A DNA stretch of 64,000 nucleotides from NCBI GenBank assembly GCA_946965045.2, contig OX337238.1, forward strand, positions 496,001-560,000, read 5' to 3'. This document shows positions 1 through 64,000 of the stretch, piece after piece. The translations under genes were made by a program, and so were the position numbers. Positions within the stretch are counted from its first letter, which is position 1, and every line of letters starts with the position of its first letter. The notes below the pieces were generated by a model, which was not told where the DNA came from, ran no database searches, and was given only the letters and a program-made list of their open reading frames with translations. The DNA is from Epithemia pelagica. Lineage: Eukaryota > Protista > Bacillariophyta.

Positions 1-3000
1 GGAAAAGAGTGGATCCAGAAACTTGTCGGTCGTGAATTGGTCCCTCAAAACTTTGGACTCGACGGTACTTTCATGGATGAATGCGTCCTAGATGACGAGC
101 AAAAGGAATATTATGAGGGACTCACAGAGAGGGAGAGAGAGGAAGTGCAAGCCGCCTTGACAATGGTATACACACGATCGTGGAGTGGTACCTTGGTCCC
201 TCTCATTGATTCCATTCCATTCAATCGAACTTTGGCCAACGTCAAGCGTTCGGCTTCTTCCAAAAACCCCTTGTCCAAACGGAGGAGCGGTGCAAAACCA
301 TTGGTTGATTTTAAAGTGGAAGCAACTCGTGCGATTCGGCGAGGAGAACGGTTGTATCTTGCTGCACGGACAACGTCCGATACTTTTAAACTCCATGGAT
401 GGGTGGAACCCTATCCCCAACGGTGGGCGTTTGATACGGGCTACCGGGCCCGTGAACCTCCTACTCTAACCATGGACAGCGACATGAACGAAGCCGTATT
501 CGACGATGATTCCACACTTCTTTCCTTTGACCTTTTACAGGAAGGGGATGGACGCTTTGGTGTGGATTGGCGATCGGGTGATCTCAAGCAACCCAGCTTT
601 CGACATGTGAGCTGGCTCATCTCACACCGCAAACGACTGCACAAAATCAATGTGACAGAGGAGACCGCTGCTTTGGGCGACGATCCAAAAGAGCAACAAC
701 TCGCTGCTCGCTACTACAATGCCTTGCGCACAGCATTGGATCAAGCCGTTATTGCGGCACATGCGGGCTACACAGGAACCAAATTAGAGGACGAAACGTG
801 TGAAGCCTCCTCTTCTTCCATTGATAACCAAGAATGCGACAATTTATCTCAACGATACGACACTCTCGAATATCGAGTCGAACGTCTCGACTACAATCGT
901 GTGTGGATTTCAGATGTTTGCGGAGTCGAATCGTTTGATACCCCCAACAAGGAATCGGTCAACACGGTGTATCAACGAATGCAATGGAGCCATTTCGACA
1001 GCCATTTTCGGGAAGACAGTCGGGAGACATGCTTGCATTTGGATAACACCCTGCATTCCTGTTCTGCCTTCCGTCCTCATGTACACGAAACCATCATTCA
1101 TTATCCGGCAGGCTATCTGGCCGAGGTCAAACGAGTTTTATATGTTGGTGGTGGAGATTTGATCATTCTACACGAGATTCTCAAATATCCTTCTCTAGAG
1201 ATGGTCATTGGTAAGTTTCTATTGCTCTTCGTGATAATGACGATTCATTGTGTTCTCTTGCTTCTCTTCGCTGACGTCACCTCACGTTCTATCACAGGCT
1301 TGGAACTTGATCAAGCCGTGGTTCGTAGCTCGTATAGGCATTACGGTGTCCAGCCCCACTTTGACAATGAGAAAGTGCATTGGTGGTTTGGGGATGCATC
1401 TAAAAGCTTGGCAATGTTGCCTCCAGAGGAATACCATGGAACATTTGATTTGGTTGTGATCGACCTCTTGGCATATATTTTCGATGCATTGCAAGTGGGC
1501 GATGAATCCCTGGTGGACTACATGATGAGGTTTGTAAAGCCGGATGGTATTTTAGTTCGCCAGGAAGACTTTCTGGAACGACATGTCGTAGACTTCGCCA
1601 GACATGTTGTAGAGTTTGAAGTCCACGATATGCCCTACAGCTGTGTACAGTCGTTCACAATGGGAAGCAATGGAATTGACTTCTCCAAGAAGGTGCCCAT
1701 TGATCACGAAATCGAAACGATCTACTATGGTCCAATGCTGAAGAACAATACATCAATATGGTCACATATTCATTCAAACCCACCTGCTACTGTCAGCACT
1801 TGTAAGAGAAGCGCCATATCCAATGTCTCTGCCGGGTCTCAGGAACAATCAGCTTCTAGTCCTCGATATGGTGTCCTTGTTGTGATTGAAGCCGAAGATG
1901 TTTCCATATCACTGGAGGATCAGAACGTCCTGGTGACCAAAATCAAGAATAGCTTGGAGCAGATTGGTTTCAGGATCATCCACGTGATCCAGCATCTATC
2001 AAGTTGGTCCTCCGTTGTGATTTTCATGGAGGAAGGTTACGTTGTTGCACGATGCTGGCCCGAAGATGAGTACTGTGCGTTTGACCTCCAACTCTGGAAC
2101 AGCATCGATAAGAAGGAAAAATCCATTTCAGCGTTGGTATCTGCTGTTGGTGGTGATTTGACAAAGTCTACCTCATCTTTCCTTGTCCTCACGGGGGGAA
2201 TGTATGGAATCGACATGGAATCGGTGAATGAAATGGTATCGGGTCCCTTAGACGTGTGTAAAGACGAGACTACATCAGTGCAGACTCCTAATCTTGGAGA
2301 TCCGGAATATGCTATTGTGTTGTCTGAGATGATGACGTTGCAACGCAAGCTCGACCCGACGTATATAGTCGTCTGTGGTGATCAGACAAAGGAATGCACA
2401 AGCCTCGACATTGTCAAGAAGAACAGTGATTCATATGGTGTCGTTCCGCTATGGACATGTCCTTCGGTCGAGTCTGATATGATTGGTTGCGAACTCAGTA
2501 CTAGAGATACACTCCAAAATAAAATTTCGGACAAGAAGGTCAATGGCGTCATTCTCGACCCGAGTGCTCCACGTGAAATGGGACAAATTCTTCTGCATAT
2601 CGTCAACAATACAAGAATTCGATACAATCTGCTCGATGAGGAGTTCATAGTACTTGTACCGACGATTGAGGAGACCGGCAAAGCCTGGAGAGAAGCTTTG
2701 CTTGAACGATTTCGGGAAGATACTGTCATCTTCAATCCTGTTTTCCATTCTAATATCTTTTTCTTCAACGAAACAAGACAACTCGAATACCGAGTTCTGT
2801 CGGTTGGGGATACGGACTTTTACCAACATCTCATGGATGCATGGACAAAGGTCAAGGAAAGGACTCTTCTTTCCCATGACATGCGTAACACAAGAGTCGG
2901 TATGGTAGGCCATGTTCCGGATTTCAGCCCTGGCATTGTTGCCACCGATGAAGACTATGACTTAACCGACGCGTTCGAGCAGTGGCAATCGCAGCATCCA

Positions 3001-3825
3001 ATGGGACACCAAACAATATTCCAGTATGAACTTCAAAGGCCAGCAACATCGATTCCAATTGGTGCTTCCGTCTTGATAAATGATCATATCCATCCATGGG
3101 ACGGAACCTGGCTCACCGGCAAAGTACTCGATGTCGAAGACAATGGAGATTACCGCGTCTTGTTTAACGTTTCGGGTGTGGAACAGGACGTGAGTCGTCA
3201 CCTGCTTTTGGAGATTAGTGACCACTCCAGAGAATTCCCCTTAAAGTTTGCCGATTTGGTCTTGTATCGATGGATCGACTACGGACCAAAGGAAACCTGG
3301 TATCAGGGTTCCATTGTTAAAGTGAACCCAGATGGCAGCTACAAACTACAAGCGTTTGATGGGTACGGCGAACTAGTCATAATGGAACGGGGCGATATTA
3401 TTCTTCGTTCGGAAAAGCCCCAGAAACCCACGGATCTTCCACTGTTTTCCGGTGCCAATTTTTCCCAATTGATGGATGATGTGTTTGAACATCTCGACTC
3501 GGAAGATCCCGAGGAAACCGCAGTGACACGGATATCCGTTGGCGATGGGAGTGTCATTGCCAGCCCATTCGCAGGTGGTTACTTGGTCGCTTCTTGGGAT
3601 GGTAGTGCTCACATTGATGTGAATATATTTGTTGAAAATGGGAAAACGAATCCTGGCAGGAACAAAGCCGTCGATACGTTTGTAGAGAAAACGGTCAAGA
3701 GCGTATTTGCCGAAGAGGTACCAGCGCTCGTCAAAGTACAGTCGGACACACATCCTCGTGGATATGGACGAGTCGTGAATTCAAGACAAGACCTCGAGTC
3801 CATGTGGTTTGGAGATTACGTTTAA
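1..3825 (+). CDS. 5'-partial multidomain protein: SET-like C-terminal segment, spermidine/spermine-synthase-type aminopropyltransferase, degenerate AdoMetDC-like domain(s), two Tudor/Agenet-like domains; candidate long-chain polyamine synthase; one intron 1211-1297
   Basis: Frame open from base 1 (GKEWIQKLVGRELVPQN). LVPLIDS...FKVEATRAIRRGERLYL is SET-like; VKRVLYVGGGD and, after splicing, MVIGLELDQ, plus WWFGDA and FDLVVID (aminopropyltransferase); EEGYVVARCWPEDEYCAFDL (AdoMetDC-like); W..GKV..V...G.YRVLF and WYQGSIVKVNPDGSYKL (Tudor-like). Confidence 0.8.
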   Translation, partial: GKEWIQKLVGRELVPQNFGLDGTFMDECVLDDEQKEYYEGLTEREREEVQAALTMVYTRSWSGTLVPLIDSIPFNRTLANVKRSASSKNPLSKRRSGAKPLVDFKVEATRAIRRGERLYLAARTTSDTFKLHGWVEPYPQRWAFDTGYRAREPPTLTMDSDMNEAVFDDDSTLLSFDLLQEGDGRFGVDWRSGDLKQPSFRHVSWLISHRKRLHKINVTEETAALGDDPKEQQLAARYYNALRTALDQAVIAAHAGYTGTKLEDETCEASSSSIDNQECDNLSQRYDTLEYRVERLDYNRVWISDVCGVESFDTPNKESVNTVYQRMQWSHFDSHFREDSRETCLHLDNTLHSCSAFRPHVHETIIHYPAGYLAEVKRVLYVGGGDLIILHEILKYPSLEMVIGKFLLLFVIMTIHCVLLLLFADVTSRSITGLELDQAVVRSSYRHYGVQPHFDNEKVHWWFGDASKSLAMLPPEEYHGTFDLVVIDLLAYIFDALQVGDESLVDYMMRFVKPDGILVRQEDFLERHVVDFARHVVEFEVHDMPYSCVQSFTMGSNGIDFSKKVPIDHEIETIYYGPMLKNNTSIWSHIHSNPPATVSTCKRSAISNVSAGSQEQSASSPRYGVLVVIEAEDVSISLEDQNVLVTKIKNSLEQIGFRIIHVIQHLSSWSSVVIFMEEGYVVARCWPEDEYCAFDLQLWNSIDKKEKSISALVSAVGGDLTKSTSSFLVLTGGMYGIDMESVNEMVSGPLDVCKDETTSVQTPNLGDPEYAIVLSEMMTLQRKLDPTYIVVCGDQTKECTSLDIVKKNSDSYGVVPLWTCPSVESDMIGCELSTRDTLQNKISDKKVNGVILDPSAPREMGQILLHIVNNTRIRYNLLDEEFIVLVPTIEETGKAWREALLERFREDTVIFNPVFHSNIFFFNETRQLEYRVLSVGDTDFYQHLMDAWTKVKERTLLSHDMRNTRVGMVGHVPDFSPGIVATDEDYDLTDAFEQWQSQHPMGHQTIFQYELQRPATSIPIGASVLINDHIHPWDGTWLTGKVLDVEDNGDYRVLFNVSGVEQDVSRHLLLEISDHSREFPLKFADLVLYRWIDYGPKETWYQGSIVKVNPDGSYKLQAFDGYGELVIMERGDIILRSEKPQKPTDLPLFSGANFSQLMDDVFEHLDSEDPEETAVTRISVGDGSVIASPFAGGYLVASWDGSAHIDVNIFVENGKTNPGRNKAVDTFVEKTVKSVFAEEVPALVKVQSDTHPRGYGRVVNSRQDLESMWFGDYV
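1211..1297 (+). other. 87-nt stop-free, frame-preserving intron
   Basis: GTAAGT donor at 1211, CACAG acceptor ending 1297; removal restores VIG-LELDQ and deletes a 29-aa hydrophobic insertion in the SAM-binding motif. Confidence 0.85.
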
Positions 3826-4084
3826 AACTCCCAACGACGAAGATGAGTCAAGTCAGAGGAGTCAAGTCAAAGGAGATGATTGCATCGGAAGCTATAAAGT
3901 AAAAAGCCAGTAAAGTCACTCATGTCCGTTCCTCCCATCGGTCCTTCTCTTTGGCTTTCTGGTTTGTCACAAGTATTTGGTTCGTTGCAAGTTTCGGCAG
4001 TCCTTTACATTTACTGGCATATTGCTACGGTGTCTCGAGCTTGTTTGCAATCTCAAATCATTGTGGTGGCAGAGGGTTCTGTTT

Positions 4085-5599
4085 CTACCACAACCAAGTG
4101 TCATTCCAGCCCTTGCCATCTTGTTGCTGCTTGACTGCTTCCTGTACTTTGGCTCTCCATGACATGCCACAAGGAAACCATTGCCATACCCACGAGTCGT
4201 GAGGGGGGAATTGGCCGTACAAAAAGTGATATCGATACAAGAGTCCAGGAAGCAAAAAGTATTCATGGGGTCGATGTATGGAGCAGCCTTGGGCATCTGT
4301 TGGTTGGTTGTTGTTGTTGTTGCGGGTGGCCCGCATCAATCCCTTCCAATTTCGACGATACCAATCTCCTTGAAAAATGTCTACACGAGGAGCCCGTGAG
4401 GCATGCTCTTGCTGCGCAATGTGCTCCACGCCTTGAGACTCGGGTACAGTCAAGAAGAGTTGCGTGAGATTGCCCGCCATGTCACAGGGTACTAGTTGGG
4501 GATGGGAAGCTACCCAGGCCTCTCGAGACCACCGATCGGCACCCAAGACATCGCGTTGCCATTTGTACACCAAGGTACTCCAAAGTTTATTGGGTTCGTT
4601 TCGTCCAACTTGGATGGCTTGAATGAGTTGACTCATTTTTGAAGCATGCTCCGCTACGGGTAAGAGATGTTGTATATACGAACATTGCGCAGCAAAGAAA
4701 TTCCCCGGAAACATGGGGATCCACATTGGATAGAATTGGAGTCCACACACATTGCATTGCTGTTGTTCATGTAGGAGGGCGAACAAACAGGCTGGTTTCA
4801 ACACGGCAGACGTCAAAAAGTGTCGCCATTTGTGATTGTCGACATGTGCATGAAAGGTTCCCTTGGTGTGAACGTAGATGACCGTTTGGTCAGGATGGTC
4901 GACACAAAAGTTGTACAAGTGTTGCAGGGTTACTTCCTCGTGTCCCTCCCGGACATGTCCCAACGAGTGACACTCCAAATCGTGCTCGTGACAAAAGGAA
5001 TCTTTGATCCACGTACTATTAATCACTCCTTCTTCCCCAACCGATGCAAATCGCAGCTCCCAATGATGATTGTAGTCGCTTTGGTTTCTGAAAAGCGATG
5101 CCGCATGAGCAATTTGGTGTAGCTGTTCCTGTACAATGCCCATGGTCTGCTCCTTGGTGAGCACCGATCGAGCTCCACCCACATTTTGATTCTGCTTACT
5201 GGGTAATTTCTTGTTGGGATTGGCAAACATGTGATAAAAGACTGTGATTCTTCTCTGGACATTCATTTGTTCTTTAGGATTTTGACTGTCATGGCGAACT
5301 TGGTTCATTTGACTTGCTGTCGTAGCGTTCACGGATCGATTGTCGTCAGTCGGTCCGTTGCTCTTTGATTTGGAACCACCCTTGGAAGATAAACTTTCGG
5401 CATAATTCACAACCGATGCTTCGTGCCGTTTCAAATCAAGAGTCTTGGAAGAGAATGGATCGAGCGAAATCAAGAGGAAGGGAAGGCAGAGACATCCAAA
5501 TCCAACCACAACGATGATAATCAACAACACCACTTTGCAAAGACGTTGTTGTCGTCGTCCATGATGATGGTGCGGAGGGGTTTGTTGGCGCCGTAGCAT
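4085..5599 (-). CDS. Hypothetical type II membrane protein, possibly glycosyltransferase-like (YVHTKG motif)
   Basis: ORF 4085-5683; ATG at 5599 followed by basic residues and one hydrophobic helix (VVLLIIIVVVGFGCLCLPFLLISL), a low-complexity stem and a globular domain with IYVHTKGTFH...WRHFL. Confidence 0.6.
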   Translation of the reverse strand: MLRRQQTPPHHHHGRRQQRLCKVVLLIIIVVVGFGCLCLPFLLISLDPFSSKTLDLKRHEASVVNYAESLSSKGGSKSKSNGPTDDNRSVNATTASQMNQVRHDSQNPKEQMNVQRRITVFYHMFANPNKKLPSKQNQNVGGARSVLTKEQTMGIVQEQLHQIAHAASLFRNQSDYNHHWELRFASVGEEGVINSTWIKDSFCHEHDLECHSLGHVREGHEEVTLQHLYNFCVDHPDQTVIYVHTKGTFHAHVDNHKWRHFLTSAVLKPACLFALLHEQQQCNVCGLQFYPMWIPMFPGNFFAAQCSYIQHLLPVAEHASKMSQLIQAIQVGRNEPNKLWSTLVYKWQRDVLGADRWSREAWVASHPQLVPCDMAGNLTQLFLTVPESQGVEHIAQQEHASRAPRVDIFQGDWYRRNWKGLMRATRNNNNNQPTDAQGCSIHRPHEYFLLPGLLYRYHFLYGQFPPHDSWVWQWFPCGMSWRAKVQEAVKQQQDGKGWNDTWLW

Positions 5600-7099
5600 T
5601 GTCGTACAACGAGCGTGGTTGTCGCTTCTACGTAGAAAATCAACGCATGGGATAGAAGCTGTTCCGTGTTTTCTCCAGATCAATGCCGTCTTTCACCATG
5701 GTCCGCGTCGGCTCTGAGGAAATGAAAACTGGGTGAAGGAGAGGGGGTGGAGCAGGTGTAAGGTAGTGATGGTGATGGGGGGATAATGTGGGGGTAACAG
5801 TTTGTTATCCTCATCCCTAACGTGCCCACTATTTCTTATTGCTAGGATTGCTACCCCAAGAAAAGGAGAAAACCTCTCTACTAGGAGTACTAGAGGAGTA
5901 CTCCTATTCCGTGTATTCCTAGTTCCTAGCTAGAGAGAGGCGTAGCTCCACGAGTAGGTAGTACTCCTCTACTAGCTAGAGAGAGACTTTTATGTTAGGA
6001 GGAGTAGCGGTTGGTTGCTGCATCGTGTAGGATCACTCTTAGATCCGTCGCCCTAGTAGAGACTAGTGGAGGAGGAAGACGTGCTACGTGCTCTCCTCTA
6101 CAACTACCTACCTACTCCTAGAATAACGCAAAAATACAACTGCAGTAGTATTCTTCTTGACTGGGTCTCGAATCGCGTAGTATTATAGTGGATGCACGAG
6201 TATGCATCAGTCCAGTCAGTCCCATCTCCCATCAGGAGTATGTCTTCGTTCTTCGTACTTCATAGTGTGCCTCTAGCTACGAGAGTAGACATTTTAGGGG
6301 AGAGAGAGGATTTGGCCGTCGTACGTCGTATAGAGATGGCTTCAAGTACCTCGAGGGACGAGGGAAGAGGAGGAGGTTCTCCAGAACACTCGCAAAACGA
6401 TCTTGGGTCTTGGGTGGATGTGACACGAAAAGCCTTTTGCATTCCGAAACCAGCGAGCGCATTTTCACAAGCTGTTGATCATGGCTGCAATTTATGTGCC
6501 GCAGACTGCAGATTCTCTTCTCAGAAACGTCAACTATTCTCTTCGGTCTGTGTTAAAAGAGGTTAAGTCTCGTGCTTGCTTCTGCCGATGAAAAGAACGG
6601 GATTTTGAAGTGACATCTGACCCGGTGGTCGATGGACGGTGGTTGGTGGACGGTGGTGTCCAAGGTGCACCAATGAATCTGCATCTTTTGAAGCCTGTAG
6701 GGAAGCGGGTATCTCGTTGTTGTTGGCGAGGGTGACATCACGGTGCGCAGGTTGGTTCACAGTTCAGTCAGCAGGGTCAGTCAGTTCTAAGAAAGAATCT
6801 TCACCTCCGGGTTAGTTTTGACACCGAGTACTGTGCATCTTCGCAAATCTGGCAGGTCGCTCTCACATTGGAGGAAAACGGTTGTGTCCTAGACTCCTCG
6901 AATCCCAATTCCCCCATTGGGAGTTTGGGAGACAAACGGTTTGCCCCCCTCTTGAGTCCCAGATCTATGCAGTCTGACCTTCGTAGGAATTAGCCCATCT
7001 ATGTAGGTTCCGGATACGCTTCACGAGATTTGGCAATGCGATCATAGTTTTTTTCTCGTCACAAGTCGCAAGAGTCAGTTCAAATCAACAAGAATCACG

Positions 7100-7606
7100 A
7101 TGTCATCGCAAGAAGAGAACCAACGTACCAAAGATTCCAACACGACTGATAACGAGAACGAGGAGAAGAAGCACAAGGGTCGTAAAACGGGGTCGAAGAA
7201 ATGGACCCAAGAGGAGACGAATCTCCTCCTCGACATTGTAAACGTTCGCTGTCCCGAATGGAAAAAAATGTGGGAGGCCGTTGCAGCTGAATTCATCAAA
7301 CTGGCCAATAGAAAGTACAAGCGGGATTGGGAAGCCATCAAACGAAAGTTTGAGAAGATGTGCTTCGCGAAAAAGCCTACGGGCAACGCGGAGCCGCATC
7401 CTAACATCACTCGTGCGAAGGCAATCAAAGACAAGATTGCAGCCAAAGAATTCATTGGACATGCCACAAAGAATGACTCTGATGGTGAAAATGAAGACAA
7501 GAATAGTCCCAAAGCTGGGATCCAGATCCTCCAGGTTTCTGAATCCGGTCGTCCTCTCACGAAAAAGCGTAAGTCCTCCCAAATGAGTGACTTTTCCGGA
7601 TGGTGA
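7100..7606 (+). CDS. Myb/SANT-like DNA-binding protein of the Harbinger-type element (probably C-terminally truncated)
   Basis: GRKTGSKKWTQEETNLLLDIV...WEAVAAEF...RDWEAIKRKFEKM: three spaced Trp helices followed by KKPTGN..P. Confidence 0.8.
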   Translation: MSSQEENQRTKDSNTTDNENEEKKHKGRKTGSKKWTQEETNLLLDIVNVRCPEWKKMWEAVAAEFIKLANRKYKRDWEAIKRKFEKMCFAKKPTGNAEPHPNITRAKAIKDKIAAKEFIGHATKNDSDGENEDKNSPKAGIQILQVSESGRPLTKKRKSSQMSDFSGW

Positions 7607-8330
7607 CCATAGAAAGATGCAATTACGGTTCGTGTCACCTGTCCATCCGTTGTAGTCGCGGTTTTGGATTGTCGGATCAGGATCCTCCAAGGTGACAAGC
7701 TTGAGCCCATCCATCATCCCAACAACATAAAGGATGCGCACGAAAGCTGCTGTCAATGACGCTTGCTCTTCAAGATTTTCAACCGACATGTCCCAGAAAA
7801 CTCGTGCCTTGTCGTTGTCGTAGAGTGCGTTGAGGATTGCACCCAAGCCAAGATACACGCAGTTCTCGAACTGTGTCTTGGTAGCCCCAAATTGCGTTTG
7901 GAGGTTCTTGACCTCTGATCTTGACGTTAGCCATTTGATGGCCATCACTGTGATATCATACGGATCGAAACGACGTCGACGAAGATGTCGTTCCTCTGGT
8001 AAACCGCATCGTGGATCAATGCTCGTAGATGTGATTATGTCTTTCGTTAGCTCCACCAATTCGCTGATGGCCTCTCTTGAGAAAGCGGTAAAGTGGAGGA
8101 ATTCGAGGTCATCTCCATATTCCCGTATGCGGTACCAGAACGATTCTTTCTGGTGTCCGATGACTTCTCTTCGAAAGCGTCCTTGCTCTGCTCTCTCGAC
8201 TGTCTGCGCCTGTTGAGTGGCAGCAGCAGCAACAGCGGCATTCAAAAGAGCTTGGCTGTCATAGTGGTGGGCGACAGCCAAAGCAACGGCAAACCAGCTT
8301 CTTGCGGTGGGATTCGGAACGAGGTGCCAT
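7580..8330 (-). pseudogene. Harbinger-type (DDE_Tnp_4-like) transposase, frameshifted near the start and lacking its C-terminal catalytic half
   Basis: LQTQFGATKT helix-turn-helix region, VVGMMDG (first Asp), RDYNGW..NCIFLWSPSGK; then runs into the antisense strand of the Myb ORF. ATG at 8330 (MAPRSESHRKKLV) is one base out of frame with AVALAVAHHY. Confidence 0.75.
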
Positions 8331-8714
8331 GATCTTTGTGTGCGAAGATCGAAGATTTGTCTATGGGTCGGAACGAAAATTTTTGGAACTCCTTTTGGGA
8401 CGTTCGAATGCGGATCAAGGAAGAGCAGTCGAACCTCCCAAAAAGAGGCCTATGCGTCCCAGACAGGAGGCCAAATACGTCTGAACGTTCCGCCGATTTC
8501 GAGCCATCTGATTGGCTAATTTAAGGAGTCTGAGAGTCTAGGACACAAACGTTTTCCTCCATTTTCACTGGGCTCCCTGTGAAGCAAATAATGACACTCT
8601 CCGAATTAGTTTGTGAGAATCATTCTCAGTTCTCATAACATCGTCCGACCACAGGCTTTCGCCATATCTTGAATCTCCACAAATCTTTACGCTATAGCTT
8701 TCACGCTCAAGAAG

Positions 8715-9320
8715 ATGGGTGTTAATGGTGGTGCTTTATCCAAAAACTGGGTTCCAGTTGTTTCACCTGAGCGCCCAAACTCCTCGGATGTCAATCATGG
8801 GAGTTGGAGAGGATGCGGGAACACGTCCATCCTTCCCGAGTCGAGGCAAGAGGATAGTGCTCCAAAGGAATCAAAGATTGGATCGGGAGTGTACTTTCAA
8901 AACAGACAAGTGCCCAACATTCCACTACATCCTCTTGTAGTATCACAGACGTTATCACCATCCGTCATCTCGCAGGAATGCCGAATGGCACGAAGCGTCC
9001 CTGCTGGAAATCCTCTTTCACCTGCCCCTCAGCTAGGACATTTTCGGTTCATGACAAGAAAGCCTGGATCCGCTGCCAAGACCAAAGTCAGTCCAGTCAA
9101 GGCGTTGGTCAAGACCAAGCCCTGTTTGACACAGCAGAACGAGTACCGTCGTGCTATTTTGAGCCCCGAAGAAAAACTGTTTTTGGAAGCTGCTCAGTCT
9201 CTCAAGAGATCTCATGTTCCATCTGTGGATAAAATCGATGTGAGGTGGATGAGGAACAAGTCAAAGAACACCTTGCCAACACACCAAGCTCTACCGCCAC
9301 CTCCCTTCAGTTTCGTTTAA
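8715..9320 (+). CDS. Hypothetical S/P-rich protein (201 aa)
   Basis: ATG-initiated 606-nt ORF followed by an AT-rich tract; no recognisable domain. Confidence 0.35.
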   Translation: MGVNGGALSKNWVPVVSPERPNSSDVNHGSWRGCGNTSILPESRQEDSAPKESKIGSGVYFQNRQVPNIPLHPLVVSQTLSPSVISQECRMARSVPAGNPLSPAPQLGHFRFMTRKPGSAAKTKVSPVKALVKTKPCLTQQNEYRRAILSPEEKLFLEAAQSLKRSHVPSVDKIDVRWMRNKSKNTLPTHQALPPPPFSFV

Positions 9321-9492
9321 GCGGAATACTACTTCTCCTTTTGCCCGGTCTACGACTGACCGCCGAATACATAAAAAAGAATAGACAAGGTAATTGTACC
9401 TTATACATAATTTATAATGAATTTTGAAACTATTTCTCTGGAGCAGATGCACTAAAATCACTAGCTCAGCGATTCAAGCTGAACAGTTGTCA

Positions 9493-9558
9493 CGTCCGAG
9501 ATGGCAACTTCGCCTCAGAAACTGTTTCGTCCGAGATATGGCAACTAGGCCTCAGAAA
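9493..9558. repeat. Imperfect two-copy tandem repeat (~30 bp)
   Basis: CGTCCGAGATGGCAACTTCGCCTCAGAAA (9493-9521) vs CGTCCGAGATATGGCAACTAGGCCTCAGAAA (9528-9558). Confidence 0.7.
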
Positions 9559-10273
9559 TGATGTGTATTCCATCGTCTCAAATCCTAGGTAATCAAGGAT
9601 CATCCTCAGGATGTGTATTTGCACTCTGTTGTCGCCCTTCCCGATTCAGATGGAGAAAAAGGTGAAATGGTGAGGTGAATCTAATGTGTGGGGGCTTAGT
9701 TGCAGTTCAGTCTGGGGGATCAGATTGGCGGGATCCAAACAAACACTCCCCATTTTTTTATCTTTCCCCCCGGCATTGTCATTGGCGAAGAAAGACACTT
9801 ATGGGCTTGCGCGGAGTCAAACGTGTATGTGGTCAGTGATTACACCCCCCCTTCTCACTCAACGCAGAGTTGGACAAAGGTGACATGAGTCTGAACACTG
9901 ACCTCAGCACGAAAGACATGCGTCAGGGAACAACTAATGATGCTATCGAGCCTACCAGGTAAAAGAATGGAAAGCACCATGAGAGGAAGGGACATACTCC
10001 TACCTCTAGCTAGAACTCTCTCTCATCCCATCAGAGGTTTCGATCCGATCCAAAGGTCTCAGAATGGAATCCACTGAATCGTCGTAGCGTCCCCCAGTTC
10101 GTTTAGGTAGGTAGATGAGTGGGAGAGGACCGTCCACCAACTCACTGGGTGTGACCCAGTCTGGAACATTCTACTCTCTAGGTGGGTATCGTAGAACATG
10201 GGTACTGCCGCAGTACGTCTCTCCAGCAATTGTAAGCCATGTATGCATGTGGGAACGCACCAATCCCACGTCT

Positions 10274-12273
10274 CTAGGAGGCCTCCGCCTGTTGCTGCTG
10301 TGAGGAGCGACCATCACGATCATCACGACGACGACGGTTGCATCGATTCGAGGCTTGCTGATACAAGTCTTGGACAATGGGCGGCAAGCTTGTCGGAGGC
10401 AGATCTTGAACACCCTCATCCAAGGTGACGACATGGGTCACGACCGGTTGCAACTCCACGGCGGCCGTGTCGTCGTCGTTGGAGGGTGTAATGACAATAC
10501 AAGCCGCCGCTTGGTCCACGAGGGTTCCACCACTACTACTATTGCCAGTACTACTCAGAGTACTCACTTGTCGTTGCAATTGACTTTGGTCCGGTGCATA
10601 CAATTCCATCAACACGTCGTCCCCGCGGTGAACCCAGTCCCCAATTTTGCACCGTACCAAAATACCGGCATGAGGGTCGACGGAATCCTGCGCCACTTGT
10701 CGTCCCGCCCCCAAGGCGACGGCCACCAAGCCCAATTGTCGGGTGTGCATGGCCGTGACGCGACCCGTACAGGGTGCCCGCACGACATGCGGTCGATACA
10801 AGACGTGCGGATCGGGATACCACAAGGAGGAGGCTTGGTCCGGATCGGCACCTTGGGCCAATGCCATTTCCTGGAATTTGTCCAAGGCCTTGCCCTGCTG
10901 CAAGGTATCGTAGGCCAGTTGGACCAACTCGTCCAAGGACTGGTTGGGATACAATTCACTTTGCACGAGCATTTGTCCCGCTAAAAGACATGTGAGGGCA
11001 ATCAAATCGTAACTGCAGTGGTCTTGGGCCTGTTGCAAACTGTCTCCGCCCTGGAGGATTTCGAGACATTCTTGAATTTCGTACCAATTGCCAATGGCAT
11101 ATCCCAAGGGCTGATGCATTTGTGTCAAAAAGGCTGTGGTCGGATTCAATCCTTGTGCATGACCTGTATACACCATGCTGTTGGGATTCGTACATGTTCC
11201 AGTAGTATAGAATGAGGATATCATCCAAGTATGGAAACAACCGACGACCAACACACACATGTGCCACACAAACAGACATGGAAAGAAGCACATGGTAAGA
11301 ATACATTCATGTCCTGCCAAACCACTCGCTCGAATCGTCAGCCGGTAAAGAGGATCCGGATCCTCCAACTACTACTACGACGACACGTATACACGTACCT
11401 GGTGGCCAATTCGGCCGCCTCGCGAGCCGTTTCTTGAAAGGCCCCGGATCCATACTTGACATCCAAGACGAGGGAGGCGGGATGTTCGGCAATTTTTTTG
11501 CACAAAATCGAGGCCGTTTGCAAGGGAATGCTTTGGACCGTACTCGTGACATCGCGCAGGGCATAGAGTTTTTGATCGGCCAGACACAGCGAGGGGCCGG
11601 CGGCACAAATGGTACATCCGACGTGGTGGACGCGGTCTTGAAATTGTTTGGTCGAAGAAAATTGCGTGTTGAATCCGGCAATGCTTTCCAACTTGTCAAT
11701 AGTCCCACCGGTATGACCCAACCCTCGGCCGGCAATCATGGGCACGGCCACACCCAAACTGGCCACGAGCGGAACCAAGAGTATGGAAACCTTGTCCCCC
11801 ACACCACCTGTACTGTGCTTGTCCACCAAATGACGAGGCGATGATGGTACGGATGATGATGAAGCATGACGTTTGGATTGGTTCGGTTTCGTGTCGTCCA
11901 GTGAATGGTTCTGGTGGTTCCATACACGGGACCAATCCAAGGGTCCACCGGGTGTGGATTGGACCATGGCGTCGGTCAAGGTGGCCGTTTCCCGAGGCGA
12001 CAGTGGATGAAAACACACGGCCATGAGCCAGGCCGCCATTTGATAGTCGGGCACCTGACCGGCCGTATACTGTTGGATCCACGTGTGCAGTTCCGCGTCG
12101 GTATGCTCTCGTGTCCCATGACGACGAATCGAAATCATTTGTACCGGATCCACTTCGACGACCACTTGCTCTTGTGCTTGTTGTTGTGCTTGGGTGGTGG
12201 CAGGTGGGTCGGTGTCGTCCTTGTTGTGGTGGTGGTCCATGGTGGTAGCCTCGTCCTTGGCGTTGTCTGTCAT
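10274..12273 (-). CDS. TYMP: Thymidine / pyrimidine-nucleoside phosphorylase; exons 12273-11399 and 11177-10274
   Basis: YQMAAWLMAV, signature DKHSTGGVGDK, GRGLGHTGGTIDKLESI, LYALRDVTSTV, LVLDVKYGSGAF, MHQPLGYAIGN, LGAGR...VDPHAGI; GTACGT/CAG intron 11398-11178 joins ELAT-SMV. Confidence 0.92.
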
Positions 12274-13012
12274 TGTGTTTGGCGCTGGTATTATTATTCG
12301 AAGCAATGAGAATGAGAGAGCTCCTGTTGTGGTCGATCTCTACAGAGCAAAAGAGTGGTTCTTCCTTTCTTTCTTTTCTTCCTTATGAAGTTATCGGGGA
12401 TGATTCTTCCATAACTCTCAAAATCGTCGTTTACGAGATCTTTCACGGATTCTTTGTGACGCGTGACGCGTGACAGAACAGAGTTCGCATCTCTTTGAGA
12501 AAAAGATACCTTTTGAAGAGGGGGGAACATAACTTGGGGGCAGAGAAGTGTCATGCCCCCGTTTAAGGAGGGGCCACACCCCATATTTAGACCGACACCA
12601 TGAGCGAAACTTGATATTGAGACGACACGGTCCTCGCCTTAGTTTTCTGAGGCCGGGCGCGTCGGTCGACGATACCCTAGCGGGTACGCGCGGCAGCGTT
12701 AAAATAGATTGTTCCTTTTTTTTTTTTGATATTGAGACGACACGATATAAAAACAAAACGTGGAGAGAGAGAAGCGAGAGAAGAACCGAAAACCGGAGAA
12801 CCATTGATCTTGCACGCGCCGTTGTGCTGGTGAGAGAAGGTCCGAGAGAAGGTCGGAGAGAAGGTGGTCCAACGAAAAGACGAGAATACTGCGAGACGCT
12901 TTTTTGTGCGTGTGGGACGACGCTACTAGCCCCAACACCGTGTTTGTTGTGTGGTTGTGCCAACCACCAAACCAACCAACCGACACGCACACACACAAAG
13001 AGACAGTCTAGT

Positions 13013-14992
<1,980 letters not shown>

Positions 14993-15521
14993 ACCGGATA
15001 CGGCGGTCCACGACAATGGACAATAACAAGACACACATATATGCTCGTAACATCAACGGTAAAGCTTCGTTGTCTTGTTGTTACCCAGGCAAGCAACATG
15101 TGGAAAGAGTCGTTCTCTCTCAATGTGTGCCACGAAAAACGGAGAAATGGTGTGTTCCTTCGAGCCTCCCACCCACGACCCTATGGCGACACGAGCACAC
15201 ACACACTGACACACACACGTCACTCTGTGATCCACAGGCAGGATGAGTGGATATAAGACTATATGGTTGTTCGATTCACAGTATCAAAAGCGCGTCCATG
15301 GTAGAAAGTGGAAGCGAGAGAATTTGGGTACATTGCGGGGATAGAGACGTGAGTCAGGCTTTCCGTATATAGAATGATGATATGCTAGTTTCTCTTTTTA
15401 TCGAAAGCTATACAATTGATGTGGACCGCTTCATGTAGCGTCATGAACAGATGTGGAGCCATTGGAAGAAGGAATGCAGAAAGAACGTATAATACACAGC
15501 ATAAGACCAACAAGAGTGCAA

Positions 15522-18500
15522 TCAATCTTCCAAGAATTCCGTCATGTTGGAAGCACTGAGGTAAATGGTGGAGAAGAATTGAAAGAATTCATCCTTGGTC
15601 ACCCAAAAGATTCCATCGTCGGCCACCACCGGATTCAATGCTCGTTTAATTTGGGGATACTTGTCCCAGCCAGGACCGTCATCGTCAAACTCTCCATCCT
15701 CAATTTCTCCCTTGCCCCATGGATTGCGGACCTTGATCAAGTCAATGGGAGTTCCAGCCACGTCATTGTGGCATTCAATGACCGAATACGCATGATTATC
15801 CACTAATCCAGCGTCTCCGCTCTTGTCCGAACATCCGGCACCGACAATGTAATTCACGTCATCCCAGGCACACATTTTCATGAATAGTTCTTCTTGAGTC
15901 AGTTCGACATTGGGACCACCGCCGCCTCCCACCTCGGGCCAGGCATTGCGCCACAACGACTGTTCGCCTTCGTGCGGACAATTGGCATGGCGAGCCCATC
16001 GTCGTTCGTGCGGATTGTATTTGCCATAACAGGCAAACTTGCCCGTGGCCGGATTGATTCGAATGGTATACTGCTCTTTGCAACCCGTCAAGAGGGCCCA
16101 GGCGTGAGTGCATTGTCCACCCGTCACCTTATCCCATCCACCACAATGAATGGCCAAGGCCTTTTCCAAATAACAGACCCACAATTCTCCGTCCTCCGAA
16201 GGTCGGGAGGCCAAGAGCTGTCCCGTTCCATCGGCCGTGACGGGCAATCGTTCATCCACGACAATATCTCGTTCGGTCCAGGTTTCCAGGTCCCAGAGTG
16301 ACAAAATGTATTGATTGGGTCCGTCCAGGGGCCGTTGCTCCAGTTTGGTCGTTTTTCGGTAAATGTGTTTAATGGCTCCGTCAAATTCGGCCAACGACGA
16401 AATGCCCGACAAGAGCCAACAATCTCCCACCGTTCCTTGGTGAATGTCCGAGGGATCCACGTCGCCAATAATCTTGAGGTTGGGGGTATCGCCCACCCCC
16501 ATGCCTCGCCCGGGGAGAATGGGTTTGTTTTTGGGAGAATGCAATTTGCGTCGTTGATGCGTCATGTGATCGGTATGGGCATCCCGGTATTGATTGGGCA
16601 AAGTGTGTTGCGGAAAGGGTGGAAGTCGTTCGTAGTACTGCGTCAAAATCGTCATGGGACCTCGGGGCGAAATTCCGGTGGGCACATGTCCCTTGCTGCC
16701 CTCGCGATGAATCAGGGTATACCGTTGTTGATTGGTGGGCCACTCCAGCATGTTGGATTGATAAAACAAGTACAGGTACTTGTCCGGATCGGCCCGAAAT
16801 TTGTCCCGTCCCTTGGCAATGGGTGCCATGACTTGTTCGCTCTGGCCCTTTTCTTCAAAGACAAAACTACCGGCAAAGTGTTGTTCCAAAAATTTCCACT
16901 TGGCGGGATCGGCACCGGCCCAAGGACTATTGCTGTGGTTGTTGTTATGGTTGTGCGCGGCCGAGGGCGAGGAAGCCGCAACCTTGCCACCCTTGCCCGT
17001 GGTACGGGGCGCTCGAGGTTCCATATCGCGACGATCGGCTCTCGGAGAGGCTGGAGCAGCAGGAGCAGCAGCAGCGGAATTCTTGTGGCGTGGAAACAAT
17101 TTGGTGGGTTGGGGCCGACTGCTGTTTTTGGTGGGAGCGGATGCCGCAGGAACTACCGAAACGGAGGGCGTGTTATTGTTGTTGGAGTTGTTGTTGTTTC
17201 GCCAGGGCAGAGTGACGATTGGTTTTCGTTTGGAAGAAGGAGATGCCGGATTGGTGCTGCCAGTGTTGTTGTTGTTGTTGTTATTCTGGAACCCGGCCGA
17301 GCCTCGCCGACCCGGACTCTTGTTGGGACGATACCGCTGTGTACTGCTGCTTCGTGATTCCGGAGGAGGTGCTGGTTCCGATCGAGTATTATTGTTATTG
17401 TGGTTGTTGCCACCCCAAAAGCGTCGGGATGGCGAAGACGGACGAGTGGGTCGAGACGACGATCGTGGTGGTGACGCTTGTCGTCGGGAGGGTGAGGCGG
17501 GTCGAGTGGTTCGGGGTTGAGACGTTGAGCGAGGTTGTTGGGGTGAGGAGGACAAAGGGTTCTTTCGATTAGTAGAAGTGGTGGGAGTGCGAATAGTAAC
17601 GGGTGGTGGTGGTCCTCCTCCTCCATGAGACGACGGAGAAGAAGAAGTGCTGCTTCGTCCGGGCGCAGAGGACCGCAAGGCGGACGAGGAAGTCGACGGA
17701 TTGGGATTCAATTCCTGCGGCGTCGCCGTGGCAATGGACTGCAATCGTTGTTTTGACAAGGGTCCTCCACTTTGTTGTTGCTGTTGCTGCTGTTGCTGCT
17801 GAACCTGTCGTTGAATGGCCGCCAGGGCCGTTTCATACTTGTCCAAAACAGTGCGAGAACTACTATCCTTGGCCAGGGCCGTATCGAGTTGCAACAATTG
17901 GAGCAAAATGGGATGCAAATCCCGCCAGGACCGATTGACCACTTCGTCCAACATCCAATAATGTTCGCGAGCCGCCGTGCGATAGACCTGTTGCGCATGG
18001 TGCAACTTTTGTTCGTTGCGGTCCATCTTTTCCGTGCCACTCCCGCCGGGGGCGAACTCTTGTTGCTGTCCCTTGGTGAGTTTGCGAATCTTGGCCTGAT
18101 GCAAGGCATCGACCTTGGTGGTGTAATGGTCCACTTCCCGCCTCAAGGCATTGGTCTGTTGCATGTCATTTTGAATCCGCGTCGTGACGGTGGACTGCCA
18201 CAAGTCGATATAGTCCAACAGTTTGGTTTGAGAATCGACCGCCCGACGATCCAAGGTGGTTTGCGACACGGTCCTTAAGGCTTGTGTGGCGTCGGCCATG
18301 GACGTGGCATAGGGAGTGTCATGACTCAGTGCCGACAAGGCTTCGGCCATCTATTATTGTATATACGTATTAGGTCCAAGAAGAAGAAGAAGAACCGCAA
18401 CAAGAACACCAAAACGCTGTGTGAGACTGCCAAAAAAGCAAACGGAACCCAATGTACCATGTGTTTTCGTTGGTTCGTACCGACGCTTGGGCCTGGGCGG

Positions 18501-18693
18501 TTTGAACCATGGCGGCATGACGTTGTTTCAAGGCGGTGCGCAAAGAGCGCAGTTGGGGACAAAATTCCTCCTTGTACTTTTGTTGCAAGGCATCCAATTG
18601 GGCATGTCGATGCGGTGATTTTTCCACCATGGATTGCCGCAACAAGACACCCATGCGAGGTTTCGGAGTGTTGTTGACCGCCGAGGTACTCAT
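15522..18693 (-). CDS. Calpain-like cysteine protease paralog 1 (BAR-like coiled coil, basic S/P/R/N linker, CysPc); exons 18693-18481 and 18350-15522
   Basis: QGTVGDCWLLS (Cys), NHAYS (His), VRNPWG (Asn), CYLEKALAIHCGGW; GTACGA/TAG intron 18480-18351, phase 0. Confidence 0.88.
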
Positions 18694-18699
18694 ACTACT

Positions 18700-18780
18700 A
18701 TACGAAACTACTTATCTCTAGCTAACCCGAATCCCTAATCGCTCTGCCGCGGAATAACGAGTAAAGCGGCGCCAGCCGCT
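18700..18780. repeat. 81-bp direct repeat, copy 1, containing GC hairpin AGCGGC-GCCA-GCCGCT
   Basis: Identical by eye to 19952-20032. Confidence 0.92.
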
Positions 18781-19066
18781 GGCCTCGAGAATGCAGCGGG
18801 AAAGAGCGATGAACCCCAACCTTAATAAATTGAAAAAGCCAACGGAAGCACGTGCCACCAGATTACGCCCATGAAGTTTGCGACAGTCGTTGAAGTCTTG
18901 GATTCGTTTGCTAGCCAACGAATGGCTTAGGCTTAGGCCTTTTCTCATTCTGTTGGAGAGCAACGAAACAACGCCTGTCGGATTGATAGTCTAGTTTAAC
19001 GCTCCCACCTCTCCCGCCCTCTGGCCTACCATCCAGCTTGGGTTTAGGAGAGGGTTTCCTACAGCT

Positions 19067-19915
19067 CTAGTGTCTATTCTACCCCGGTACTCATATGAGG
19101 ACAAATCCTCATATGAGTACACTTTCAAAAGAATAATATCAAATCAATCATGTACTCCTAAGTGGTTTTTAAGTTCAGATTCGTAATCTCCATACTTGAA
19201 AACGTACTCCATGATATTCTCATGCTTTAATTGTGATGAGTAGTGACGATACAGTATCAAAAACAGAATTCATCCATGTTGGAGCGATGGTGATTTTCTA
19301 AACTGAGTGTTTGGAGGGGATAAAACAGAAGACAATCAACCTGATGAGTGTTATTATCCCTAGTGTTGATGACCAGTTGTCCTTTGCCTGATTGAGGCAT
19401 CAGATTGAGAGAATTCAGCCAAAACAAGCCTCCATCACCACAGAGGAAAATTCTGAGACCGTAACAGCATTCGACACCAATACAGGGTCAAATGCGGCGT
19501 CTGAGCCTCCTGCACCCCAACACTTCATGTACAGGAAGCACAGACACCTTCAGGGAACCAGGAAAGTGCAGTGGGAGACTCAAATCCGCCAATGTCTGTG
19601 AAGACAGTTGAACTCCCTCGACAAAATGGTTGGATTTGCCCTACATAAACTGGATGGATGCATTTTCCAACACACGTAGTGTCTTGCCACATAAACATAG
19701 AACATAATGGTTGATTGTGGTCTATTACTTTTCTATTTTAGTTGTTCATTTTTTTGGTAGAACGGCAGATTCCCATGGTTGGGTTACATTTTTTGTCGAT
19801 AGCTTCGTACAAAAGCTACTGTGGTCTACGTAGATATGATTTTAGTAGGATTGTCCTCATATGAGGACAAGCGCTGTCCTCATATGAGGACAAACCGGGG
19901 TAGAATAGACACTAG
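19067..19915. mobile_element. Non-autonomous TIR element (MITE-like, ~850 bp) with palindromic subterminal repeats
   Basis: Perfect 22-bp inverted repeat CTAGTGTCTATTCTACCCCGGT (19067-19088) / 19894-19915; two CTCATATGAG palindromes inside each end; AT-rich interior without long ORF. Confidence 0.8.
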
Positions 19916-19951
19916 TAAAGCCATCTCCACTCCTACAGTCATTGGTCTTGG

Positions 19952-20032
19952 ATACGAAACTACTTATCTCTAGCTAACCCGAATCCCTAATCGCTCTGCC
20001 GCGGAATAACGAGTAAAGCGGCGCCAGCCGCT
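19952..20032. repeat. 81-bp direct repeat, copy 2
   Basis: Identical by eye to 18700-18780. Confidence 0.92.
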
Positions 20033-20180
20033 TAAGGGAAAACCTATCGTTGGGGGACGAGCATAGACTTTAGGCATGGCGCGCGCGGCGAAAAATTGGG
20101 TAGGAATCCTACATACGAGAAAATCGTTGTACACCCCTCTGTTATGTACTCCTGGGTGTTGGTGCACACTACACGTCAAA

Positions 20181-20459
20181 ATGCCCAACTATCTCCTGCA
20201 GTACGACCTTGACACCGTTTACATTCAAAACAATGGCTACCACAGATCCACCGTCTACAGACATCTTGCAGGGGAACTCAGTCAACGCGGCTGGATCAGA
20301 CACCAAAGGTCCTGCTGGAGGAGCAACGGCAAAACGGCTCTTCAAGCACAAAACGACGCAGACGACATTGCCGACGACCTCGAAAACCAGTATGGAGTCG
20401 GAGTCTTCGGACGACTCGAGTACGAGCGGCATCTCAATTTCATCCAAGTGCGCCCGTAA
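20181..20459 (+). CDS. VapD/Cas2-like small endoribonuclease candidate (92 aa)
   Basis: NYLLQYDLDT...VYRHLAGELSQRGWIRHQRSCW follows the VapD pattern Y-h-x-[FY]DL...Y..L..EL...G[FW]...Q.S.[YW]; size matches VapD (~90-95 aa). Confidence 0.55.
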   Translation: MPNYLLQYDLDTVYIQNNGYHRSTVYRHLAGELSQRGWIRHQRSCWRSNGKTALQAQNDADDIADDLENQYGVGVFGRLEYERHLNFIQVRP

Positions 20460-20772
20460 GAAACAAAAGAAACGCGACAACTTACCCACAGAGGGTCATC
20501 TCAAGATTCGGGCGGTGGTGGATGCTGGCTCCGCTTGGGAATTGGACCTAGAACGGGTGCACGGTCTCACCAACGAAGAGGCTTGTATCGTCGTGTCCAA
20601 GATGGCTCCCTATGTCAACCAGGACACCTTCCCGGAAAATACAAGTGGTGATCGTTTCATGGATTTTGCGAAGCAGGGGTGGGAGCATATGCGAAAGTTG
20701 AAGGAAATCAGGAAGAAGTACCCAGAATGCCGCGGTCAAACCTGCGTTGATGGAAAATGGATCATGCTGTAA
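20233..20772 (+). CDS. Hypothetical 179-aa protein overlapping the VapD-like ORF in another frame
   Basis: ATG in ACAATGG context; overlapped half is S/T/K-rich and disordered-looking, non-overlapped half looks globular (HLKIRAVVDAGSAWELDL...FMDFAKQGWEHMRKL). Confidence 0.5.
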   Translation: MATTDPPSTDILQGNSVNAAGSDTKGPAGGATAKRLFKHKTTQTTLPTTSKTSMESESSDDSSTSGISISSKCARKKQKKRDNLPTEGHLKIRAVVDAGSAWELDLERVHGLTNEEACIVVSKMAPYVNQDTFPENTSGDRFMDFAKQGWEHMRKLKEIRKKYPECRGQTCVDGKWIML

Positions 20773-20889
20773 AGAAGAAAAGAGTGGGTGCATCTGTTTT
20801 TGTTCACTGTTTTATTTGGTGGATCTCAGTCCACCGGCCACCTAGCCAAAAACCTAACTCGATCCACCAATCGTAGATTTTAATGGGCT

Positions 20890-21105
20890 ATGAAAGAAAA
20901 AAAATTTACATACGGCAGTACAAAATATCGAGAGGATTGCGTTGAAAGATGCGACGAAGGCGATAAGACTCCTGTGGATTGGGTTAGAAAGGGGCAAGAT
21001 ACTGCAGTTTTCCTGGCTAAAATGGCTATGAGACCAGGCGGCCCAGTGGATGTGCCGGCGGGATCTATACCTACAATTAGAGGCAAGGGCAAGAATAGAA
21101 TATAG
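20890..21105 (+). CDS. Small hypothetical protein (71 aa)
   Basis: ATG-initiated ORF followed by AATAAA; sequence complexity looks protein-like. Confidence 0.35.
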   Translation: MKEKKFTYGSTKYREDCVERCDEGDKTPVDWVRKGQDTAVFLAKMAMRPGGPVDVPAGSIPTIRGKGKNRI

Positions 21106-21984
21106 CTCTGAATAAAATTATCAGGGTTTAATGGTAAAATAATAGTGTATCATAAAGAGGTGCCGAGTGCCCATGTGCACAATCATGCTACGATAACTAC
21201 GTTTCAGAAACATCCTTGGGGGCGGGGATTGAACCCCTGTTAGGTCTTTTAAAGTAGTGGCCCCTTTTACTGTTTGAACAATGGGTGACTGTTGCGATTG
21301 CAATTCGAAGAATGCCTATCTGGCGCCTAGCTAGCGCCTAGGTAGATGTGCACGGGGTAAGAAGTACTACTACTGGAAACGACGGCCAATCTCTTGGGAT
21401 ACGGAGGATGCAGATATATCAGCGATTTCTCTCTTTCTCTCTCTTCTTGCTTGCCTGGTCTGTATGGGAAACGAATGATACAAACACCAAAAGTGGTTCC
21501 AAAATGGCTCTGTCAAGTGATCGAGAAAAAAAAGAAAAGTTGAAAGACACGCGACAGTTTTTGGGGTCCAACCTCGAATTTGGCCCAACCATAATCAGAT
21601 GGTCTTTCTCCCCCAAAGTCCCAAGACCTGTCAATCACTCCCTATCGGAAAGAATAATCGTTTCCAATAATATGGACCGTCATATCTCGCGAGGTTGTAA
21701 CCTTACCATAGTGGTCCGGCATGACTGTTTCCACTTCACCAAAGAAAATCAATTGGGTGTTCTGTAGTCGGTTTTGTCACTTTTTGGCAATTGGAGCTAG
21801 GCTGGACTATGCTGGCGAGTACCTGCACACTCTTGTGTGATTATCATTAGAGTGTATATGAATGAATGAAACAATGGCAACTTTCTTGCATCATAATACT
21901 TTTTGATCTAAACCTACATGGATACTATCAAATCTCTGGTTGGAGCGGTTGTGGATGTGCGTTCCATTTTTCGTTTGGTGTGTT

Positions 21985-24900
21985 TTAATCCTCCAAGAAT
22001 TCCGTCATGTTGGAAGCACTGAGATAGACGGTGGAAAAGAATCGAAAGAATTCTTGCTTGGTGACCCAAAAGATTCCATCATCGGCCACCACCGGCTTTA
22101 GTTCGGCCTTGATTTGCGGATACTGATCCCAACCGGGACCGTCGTCATCAAATTCGCCATCTTCAATTTCACCCTTGCCCCACGGATTCCGAACCTTGAT
22201 CAAATCCACATCGGTACCGGCCACATCATTGTGGCATTCCAAGACCGAATAGGCATGATTGTCCACCAATCCGGCATCGCCACTCTTGCCCGTACAGGCG
22301 GCACCAATAATGAAATTCACATCGTCCCAGGCACACATTTTCATAAAGAGTTCTTCCTCGGTCAATTCCTGTGTCATGTCACCGCCACCGCCGGCTTCGG
22401 GCCACGGATTGGGCCACATGTTTTTTTCGCCATCGTGCGGTGAATTGGCCAATTTCGAATGTTGCCGCGTGTTGGGATTGTACTTGCCATAACAGGCAAA
22501 CAATCCTGTATCCTTGTTGATGCGAATCGTGTACTGCTGCTTACAGCCCGTCATGAGGGCCCAGGCATGGGTGCATTGACCACCGGTAATCTTGTCCCAT
22601 CCACCACAATGAATGGCCAAGGCCTTTTCCAAATAACAGACCCACAATTCACCATCCTCCGACGGCGTCGTGCCCAAGAGCTGACCACTCCCATCCGCCT
22701 TGGCCGCCAAACGCTCGTCCATCACAATGTCCTTTTCCGTCCACGTTTCCAAATCCCACCTGTGTTGTTTGTGGATCGCAAGAAAAAAAATAAACAGGAT
22801 AAATGAGGCGCATTCGTCATGGGATGCAATAGTTTTCATCCAGACACATACACACACACAAGACTTACAACGTGATAATGTATTGATTGGGTTCCGGAAG
22901 AGGCCGTTCGTGCAATCGCTCCGTTTTCCGGAACAAGTGTTTGACGGCACCATCAAATTCGGCCAGACAGGAAATACCCGACAAGAGCCAACAATTTCCG
23001 ACCGATCCTTGATGAATATCGGATGGATCCACGTCGCCAATAATTTTGAGATCGGGTGCATCGCCCACACCCATGCCACGACCGGGCAAGAGCGGCTTGT
23101 TCTTGTCCGAATGCAACCGGTACCCGCGATGCGACATGTGATCGGTATACTCGTCCCGGAATTCCATTGGCAAATCGTTATTTTCCATCGGTGGCAAGCG
23201 TTCGTAGGTTTGCGTCAAGACCGTCATGTGGCCCTGCCCGGTACCCGTGGGAACATAGCCCTTGGTACCCGCACGGTGCACATAATTGTATCTCTGATGT
23301 TCCAGAGGCCAGTCCAGCATGTCGGTTTGGTACACCATGACACTGTACTTTTCCGGGTTCTTTTTGAATTCCTTCTTGCCCTTCTTGATGGAACCGAGTC
23401 GTTCTTCTGTCTCTCCCAAGGTGACATAGGCAAAGCCACCGGAAAAGGTCTCCTTGGTGACTTTCCACTTTTCCGGATCGGCCGCTTCATACTCTTCATG
23501 CGACGTTTTGCCCGGGGAGTCTCCATCCGAACGCTTGGTTCCCTTGCCCGAAGCTCGTGGAGGACGCCATGGCATGCGACCAGGTCCACTTTCACTGGAC
23601 TCATGGCCCATGTTGCGCGCCGCTCCTCCCTCCTCGTCCGGACCAAAATCGTTGTCAAACCCATCATTGTTGTTGCCAAAGCCTTGTCCGTCATTGTCAA
23701 AACCATTAGTATTGTTGTTGCCAAAGCCGTGATTGTCAAAACCATTGTCATCTCCAAAGCCTTGTCCATTGTCTCCATTGTCGTAATCTTGGCCGTCATT
23801 GTCGTTATTGCCGAAGCCCTGCCAATTGTCATGGCCATAGTTGTCGTCGTAGTCATTGTGACGGCGATCAGCATGGTCGTCATTGCCGCTGCCACTGTTG
23901 AACGAATCCTCATCGTATTCCCGTTCGTTGCTGTACCGAGGATTGTTGTCGTGGTTGTACGCTTGCCCATTGTTGTTGTTGTCGTTGTCGTACTGGTTGT
24001 CGTAGTCGTTGGGAGTGTTGTCATAGTCGTTGTTTCTGTTTTGAAAGTCGTCATCATCGTCGTCACCGTCAATATCGTTCATGCTATAGCCATTGTCGTT
24101 GTTGTTGTTGTTGGAATAGGGTTGCGCAGTGCGGTCGTCACTGTCACTGCTCGTCGCCATGGCCGGCGGCGGTCCATCGTCGGGATCATGAAAGGACGAG
24201 TCGGGAGAGTCAGGCGTCATTTTGATATCATAGGGTTGAGGATCTCGATCGGGCAACACATGAGGTCGTTGTTCATCGTAGGGACGTTCGTAGGATGGAG
24301 CTTCGTCTTCCGGCCACGGCGACGAGGAGGCTTGTTCTTTTTGGGGGGGCCAGGGGGAGGAAGGTGCATCGTCTGCCGTGTAACTATTGTGGCGGTCGTC
24401 ATCGTCATCGTCATCATTATCGCGGTATACGGGAGGTGGCGCTTGTGGCATGGCCGGTCGATGGTCGTCCTCGTCATCCCTGTCGCGGTTCCGATTGTTT
24501 TTCTTGTGGTTGTTGCCTTTCGGAGAGGATTGGGGGGATCGACGTGCCACATTTTCGTACTTGTTGGGTTCGTTGCTCGTGGCATAGGGTTGAGGGACCC
24601 GATCCCGCGTCGACGGCGCTCCGGTCGTCAATTCGTGTGGTTTGGCCTTTTGGATATCATTGAATCGATTGTCGGGGGGAATTTGATTGTCCTCTTGCAA
24701 ATGATGCAAATCGTCCACGGCCCGTTGCAAATCGCGCAAACTTTCACTCTCGTCAAAATGATGATCCAAATCAAATTGCAACAATTTCAAAATCAAGGGA
24801 TGCAAATCGCGCCACGATCGATCGACCAATTCTCCCATGAGCAAAATCAAGTGCTTGGCGGACCGATGGTAGGCCCCCACGGCTTCTTGATGCTTTTGTT

Positions 24901-25673
24901 CATTGCGTTGCAACTTTTCCGTCTTGTCTTGAGGCACCGGCTTGGCTTGACTTTGCAACTTGTCAATTTGGGTCTTGAGGGAGGTGACCTTGTCGGTATA
25001 ATGATCGGCATCGCGACGCAATTGATCCGTCATTTTGTAATCGGCATTGATGCGGGCCGTGACAGTATTTTGCCACAGGGTAAAGTAATCCATGACGCTG
25101 GAGCTAAACTCATTGGCCCGGTCCAAATCCTTTTTGCGTGATTCCACCATGGCCGTATCGTTGGCCTTGGTCGCATACGAGGCCGGGGACTCCTCACTCA
25201 TGGCCGAAAAGGCTTCGGCGACCTGGAATAATACAGACAGACATATACATACACCAGTGACAAAACTGTTGTCAGACCACAAGAAGAAAGAACAAGTGTA
25301 TCTACAAACATTGTGGAACGGACTGGGATCGACAGATTGACGGTCCACGAGCAAGAGGAGCCAACACAAACAACCACCACCACCAACTTCAACAACCACA
25401 GCTTCCACAACAACAACAACAACAACAAAAACACAGAACATGCAAGCCATTTCGGCGTGTGTGTGTACGTACCGCAACCCGAGACGTGGCCGTTTGCATG
25501 AGAGATTCATGACGTTTCTTCAAGGCTGCATTGAGATTCTTAAAGTTTTTGCACAATTCATCGTACTTGACTTTCAACCCCTCCACTTCATAATTGCGAT
25601 TGGGTGATTTTTCGACATTGTTGGATTGCAAAAAGTTGAAACTCATGCGACGAGTCCCAATCGCCGACGCCAT
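21985..25673 (-). CDS. Calpain-like cysteine protease paralog 2 (BAR-like, acidic D/N/G linker, CysPc); exons 25673-25473, 25222-22869, 22759-21985
   Basis: QGSVGNCWLLS, NHAYS, VRNPWG; introns GTACGT..CAG 25472-25223 and GTAAGT..CAG 22868-22760 (joins IITL-WDLET). Confidence 0.88.
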
Positions 25674-26756
25674 GCTTGCTGCTGGTGGTGGTGTTTCACA
25701 AGAATACTACGTTCCAGATTGAATCGTTGGCTCGTCTTCGATTGGACTGGTTCGGACTCGACGTTATCCACAGTGCCGTCCAAGCAAGAGATATGAGAAA
25801 GAAAGGTCTCTCTGTGGTCTCTCTCTATGGCCTTTCCAAAGTGTGAAGGGGGGATCTTACTGGTTGAAAGAAAAAAGTGGTGAAGACTTTTTGGTATGAC
25901 TCTTGATGGGGAGTCGACCAAGACCAAAAACTACCCTACCCAACAAACTGTCTCACTTTCTCCCCCGATCCCAACCAGAACCACAGAAGTTGGCCCAAAT
26001 GATGGTCGCTCTTCAGACGCACAATCTGTGATCACTACCTACCTCGCTAAAAAACGTAGGTCTCTACTAGAAACAGTTTTTCTGTGATCTCAAACGAGAA
26101 GGAGCGACATCCCATCAAAATTCAACGTGGTCCCCCACCGTAGTACTAACCGGGCCCGACGATGCTTAACTTCGCTGAGCAGACGGGAAGCGGTGCTGTC
26201 ATCGTGGTATGGTCGTTCCTACAATGCGTGCTAACCCAAGAGTATTTGAACGCCATTTACCATTCCAATCTTTGCCCGAAGAGCCTCTAGCAGATCTTCA
26301 AGGATACGGTCCCAGCGTAAAAAATGCTTCCCCGTTTTACATAGAAACTCCTTGATGATGCACTGCATCTCACAAGGAGTACCTAGTCCACCACATGTGA
26401 ACACAAACCCATGGATCAATCTTGTTGGCATGGTTCGGATGAAAAAGCTTGCCGCCACAAATAAATAAACTCTTTCCACTGTGGGCGGAACTCTACATCA
26501 TGTAATGATCTCTACGTATCTTACACATTCCCAGTTTCCGAAGAGAAAAATATCAGGAAAGTACTCCTACCTACATAGGTGGGAAATACCAACTAGAGGA
26601 GAAGCGAGGAATCCTAGCTATGGTAGAGAAGGCGAACCCCATGGTAGCAGGGCAATTGTTTTGCATGTCGTTGAAATCGCCAGTGGACCGGCCTGCGCGC
26701 AACTTCTTTTTTTGGGGGTCTGTGGCTACAATACGAAGAAAAAGTCTTGCTCCACC

Positions 26757-27563
26757 ATGGCACGAAAGACAACGCCGGCCCGTCGACCACGAAGCAACAG
26801 CAGGAGTGACACCCATGGCGGGTCCACCACCACCAAAGGTCCAGCATCAAGAGCGAAACGGTCCAAAGCGGGTGATGCCGAAACGCAAAACGCAGCTCCC
26901 AAGCACGTCTTGCAATTGTCCAACCAGGACGATGCGGAGGACGAGGAGGTGCTTCATATTCTCGTGAATGAAAAAGATCGGCGTGTCCGGAAACGAGCGT
27001 TGGACTTGTTGCGTGGTGTCGACTTGGACTTGTCTCAAAATAATGGCGAGGACGACGAATTTCCACCCTTGAAGCAACGTGTGGAATTGCCCGTTTTGTA
27101 TGGGGCGTTGAAAATTATCAAGGAAATTGGACAGGGAAATGCCCATGAGGAGGAATCAGATTTGACCGAGGATGATCGGCAGTTGATTGAAGATGCCTCC
27201 TTGGCAGTTCCCTATCTCATGTACAAGCGGTTTTACGAACAGTTAATGTTGCCACGGACCATGGGGGGATTGGCCTTTAGTGACGCCAAGGCCATGCAAG
27301 TGGCTCGCGATTTGTTTTTGGCCATGGGACCGGCGTGTTGTAAAGAGACCGTGACGGACCAACAATTGTCCGAAGCCTGTCCGTCTGTGAAACGAATTGA
27401 TGCTCGAAAAATACTTCCGTCCCTTCATGCGATTGGCAAGGAAGCTCGCAGCCAATTGGAACAAGTAGAAGCACTCTTGCACGAAGGTGAGGAGGAAGAA
27501 GAGGACGACGAAGAGGAAGATGTAGAATCTGATGATGAGCATGACCACAATGCTGAGGACTAG
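26757..27563 (+). CDS. Hypothetical protein with basic N-terminus and acidic C-terminus (268 aa)
   Basis: CCACCATGG start context, MARKTTPARRPRS..., helical core, poly-E/D tail. Confidence 0.65.
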   Translation: MARKTTPARRPRSNSRSDTHGGSTTTKGPASRAKRSKAGDAETQNAAPKHVLQLSNQDDAEDEEVLHILVNEKDRRVRKRALDLLRGVDLDLSQNNGEDDEFPPLKQRVELPVLYGALKIIKEIGQGNAHEEESDLTEDDRQLIEDASLAVPYLMYKRFYEQLMLPRTMGGLAFSDAKAMQVARDLFLAMGPACCKETVTDQQLSEACPSVKRIDARKILPSLHAIGKEARSQLEQVEALLHEGEEEEEDDEEEDVESDDEHDHNAED

Positions 27564-28540
27564 TATCTTGAATTTGAGAATCGGGGGGAGGAGATTCTCG
27601 TTTCTGCCGAGAGACGCTAGTTTATGCAGATTATTGGCTCGGATGAGTATGAGCTGGGGCGAAGAATTTGTATCCTCTTTTATGTTTTGGCAGATCTTAC
27701 TTGTTGATAGCGGGATCGTGTTCCATGAGTGGAAGAAGAAAAACCACAGCTCGACCGCACAGTGTGGTGTGAGGCCATCCAATGTGTCGTCCTTTCGCTA
27801 CACAAGAAGGACTATATTTCTATAGTGATCTTTCCAGCAATGATCAATGTGGGTGTACTCGCTACCATATTCGCTCTGTACCATGTTCGAGCAAGAGAGC
27901 AAAAGGATTTCAGCTCACAGACCAAGTCGCCCCATTCGACGAGTCCATGGGCGACTGCACCGATTCTTCCACGAGTGGTCCTTTTCTTCCTCTTGCGTGA
28001 AACTGTCAGCATTAATAGTTACTGCCTAAGGATGGACGCCTCCTAGATTTCTTTTTGACTTCTGATAGCCTGAGGCAACCAATCTGTCACTGTCATCCGA
28101 AATGAACCATTCTCTCTTCCGTTCTTCGGATTTCCTGTCCGTCAATGAATATCGCCATGTACTACATTTTGCCGAATTCATTGTTCCTCCATCTGTCAAA
28201 GACTGTTCACTGTGAACGGATCTTTGCAACACACAATCGAAAGGAACTCGACTTTCGCTTCCTGAATATCTGTATTAGGAATACCTGTATTAGAATTGTG
28301 ATGAGGAGGAGCAGCGGACAGCGCTTCAACTACAATATGAAGAGTGTCTCCATAATATGAATCGACTCCTCTCCGTAATCTGATGTCATGCCCAAAACAA
28401 GACAATTGGTCGAGAACAAAATAATGATTATGCTATTATAGTTTCGCCATTTTAATAGGACATTCATGCAACCTTTTGCGGATTTATCCTTCCCTTCATC
28501 ATCATGGCTGCGTATTGGTCGTGGTTCATCATTTCGATTT

Positions 28541-29719
28541 TCATGTCGAGGTGGAACGGGGTGCGATATCCGCATCTCGGGTCCCCATTCCCTCTCGAAC
28601 ATGGTACCATCCGTTCCATTGCATCTCACAGAGTCGCCGAAAACACCATGTATTCTTGTCCATGAGTGGTAGTGTGGCACAGGTATTCGGATGGTCCCGT
28701 CCTCCCATGACGGCGATTTGATGGGCCACTGCCACCAGAGTGCCGCCCCAACGTCCCTCGTTGTTGTTGTGGTTGTTCCATTCGGGGAGATTCCACATGC
28801 GGTTGCGGTTCGGATCCAAGACTTGCACCGTTGGATTGCGTCCTCCCGCCACCACCAGACAGGATCCCACGACAACTACGGTACACTTGAATCGTTGGAC
28901 GGAAAGTGCCAACTCGGAGTGAGTCGTCCAGCCAGACGACGACGAGGAACTGACGGTAGTAGTAGCAGCCGTGTCCTCCTTCTTAGGCCATTGGGGAGAA
29001 AAGTCCCAAAACTCGACCGTGCGTTTGGCGCAGCCGCCCACGACAAAGATGCGGTGGCCCCCCAAGACGGCACCGGCACACCATGCTCGTGCATGCGTCA
29101 TGGATGGTCCCGCCATGACAGTGTCCTGGCGGGTATCCAGAATATCCACCGACGCGTGACAACCTGCCACCACGACAATGTATCGGTTGTGCACCGCAAC
29201 CGCACAACATCCCGATCGTCCCCTGGTGAGCCGACAATTCAGTGTCTCCCAATGAATCTCCTTGTTGGAACTGCTTTCCGTGAAAGAAAATTGCAGCAAA
29301 TCATGGACAGGAATCCGCTCGATACAATCAAACGTGGAATCTCCTTGTTCGTGTCCTCCCAGTACATAGACGGATCCATTGCACACAACAGAGGCATGTC
29401 CTTGACGACTCTTATTCATGGGTGGCCCTTCTCGCCACTGTTTGTCCGGTTCTGCTAAAGGGAGAACCAGAACGGAATTGGTGACACGTACAACGTCTTG
29501 TTGATATCCACCCAACACAACGACCGTTTGTCCAATGTGTTTCTCGTCGGTGTTGTTGTTGTGGTCCGTAGTTTCGTGATGATGATCCAGGACGACTGCA
29601 GCATGATCGCAACGCCCGCCTCCATCCAGAGGAGGCCAATCGGTTTCATTCCATTCGGTTGCCTCGTCCGATAGGAAAAGCCCCGATTGTCGTGCTTGTT
29701 CTTTCAGTGCCATGGTCAT
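28541..29719 (-). CDS. Kelch-repeat protein
   Basis: Repeated GG motifs with kelch spacing: VVVLGGY, WREGPPMNKSRQGHASVVCNGSVYVLGG, AGPSMTHARAWCAGAVLGGHRIFVVGG, CLVVAGG, IAVMGG. Confidence 0.85.
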   Translation of the reverse strand: MTMALKEQARQSGLFLSDEATEWNETDWPPLDGGGRCDHAAVVLDHHHETTDHNNNTDEKHIGQTVVVLGGYQQDVVRVTNSVLVLPLAEPDKQWREGPPMNKSRQGHASVVCNGSVYVLGGHEQGDSTFDCIERIPVHDLLQFSFTESSSNKEIHWETLNCRLTRGRSGCCAVAVHNRYIVVVAGCHASVDILDTRQDTVMAGPSMTHARAWCAGAVLGGHRIFVVGGCAKRTVEFWDFSPQWPKKEDTAATTTVSSSSSSGWTTHSELALSVQRFKCTVVVVGSCLVVAGGRNPTVQVLDPNRNRMWNLPEWNNHNNNEGRWGGTLVAVAHQIAVMGGRDHPNTCATLPLMDKNTWCFRRLCEMQWNGWYHVREGMGTRDADIAPRSTST

Positions 29720-30224
29720 GGCTCTTTATATGCGTAAAAGTTGCTTCATATTGTGTGTCATTCAATATTTCTGCGACCGGATGAGACGGCGGAATTCTTG
29801 AGCCGATTCTTTTGCGTGCGTTACCGTGCGTATCCTTACGAATCCATGTCGGACCATCGTGGACCACCCATGTCCAGAGGCCGAATAGGTCGATGTTTGT
29901 CATACCAGAACGCCTTCATTCTTTTTCTAGGTAAGAATGTTGATTCTCTTTTGTTTCCTCAGAGAGAGAGAGAGACCTCAACTTGCTTTGGAGTCCAGGG
30001 TGTAAAGCGAGCGTAAATGATTCGTTGTGGCACTGTTGCAAATCCAGTGGTCTACACATGTCGAATTCTATTATTTGTGCTCGGCTCATCCACGAGAGAG
30101 AGAGTCTTTGTTGGTCCTTCCGCTTGGTGTCATCTCGAGCATGACACACAACACCACAAGGAAGACTCTTGATCCGTATCAATAATCTCCACCAACGACC
30201 GAGACGAATGAATGCCTTCGTCTG

Positions 30225-30451
30225 TGTTGGAACAAGAAGCAAAACGAACACCCAACCGAAGTAGCCCAGCAGGATTTCTCAGTCACAAATGTACGATCAC
30301 CAATGACCCACGAGGGCAGCACAAACAAACAGTTAGCAATAATCATTCTTTTAGTTTTACATGGTATCTCACAGACAGGACGGCTGTGGTTACTAGAGAA
30401 CAGAATAAGGGACGCGGCCTTGAGAAGGCCATCAGATACGTTCGTTCAACA
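30225..30451 (+). repeat. 5' LTR of copia element 1
   Basis: TGTTGGAACA...CGTTCAACA, repeated at 35564-35790. Confidence 0.97.
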
Positions 30452-30466
30452 TAAAACTAAAAGAAT
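30452..30466 (+). promoter_or_regulatory. Primer-binding site complementary to LTR bases 30345-30359 (putative self-priming)
   Basis: TAAAACTAAAAGAAT is the exact reverse complement of ATTCTTTTAGTTTTA. Confidence 0.75.
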
Positions 30467-30476
30467 TATTGACAGC

Positions 30477-33400
30477 ATGTCGGGCCGCGGCGGACGCGGG
30501 TACCGACGAGGTATTGCCAGAAAGGCAGGAAGGGGAGGTGCCCCGATCGGTGCCTCAGTAAGTAAAAAGGAGGTGACAGACTATTTCTTTTACCTTGGAT
30601 CGGCAAAGCAGGCCTCCGATTATGAGACAACGTCGGAATTTCTCATCAACCACATTCGCAAGACATACACATATGGCAACGATATTGGGACAGCCTTGGA
30701 GACGCTGACAGAAACAGACTTGGACAGCCATAAACCAAAATTGGAACTTTACACCAAAGCAGACTTGGATGATGATGATGCCCGTGCAGTCGCCAATGAA
30801 CAAAATAAAATGGAGTTTAAGGCAGATTATGATCTCTTCCGGAAGCGGAAGACAGCCTATGAAGATAACAGAACAAAGGCCTATGCATTCCTATGGGAGC
30901 GATGCACGAAAGGGATGCAGGCAAAGCTCGAAGCACGCACAGATTTCACCACTGTAAAAGGAGACCCACTGAAGCTTCTGGCCGCAATCAAGCAACATGC
31001 TCTAAGCTATCAAGATCACAGGTACGGAATGTCCATCATTCTCGATGCCTTGCGCGTGTTTCTCAACACCAAGCAAAAGGAGAACGAATCGCTGCATGAT
31101 TTTACCAAGCGCTTCCGCACGGCAAGTGACGTACTGGTGTCACATCTTGGTGGACCACTGTTAATGCAAAAATATACAAGTGAATTATCCACATGGCCAA
31201 AGGCACACACCGGAACACCAAGTTCAGCAGAAATAGCGGAGAGAAAGTCAAAAATCAAGCTATGTCAAGAAGAGGCATACAAACATTTTACTGCCTTTGT
31301 ATTCTTAACCAACACAGATCAAGCAAAGTATGGATCGCTCGTGACTGGTTTGTCAACACAGCAGTCGCTTGGGAACGACCAGTATCCAAAGTCCATGATA
31401 GAAGCAGCCAATGTGCTAAGCAATCATCGGTTCGATAATGCGGGCAATGGCAAAGGAAAGGACAAATCTGAGAAGGAAACACGACAGCAGCCTTCAGATG
31501 AAACGAATGAAGGTAATGACACACCACTAACTCTGTCATTCGCACAAGCCCTACAGGGACGGTGTTACTGCTGCGGAGAGGCAGGGCACATCGCTACAAA
31601 CTGCCCAGAAAGAAATAAACCAAAGAGTGAATGGGCCATTAATAAAGCAAAGGGCTTGGATCAGGCACATGCACAGCAAATTGCAGGTTCTCTGGCAGGG
31701 ACACCTGATGTACTCGAAGACGACGATGACACCGGAAGTATCGGTGCCGCCACACAAGCAACGAATACAAGTTCTCGCTCATCCAGGCCGGGATGGTGCG
31801 GTGCCCACGTCCAGTTTTATCAGGCAGGTGAAATGCGAGATTGGATCCTTCTGGACAATCAGTCCACTACAAGTATATTCTGCAACAGGCACCTTGTCAA
31901 AGATGTACGCCCGACCACGGAACCAATGGAATTGATGACCAACGGCGGGCGGTTAGTGACAACAGAACGTGCAACAGTACCAGATTTTGGGGAAGTGTGG
32001 TTCAACCCGAAGGCCATCACTAATATTCTGAGTTTACACGATGTCACCAAAAAGTATCGGGTGTCATACGATTCAGACGGGGAACCTGCCTTCCTGGTTC
32101 ATGTCCCAGGTGAGCCGGTCAGATTTCAACAAAGTCCAGCCGGACTGTTCTATTTTAAACCATCGTACTCGACAGCAAATGTGTCACATGTGACAACGGT
32201 TGAAGAGTTGAAGCAGCTTTACACTGACAGACAAGTGAAACGGGCGACGAGAGCACGTGATCTTCTTCATGCGCTCGGGAATCCATCTCTTAGTGACCTG
32301 AAAGCTGTTTTAAAAATGAATGCAATTGCAAACAATCCTGTAACGACAAGTGATTTGGCCATTGCCGAACACATATTTGGCCCAGATGTGGGGAGTCTCA
32401 AAGGGAAGCTAACGCACCGACCCCCACTACCTGTTCTGGACAATTACATTGAACTCCCGATTGAACTGACGGATGCTCATCATAATGTCACCTTGTGTAT
32501 GGATACTATGAAAGTCAATGGTCTCGCCTTTCTAACAAGCGTGTCACGCAACCTCCAATATCGGACCGCAGAATGGGTGCCTAATACGTTGGCACAAACC
32601 TATGCCTCTCGTTTCCGTGTGATATGTGATCTTTATCGGAATGGGGGCTATGCACTAACGAAAGTTCATTGTGATAATGAATTTCGTGCAATGTTTACCC
32701 GGTTTCCTGTGGAGGGCGTCACACCAAACTACGCCAATCCAAACGACCATGTTCCAGAAGCTGAACGGAACATCAGGGTGCTCAAAGAAAGGATCCGCGC
32801 CACGTTCCATCGGCTGCCATTCACCAGCCTGCCCAAACTTATGCTGAAAATCCTGGTGATGGAATCCGCCAAAAAGCTCAATTTCTTCCCGGCCAAAGGG
32901 GGAGTCTCCCCTTATTACAGTCCTCGCGCCCTTCTTCACCGTGTTGGCTTGGACTATGACAAACATTGTCGCTTCTCTTTTGGCGATTATGTACAAGCAC
33001 GTCAAGACAACCACCCCACCAATAGCCTCAAGGCTCGCACCCTCGATTGTATCTACTTACGGTTTACTGCCAATCAACAGGGAGGGCACGAATTAATGGA
33101 CTTACACACCGGTCGGCTTATCACAAGGGGTCACGTGGTGGGGGTTCCCCTTACCGAACATGTTATCAAGGCTGTCAATGCCATGGCTGCCGCCGAAGGA
33201 ATGCCTGACGGCCTCAAAGTCACCACCAAGTCAGGCACCATCCTCTACGACAGTGCCTGGCTTGCAGGAGTGCACCACGACAATGACGATCCAACCAATG
33301 ACGATAATGACGATCCAACCAATGACAATCCAGCCAACCCAGACGACGCAGACGATCCAGACGACAACGACGATCCCAATGGCACTCCCATTGTAGATGA

Positions 33401-35474
33401 TGGCGGCTCCACCACCGACGAGCATGAGGGCACACATGATGACATCGATCCAAATTTCCTTGATGATGATGCACCAAATGAATATCACACTGACAGCAAC
33501 GACGAGCTGCCAGGAGTGAATGGTGATGGCAGCGAAAATGCAGGAGTGAACGAAAACGACGAGGCTCCAGCAAGTGGTGATAACGACGAGGAATTTGACG
33601 GGGACACCATGGACGCAAGTGAAACCACAGGAGTGAATGATGAAGGAGCGTCTTCATCGCGACCACGAAGAGCCACTCGCCCCCCAAGCCGATACCAAGA
33701 CTATCAAATGATGGAGATAGAATGTGGTGAACAAGGTGCCAGAATCATCGCCACTGTCATGGAATACCTCCTCCACCAGCACCACATCGTGCGGCATCAC
33801 TCACATGCACAAACATATAGTCTCAAGAAAGGACTGGCAAAGTTTGGCCAGCGTGGATACGATGGAGCGTTCAAGGAAATGCAGCAACTCCATGATCGTA
33901 CCTGTTTTCGCCCACTCCATGCGAGGGATCTCACAGATACAGAACGAGCACGGGTCATCGAAAGCCTGTTCTTTCTCACAGAAAAGAGAGATGGACGAAT
34001 CAAGGGCAGAACATGCGCTAATGGGAGTGTTCAGCGCGCGTGGATGGGACGAGAAGACGCATCCAGCCCAACGGCAACCACGGAAGGCGTGCTGATCACA
34101 GCCGCCATTGATGCCCATGAACAACGAGATGTACGTGTGGCAGACATCCCTAACGCCTTCATTCAGACGGCAGTCCCTGGAGCACCAGCAGCCAAAGGAC
34201 ATCGTATCATCATGCGAATACGTGGGCCGCTCGTAGACATGCTCCTCAAAATGAATTACAGCCTGTATGCACCCTACGTCGTACAAGAGAGAAATGAAAA
34301 GGTCTTATATGTGGAGGTTATCAAGGCAATCTATGGGATGCTACAGTCAGCCTTGTTGTTTTACAAAAAGCTAAGAAAAGACTTGGAGAGCATCGGATTC
34401 AAAGTGAATCCGTATGATCCATGTATAGCCAACAGAATGGTCGACGGCAAACAACAAACGGTAACGTGGCACGTGGACGATTTAAAAATCAGCCACAAGT
34501 CTGCAAAAGTCAATGACCGGTTGCTCAGTTGGCTAGAAAAACAGTATGGTGATCCAAAAATCGGAAAGATCAAGGGGTCAAAGGGACTTGTGCATGACTA
34601 TCTCGGAATCAACCTCGACTACACCAAAACGGGAGTGGTTAAGGTCGACATGCGTTCATACGTCAAGGACATACTCAACGACCATGACGAAAAGGAAATC
34701 AAGGAAGGGCAAGCATCGCAGCCATGGACCGATGGCTTATTCAAGATTGATGAATCTCGGAGAAAACTCGACTCAGACAAACAGGACCAATTCCATACCA
34801 CAGTGGCCAAAGCTCTCTTCCTCACAAAGCGCGGCAGGCCAGATATCTTGCCAGCAGTGGCGTTTTTATGCACACGGGTCAAGGGAGCCACAGAGCAGGA
34901 TTGGAGTAAACTGATTCGTTTGTTGCGATTCTTATACAAGACAAAGGATGATGTGCTTGAACTGTCCATCGACAACCTCAGCATCATCAAATGGTATGTT
35001 GATGCAGCATTTGCTGTCCATGGTGATATGCGAAGTCACACAGGAGCGATGATGACTCTCGGAAAGGGGGCAATACAGGCGATATCAACGAAACAAAAGC
35101 TTAATACACGAAGTTCGACAGAAGCCGAAATAGTTGGGGGAGACGACACCTTAGCCCAAGTCATGTGGACGAAGAAGTTTGTTGAAGCGCAGGGTTACCC
35201 CATCACCCAGAATATTATGTATCGCGACAATCAGAGCGCAATGAAGATTGAGGAAAATGGTCGTTCCAGTGTCGGAAAGCGCAGCCGTCATCTCGATATT
35301 CGCTTCTTCTTTATCACAGACCTGATCAACAAGAAGGAAGTGCAAATCGAGTATTGCCCAACGGATCACCTAGTCGGGGACTATATGACAAAACCATTGG
35401 TGGGTAGCAAATTTCGTGAGTTTCGGGCTCAAGTCATGGGCTGGAAGGCACCCAGTTATCCAACGTCAAAATAA
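30477..35474 (+). CDS. Gag-Pol polyprotein (zinc knuckle, protease, integrase, RT, RNase H), 1665 aa
   Basis: CYCCGEAGHIATNC; ILLDNQST; HCDNEF...HVPEAERNIR; ADIPNAFIQ, YGMLQS, WHVDDL; YVDAAFAVH...STEAEI...DNQSA; IN precedes RT (copia order). Confidence 0.95.
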   Translation: MSGRGGRGYRRGIARKAGRGGAPIGASVSKKEVTDYFFYLGSAKQASDYETTSEFLINHIRKTYTYGNDIGTALETLTETDLDSHKPKLELYTKADLDDDDARAVANEQNKMEFKADYDLFRKRKTAYEDNRTKAYAFLWERCTKGMQAKLEARTDFTTVKGDPLKLLAAIKQHALSYQDHRYGMSIILDALRVFLNTKQKENESLHDFTKRFRTASDVLVSHLGGPLLMQKYTSELSTWPKAHTGTPSSAEIAERKSKIKLCQEEAYKHFTAFVFLTNTDQAKYGSLVTGLSTQQSLGNDQYPKSMIEAANVLSNHRFDNAGNGKGKDKSEKETRQQPSDETNEGNDTPLTLSFAQALQGRCYCCGEAGHIATNCPERNKPKSEWAINKAKGLDQAHAQQIAGSLAGTPDVLEDDDDTGSIGAATQATNTSSRSSRPGWCGAHVQFYQAGEMRDWILLDNQSTTSIFCNRHLVKDVRPTTEPMELMTNGGRLVTTERATVPDFGEVWFNPKAITNILSLHDVTKKYRVSYDSDGEPAFLVHVPGEPVRFQQSPAGLFYFKPSYSTANVSHVTTVEELKQLYTDRQVKRATRARDLLHALGNPSLSDLKAVLKMNAIANNPVTTSDLAIAEHIFGPDVGSLKGKLTHRPPLPVLDNYIELPIELTDAHHNVTLCMDTMKVNGLAFLTSVSRNLQYRTAEWVPNTLAQTYASRFRVICDLYRNGGYALTKVHCDNEFRAMFTRFPVEGVTPNYANPNDHVPEAERNIRVLKERIRATFHRLPFTSLPKLMLKILVMESAKKLNFFPAKGGVSPYYSPRALLHRVGLDYDKHCRFSFGDYVQARQDNHPTNSLKARTLDCIYLRFTANQQGGHELMDLHTGRLITRGHVVGVPLTEHVIKAVNAMAAAEGMPDGLKVTTKSGTILYDSAWLAGVHHDNDDPTNDDNDDPTNDNPANPDDADDPDDNDDPNGTPIVDDGGSTTDEHEGTHDDIDPNFLDDDAPNEYHTDSNDELPGVNGDGSENAGVNENDEAPASGDNDEEFDGDTMDASETTGVNDEGASSSRPRRATRPPSRYQDYQMMEIECGEQGARIIATVMEYLLHQHHIVRHHSHAQTYSLKKGLAKFGQRGYDGAFKEMQQLHDRTCFRPLHARDLTDTERARVIESLFFLTEKRDGRIKGRTCANGSVQRAWMGREDASSPTATTEGVLITAAIDAHEQRDVRVADIPNAFIQTAVPGAPAAKGHRIIMRIRGPLVDMLLKMNYSLYAPYVVQERNEKVLYVEVIKAIYGMLQSALLFYKKLRKDLESIGFKVNPYDPCIANRMVDGKQQTVTWHVDDLKISHKSAKVNDRLLSWLEKQYGDPKIGKIKGSKGLVHDYLGINLDYTKTGVVKVDMRSYVKDILNDHDEKEIKEGQASQPWTDGLFKIDESRRKLDSDKQDQFHTTVAKALFLTKRGRPDILPAVAFLCTRVKGATEQDWSKLIRLLRFLYKTKDDVLELSIDNLSIIKWYVDAAFAVHGDMRSHTGAMMTLGKGAIQAISTKQKLNTRSSTEAEIVGGDDTLAQVMWTKKFVEAQGYPITQNIMYRDNQSAMKIEENGRSSVGKRSRHLDIRFFFITDLINKKEVQIEYCPTDHLVGDYMTKPLVGSKFREFRAQVMGWKAPSYPTSK

Positions 35475-35563
35475 CCGGAGCAACAGACTGACAATAAAGA
35501 CAAGAGGCACCTAGGGTCCGCTACATCTCCTATCCACGATGACGGTGATGAACGGCAGGAGTG

Positions 35564-35790
35564 TGTTGGAACAAGAAGCAAAACGAACACCCAACCGAAG
35601 TAGCCCAGCAGGATTTCTCAGTCACAAATGTACGATCACCAATGACCCACGAGGGCAGCACAAACAAACAGTTAGCAATAATCATTCTTTTAGTTTTACA
35701 TGGTATCTCACAGACAGGACGGCTGTGGTTACTAGAGAACAGAATAAGGGACGCGGCCTTGAGAAGGCCATCAGATACGTTCGTTCAACA
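35564..35790 (+). repeat. 3' LTR of copia element 1
   Basis: Matches 30225-30451; followed by TSD GTCTG. Confidence 0.97.
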
Positions 35791-37001
35791 GTCTGGGTCC
35801 TTGATGGATATTATTGATACCTACCAAGAGTATATATCATCCTGTTTGTGTTGGTTGGGAGGAGTGTGGTGTGGTGTGGATGAGCAAGGCGTGCTTTTGT
35901 TTGGTCGGTGGCGGAACATCAACGAGAGTGTGTGACGGTCCTGTCTGCATGTTGCACATTTAGGTAAAAGCAAACACGGTTTCGTCACCCCCTACCTTTC
36001 AACGCCATTATTCGTCCTTCAATGCTTCGCCCCCCTTTTTGGATGCTGCGGAACCAAGGCAACTCTCACACTCATCAGCAAATGACGACGATTTGGTCGA
36101 GGCAGAAGACCAACCACCATGGCAAGAGACGTGGATTTGGTTTGGACATTGGCCAGCTGCATCAGAAGACTCATTGTCACTTGACGACAGCCAACAGCTT
36201 TCCATGACTGTCAAACAAGCACAAGCATTCATTGCTTATCTTGTCAGTACTAAAATCTCGACAAGGATATGTTGGCCGTGCCATACGGTGAACGAACACT
36301 CTCTCTCGTTGGTGAAAGACATGCTGGTAGTGCCACGGTCCCAAGTCCGAACTATTGCTGGAGGTCCTTCATTAGCAGACTGGGTCTCTCTCTAGAAGGA
36401 CGACCCGGCCAATGTGTGGGGAAAGAAGAAACGACTACTGCTGGTTCATGCACATGAACACTTTCTACAAAGCCACACCATCTCTTGACATGTAGTTCTA
36501 CGCAATCTCGTAGCAAATAGTTTGGCTGTTGAACAGATTGAACATGAGAAGAACATGACAAGAGACGCAGTGGTCGAGGAGCGATCTGGCCTTATACATG
36601 TATCGTTCACAATCTTTCTCACTTCTCAGCCTCCTCTCCAGCGCCTTGTTGTGGCTTGTCTGGTTTCGTAAAGTTGTAGACTTTTGTATTCGAAGTGTGC
36701 TTCACGGAATGACCAGTTCTTGTCCGTCTCTCATTCAGTTTCATAATCTCGGCGACAAAAGGACGACTGATCGCAGAAAAATTACATGCCACTCGCCCCC
36801 AGTGTCCGTCGAGAGAAAAAACTGGCCACCGCGCCCCCAGAAGACACGCAGAACATGGTGTTCTCTTTGCCAGATTTTTTGGGTTTTTGGGGGGGTCCAT
36901 CATAATCATAACAACGTCTGTATCTCCAAAACGTTAACGAATATACTCATTATTGTATCTAATACAAGGACTGTCACACCTTGATTCGTTCATGAACAAC
37001 C

Positions 37002-39105
37002 ATGGTGTTTGGTGGTAAGTGTAAAGGCAGAGAGTTGTGAAAGCAAGGGAGCAACGAAGTAGACCGTGTCACTCATTTTTTGGCGCTGGTCTTGTTTCGA
37101 ATCTGTCATGTTTTTGTGATCATCCTTTGTCATCTTAGATTGTGGTGGATGTTTTCTCAATTATGAGCAAAAGTTTGCTCTATGGGATGCCTGCAATGAG
37201 GTTCCCTTACAACCCGAAAAGATCAAAAAGCTAATCTCCAAACACCCATCCACCGTGCATCAAATCTTCAATGAGGACTTGCCCCTCCATCGAGCCTGTG
37301 CCAATACTTGCGACTCGAACAAATCCAGTCTCGATGTCATTATAGCCTTGGTCAAGGCATGGCCCGAATCCATCAAAATACCTGGAAATGGGGGAAACTT
37401 TGCAATTCACATGGCCTGTCGAGCCGATAGTCCCTTGCACGTGATTCAGTATCTCTTGCGACGATGGCCGGAATCCATCCAAATACGAAATGCATCCTAT
37501 TTGGCGGGTATACCCTTGCATTTGGCCTGTGATGAAGGAGCTCCCTTGAATGTCATTCAGTTTCTCGTGGAGCAATGGCCGGAATCACTCCAATGCAAAG
37601 CACAAGAAGCCTCCCGGACACCTCTTCATTTGGCCTGCTTCAACTTTGCGCGCAATAGCAAAGTGTCCTCCTCCTTTGAGGAGGGCGCCATCCAGTACCT
37701 GGTCCGTGCCGATCCAGAGGCTGCCAAAGAAGAAGATAGTTTTGGCCGACTACCGGTCGAGTTGGTATTTGGAGGGACGCGCGACAATTATTTGGAGTTG
37801 GTCCAATGCTTGGTGGAAGCACATCCCGCATCGGTCCAGCGAACCAACGATGACGGTGAAACACTGTTGCACATTGCCTGTGCCACCAAGGCACCCGTGG
37901 AAGTGGTCGAGTATTTGCTGAATCAATGGCCACAGGCCTCCGAGGTGGCCAACAACAAGGGAGAATTACCCCTGCACTTGGCCTGTGCTCCGGGCCGAGA
38001 ACCCTTTGGAACCACATCGGCACCCCTGGAAACCTTTGACCGACCCGTCGTGGCCATTCAAAAAGTCTTGAATGCCTTTCGGGATGGCTGTACCATGGGA
38101 ACCTACAACACGGAAAATCTTCCTCTTCATTTGGCCTGTGAGGCTGGTCTGTCGATTGAGACAATCATTATGATTGCTCTGGCCAATCGCGACACCATCA
38201 AGTCGGTCAACTCCAAGGGGGAACTCCCATTACACAAGGCGTGTGAATATGCCCATGGATCCATGGAGTTGGCCAGGTACTTGACCATTACGGGGGAATC
38301 GAGGGGGGAATCCTTGGGTGATGGCCATGCGTCTGTGGACGAGTCGTCTCCGCATGCATTTCCGTCATCTTCTCACCTTCATGGACCTCTCCATTCCTCA
38401 CAAGGGCGAGTTCACAATATTAAAAACTTTGAAGTCATCAAATATCTGGTGGATCTGTGGCCCGGTGCCCTTTCCTGTCGAAACGCGGAGGGGAAAACTC
38501 CATCGGAAATTACCAGCTTGAAAGCAATTGCCAATCTACACGATATCCAAATCAATGAACAAGATTATCTTCCAATACGGACTGCTACTGCTTCCAATCC
38601 TACCATGACGGATTCCAAACAGGCAGCAACCGCGATCCAACCACTATCGATAGCAGCGGTTCCTACCAAGACGAGTGCGGTACCGCAACAACATGCACTC
38701 ACGACGCTGGCCGCTCAACACCACGACAACTTCAGAACTTCTCCCATGGCGACATCTACGACATCGGGCACTGCTGGTCCCGAGGGAGACTCGGACCTGA
38801 GCGCCGACTTTGGTCTGTTTGGACCAGCCGAACAGTCTCTGGATCGTCTGGCCGCGCAACATATGGATGACAGCATGAAAAAAAGTCCCGAATCAGTCCC
38901 CGTCAGTCCATCTGTACAACCGGAGCTTGTCCATCTAACACCGGGATCCATGGGCCAAGAGTCCATTACATCGAGGGATTCTCTTTATGAACGCTCTCTC
39001 CCCGACACTGCCGTAGTTCCTCCTGCTTTGGTGGTAGAAGAAGAAGGAGAAGACCAGACACCAATCGCCAAGCATCCGACTGAGGCAGTGTCGTCCAACG
39101 CATAA
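37002..39105 (+). CDS. Ankyrin-repeat protein; exons 37002-37014 and 37139-39105
   Basis: Repeated LPLHxAC / TPLHLAC motifs with VIQYL..WPES; short first exon ATGGTGTTTGGTG followed by GTAAGT, acceptor TTAG at 37138 in frame. Confidence 0.85.
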
Positions 39106-39475
39106 CTCAGTTGATGGCATAGAGTGGGAGTTTGATTCTTATATGACATCCATGAAAAGCCATATGCCAATTTGTACTTGTTGTTTCTATTAACTGATTT
39201 CTAGAGTGCATAACTACTCTGATGAGCAGGCTTGTTGTTTCTATTCACTGATGTATAGAATGCATAACTGCTCTGTGAGATCACGCTGTTACCAACATTG
39301 TGTGGGAGACTCTCGTCTGGTCTGCGATTGGCGGGGCAGCAAAGTTCTTTTCGTCAAGAAGCAATCGCTCAATGTACGGGCATCGATCACGTATGGACAT
39401 GCTTTGTAAACTTGCGGTCCCGTGGCCATTCTCTGCGAGAGAAAGGGCAGTCCATGAACAATCCGAGATGGGCGG

Positions 39476-42400
39476 TTAATCAACAGATCCATCGTCAAAA
39501 CTGACTTGTTTTTCAGCACTTTGGGCCAAGGATCCATCGTCACTGACTTGCTTTTCAGAGCTCCCGGGTTTGGAATCTACGAGTGTTTCGTTCTGCGTCG
39601 ATGACATGGCAGCCCCTCTTTCTTCGTTGGGAGACGCCGGACCGTCGTCCCCATCCCAATCTAGAGACACACGGTCCAGATACGTCTTCAGCTTGGCTAC
39701 TTGCCGGCTCATTTGATCCCATTCATTTTTCGACAGTGGTCGTCCACATGCACTGGATACGAAAAGAGCGTTGGTTAGGGAATGGTTCGAAAAAGCTCAT
39801 ACAAGCCCATGCCGGTGAGTCCAACGTACCATTTTTCGCTAATGATTCGAAGTAATGTATACAGCTGATGAATTTGCATTTCAATGCCCTGTGGTAGCGC
39901 ATCATTCTTTCCCACCACAATGGGACTTCCTGCCAGGAACGTCTTTTGAGGCTGTCCTCCTTTCTCGCTGGATATAGTCGAATCGGAATCTTCGTCCATG
40001 TTACCATAGGCTTTGAGCAACTTGCCCACGACAATTTTTTCACCTCGTCTCGCACGCATAATCTTGGGATACACCAGATTGAAAATCACAAGGCAGGATA
40101 TGCCAATGAACGTGATACATCGCAAAAAAGCCTGTCGAGGAAGACCAAAGAAAGGCACTGATGAGTCACGAGATGATCCAACACCCAAATGTCCCAATGG
40201 TTTATGCTTACCGATGAATCAGGCGACGTGGTAGGATCCTCGATCATCTCCACAACCATCTATCGAGAAAGAAAGGACAGAGGCAGAGGTTAGACACTTG
40301 TATGTATGTAAAGAGGGCAGACCGCCAGTGGCAACGACACAACTTACAACATTGATCAAAAGCAACAGAGACGAGATGATTGCTGTGTTGAAGATCGCAT
40401 CCTTCTCGTTAAAGATGGACGGGAATTCTCGTCCCTGCCATGCCAAGAGAACCGCCAAGCCATACATGAGGGCTGTGAGGACAAGGCCCGCTATGGAGAC
40501 CCAATCCCATTCACGATCGCAAAAGTATCGTCCCACCCGATTGGAATCGTCCAGGACCAATTCGAGACTGGGCTTGTACGTAATATCTCCGGCGGTCTGC
40601 AATACCACTTCCGGAAGCACGAGAAACAAAACCAGTTGCATGGATTCCGTGCCACTGGCCGTTTGTCGCAAATGCGACTGTCGACCATGCCGCCGCCGTG
40701 TCGACCGCTCATCGCGACAACCGGGAATCAAGGTCAACAGTGGCAGTTTGGCAAAGAAGGAAAGTACGTTTACCATTCGACCCAGTATATTCCAACTTCC
40801 CACATCCAATATTTGACTCAAGCGATTGGAGCGTCGAGGAGTGGTAGCCTCCGTCTCGTCGCGAGACGTGTTTCGTCCCAACTGAACGGTCCCCGACAAT
40901 GTGACATAGACTCGCCACAGTCTGGCTACGAGAATGGCTCCCATGAGAGTAAAGGGGAAAATAACGAGTGGACCCCAGGCTATGCAATACCAATCTTCCT
41001 CTGGCATAAAGACAAAGGTAAAGGTACCACCCACCAAGGCGGCCACCAAGAGTCCAGCCAAGAAGGATCCTTGTGCCAATCGAATTGCGGCGTGTGTACG
41101 GTAAATGTACAAAAAGACCAGCATGGCCACCACAATGGCATCATAAACACCAATCAGGACAAAAATAAATATCCGCATGCTGGGCGTCATTTCCAGAATT
41201 TCTGGTTCGGGTTGTACATTCACAATGGACACCTACAAAAGTGACGCAAGACAAGAAAAGGCTCATGGTAAGTAAAATAGCACTGGGTTAGGAAGAAAAA
41301 CAGACGTCGAACCATGTCACTCACATCTCCCTGTGACGTCGTGTCCAGCCGCTTGACAGTGACTTCGCCGCCGTCATTGGCTACCATGACCAGTAGAGTA
41401 TGGACGACCAATCGATACAATCCTAGGGGTGTTTCGCGAGGAACGCGTAATCGAACGTCGACCGGATCGAGGGCAACAGTTCTGGAATCGGCATCAACTT
41501 CCGTGGTCGATGGCAAGGCCCAATTGGAAAACACCATTTTCCGTTTCTTATCCACGGTTCCCACGAGCGTCGTTGAGTCGGTCAGGACCACAACTGTCGA
41601 ATTGCTGTCATTCTCTTTGGGATCGGGTACGACTGGATTGCAATACCCACTTTTCAGGGCATTGCACAGGACAAAGCGAAAAAAGAGCGACGCCGAAAAG
41701 GAGGCATCGGATTCGGGTTGGGGAAACAAGTCCGAGGCATTGGTTTGGACTTGCAGTCGAAAGGTATAGGGCAAGCTCCGAAAGAGGCTGGATTGTTGTT
41801 CCAAATCCAGGGCCTCCAATGTCACAAATGTGCCATTGAAACAAGAACTCAATAATTGCACATCCTGCCGATCCAAGTCGGTGCCCTCTAAATGCCTGGT
41901 CCGGAATCCTGGAGCACTGCTTTCCCCTGAAGACGTTGGGGTGGAGGACCCAGTTGTTCCTCTCGAACCCTCCGTGGATGATGACCCCGTGCTTCCTCTC
42001 GAACCCTCCGTGGATACTGTTGAACCCGGGCCTTCGCTCGAAGTCCTCGGAGATGCTGTCCCACTACTTTCCGTCGACGACGAGGTGGTGCCTGATGAGA
42101 ATGCCGTCTCGGCGGCAAACAGTGCATCGTCCAACTCGGCCAAGATCTGTGCCGCCGCATCAATTCCATCGACATCGGTTTCATCTTGGACCGAATTGAC
42201 ATCTTCAATCAAACCAAAAATTGGAGAATCCTCGGCAGGAGGTACGGCGACTGGCCCTTGTTGGTCGCCGTCTGATTCCGATCGGTCTCCATCCTCGTTG
42301 TCCGATTGGTCCCCCTCGGCTGGTTGCCTGCCATTGTCAGAATAGGGGGCCTGCAGTTCGGCAAAAATGCAAACTGGTTCTTCTCCATCGACATCAATTC

Positions 42401-42497
42401 CATTTTCGGTGCCATACACCGAGAATCCCACAACAACTCGAATGACATGGCCGTGGAGTAAGAAAAGCAACAGTGTTGCAGGAGACCAACCACGCAT
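39476..42497 (-). CDS. Class C-like (GABA-B / 7tm_3-type) GPCR with signal peptide and S/T-rich ectodomain; multi-exon, 3' exons approximate
   Basis: Signal peptide MRGWSPATLLLFLLHG; helices following IRLAQGSFL, YCIAW...ILVARLWRV, GRYFC, AWQGREFPSIFNEKDAI (P..FNE class C motif). Confidence 0.7.
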
Positions 42498-45239
42498 CGT
42501 AACTCTTGTTGATAAGGGTGTAGTAGTTCCTTGTATTTTTGCAAACAATCAGAGCGATTCTCTTTTTGGTTCACACACAGAGTCTTCTCCGTCCTTATTA
42601 GGGTCGCAGGTCGCAGGACACAACTTTCACGCAGGAACAAACCAGTCAAGAGATAACAGACACAAAGAGATAGAAGACACACGATCGCAAGACGTTGCTT
42701 GTCTCATCTCTCGCAGGTTTGTTCGGTTGCTTTGTTCCCAAGCTTTTTGGATTTTGGAGGAAGGAGGAGAACGGAAGGAGCGCGAGGCGAGGGAGGGCAG
42801 TAACATTAATTTTAAATAGCCTTACTTTCTGTTGCTATACAGATATTCAGGATGTTTATTGCGGTGACACAAAGCGGTACTGAGGCTATTGTAAAAATCA
42901 CCTAGCAAAACCACCCGTTGAAATCGCCCCAGAGAATCGTTCCTTCTACGCCCCACGCGCCCCTATATTGATGTGTGACTCAAATACGTCACGGGACTGG
43001 AAAACTCAACACGTCACCGCAACAAAGTTTATTCGACTGCCTCTCAAATTCCAAATTCCAAACGCCCGCAACATTTTCCTTCCCCGACGCATGAACAAGG
43101 ATGATCACCAATGAAGCCAATGGCAAAACCAAATGCGAAGACTCCATTCGATCTTGGAAGAGTCCCTCCTCATGAATCATCGAATGTTTGCATAACGTGT
43201 CGACCGAGGAGGACGGCATCGTTGCCCTACCTCCAGAGTTCACGCGCATGTCATCTGCGGAAGGAACCTTCGGCGGATGGTGCACCACTGCTGCGCATTC
43301 CAACCAACAAAAGATTCCACAGACGACAAGTTTTTGTCTGGAGGCCATGTGTTCTTGAGATACTCCGTAGGCGGTAACAGGTATTTGCTTTGCTCCCCGC
43401 CCCTCTAGAAAACTATCTGCATCTTGCTCCTGTTCCATAGTCCTCCATGAATCATTACAGCTGTCATGAGTCATGACCTCTAAGGGTCACACTCGTCCTC
43501 CCATCTACTCCTATGTTTTGGATTCGTTCAAGGACCATCAAGTAGTCCGCGATTGCTTTTCGCACGAACGAGAGAGCACCGACTTCGCATAAAGGAGTCC
43601 CGGGGGATCGCCCTCGTCCGCGACTCCCCCAAGCCCCGAATCCCGAACCGAAAATTTTGTCGAGACGGCGCATCCAACAAACAAAAGAAAAATCGAAATG
43701 GACCATGTCGGGGTTGCGGTTTGAACGACCGGTGGGGGCCGGTGCGGACGCCAAAGAGCTCGAATATGTCATTGCCTTGCAACAAACATCGAAAGAAACG
43801 CGGTCCAACGCCAGTGTTTCGTCGGCGGATATCTTGGCCTTGTTGCGCAGTCGATATTCCATGAACCACTTGTCCCATGAACAACTCATTCAAGTCGTTC
43901 AGGCGTTTGGTGGTGGAGATACTCAGGTCGACGAACCATCCAAAGGAGAGGATGCCTCCTCCTTGTCCAAGTTTACCAAAAAGAGCAACGAGGTTCTCGG
44001 AGACGTCTTTGGCAAAGTCAAGAACCGATTGCATTTACCCCACCACAGCAGCCACAGCCAGGATAGCGACGTGGATGCCGCCAACCGCTCTGCCGGCGAA
44101 GGAGAAGGCGGCATTCGACGCTCGGAGAATTCCAACGTAAAGTCTTCCAACGAAAAAATCTCCAAGTTGATGAAACAATTGACTCATTTGCACGCAAGAC
44201 ACCAACAAGGGGCTCACGACGACGATCAGACCATGCACAGTCTTCGAGAGCTCATCACAGCAGACCTCAAGGCAAAGGTTCTAGAACGAGCCAAGTCCTC
44301 ACAAAATCTTGTTATTCCCCCAGATAATGACGATGACAATGAGAATGACGAGAATGATAAAGATAATGCAAGTACAGAGTCAATGGAAATCCAGTTTGTT
44401 CCAGAAACAGTGACTAAGAGGACGAGGAGGAAGAAAACGAAGTCGAAGCAGAAGCAGAAGCAGAAGCAGAAGATGCAAAATTAAATGATATTCGTCCTTC
44501 GGTAATATCATCGATTGGAACTTCTACTGAGACGAATCAAAGTGCTTCTTTTGATCCGTTGGCTAAAGGAGACATTGAAGAAGATTGTGACGCAAGAAAA
44601 AATGTTTCGTTCTGTGTCTCTATCGAAGAGGAAGCAGAAAGTGAAGGTGTGAAGCTAGCTCCATCTGTTGAATTCCTGGATCTCGTTCAGATCGTCTCCA
44701 CCATATTAATACCTTGCTTCTCGAGACTTGTGCACTCTTATCATAACAGCTCTGGATCAGACACTCACGTTGGACTTGATGAACCCGCCGGACATGATTC
44801 GACACGAAACAAAACTGATACGGCGCAACATCCTTCTCTTTTCTCTCGTCTGGGCAATCGCTTCATTTCGTATGGACGACGGAAACTTCAAATGGCGGAT
44901 GATACACCGTCTCCTTTCTCGGACAAGGAGATTCTTGCCATGGCCCGAAAAGCTCTGTTAGAACCCATACCGGGTGACGACGATCCTGTAGTGGACGAAA
45001 CACTTGTCCAACTTTTGCTCATTTGCCACGGGGAAATTGAACGAGCTAATAATGACGAGCTTGTGAAGGAAATGGTAGAGCTAGCAAACTCGGATTCTGG
45101 ATTCTTTGACGACCAAGCTCTGGTCCGAGCGATTTCTTCGGATCTCAAGGCTTGGAATCCCACTTGTGAAGAAACTCCCACTACCTTCTTTTATGATGTA
45201 TTTGGTGTTCCTCTGCCCACCATGAAGACGCGTCTCGTA

Positions 45240-45380
45240 CGTTCCGAGACACAAGAGGAACAGTTTGCACGCTCTAAGTCACAAGAGGAACTATTTGAAC
45301 GCTCTAAGTCACAAGAGGAACTATTTGGACGCTCTAAGTCACAAGAGGAACTGTTTGGACGTACTAAGTCACAAGAGGAA
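45240..45380 (+). repeat. 30-bp coding tandem repeat, ~4.7 copies (RSKSQEELF[E/G])
   Basis: CGCTCTAAGTCACAAGAGGAACTATTTG(A/G)A units at 45240, 45270, 45300, 45330, 45360. Confidence 0.9.
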
Positions 45381-46871
45381 GAGAACCCCCAATCGCCTAA
45401 GGTTTCATCCATGCATTTTGGATCGCCGGTGGACGAAGGTGCTGCCACGGACAGTCCCGGCCCTTCTGCAGCACCCCCAGAGTTATCACCTCGTGAATCA
45501 GAATCAATGGTCGACAAAATCAAGTCTACCGATGCTGCCTTGACTCCGGAAACTTCCGACCATGGTTCAAATCACAAGCACAAAGAGCCAAAAGCCAATT
45601 CAGCTTGGACGCGCTGTTGTGAAATTCTCTTTCCGATCATGGTCCAGATGAGACGCGGTGACTCGGATTTCTCATCGGCCTTCTTGGGACTGGACATGGT
45701 GATCGATGCAACATCTTCAATTCTAATCCATATTTTCATTTGGGTGTCATACATTCTCAGGTATGTGCGGCTTTACCTATCGAACAAAAGTCTTCCGAGT
45801 CTGTATTGAAGATTGATCTCACATTGAGTGTTTGCTTCCTGCCTTTAATTGATGAAAGTGTTGTGGTGTAGTAAGTTCAGTGTACAGTTTTCTCTCTTTG
45901 AGACAAATCGTGAAACAAGTCTAATCCCATGTGCAATCAAAGTGGGTATCTTCTCCTTCGATCTCCTAGAATTGAAACAGACCAATGTTCGTATTCAGAT
46001 TATTGGTGCCCCATTTCTCAACAGATTATTCGATGGTGAGGACTTAGAGATGGCGATATGCTCACCTTGTAATTCAAATCTGAAGTCTCGTTGTTTCTAT
46101 TTATCCAGGCAAATCATTGCGTTGGTGCTCATACTATTCGGAGTGTATCACATTGTGCCTTTAAGCGTCAGCAACAACCCGTCTGGGAAGTCAGTCCGAA
46201 TGGTTTTGTTCTCGTGCATAATGGCTACTCTCAATGCACTGTACGTTTTGCAGTTGTCGTTGCTTGAACACTTGGTGGGAAGCCAATTCTCATACTTGTC
46301 CTTCAATTGTATACAGGGTGCCATTCTTCCTTGTCGATTGGTTCCGGGACAACCCCGAACGTATCCTGGACTCAAACATCAAGTTCGCAATTGAAAGCGA
46401 TATGTTCAAAAAAGCTCAAGCCTTGGCTCTGTCAGTTTTGTCTTGCGGTTGCAATCTTCTACTTTCTCAAAGCAGGAGCAATGCAATTTGTAGACAATCA
46501 GCATCCCCACCTCCTTCCTCCTATTATTCGGAACTTGGTCGCTGCTGCTTCTTGGGATGGTGAAACCCGCATCTACAGCGCGGCTAAGCGGAAAACTGAC
46601 AGGATGCTCCAGAATGCCTTTGTGTTGAAATCCAACTGTCGTTTCCGTAAAGCTGGATGGGCTAAAAGAGATGAAATTAAAAGGGGAAAAGAGTATTATA
46701 ACGTTACGTTGACGGCGTCCCTTAACGATGTGTTGGTGAGTGATTGGTAGGGTACGTCAGGCGGAAAGTGCCCTTTGATGACGTGTGCGTCCGGGGGATG
46801 TCCCCGAAGCACCGGGTGACCCAATATCTTCACACTCCCTCTCACTTTTCGTCCCTGGTGCTCTTTGCTGA

Positions 46872-47965
46872 TCACCAACCGAGGACCCGTTTGCGTAGCC
46901 GCCTTAGCACATCCACTGCAAGTGGTTTGGTGAGATAGTCCGCCAATTGGTTTGTTGTGTCTACCGCATGTATGGATATCTTCCCTTCTTCCACGTAGGA
47001 TCGAAAGTGATGCAATTTGACATTGAGATGTTTGGTGCGTGGTCTGAACTTGTAGACTCGTGCCATCTCCAATGCCCCGCTGTTGTCTTCGAATACCTTA
47101 CAATGCACTTCCGCTTTGGTGGAGTGTATTTGAATTTGTTGCTCCTTCATCTCTTCTAGGAGTCGCATGAGTGGGATTGCGGCTCTGAGGGCGTACGATA
47201 GTCCCGTGTACTCGCTCTCCGTCGAACTCAATGCGATTTCTGTCTGGAGCTGTGACTTCCATATGACGGGGCAGCCCATATAACGGATTATGTATCCGTG
47301 ACGCGAGCGCGCTGTGTCCCTGTCCGTGCTTGCCGTCTCCTTATTCCAGTTCCCCGCGAAGTCAGCGTCGACGTACACCTCCAGCCCCAGTGCTGGGTTT
47401 GGGTGGAATGTCATTCCCTGCTCTCGAGTCCCTTTTAGGTATCTCGCTATCCATCGTACTGCCTCGCCGTGTGGCTTGCGTGGGTTTGACGCAAAGCGAG
47501 CGCATTGATGTGTCGCGTATGAGATGTCGCTCCTGGAACCTGCCTCCAGATAGTTCAACATCCCTACTATTGAGCGGTAATTGAATGACTCGTCGAAAGC
47601 CGGCTCGTCAAGGTGGCGATGCAAGATCTTTGATGACGCCATGGGATTGTCTTTCGTAGTTGTGTTGTCCTTGAAGTGAAGGGCCTGCAGTATCTTTTGG
47701 ATAAGATGCGGCTGTGCGAATGTGATTCGTCCATCGGCATGTTTGGTGATGTTTACGCCGAGGAAATCCTTTATGTTGCCTTCCACAGTGATGTTGAGCT
47801 TTGCCGCTTTGAGGTCGGCAATTACTTGGTCAATCTCCTGTTGGTTCGGCCCACAGAGGATGCTATCGTCTGTGTACAGTACATACACCACTGAGCCACG
47901 GTAGAAAACACATTCGTCTATGGATGATTTGGTGAATCCCACATCCTGTACCAATCTCCTCGATA
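46872..47965 (-). pseudogene. C-terminal RT plus RNase H of copia element 2 (N-terminal RT missing)
   Basis: GFTKSSIDECVF, YTDDSIL, YRSIVGMLNYL, YVDADFAGNW, STTESEY, FEDNSGA. Confidence 0.9.
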
Positions 47966-47969
47966 GGTG

Positions 47970-49340
47970 TTGTCGAAGTAAAACCATCCATAATCTCGGA
48001 CGACGAGGATGGATCGGAGAACGATGATATCGAACCCGAAAACGAAGCGCCGCCACCAGTCTGGCACAGCGCCATACAACCAAATGAAGCGGAACCAACT
48101 ACGACGGATGGAGAAGCGCCGGCACCCAGGACATTCGACATCAACGCCAAGGACGCAGCAACACTCGAGGAAACACCCGACATCATCCCAGATGAGGAGG
48201 AACGGGTCCCATCAGCGGAAGCCGAGCTACTAAGGTACCACTACGACTTTGGACACCTACCATTTCCAAAGCTCCAACAGATGGCCAAGGACGGACAGCT
48301 GCCAAGACGGCTAGCGAAGTGTCACGTTCCAGTATGCTCAGCATGTGGATACGCCAAGGCCACCAAGAGGCCATGGCGATCGAAGACAGTCCGAGACAGG
48401 GAGGCCGAGGTAAAGCCAACCAGGCCAGGCCAAGTGGTATCGGTGGACCAACTTGTGTCACCGACTCCTGGACTGATCGCCCAAATGACGGGATTCCTCA
48501 CTAAACAGAGGTATAACTACGCAACGGTCTATGTGGACCAAGCAACGTCCCTCGGATTCGTGTACCTGCAACGCACAGCGACAGCGGCCGAAACGATCCA
48601 GGGCAAGAAGGCATTCGAGCGGTACGCACTCAACCGTGGAGTCAAGGTCGAGGCGTACCACGCGGACAATGGAATTTTTAAGGCGAAAGCATGGGTCCAA
48701 TGCTGCGAGAGGGACGGACAAGAACTCACCTTCGCAGCAGTTGGAGCACACCACGCCAACGGAAAGGCGGAACGGCGGATTCGGGAGCTACAAGAGATGG
48801 CACGGACGATGTTGATGCACGCACACAAGCGCTGGCCAGAGGCAATCTCGGCACACCTATGGCCATACGCACTGCGCCAAGCAAACCTCTGCATTAACAA
48901 CGCACCGAACATGCAGCACTCATCAAAGCAAGCACCAATCCAACTTTTCGCACAGACGCCCGTCAACATCAATCGAAAACACTGGAAACCATTCGGATGT
49001 ACAGTGTACGTGTTGAGTGAGGCGCTGCAGTCCGGAAAACCGCACCACAAATGGAAGGAGAGAGCACGAATTGGCATCTACCTAGGCCAATCCCCGATCC
49101 ACAACCGAAACGTGGCCCTAGTGTTGCATCGCCACACAGGACACGTGAGCCCACAGTTTCACGTACGGTTCGACAAGGGCTTCGATACGATGAAACAAGA
49201 AAAGGTGGAAGCAAACTGGCAAGTCAGCACGTTTTTCAAGACGGCGACAGGAAAGGCGAATAGGAAAAAGGACCAGCAACCCAAACCAAGGAAAACGGCA
49301 AAAAGAAGCCGGCGGCAAGAGGGAGCCGCACCTGGAATGG
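47970..49340 (+). pseudogene. Integrase region of copia element 2, inverted relative to the element
   Basis: HYDFGH...CSAC zinc finger, VSVDQLVS, YHADNG, HANGKAERRIRE, WKPFGC, IYLGQSP. Confidence 0.9.
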
Positions 49341-49733
49341 AGCTTGAAACCGACTCGGTTCCACATCGAATTTTTCATCCGTACTAAACAAGGAGCGAGT
49401 GGCTTGCTCGTAGTATTTTCGACCTTGTTTGGTACTGAAATCCAATTGCTGCCCGATTCCGGCTCGGAGTGGGGTCCTTAGGAATGGTCCTGGTCCTCCT
49501 CCTCCTGGTGCTCCGCCTCCTGCGCCCCCTGCTGCTACAGCAGCGGCAGCTGCATTCGCGGCGGCGTTCGCAATGGCTTGCTGGATTGCTTGCGTGGCTG
49601 CTCCCAGTGCTCCCACGATTGCAGCTGCTTCGGCTCCTAGCGGTGCTGGTCCTCCGCCTCCGCCTCCGCCTACTGGTGGTGCTCCACCACCACCGCCACC
49701 TCCTGGTGCAGGAGCGCCGTCTCCGCCGTCCAT
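49340..49733 (-). pseudogene. 5' part of gag of copia element 2
   Basis: ATG at 49733, G/A/P-rich N-terminus, then LDFSTKQGRKYYEQAT...FDVEP, cut at the inversion junction. Confidence 0.75.
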
Positions 49734-49798
49734 TCTTGCTTGCCTGCGAGTCCGTATCTTGTAATACCCTTGTAGTTCCCTTCAAATCCTGGTTTCGT

Positions 49799-49814
49799 TA
49801 GCGCAGAGGAAGCG
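49799..49814 (-). promoter_or_regulatory. Primer-binding site complementary to the D-arm region of initiator tRNA-Met
   Basis: Plus strand TAGCGCAGAGGAAGCG(TG) vs eukaryotic tRNAiMet TGGCGCAGCGGAAGCGTG; abuts the 5' LTR. Confidence 0.7.
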
Positions 49815-52800
49815 TGTTGAAATCCAACTGTCGTTTCCGTAAAGCTGGATGGGCTAAAAGAGATGAAATTAAAAGGGGAAAAGAGTATTATAACGTTACG
49901 TTGACGGCGTCCCTTAACGATGTGTTGGTGAGTGATTGGTAGGGTACGTCAGGCGGAAAGTGCCCTTTGATGACGTGTGCGTCCGGGGGATGTCCCCGAA
50001 GCACCGGGTGACCCAATATCTTCACACCTTTGAACTTCATGATTTTAACAATGACATCTCCTCATCCACCGCAAGTCTTAATCTCAACGTTACAAGATCT
50101 CAAAAAGTTGCTCTGGCAAGCGTCAGAGAGAAAACGATGAGAAATTTCATTGTACGCGGTGAACGCAAAGAGGAAGTTGGTGGAATCTTTTGGACATGGT
50201 GGAAATACTTTGATGGTACTTTGTTTGATCATGAGGGACTATGGATCCATACTCGACTGTATGTGATCCAAGTTGCTCAAGTGGCAATCGCACTTTTCGT
50301 TACGGCGTTGTTCTTCATCTTTGGTAGAGAGGCAGCGATTGCGGCGGACGACTGGCGTGACTCGCTAACAGGACTTCCAGACTAGGTGATGGACATCTTC
50401 CCGACAGGATCAATGGTACATACTGCGCTTATTCCTGCAGCTTTTGTTGCAGGGGTGGCAATGTTCTCAATCGTGCTGGTGTACATTCCTAGGTAAGCCT
50501 ACATCACGCGCTGTTGATTCTGACGTGAAAAGCCTGTGCACTCATTGTTTACACGTGATATTCCTCCGCGAAAGCTCTGTTGCAACTGTTTTGAAATACC
50601 GGGGAAAGCTGAATCCTTCCCTTGGGTCAGTGTACTTCGAGAAGTTTCGAATGAACCTTGATATGGTATGTTGCTGCTGTCTGACGTTTTGTCGAATGGG
50701 ATGCTGTCTGAATCTCACTTTCATTTGCAACAATAACAGACCTACATGAACACGGCAAATGCGGTGTATGGAATGCTGGGTACAGCCCTTCTGTTTTATA
50801 TTGTGATTGCGGGTATCATTTTTCCTTTTGTGTGGCCAATTACCCAGGTAAGACCTTCATGCTTTTCGCTATACGCGCGATTGGGACTGGCTCGGTGTCT
50901 CATGAATATTTGCAGCAAGGGGCATTGAACTTGCTGACATGGGGAATTGGTCTTGCAATCACTGTGGGATTGAAAATGCTAGTGACAACCGCATGTCGAA
51001 GTGTGCAATACCGAGCCTATTACAGAATAAAACCAGCGTCAGCGCGTATTACATCCCTGGCATTGGAATGCTGGCATATCGGCTTGGCAGCTTCTGTTCT
51101 CATTGGTCGAATCACACAGTTTCTTGGTGCGTCGTTGTTCTGGATAGGAAGAATTGACGTCCCTTACCTTTCCCAGGACGTTGTCCTTTTTGGCTATGCG
51201 TTTGATAACGTGCCGCATCACTTTTACCAAGATTTGCTGATACACGAAGCGCACCGCCATCCGTACATTGAAAGGCTTTCTCAAATGTATCTGATGAAGC
51301 TTCATCATGGCGATAAATTTGTTTCAAAAGCAGGTAGTGTATGGCGCCAACTCATCATTCTTTCCATCTTTCCGTGGATGGCCAAGTACAGGATTTTTAC
51401 CGATGAACGGCTGGTGAACGCTGCCATTGACGCCGAGGAGCAGGAGGAAATGGAAGAAAGGGAATCCGATCCCATGAATGGAATAAAAGATATGGCAAGT
51501 GAAGCCTTTGAAGTAGGCAACGAAGTGGCGACCGAAGTCGTGGATGTGGGGAAGGAACTGTATGGGGCAGGGGAAGATGTGGTGACAGAAGTTGGTCGCG
51601 TCGGAAAGGCTGCGATATCGCCCGTGGGGACATTGGTGAAGGGCTACATGCCCAGCCCAACGCATCCGGTTCAACTAGATACGTTGGAGAACGCGAACGA
51701 GGGGAGTGCGTGAAAAATAATCCGTACAACAACAACATCACAGTGATCGAGAGCACTTGGGCTTGGGGAGCACATGTCCACCAATGGAGCACATGTCCAC
51801 CAATGGAGAAATCGAGTTACCTGGAGGACAACACATTCACCCTCCGTACTTCTATACGAATGCACTGCTGAAAGAGACGGATGCTAGCGAGATGTCCGGG
51901 AACGTCCACCATTCTCTTTCTTGAGCGTTGAGAGTGAGACCACTACGCGACCAGGCAAGTGATATCAAGATACGCTGCTGGCAAGGAGGCGTTGGTCCAT
52001 AAATACCAGAATATGGTGAGTTCGTTTGCGTTGATTCTTTTCTGGTTCTCGTGTGAAGATATATCATAGACCGCCAAAATCACACTTCAACTATATACTC
52101 CTTTAACCAAAAATCTAGGTCTGTGTTGCCGGTTGCTATCACCATTGTGCCAAAATTATGTCCGTTCCGATCGCAATGCCAGTTCGACCGAGCCATGATT
52201 CTCGATCGCGACACGTTCTACATATGCCCATGACGGCTGTGACCCGATGCCGGCGTTGCTTGGATGGACCCGACAATTGCCCCACACATCAAGTTCCACA
52301 GAATCGAGAGAAACAAACCAACCACCAAACCCAACATAAGGCGTCTCTTTTTTCTTGTTTGAAGCCAAAGGATCAAGACCTGATTGCAACCAAGACACAT
52401 CAAATAAGCATCAACGGTAGGTTTGTGTTCCTCCAATCCATACACTTGATACATCGAGTATCTGTTTCCAGCTTCACAGCTGTGGACTCTCCCCCCTCTT
52501 CGTTGTTGGGTGGGAAAGGGACGTTGACCGGGAGCGCGCGCTATTTGCTTGGTTGGGAGGTTTTGCATGCCCCCAACACCCGACAATGGGAATCGGGAAT
52601 AATCGGGAAGAATTTGAAACGACTAATGGCAAATCGCAAACCGTTTCGCCCCTGACATTCTCCTTTGCCTTTGGACCTCTCGAACACTCTTACTTTCACT
52701 CATTCATTCACAGCTTCTCCTTGACAACGTTTTGCAGAGTCTGGATATTGTATCACCGACACGACGACATCATCAATAACATTCATTGTCGTCCGACAAC

Positions 52801-52863
52801 GTTTACATCACTGTTCTCCAAAAGGTCCAGTTTCTAAGAGACAACGCAGCACGAGACGGCATC

Positions 52864-54400
52864 ATGGCAAGCATGACAATGACAGTTCTTGACGAGGAAC
52901 AGAAATCTTCCACCACTGCAGCAACCCATCGTCTTGTCACCACCCAGAAGAGAAGCAGCTCGGTTTCGGTGACACACCACAATCAGTTGCGTGTAAGTGA
53001 CGCTCTCTCAGGTGCATTGCAGATCGACACCATTGGAATCTCACATGGATCATACTGTGTGATTGTGTTGATCTTGCTCTCATGTTGACCGTTTCGTCTG
53101 GTGATTTCAGCCTTTGCACTGCGCCGCTCAACAGTACGCTTGGGGTCGCTTGGGTTCTTCCAGTACGGTGGCTTTGATGAAAGACGCACAAGCGTCGCAA
53201 GAAGACGACACTTTGTTTTCTGTGGAAGAGGACAAGCCCTATGCAGAATTGTGGCTGGGAACTCATCCAAACGGCATGTCAATGGTGACGGTGCACAAAG
53301 AGCTCCAACATGGATACGACCCCAACGACGAAGCGAACAATGAAAAGGAGAAGAACAAACATTCTCTCTTGGAATATATTCAGAAAGACCCATCCTTACA
53401 TATGGGCGATGATAATGCCTCGGACCTTTCCTTCTTGCTCAAGGTCTTGTCGGTTCGTAAGGTGCTTTCCATTCAAGCGCACCCTGATAAGAAGTTGGCG
53501 GAGCAACTCCATGCGGAACGCCCCAAAATTTACAAAGATCCGAACCACAAACCCGAAATGGCCATTGCCATGTCAGACAAGGTTCGTGCCATGTGTGGCT
53601 TTCGGCCTCTGAAAGAGATTGCGCAACATTTGGATGAATATCCAGAGTTTCGCACCGTCCTCGGATCCGATCTCGTCGAGCAAATCCAAAGTGCGAATGA
53701 AGATCCTGACGTTGTTCGTAGCACTCTTCAAAACATGTTCAAGGGATACCTCGAAATCCCCGCGGACGATATCCAAAAGAATGTTGAGGATATGGTCACC
53801 CGTCTCCAACAGACGCGGCGTCACAACGATGTCCAAAAGCTGATCTTGCAGCTCGAACAACAGTTCCCTGGAGACTGTGGTATCTTTGCTCCCTTGTTCT
53901 TCAACGTTGTTGAACTCAAATATGGAGAAGGTCTCTTTATTGGGGCTAACGAACCACATGCCTACATATCGGGGGAGATTTTGGAATGTATGGCCTGTTC
54001 CGATAATGTGGTGCGCGCTGGCTTGACGCCCAAGCTGAAGGATGTGAATACATTGGTGAACATGCTCACCTACAAAACATGCATGCCGGACATTCACAGT
54101 GGAACGGCCATTGACGAATGCACGACCCGTTATCAACCCCCCGCTCGTGACTTTTGCGTCGAAGTGATTTATGTCGAACCTGGCACCGAGTATGAAATGA
54201 GTGACGTTGCCTCTCCATCGGTCATTCTCACCATGGAGGGTGATGCCTCGTTGAAACAAGACGATGTTTGCAGTTTGGATATTTCGTTTGGTTCGGCAGC
54301 CTTTTGTTCCGCCAACACGACCTGCACCGTCGTCGCAGGTCCCTACGGAGTTCGTTTGACACGAGCCTTTACCAACGTCTTTTACAATGACCAAGAATAA
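52864..54400 (+). CDS. MPI: Mannose-6-phosphate isomerase (type I PMI); exons 52864-52992 and 53111-54400
   Basis: QQYAWG, PYAELWLGTHP, LLKVLSV..VLSIQAHPDK, YKDPNHKPEMAIA, ANEPHAY, ECMACSDNVVRAGLTPK; GTAAGT/CAG intron 52993-53110. Confidence 0.96.
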
Positions 54401-54882
54401 ACGAGGATCCCTGAGTTCTGTGTGTCAATGATTGTGTATATTATCAAGTTATGGAGTTGTAGAAAATGGGACATGGCATTTTCGAAACTCAACTTTTTCT
54501 CTTTGGGGGGCGACTCGCATGGATTTTGCGCTCGGAAGCAAGCCGTTGGATGAACATTCGACGGTTCACCATGCCTCTTTATGCATGGTTCGTACACCTA
54601 CATTATAATCTTCATATTTTACTGATAGAGTGATGTTTGCATAACGCATCTTCGTCCTGTACTGTTTCCTTAGTGGACTTACTCAACACTTCTCACGCAT
54701 GAAGCTAGATGCACAATGCATCTCCATCCATCCTGTACTGATTGATAAGTGGACTCACACTTTATGGCCCAAGCATGACGCGAGAAACGGCGAGGATCGA
54801 CTATCATGGAATGAAAATCCTCCATAGCAAAGTAGAAGCAGTGCAGAGACTTTGAAGGCTACAGCAAGAGTTTATTAGCATG

Positions 54883-56536
54883 TTATACTTGTTCCCGAAC
54901 GGAAGGAAACAAATCTCTTCGTTTGCCCGCTTCCATACTTTGTTCCCGTAATAGCCGCTGCATGGTGGCATATCCCATGACGCGGTCGTAATCGGGAAAG
55001 AATGGATCGACGGGTAGGAACCAGGTCCAAATGGGTCCACTGCCCACCACATCGGCCAAGGGCAAGGGTTCTTCATCCGACAAGTGCCAGGTATTGGTGG
55101 CCTTTTTCTTGAGCCGATCAATCGTCCCCACACCGGTCAAAATGCCGTAAATGACACTCATGAGCATGGAACTGGTAAACAACCAGGCACCCAAACAAAC
55201 AAGGGACATGACACGGACCAATTGCATTTCCAACATGGTAAATTCGCATTGTTCGGAATTGCAAAAAAAGTAATTGGCCAAAAACAAGGTCAAGGCCATG
55301 CCGCTGCCCAACCAGGTATACAACAAGAAGAGGGCAAAGAATTTCAAGTTGCCGGCGCCGACACAATTGTTCATCCTACCAAAACAACAAGACCAAAACC
55401 CATAAAGTTTTGTCGTGAGAAAAATGACACACATGCCTGAATTGCCAATTCTCGTGTTCGGACACGACGTCTTACCATGGACAGTGGTGATCCATTCGAG
55501 TCACGCATCGATTGCAAATTCGACAATGATGGGCAAATTTGGGTTTGTAACTTTGACAAATGCTACACATGGCATGAAATTTGACACCCTTGGTCACGAG
55601 GGGTACGGCCGAACTGGCCACGGCGCCCGGATCGGTAAAGGTGGTCTTGGCATGACTGGCCAAGGCCAGTGTACAAATCGTGGCATGAACGCCGGCCCAA
55701 TACTTGGAAATGTGACCATTCCGTGTCAAGAGTAACATGGTCAAAATGGAATACAAAATCAAGAGCCATACCGTGCCGGCCATAATGGTGCCGGCCCGAT
55801 CGGTCGTGTTCATCCAAATGCCATCGTCTTCGTGTGTCCCACACGTCCATCGCCAGGGTTGATCGTTAAAGGTATCTTCGTAATAGTCATCATCGTCGTC
55901 GTCCTTGTTATCCAACGAAAAAGCCGCAGGAGGGCGTCGACGCTGGTGCATATTGTTGCTATTGTTGTTGTTATAGTATGCATTGTGGTTGCCCTGAGGG
56001 TTGCTGGAAAACGAGTTGGTTCCTCCTCCGCCTGTCACACCCCGCTGCGAGGATGGTATCGCCGTAGTCGAAGACAAGGAACCGCCTCCTCCACCCCCAG
56101 TGGTAACGGCTGCCATGGCATTGGCACTTTGTTTTTGAATTTGTTGCGTCAAGACATTGACCATGCGTTTTGTCCAAGTCCGACGATCCTGTTTGCCATC
56201 GTCCACAGTATTGTTGTTGGTTTTGTTTTTGATGGATTGTTCAAAGCTATTATTGCGCGGAGAATACTCGGCAAGTCGCCGTCGATGATTGTGGATTGGA
56301 TCGGCCGAATGGTTGGACACATTGTTGTGGTGGTGGTCGTCGTCATCGTCCAACGAAACAGAGTGGTGATGGTCGTCGTCCTCGTCCTCTTCGTGGTCGC
56401 TCTCATCCAAAAAGACTCGTTCGGGAAACATACTCTTTTGATAATCGTCTCGTGGTCTCCGTCGTTGTGTGGTGCTGCTTCGGCCTCGATCGATTCCTCC
56501 CAACAAGGGTGTGTGTTCACCCGTCGAATGCATCAT
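54883..56536 (-). CDS. DHHC-type palmitoyltransferase; exons 56536-55476 and 55375-54883
   Basis: [54 protein letters not shown]; intron 55475-55376. Confidence 0.93.
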
Positions 56537-57439
56537 CGTGTCTTGGTTTGTTTACTGGGCTTTTCAATGGTTCGCTCCTCTGGACAATCGTCGCATGCAG
56601 TCGCCTGTCTTTGGCTCGTCTTTGTCACTTCCGGCTTGATAGTAAAAAGAGTTCAAAGTCTAATAGTATTATTGGAGGAGAGGAATGCCAACCCCTCTCA
56701 CTGTCATCGCCACAATGACACAAAAGACAAAAGTATATGTAGGGTATCGTTGGTCGTTTGGAGGCCCAAAAAATGGGGCGAGGCCATTGTCCCCAATCAT
56801 TTTTCGGGCGTGGTCTGTGTGCGAGTTCTGTAAGTGGACCGCGCGAGCCGACCATTGCTTCACACGCAACATCGATCTACCCCATTTATAAAGTCTCGCA
56901 GTACCTCTAGTAGTATTGCTCACATTTTATGAAGTCGAAAGAAACTGAGTATGCTCCTAGAAATACAACAACAGAACGTGGTTGTTGTTGTTGGGAGAAG
57001 ATGACAGATTGGGGGGCTGATGACTTGGCACCTTTCATTCCACTGTTTGTTGCGACTCCAGGACGCTGGGTGACTGGCTTCATAACTCATAACATCATTC
57101 ATGAATGATCTATGAGTAAGAGTTATGTCAGCATGAGCGCGCTAAGTTCCTTTGTATCAGGAACCCAATGGACCGTAGGATCATGGGTTCCCCCTTGAAC
57201 AAAACATGTCTCGTGGTGCTTGCGACGCGGGATCCAAGTGAGGAACAACATCTGCCTTACTTATATGCCGATTACGAGGTTCCAATCTACAACACAACAC
57301 CCGACTTGCCGTGCAGTACATATATATTCACGACACTGTGCACCAGCTCCAAAGTTCAGCAGTCACCTTTTGTAACGACAGACCAATGGATGACTTGTGT
57401 ACAATACTGTCAGATATGTTATGCCGTCGCCTCAAAAGA

Positions 57440-58071
57440 TTACGGAAGGCACATCATGGAGTAGGTGCTGCCGCCCTCAAGGGATTCAAAGTCGTAAAAG
57501 CATTGCTTTTTCCCATTGCTATCATCTCCCACCAGGAACATCACGCGCTTAATTTTACAAAAGTTCTCATATTCATCGTCAGTCGAGAGTATTATACGCT
57601 GGCCATCCACAGTGATTTTCTTGCGCTCAATTTTTGGCCTCTTTGCTGCGGGTTCTTTCATTTCGTCACTCCGCTGTTGTAGTGTGCGCATGTACCGTTA
57701 AGGGAAGTGGCACATTCAAAAAGATGATGTGAGGGCTTCAATTTGCTCACTCATTGCTTTAGGCTGTCATGCACAATTGATTGCTGTTGCTGCGGCAGTC
57801 TGGATACACCCAATCACAATCTCAAACTTACTGGTATCGCCGCCAGTGTTCGTGCCGCCGCCGAATGGACAGGCGGACCCAGCGTGTAGGTGCCGCTGTC
57901 GTCGAGGGATGCAAAGTCTTCAATATCAACTCCTTGATGATCTACTAAGCAAATAACCTGCTGTCGGTCAAGGAGGCCTTTGAAACCATCCTCATTGCTT
58001 AGCTTTTTGGTGCGTTGGTCCACGGAGATTGTCTTTGGCATGTTGTTTTTATCCAAGTTGTTTTTTTGCAA
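57440..58071 (-). CDS. Hypothetical small protein with two copies of a ~70-aa module, possibly a truncated gene; probable intron near 57830-57680
   Basis: DIEDFASLDDSGTYTLGP in first ORF and FYDFESLEGGSTYSM in second; GTAAGT donor after AAIP. Confidence 0.4.
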
Positions 58072-58445
58072 GAGGTCTGGGTGTGTTGTTGCAATTCTGG
58101 GGTTTTTCTGTAGAACGGCAATCTAGGTGCAAAACTTGATGCCAAAAGTGACGTCATGTACTGCGGTCTCAGGCGTTAGGGGCGTTACGCGACCGATCGT
58201 TGCCGTCTTCGGACGACGTACCGACCTTCAAAGACACCGGCATGGCCTATGCGGCCGATTGCGGATGCGTCAGACAAGAACGAGAGAGTCTCCATTCTCC
58301 ATGATGTGTTGGAGTAAAACAATTAACAATTAACAACTGGCCAAGTCCATGACGAAGGGACGAGTGTGCCCTTTTGAAATACGAAGTGTCCTTACTTCTA
58401 GTCTTTCTCTTTTTCATCTAGCTTGGAATCCACACAATTCGACGC

Positions 58446-59402
58446 ATGATGATGAAGAAACAAGCAGAGACTAGATGCCGTCTCCGTGGTTGGCATTATT
58501 ATTGCAGCTTTGTGGGTAACGTTGATGGGGCCTTGACTGGTGTTGTGTGGTTCTTGCTTTTGTGGCAAATTCACTGCGTGAACGGGACGCAGGCTGCATT
58601 TGTCAGTCGAGAAACAAGAGCCACCCTTGGGCGTGGTATCCACCGTCCCTGTACTCCATCCCGGTTGCCTCGTCTCTTGTCACGTATGGAAGACGACGAC
58701 GACAAGGAGGAAGAAGATCGAAACAACAATGCGGTCGCACAGCAACGGCGCCAAGATGTTGCGTCCTTGGACGATGCCAACAATGGTATTTTTTCTCGAT
58801 TTTTGAATCCTCGGATTGACGATCCCGCCCTCCCTCTCTCTGATGCCCTGGTGGCCCAAATTATTGCTCCGTCCTTGGAGGTGGCCTGGTTGGCCCTCAA
58901 TCGAGCTCCCTCTCCAACATGGCTTCAACCCATTGTTCCCAAGTCGCTTATTGTGCCCAAATTTTCGCGAGGATCCTTGTTGGCACCGGCCCTGATTCAT
59001 GGTGCCGCCTTGGCAGTCTGTTGGTTGGCCGGAGCCTTGGCGGCACGCGCGTACGAACGAGATGCCTTGATATGGCCCATTGACGAAGGAGACGGTGGTT
59101 CATCCTCCTCCCAACGAGATGATCCGTACAAGAATAGCTTGCAAACCAGTCCATCCAATCGACCTCGAGGAGCTCCTTTGGCGGTCTTGCAGGCCGGTGC
59201 CTTTGCCACGGGTCTCTTGATTTTGGGCACACAGTTGGATTTGTTTCTCGAGTTTGGCAATCGCTACGTCCAACTCGGGGAATCGCCCGAGACGGACTTT
59301 CGCATTCAAGTAGCAGTGGTGGAACTGGTCAATGACGTTGTCTTTGAAGCCGTCACCATGGTTTCGTGGAGATTGTATCTGGCGGCGCAACAGCCAAGAT
59401 AG
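58446..59402 (+). CDS. Hypothetical membrane protein, probably plastid-targeted
   Basis: Hydrophobic leader followed by QA-AFVS (ASAF-like cleavage motif), R-rich transit-like stretch and several TM helices; exact start uncertain. Confidence 0.6.
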   Translation: MMMKKQAETRCRLRGWHYYCSFVGNVDGALTGVVWFLLLWQIHCVNGTQAAFVSRETRATLGRGIHRPCTPSRLPRLLSRMEDDDDKEEEDRNNNAVAQQRRQDVASLDDANNGIFSRFLNPRIDDPALPLSDALVAQIIAPSLEVAWLALNRAPSPTWLQPIVPKSLIVPKFSRGSLLAPALIHGAALAVCWLAGALAARAYERDALIWPIDEGDGGSSSSQRDDPYKNSLQTSPSNRPRGAPLAVLQAGAFATGLLILGTQLDLFLEFGNRYVQLGESPETDFRIQVAVVELVNDVVFEAVTMVSWRLYLAAQQPR

Positions 59403-59638
59403 TACGCTAATAAAAGCATAACAGCCAGTTTTTGTTACGCGGCATATCTAGGAGTCAGTTGTCTCTATATTGTACCATGAGATTTGTGCGACAATGTTTC
59501 AATTTAGAACTTTATACACTATCAACAAGATTAATCTCTACACCACTTCAAACCACCAATGAACACGACCTTCCGTTGCAGGCATAGCTTCCAGACTCCA
59601 GGTGTTTTCGAAAGGTTTTGATACCTTATTGAATCCAT

Positions 59639-61750
59639 TCATGCTTGTGTCGCAACAATGTTTCGTTCCTCGGTAGTTTCCGAACCGCACAGCAGCAAAA
59701 AGTCATCCATATCAAAGTTGCCGCAAACCGACATGGTTTGGCACCAATCGGTATTGAAAGACAAGGAGCGAGAACAACAACCATCCAATCCTGCACCACA
59801 CGAATCGAGACTGCAACAAGCTCCAAACTCGTTCCAGTTCGTCATGGTCTTGTCACCCGACAGACATCCATCCTGCGACGTCATCCGGGCATCCTGGTTG
59901 CTTCCACTCCCACCACCCTCGGTTTCGTCACCCTCTAGCGGTTCCGAGGTCACTGTTACTTTGGAATACTTTAACCCCGTCACCGGATCGGTTCGAACGG
60001 CTTCTGTTCGGGTCATTTTTCGATTGTGCAACACGCGGCTGGTTCGGAAAATCTGTGTCCCATCGGCCAGTGTCTCGGAGGTACCCGTCCAGGCCGCGCT
60101 GCAAGTCGGAGGGGGAGTCATTAGTGTTGGTCCTGCAGTGCTTCCACCGCCGCCGCTGCTCTCTACAAGTATATCCTGTGCGCTTCTGAGGGACAAACAG
60201 GGACCGGGTGTATCGACAATGGGCTTGGATCCCAACGACACGTGACTTCCAAACACCTCGGCAAATACTTGGTAGGGGTCTCGGAAAGGCTTCCATCTCC
60301 TGGCACGGTACAGAAGCTGCAGCGGCCCACCAAACAATCGATTGGTTTCACCTTCTGTGTAGTGGATGTCGCCCTTGACATCTGCTCCTCCGGAAGTCGA
60401 CGTGGAGTTCATCAAGGGCGGTGGCGGAGCATGGGAGTCAAAGGATCCCAATGAACTCATGCCGCAAGCAGTCATGGAGAGAAAGTTGGGCATGGGAACA
60501 GTGTCCGACGCCTCTTTTGTTGCTGCTTTTGGTGGTTGTGATTGTGATTGCGTTTGAGAGTCGGTCAGACCCTTCTGTAAGGTTGGTGAAGATGTGGCGG
60601 ATCGTGTCGCACTCCCAAAATCCAACGAGAGTGACAGAGGGGAAGATGCCACACTTTCGGTTTGCCTTGTTGTGGTTGTTTTGAGTGCTCCAATGGGAGT
60701 TCCCAATGGCATGTGAATGCGACCTGATGATTTTGGACTGTGTGTAAAACTACAGTCTGAAGAGCAATCGGAACAGTCATCATCATGATTCTCCGCAAGG
60801 GAAGAATCACTCGAAGACACCGGCTCAATACTAGGAATGGTTGCAACCATTGGAGCAACGCTGCTCTTGACTGCCTTTTCTTCCTCAATCACGTCGCTTT
60901 CCTCGCCGAGATTGCCGAACCCCCGGAGAAAGGCCAACTGACCGATAAGGCGTACCGCAAAATTATCCATGGCGTTGTCTTTTTGGTCTTCGCTTCCCTT
61001 GGTACCATTTTCAGTGGTCAATGGTTTGCCACCAACACAAACCTTGCCTTGAAGAATGCTGTTGGATCTTGTTCGCTCCTCATACTTTTCTCGGAGCAAA
61101 ACATCGCAGCGCGTCCGCGTTTCCCGGTCTACCAAGGTTTCGTAGGAAGCTGCCAAAATGTCAAACACATGTTTCCGTCGGCTGCGCTCCTCGGCCGAGA
61201 TGGATCCCCCGCAGCATCTTCCCGGGTGATGCCAGAGCGCCAATCGTCGATAGGCTTGCTGAATTTCAAAGGTTGTGGCGTCCCTTCGGACTTGCAACAC
61301 TTGGTAGGGGCTGACAATCAAAGGGTATCCGGTACGCGCCGCTTCGGCTGCCGCCTTGGCCAAGGCACTGTCCCCAGATGCCAGCATGGTAAGAATCATG
61401 GCGTTCCGCATCGAGTCGGACCGGTTGCGACGAGAGCGTGACACCACGGCGTCATTGTTGGTGGTGGGGATTGGCTCTGTGGTCTGCAAATCGGGCATAC
61501 CCAGCAGGGCTTGCTGTGTGTTTCGAAATCGTTCGGCAAAGTCTTCCAACGAATCTTTCCGTTCAATGGAGGGAAAGTCTTTTTCATGGCCAGAGGTTGA
61601 GGAGGTGACCACCATCTCTTTGCTATTACAGCCACCCTCTGCGTCCCCTACAATCTCATCATCGCCTGTTTCATCTTCATCCCATAAACCGGAATACCAA
61701 TCCAACTCAAAAAAGCAGATATTGGCCACAGAGGCTGGAGATCGCGCCAT
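59639..61750 (-). CDS. J-domain-like protein with non-canonical HPG motif (703 aa)
   Basis: PYQVLQVRRDATTFEIQQAYRRLALWHHPGR...FDILAASYETLVDRETRTRCD; later FRDPYQVFAEVFGS. Confidence 0.8.
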   Translation of the reverse strand: MARSPASVANICFFELDWYSGLWDEDETGDDEIVGDAEGGCNSKEMVVTSSTSGHEKDFPSIERKDSLEDFAERFRNTQQALLGMPDLQTTEPIPTTNNDAVVSRSRRNRSDSMRNAMILTMLASGDSALAKAAAEAARTGYPLIVSPYQVLQVRRDATTFEIQQAYRRLALWHHPGRCCGGSISAEERSRRKHVFDILAASYETLVDRETRTRCDVLLREKYEERTRSNSILQGKVCVGGKPLTTENGTKGSEDQKDNAMDNFAVRLIGQLAFLRGFGNLGEESDVIEEEKAVKSSVAPMVATIPSIEPVSSSDSSLAENHDDDCSDCSSDCSFTHSPKSSGRIHMPLGTPIGALKTTTTRQTESVASSPLSLSLDFGSATRSATSSPTLQKGLTDSQTQSQSQPPKAATKEASDTVPMPNFLSMTACGMSSLGSFDSHAPPPPLMNSTSTSGGADVKGDIHYTEGETNRLFGGPLQLLYRARRWKPFRDPYQVFAEVFGSHVSLGSKPIVDTPGPCLSLRSAQDILVESSGGGGSTAGPTLMTPPPTCSAAWTGTSETLADGTQIFRTSRVLHNRKMTRTEAVRTDPVTGLKYSKVTVTSEPLEGDETEGGGSGSNQDARMTSQDGCLSGDKTMTNWNEFGACCSLDSCGAGLDGCCSRSLSFNTDWCQTMSVCGNFDMDDFLLLCGSETTEERNIVATQA

Positions 61751-63474
61751 GCTGATGCTACAACCCCAAGGAAGCTATCCCACCACAGAGCTTTTCCTGT
61801 TTCAATCTACCACCAGCAGGAGTAGTTGATCTTTTTTCCTCGGCAGTTTCCCAGGTTGAGAAACCGGGGGGGTGGTGTATTTCTGTCGAGATTATGAAAA
61901 AGAGACGTTGTGTTGAATGAGTGAGACCCTCTACACCACAATCGCAGTTCCACGATGATTCTATGTACGCCCTTCTCTTCTTGGTGCACCCAACCGTACT
62001 CGGTGTTGTTATGCTCTACCGATCTTCCGTTGAGAGTTGAGAAAGGTTGGGTCCAAAGAAATCCGTTCGACACAGTCATTCACAAAACGTGGAGCCTTGT
62101 TGGAGCACGCGGAAGTCTTATTGCCAAATTTTGGTCCACCGGCGCGTTGCTAGAAAATTTCATCTTGCTCACATTCTTCCGCACACCAACCTACCTTGTT
62201 AGAGACTGATCGGATCGGAATGCCTTTTTGTCTCTGGTTTCATGACATGACAGTCAATGACTATGTTGTTAAAGGAGAAGCCGAATGCTCAAGATCGAGA
62301 TGACGATCTTCCCGTATTGCAAGAGCAGAACAAGAGAACGATGCGGTGCGGCTCGCCGTGTTAGCATCGACGCCCAACTCGCATTCTCATTCTACCAAGC
62401 CACACACCACAACCTTCTTGGTCCAACGCCGGCCGAGCACCGTGTTTCTAAGTACCAAAAATGTGATCCTACTGGAGGCATGTCTTCCTAGATATTAGCG
62501 ACCACCTTCATCCGTTGAACCTACTTTTCAGTATTGCCCTAATCGGATTAAGAGAACGGACTCGTGCTTTTTACGCTGAAGGATATTGCACAGCAGAAGA
62601 GACGAAGTCTCCTCACAAAAAAATCCACGATGGCTGCAATCCGCAATGCTCCATGACCTGTGCACCTCCATGCCTTATCATCCACTTTTGACAGCCGACG
62701 CATGTGGGCTGACAACCAGACGTTCTCATGAACGAAACCAACGAATAGCGGCAGCAGGAACATGAGCATGAGCGAGATGAGGGAAGCTGTAAAGTTTAGT
62801 CCTTCCATCTCAGCAATGGGCCCTGTATGCACTCCGATGTAGAATCGGGTGACCTAACATTGCAGAGAAACTGAAAGCAGTGTGTCGACTGAGGACGACA
62901 TGCAACGGTGGATCTCCTTAGGAGCCAAAAGGATCCGAAACGGTGGGATGAACTGACAAATGATGAAGCGCAACCAAAAACGAATCCGCAATCGAGATCA
63001 GTGAATATTTGCATGTCAATATCTGATCACCCTATTGCTGTGCCTTCGTCGAATCGATCGGGGCAAGCATGGGTGTGGAAGGAGAAAACCTTCCATATAT
63101 TCTCAACACTGCTATACTGGAGGGCCTGGAATTTCGCTTGATCTCTCACTGGTCAATAGGCATTTTCATTAGGCGTCAATGTGCTGTTATCAATGTCTGG
63201 AAGGCATTCAATATCTCTACTGTCTAAAGGTGCGTTAGAAAAGGAGAACTTGAGGCATTCGCGGACGAAGCGGAGTGCATTGTAATAATACAATCCACAC
63301 AGAAAGACTATGGCAGTTGAAAAGGAACAGTTTCTGTTAGATTCTACAATCAGACGTCACTGGTCTATGTCTATCGAGCAAGAAACTGTACACGGTCCAA
63401 GTCATGTTTTGGCCAACGCGAGTAAAAAAGAGTGGATGCGTGTGCATGCTCATGGTTGGTGGATCGTTGTTCAT

Positions 63475-64000
63475 TTAGAAAATCCATGCTTGTTCATTTT
63501 CCGCCTTGAGCTTGTTCCACTCTTGTAAATCGGATTTGGAAGCCCACATGCGTAGCGTATCCTTCAGTCGTTCTTGATCCACGACATTGTATCCCTTGAG
63601 CCGCAACATGCATCGATCCAACTCTTGTTCGGTGAGTTTGAAATCTTGATTCGTATCGGACCGAATAATAGCGGCAAACACATCTTGCAACTGCTGCGCG
63701 TCCAAAATTTTCTGTCAATATCACAAACGATTCGGAACAAGACGCCAGATATGGGTTACAAACATGAGAATATGTGAATGGCGACTCTTGGCAATATCAC
63801 GAATCGCATCGATGGAACATACCTTCATTTGTTTCTGAATTTCTCCATTTTCTTGAACCAACTTCTTCATATCCTCCACGTTGGTACCACTTTCTTGGCA
63901 AATTTTGTAGAACTGATGGTCCAATTCCTTCAATTCCCCAACCTCTACAGCGAGTCGGTCGTTTTCCTTGGTAAAACGACTATTTTGTACCGTCAAACGA
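63475..64000 (-). CDS. 3' exons of a coiled-coil hypothetical protein whose start lies beyond the window
   Basis: ORFs 63721-63996 and 63475-63705 join plausibly across GTATGT intron; AIIRSDTNQDFKLTEQELDR. Confidence 0.5.

Follow-up and report, generated by a model that had tools for sequence, protein, structure and literature searches.

Two overlapping reading frames in a 64,000-nucleotide stretch of DNA from the diatom Epithemia pelagica (referred to below, in its entirety, as 'the window') most likely constitute a dispersed toxin-antidote-like pair that would be expressed from a single mRNA by leaky scanning in an algal nuclear genome, a conclusion that is held with moderate confidence. 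The upstream frame (ORF1) encodes a putative endonuclease with a VapD/Cas2 fold; the downstream frame (ORF2), which encodes its presumed partner, begins 52 nucleotides 3' of the ORF1 start in the +1 frame of ORF1, with no other ATG in between (Table 1). A preliminary description of this region, made from its sequence, had given the coordinates and lengths of both ORFs, the 52-nucleotide offset and the difference in frame, all of them correctly, and comparisons with related sequences confirmed that neither ORF1 nor ORF2 is a chance open frame. The pair occurs as a single copy, with no second one found elsewhere in the window.

A longer, 127-residue version of ORF1, initiating at an in-frame ATG at position 20076, was considered and rejected, its N-terminal extension not being conserved. 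Because homology with relatives begins only at approximately 20156-20175, and because all relatives begin with Met-Pro, position 20181 represents the true start of ORF1.

Table 1. Coordinates (in the window) of the two reading frames, their parts and the surrounding cassette.
Feature	Position	Strand	Basis
ORF1, putative endonuclease, VapD/Cas2 fold, 92 aa	20181..20459 including stop codon (20457-20459)	+	relatives, AF2 model, Foldseek, family profile, dN/dS
ORF2, partner protein, 179 aa, +1 frame of ORF1	20233..20772 including stop codon (20770-20772)	+	relatives, intact frame in related loci
Putative dual-coding overlap, 227 nt (ORF1 codons 18-92 / ORF2 codons 1-76)	20233..20459	+	codon-phase variation, stop-free frame, third-position composition
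ORF2 N-terminal tail, residues 1-81, disordered, ~50% Ser/Thr/Pro/Ala	20233..20475	+	pLDDT, dN/dS, composition
ORF2 basic Lys/Arg cluster, residues 72-81, across the ORF1 stop codon	20446..20475	+	basic cluster at this place in all relatives
ORF2 C-terminal conserved domain, residues 85-179	20485..20769	+	alignment, pLDDT, dN/dS
Cassette, outer bounds of the unit common to relatives; flanks outside unrelated	20156..20807	+	blastn, 22 related loci against the window

ORF1 and the VapD/Cas2 fold

A word-index search with ORF1 returned only the window's own protein, and its family was recovered instead by an exhaustive search of 1.84 billion representatives, which yielded 50 relatives at E <= 1e-3, most of them 91-94 residues in length. 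Those family clusters that were looked up corresponded to no NCBI or UniProt record and bore no name beyond 'hypothetical protein'. Values of dN/dS for ORF1 ranged from 0.18 to 0.40, and ORF1 is a real gene under purifying selection.

The AF2 model of ORF1 (pLDDT 90.3) displays the topology b1-a1'-a1-b2-b3-a2-b4 (strands E3-10, E39-42, E45-49 and E76-84; helices H12-17, H22-35 and H53-71), which is that described for VapD (PMC11980593). When the model was compared with the PDB using Foldseek, VapD chains accounted for six of the top eight matches (TM 0.59-0.77, probability 1.00), with the proteins of H. influenzae, C. jejuni and H. pylori at the top of the order and Cas2 following. A profile built from 21 family members likewise found H. 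pylori VapD as its best match in the PDB (3ui3, E=4.9e-4), followed by VapD of C. jejuni and H. influenzae and by several Cas2 proteins. That profile match to VapD is the only significant sequence-model match of ORF1: when ORF1 and ORF2 were each scanned as single sequences, Pfam, NCBIfam, PADLOC, PHROGs and the PDB yielded only sub-threshold hints of Cas2, with TIGR01573 matching ORF1 at E=0.09 and 13 bits (against a cut-off of 24.5 bits), and PF09827 (CRISPR_Cas2 of Pfam) matching two of the 21 family members, at a best E of 0.059 that does not reach the curated cut-off.

The profile alignment pairs Asp9, Ile15, Tyr26, Gln42, Ser44 and Trp46 of ORF1 with D7, L13, Y25, Q41, S43 and Y45 of the H. 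pylori protein HP0315; mutagenesis of HP0315 singled out four residues as important for RNase activity, D7, L13 and S43 among them (PMC3351183). Asp9, which matches the aspartate at the end of beta1 (D7 of HP0315), and Gln42 and Ser44, which match the turn between beta2 and beta3 that carries S43 in a Q-x-S-x-aromatic motif, are each at least 90% conserved among the 21 members; these are the YDLD and Q-x-S motifs to which the preliminary description had drawn attention. At the position of the fourth VapD residue (D76, in beta4) the ORF1 family has E, D, H, T or K, and the profile alignment ends before beta4. A further acidic residue, Glu68, is nearly invariant in the family and is located in alpha2. 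The AF2 model, the Foldseek comparison and the family profile are thus in agreement, and bear out both the VapD/Cas2-fold identity first proposed from the sequence and the ferredoxin-like fold that a structural comparison was expected to reveal; taken with the retention of the catalytic Asp and Ser, the modeling supports the view of ORF1 as a small putative nuclease of the VapD/Cas2 modified-ferredoxin fold.

The partner protein and the overlapping frames

Relatives of ORF2 were found at identities from 97% down to 30%. The preliminary description had regarded the first half of its product as disordered and the second half as globular, and the predicted structure agrees, with pLDDT values below 50 for residues 1-81 and of 73-88 for residues 87-178. 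The C-terminal domain of approximately 95 residues, which lies wholly downstream of ORF1, is predicted to consist of three helices and a beta-hairpin; its alignment contains 10 invariant columns, and its dN/dS is 0.10-0.37 in most of the between-lineage comparisons that could be measured. The domain has no match in the PDB by fold (the best being chance helices of ion channels), none to the partner chains of 6zn8 and 9kan by fold, and none in the PDB or Pfam by sequence. The basic cluster that precedes the domain resembles a nuclear localization signal, and may serve as one.

The start of ORF2 falls inside ORF1 in all nine lineages that bear the partner, usually at an ATG exactly 52 nucleotides in, and as a result the first ~80 residues of ORF2 form a disordered tail drawn from the +1 frame of ORF1. 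Nine loci, with ORF1 identities that span 45-98%, have the ATG at +52, and in eight of these no other ATG intervenes, an arrangement that is compatible with the leaky-scanning layout originally suggested. The homologues also preserve both frames: that of ORF2 is stop-free across ORF1 in eight of the nine lineages (P about 1e-5 under the window's codon usage, a value that is optimistic because the lineages are kin), and the equivalent frame of ORF1 relatives without a partner contains one stop and five to six stops.

The pattern of substitution within the overlap follows the codons of ORF1, with variation greatest at its third positions (0.333), intermediate at its first (0.233) and least at its second (0.157). 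Read as ORF2, the same nucleotides give a dN/dS of about 0.7-1.6, with no constraint at the amino-acid level, and the second codon positions of ORF2 are the most variable in the overlap. To judge from these substitutions, amino-acid selection in the overlap acts on ORF1 only, and ORF2 is constrained there only in its composition and in staying open. The earlier proposal of overprinting therefore stands insofar as all relatives with the partner domain retain the second frame, and fails insofar as selection on amino acids is seen in the ORF1 frame alone; a comparison of dN/dS in both frames, which had been proposed as a check, accordingly came out in favor of ORF1 and against the overlapping part of ORF2.

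The compositional constraint is visible in both products. Third positions of ORF1 within the overlap are rich in C (0.42-0.49, against a background of 0.30) and poor in T, and this bias is confined to lineages that bear the partner. The summed fraction of Ser, Thr, Pro and Ala in the tail is 0.48-0.53 in most of those lineages (0.42 in lineage L023), and 0.22-0.38 in the equivalent frame of partner-less relatives. In most pairs of distant lineages, pS is lower for ORF1 in the overlap (0.51-0.63) than for the C-terminal domain of ORF2 (0.73-0.87), and synonymous sites are largely saturated among the nine lineages. In one relative a stop occurs early in the ORF2 tail and is followed by a later ATG, such that the overlap is shorter, and in another the triplet at +52 is not ATG; these two exceptions indicate that the long overlap is not indispensable. 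In the window's clade the third frame, too, is free of stops; it lacks an ATG there and was rejected as a third gene, its openness being explained by the T-poor third positions of ORF1.

Several of these observations would also fit an alternative in which ORF1 is genuine and the long overlap is untranslated, with the C-terminal domain produced from a later start or an internal transcript and the open +1 frame arising as a by-product of the codon composition of ORF1. The near-neutral dN/dS of the overlapping part of ORF2, the variability of its second codon positions, the stop-free third frame and the two exceptional relatives all agree with that account, as does the finding that permutation of ORF1's own codons leaves the +1 frame open 72-95% of the time. 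Against it, most lineages have no ATG at the start of the C-terminal domain and carry in-frame ATGs only inside ORF1, so that the two ORFs would have to overlap to some extent whichever start is used; partner-less relatives and background genes lack the C-rich third positions by which the frame is kept open, a restriction that points to selection for the reading of ORF2; and the frame has stayed open in eight of nine lineages in spite of the near saturation of synonymous sites. An untranslated overlap is therefore considered unlikely.

The junction between the two frames might also be interpreted as the seam of a single fusion protein, in which a VapD domain and the C-terminal domain are joined, close to where ORF1 ends, by a +1 ribosomal frameshift or a short frame-shifting intron. 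Conservation does pass from the ORF1 frame to the ORF2 frame exactly at the ORF1 stop, as it would in a frameshifted gene, and the arrangement is identical in independent assemblies, and is thus not a sequencing error. Relatives of ORF1 that have no partner, however, share the same C-terminus (ending in Val-Arg, at 91-94 residues), which identifies the ORF1 stop as its natural end; a frameshift near that stop would require neither an open ORF2 frame nor a conserved ATG 225 nucleotides upstream; and just two GT...AG pairs, of 36 and 38 nucleotides, are found near the junction, where neither of them restores the ORF2 frame and no intron is predicted. A fusion protein is accordingly regarded as very improbable, and two separately initiated products remain the preferred interpretation.

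Dispersal, decay and genomic setting

When 22 related loci were compared with the window by blastn, only the segment from 20156/20175 to 20789/20807 aligned, even at 93-98% identity, and comparisons of the relatives with each other were likewise limited to the cassette. Homology ends within about 25 nucleotides of the ORF1 start and about 35 nucleotides of the ORF2 stop, which defines a unit of ~650 nucleotides, and the same limits were observed across 12 distinct genomic contexts. The presence of the cassette in unrelated surroundings in related algae, which is not usual among eukaryotes, indicates that it is dispersed or mobile, and upholds the suggestion of mobility made from the sequence of the window alone: other copies exist, their flanks are unrelated and their homology is confined to the cassette. 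Alignments of the boundaries revealed no terminal repeats, target duplications or poly(A) tail.

Every locus that encodes the C-terminal domain of ORF2 has a relative of ORF1 directly upstream, in the same frame relation, as would be expected of the small adjacent genes of a type II toxin-antitoxin module; the reverse is not true, since some relatives of ORF1 (L018 and L020) have no partner. Broken copies of ORF1 occur in four lineages or alleles, with intact sister alleles at two of these loci, although some of these apparent breaks, which come from low-coverage metagenome assemblies, could be errors. ORF2 is intact in all related loci, including those in which ORF1 is broken. As a separate observation, a relative of ORF1 with 40% identity was found on repeating contigs of 3.15 kb, the other ORFs of which look non-coding; a plasmid or a virus was considered for these contigs.

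In the window, the cassette lies between two calpain genes in gene-rich DNA, and its neighborhood (calpains, kelch, a copia element and 5S rRNA) is eukaryotic in character. The neighboring ORFs that match Pfam are cellular genes and one copia-type retroelement, and the genes called in the related loci that were fetched have only cellular Pfam matches. No Cas1 match was found among the ten neighboring ORFs scanned, no CRISPR-like repeat array between positions 14000 and 27000, and no viral genes near the cassette. Pattern searches of IMG/VR and of GTDB genomes returned no relatives of the cassette, an absence that is weak because it is pattern-based. The best viral structural match of ORF1 was a protein of 107 residues from Sylvanvirus sp. 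(A0A3G5AH94; E=2.5e-7, TM 0.87, 27% identity). That match, together with the lack of named records for the family clusters, is what would favor dismissing the pair as chance open frames or as a functionless remnant of an integrated virus. The existence of 50 relatives, the clear purifying selection, the confident fold, the cellular (or, in one case, copia-type) neighbors here and at related loci and the empty scans of IMG/VR all oppose such a dismissal, which is largely refuted by the results on selection and fold and is considered extremely improbable.

A more substantial challenge to recent dispersal is that the pair might be a domesticated host module, such as an antiviral or RNA-processing nuclease with a regulatory (and perhaps nuclear) subunit, the copies of which are paralogues homogenized by gene conversion; such conversion between old paralogues could give the appearance of recent mobility. 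Purifying selection on both conserved parts, the position of the window copy in ordinary gene-rich DNA and the unmarked bounds of the cassette are each consistent with such a module, and the recovery of several diverged copies at similar coverage from one community assembly fits paralogues in one genome. Simple duplication, however, does not explain homology that stops no more than about 25 and 35 nucleotides outside the ORFs, even between copies of 95-98% identity, and the repeated occurrence of ORF1-null alleles with intact ORF2 is expected of a decaying toxin rather than of a two-subunit host enzyme. A host module is for these reasons thought to be distinctly unlikely, and a dispersed toxin-antidote-like pair is preferred.

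Proposed mechanism and comparison with known systems

According to the preferred reading, one capped mRNA would carry both ORFs. Some of the ribosomes scanning this mRNA would initiate at the first ATG (C at +4), producing the nuclease, and others would bypass it to initiate at the following ATG (G at +4, and always in the ORF2 frame), producing the partner; leaky scanning would in this manner offer a eukaryotic route to expressing both proteins of a prokaryote-style two-gene module in constant proportion. The partner may then bind the nuclease and hold it in check, whether as antidote or as regulator, and the pair might act as a toxin-antidote unit, selfish or defensive in nature, that is copied, as ~650 nucleotides, to unrelated sites. 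Nuclease activity, co-translation, partner binding, toxicity and a means of spread are the elements of this scheme that we infer. A more specific history is advanced only tentatively, as a possibility: that a VapD-type toxin-antidote module, derived from a prokaryote or a virus, has become self-spreading in algal nuclei, with an antidote frame that was extended back over the toxin gene, so that leaky scanning on one transcript would yield both proteins and overcome the eukaryotic restriction to one protein per mRNA, and with an antidote of unprecedented fold.

The literature regards VapD/Cas2-fold nucleases and their antitoxins as prokaryotic, and full-text searches uncovered no paper that connects VapD to diatoms or to a eukaryotic nuclear genome. 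If the preferred reading holds, the cassette would represent: (i) a VapD-type two-protein module that lives and spreads in eukaryotic nuclear genomes; (ii) a new partner family beside the three known VapD antitoxins; and (iii) a clear example of an operon-like pair adapting to cap-dependent translation, in which a disordered leader, acquired by the downstream gene and overprinting the upstream one, places the two starts side by side. The cassette would also furnish a simple case for the origin of overlapping genes, since some relatives lack the partner and the overlap differs in length from one relative to another.

Among known proteins, VapD (HP0315 of H. pylori and the toxins of H. influenzae VapXD and C. 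jejuni VapWD) resembles ORF1 in its length of ~92 residues, its topology, its beta1 aspartate and its serine between beta2 and beta3 (PMC3351183; PMC11980593). Identity to ORF1 is just 8-18%, and ORF1 falls under the curated cut-offs of the family; ORF1 further differs in its eukaryotic nuclear setting, its very short C-terminal extension and an acidic residue of beta4 that is not clearly kept, and its partner is encoded downstream and overlapping, whereas that of VapD is encoded upstream. Cas2 shares the fold and the beta1 aspartate, with weak matches to TIGR01573 and to the PADLOC Cas2 model and fold matches to 2ivy, 4es1 and 5xvp; its association with Cas1 and a CRISPR array was not seen here among the ten neighboring ORFs scanned and between positions 14000 and 27000, and VapD chains outrank Cas2 in both the structural and the profile search. 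VapX, VapY and VapW are, like ORF2, small proteins encoded beside a VapD-like gene, although for ORF2 an antitoxin role is only proposed. VapX and VapY adopt SH3-like barrels, and VapW is itself homologous to VapD (PMC11980593). The C-terminal domain of ORF2, predicted to be helical with a terminal hairpin, matches none of the three by sequence or fold. The Sylvanvirus protein provides an ORF1-like structure from a giant-virus metagenomic bin, and a pattern search of viral contigs found no relative of ORF2.

While a nucleus is the setting here, overprinted pairs expressed by leaky scanning are known mainly from compact viral genomes. The cassette shares with them two frames, close starts, the absence of an intervening ATG and a younger part that is disordered and weakly constrained; it differs from them in residing in a cellular nuclear genome, in an overlap that involves only a tail (which brings the start of the partner near the 5' end) and in a functional domain of the partner that is not overprinted. 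The wtf genes of fission yeast, in turn, encode a poison and an antidote from one compact locus by means of alternative starts, and form multicopy, decaying families. The wtf products are membrane proteins that share one common reading frame; in contrast, the cassette described here would encode two unrelated products in different frames, in which the candidate poison is predicted to have a nuclease fold of prokaryotic type.

A VapD-like frame and its overlapping partner

The two reading frames of the preliminary description, a VapD-like frame (ORF1) and a longer partner (ORF2), were found in the sequence with the coordinates, lengths and offset reported for them. ORF2 begins 52 nt 3' of the ORF1 start, in the +1 frame and with no ATG between both starts, and the cassette is present once in the 64-kb window. 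Its context there is eukaryotic: genes for kelch, cyclophilin and spermine-synthase-like proteins lie nearby, as do a 5S rRNA gene and a copia-type element, and the interval 14000-27000 has no CRISPR-like array.

Features of the window in and around the cassette
Feature	Position	Strand	Remark
ORF1	20181-20459	+	92 aa
ORF2	20233-20772	+	179 aa
Third forward frame (+2 of ORF1)	20213-20548		stop-free, 112 codons
Calpain-family (Peptidase_C2) gene	15522-18350	-	flanks cassette on opposite strand
Calpain-family (Peptidase_C2) gene	21985-25510	-	flanks cassette on opposite strand
Element with terminal inverted repeats	19067-19915		about 850 bp; perfect 22-nt repeats at both ends
Direct repeat	18700-18780 and 19952-20032		81 nt, perfect
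5S rRNA gene	26099-26220	-	full-length, 79 bits
Copia-type ORF	30303-35474		1723 aa, reverse transcriptase domain (RVT_2)

Single-sequence scans with ORF1 gave nothing above threshold, the sole hints being to Cas2 (E=0.09 and E=0.024), and the only protein retrieved by a word-index search was that of the window itself. When 1.84 billion representatives were searched exhaustively with HMMER, 50 related proteins were recovered with E<=1e-3, 16 of them with E<=1e-10, mostly 91-94 aa long and matched end to end. Among 21 aligned members, conservation is 90% or higher at M1, Y8, D9, V25, Y26, Q42, S44, E68 and R91, positions that include the N-terminal Asp and QxS motif pointed out earlier. The profile built from these members matched VapD of H. 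pylori best (HP0315, PDB 3ui3; E=4.9e-4), followed by VapD of C. jejuni and H. influenzae and several Cas2 proteins, and it placed D9, I15, Y26, Q42, S44 and W46 of ORF1 opposite D7, L13, Y25, Q41, S43 and Y45 of HP0315. The mutations that lower HP0315 RNase activity most are at D7, L13, S43 and D76 (PMC3351183), and the catalytic pair of C. jejuni VapD has been named as an Asp and a Ser (PMC11980593).

The AF2 model of ORF1 (pLDDT 90.3) has the topology b1-a1'-a1-b2-b3-a2-b4, and Foldseek against the PDB ranked VapD of H. influenzae, C. jejuni and H. pylori on top (TM 0.59-0.77), then Cas2, so that the fold originally proposed is upheld and ORF1 is very probably a VapD/Cas2-fold gene. Because it falls short of both the curated Pfam and TIGRFAM cut-offs, and because D76 of HP0315 has no clear counterpart, it is classed here with the VapD/Cas2 superfamily as a divergent VapD-like member, and not with the curated family. 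The best BFVD match of the model is an uncharacterised protein of Sylvanvirus, a giant virus (E=2.5e-7, TM 0.87, 27% identity); pattern scans gave no close relative in either IMG/VR or GTDB genomes. A 40% identical relative, P0064, occurs in 95 blocks of the collection. It is carried on contigs of 3.3-6.8 kb (L019-L022) whose sequence recurs about every 3146 nt, either in a tandem array or because of a circle; these contigs have no ORF2-like partner, and their other ORFs look non-coding.

Conservation and constraint in the overlap

Homologues preserving both frames were found. With one exception, the lineages carrying the conserved C-terminal domain of ORF2 (C-domain) keep the ORF2 frame open from near the ORF1 start to the ORF2 stop, over 188-235 codons and down to 45% identity in ORF1 and 30% in the C-domain; these are the window clade, the L001/L014 clade, L004, L005, L003/L015, L016, L017 and L024. 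L023, the exception, has one stop that shortens the tail, and uses a later ATG that is also within ORF1. A null model that combined each ORF1 protein with window codon usage gave a probability of 0.10-0.40 per lineage for a +1 frame free of stops; the occurrence of such a frame in 8 of 9 lineages has P of about 1e-5, an optimistic value since the lineages are related. The partner-less relatives L018 and L020 have 1 and 5-6 stops in this frame. An ATG lies exactly at +52 in nine loci, eight of them without another intervening ATG; gene callers give two non-overlapping genes at L016 and L017, yet these loci, too, have the upstream frame and an ATG at +52.

At third positions of ORF1, which are second positions of ORF2, C accounts for 42-49% and T for 8-18% in most lineages with the partner (39% and 19% in L023), compared with 30% C and 23% T in long ORFs of the window and 16-34% C in partner-less relatives, and as a result about 50% of the ORF2 tail is Ser, Thr, Pro or Ala. 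The third forward frame is also open (P 0.01-0.02 under codon shuffles); it was rejected as a gene, as it has no ATG before its last codons, too late for a start, and its openness is a side effect of the T-poor third positions.

Codon-phase variation tracks ORF1 within the overlap (pos3 0.333, pos1 0.233, pos2 0.157) and ORF2 3' of it (pos3 0.435, pos1 0.252, pos2 0.186). By the Nei-Gojobori method, dN/dS in distant-lineage pairs was 0.18-0.40 for ORF1 and 0.7-1.6 for the overlapped tail, and that of the C-domain was 0.10-0.37 in most measurable between-lineage comparisons; pS was lower for ORF1 in the overlap than for the C-domain in most distant-lineage pairs. In the suggested overprinting, selection on amino-acid sequence within the overlap acts on ORF1 only. 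Together, phase variation and dN/dS indicate that, of the two frames, ORF1 is older and constrained, the tail sequence being free to vary. The tail is kept open and hydrophilic without being sequence-specific, as one expects of a leader that serves to bring the start codon of the partner close to the 5' end. ORF2 is likely translated from inside ORF1.

Dispersal of the cassette

In blastn, the alignment of 22 related loci with the window was confined to 20156/20175-20789/20807, also where identity was 93-98%, and their flanks, up to 4 kb, matched nowhere in the 64-kb window. Homology is restricted to the cassette among relatives too (L003 and L015, for example, share only 698 nt, at 95% identity), its boundaries lying about 6-25 nt 5' of the ORF1 ATG and 15-70 nt 3' of the ORF2 stop, with no terminal repeats, target duplications or poly(A). 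The cassette occupies 12 distinct genomic contexts, in which neighbours with Pfam matches are eukaryotic or algal (OPA3, chlorophyll a/b-binding protein, DEAD helicase). Three diverged copies in one microbial-mat assembly, two at nearly equal coverage, fit several copies in one genome. The cassette-limited homology across these contexts agrees with the mobile unit proposed at the outset; gene conversion among old paralogues is an alternative, and mobility of the cassette, now or recently, is judged somewhat probable.

The element with terminal inverted repeats has two copies of a 16-nt palindrome inside each end (four in the window against 0.01 expected), is without a long ORF, and looks, from its sequence, like a non-autonomous DNA transposon. 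It is bracketed by the direct repeat, one copy of which adjoins the upstream calpain gene at its 5' end, the other lying about 150 nt upstream of ORF1. The copia-type ORF marks a retrotransposon.

The partner protein and a candidate toxin-antidote pair

ORF1 contains one in-frame stop in L010 and in L001, L002 and L013 (a 98% identical allele, L014, is intact), and one frameshift in L011 (L012, 99% identical, is intact); errors in low-coverage assemblies may contribute to these breaks. In L005 the ORF1 start and first strand are read in the ORF2 frame, and in L004 the ORF2 frame extends to an upstream ATG, an ORF1 start being possible only at a later one. ORF2 is uninterrupted in all 19 of 19 loci. 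A broken nuclease with a kept partner is what a toxin-antidote logic would predict. The database proteins P0035 and P0036, exhaustive HMMER matches, start in the ORF1 frame and go on in the ORF2 frame, and represent either assembly errors or additional copies whose frame has changed.

The most likely mechanism would be leaky scanning, by which a VapD-like nuclease is co-expressed with its overlapping partner, the two forming a toxin-antidote-like pair; that the two act as toxin and antidote is put forward tentatively, at slightly under even chances.

Six ORF2 relatives were found directly (97-50% identity) and further ones through the C-domain. The AF2 model matches the expectation of disorder in the overlapped half and a globular remainder, with pLDDT <50 for residues 1-81 and 73-88 for residues 87-178, which form three helices and a hairpin. 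A Lys/Arg cluster between tail and C-domain is present in all relatives, and ten C-domain columns are invariant, among them W-E, F-P, G-W and C-x-x-Q. The C-domain has no fold or sequence match in the PDB and no match in Pfam, and it is unlike all three of the known VapD antitoxins, VapX, VapY and VapW.
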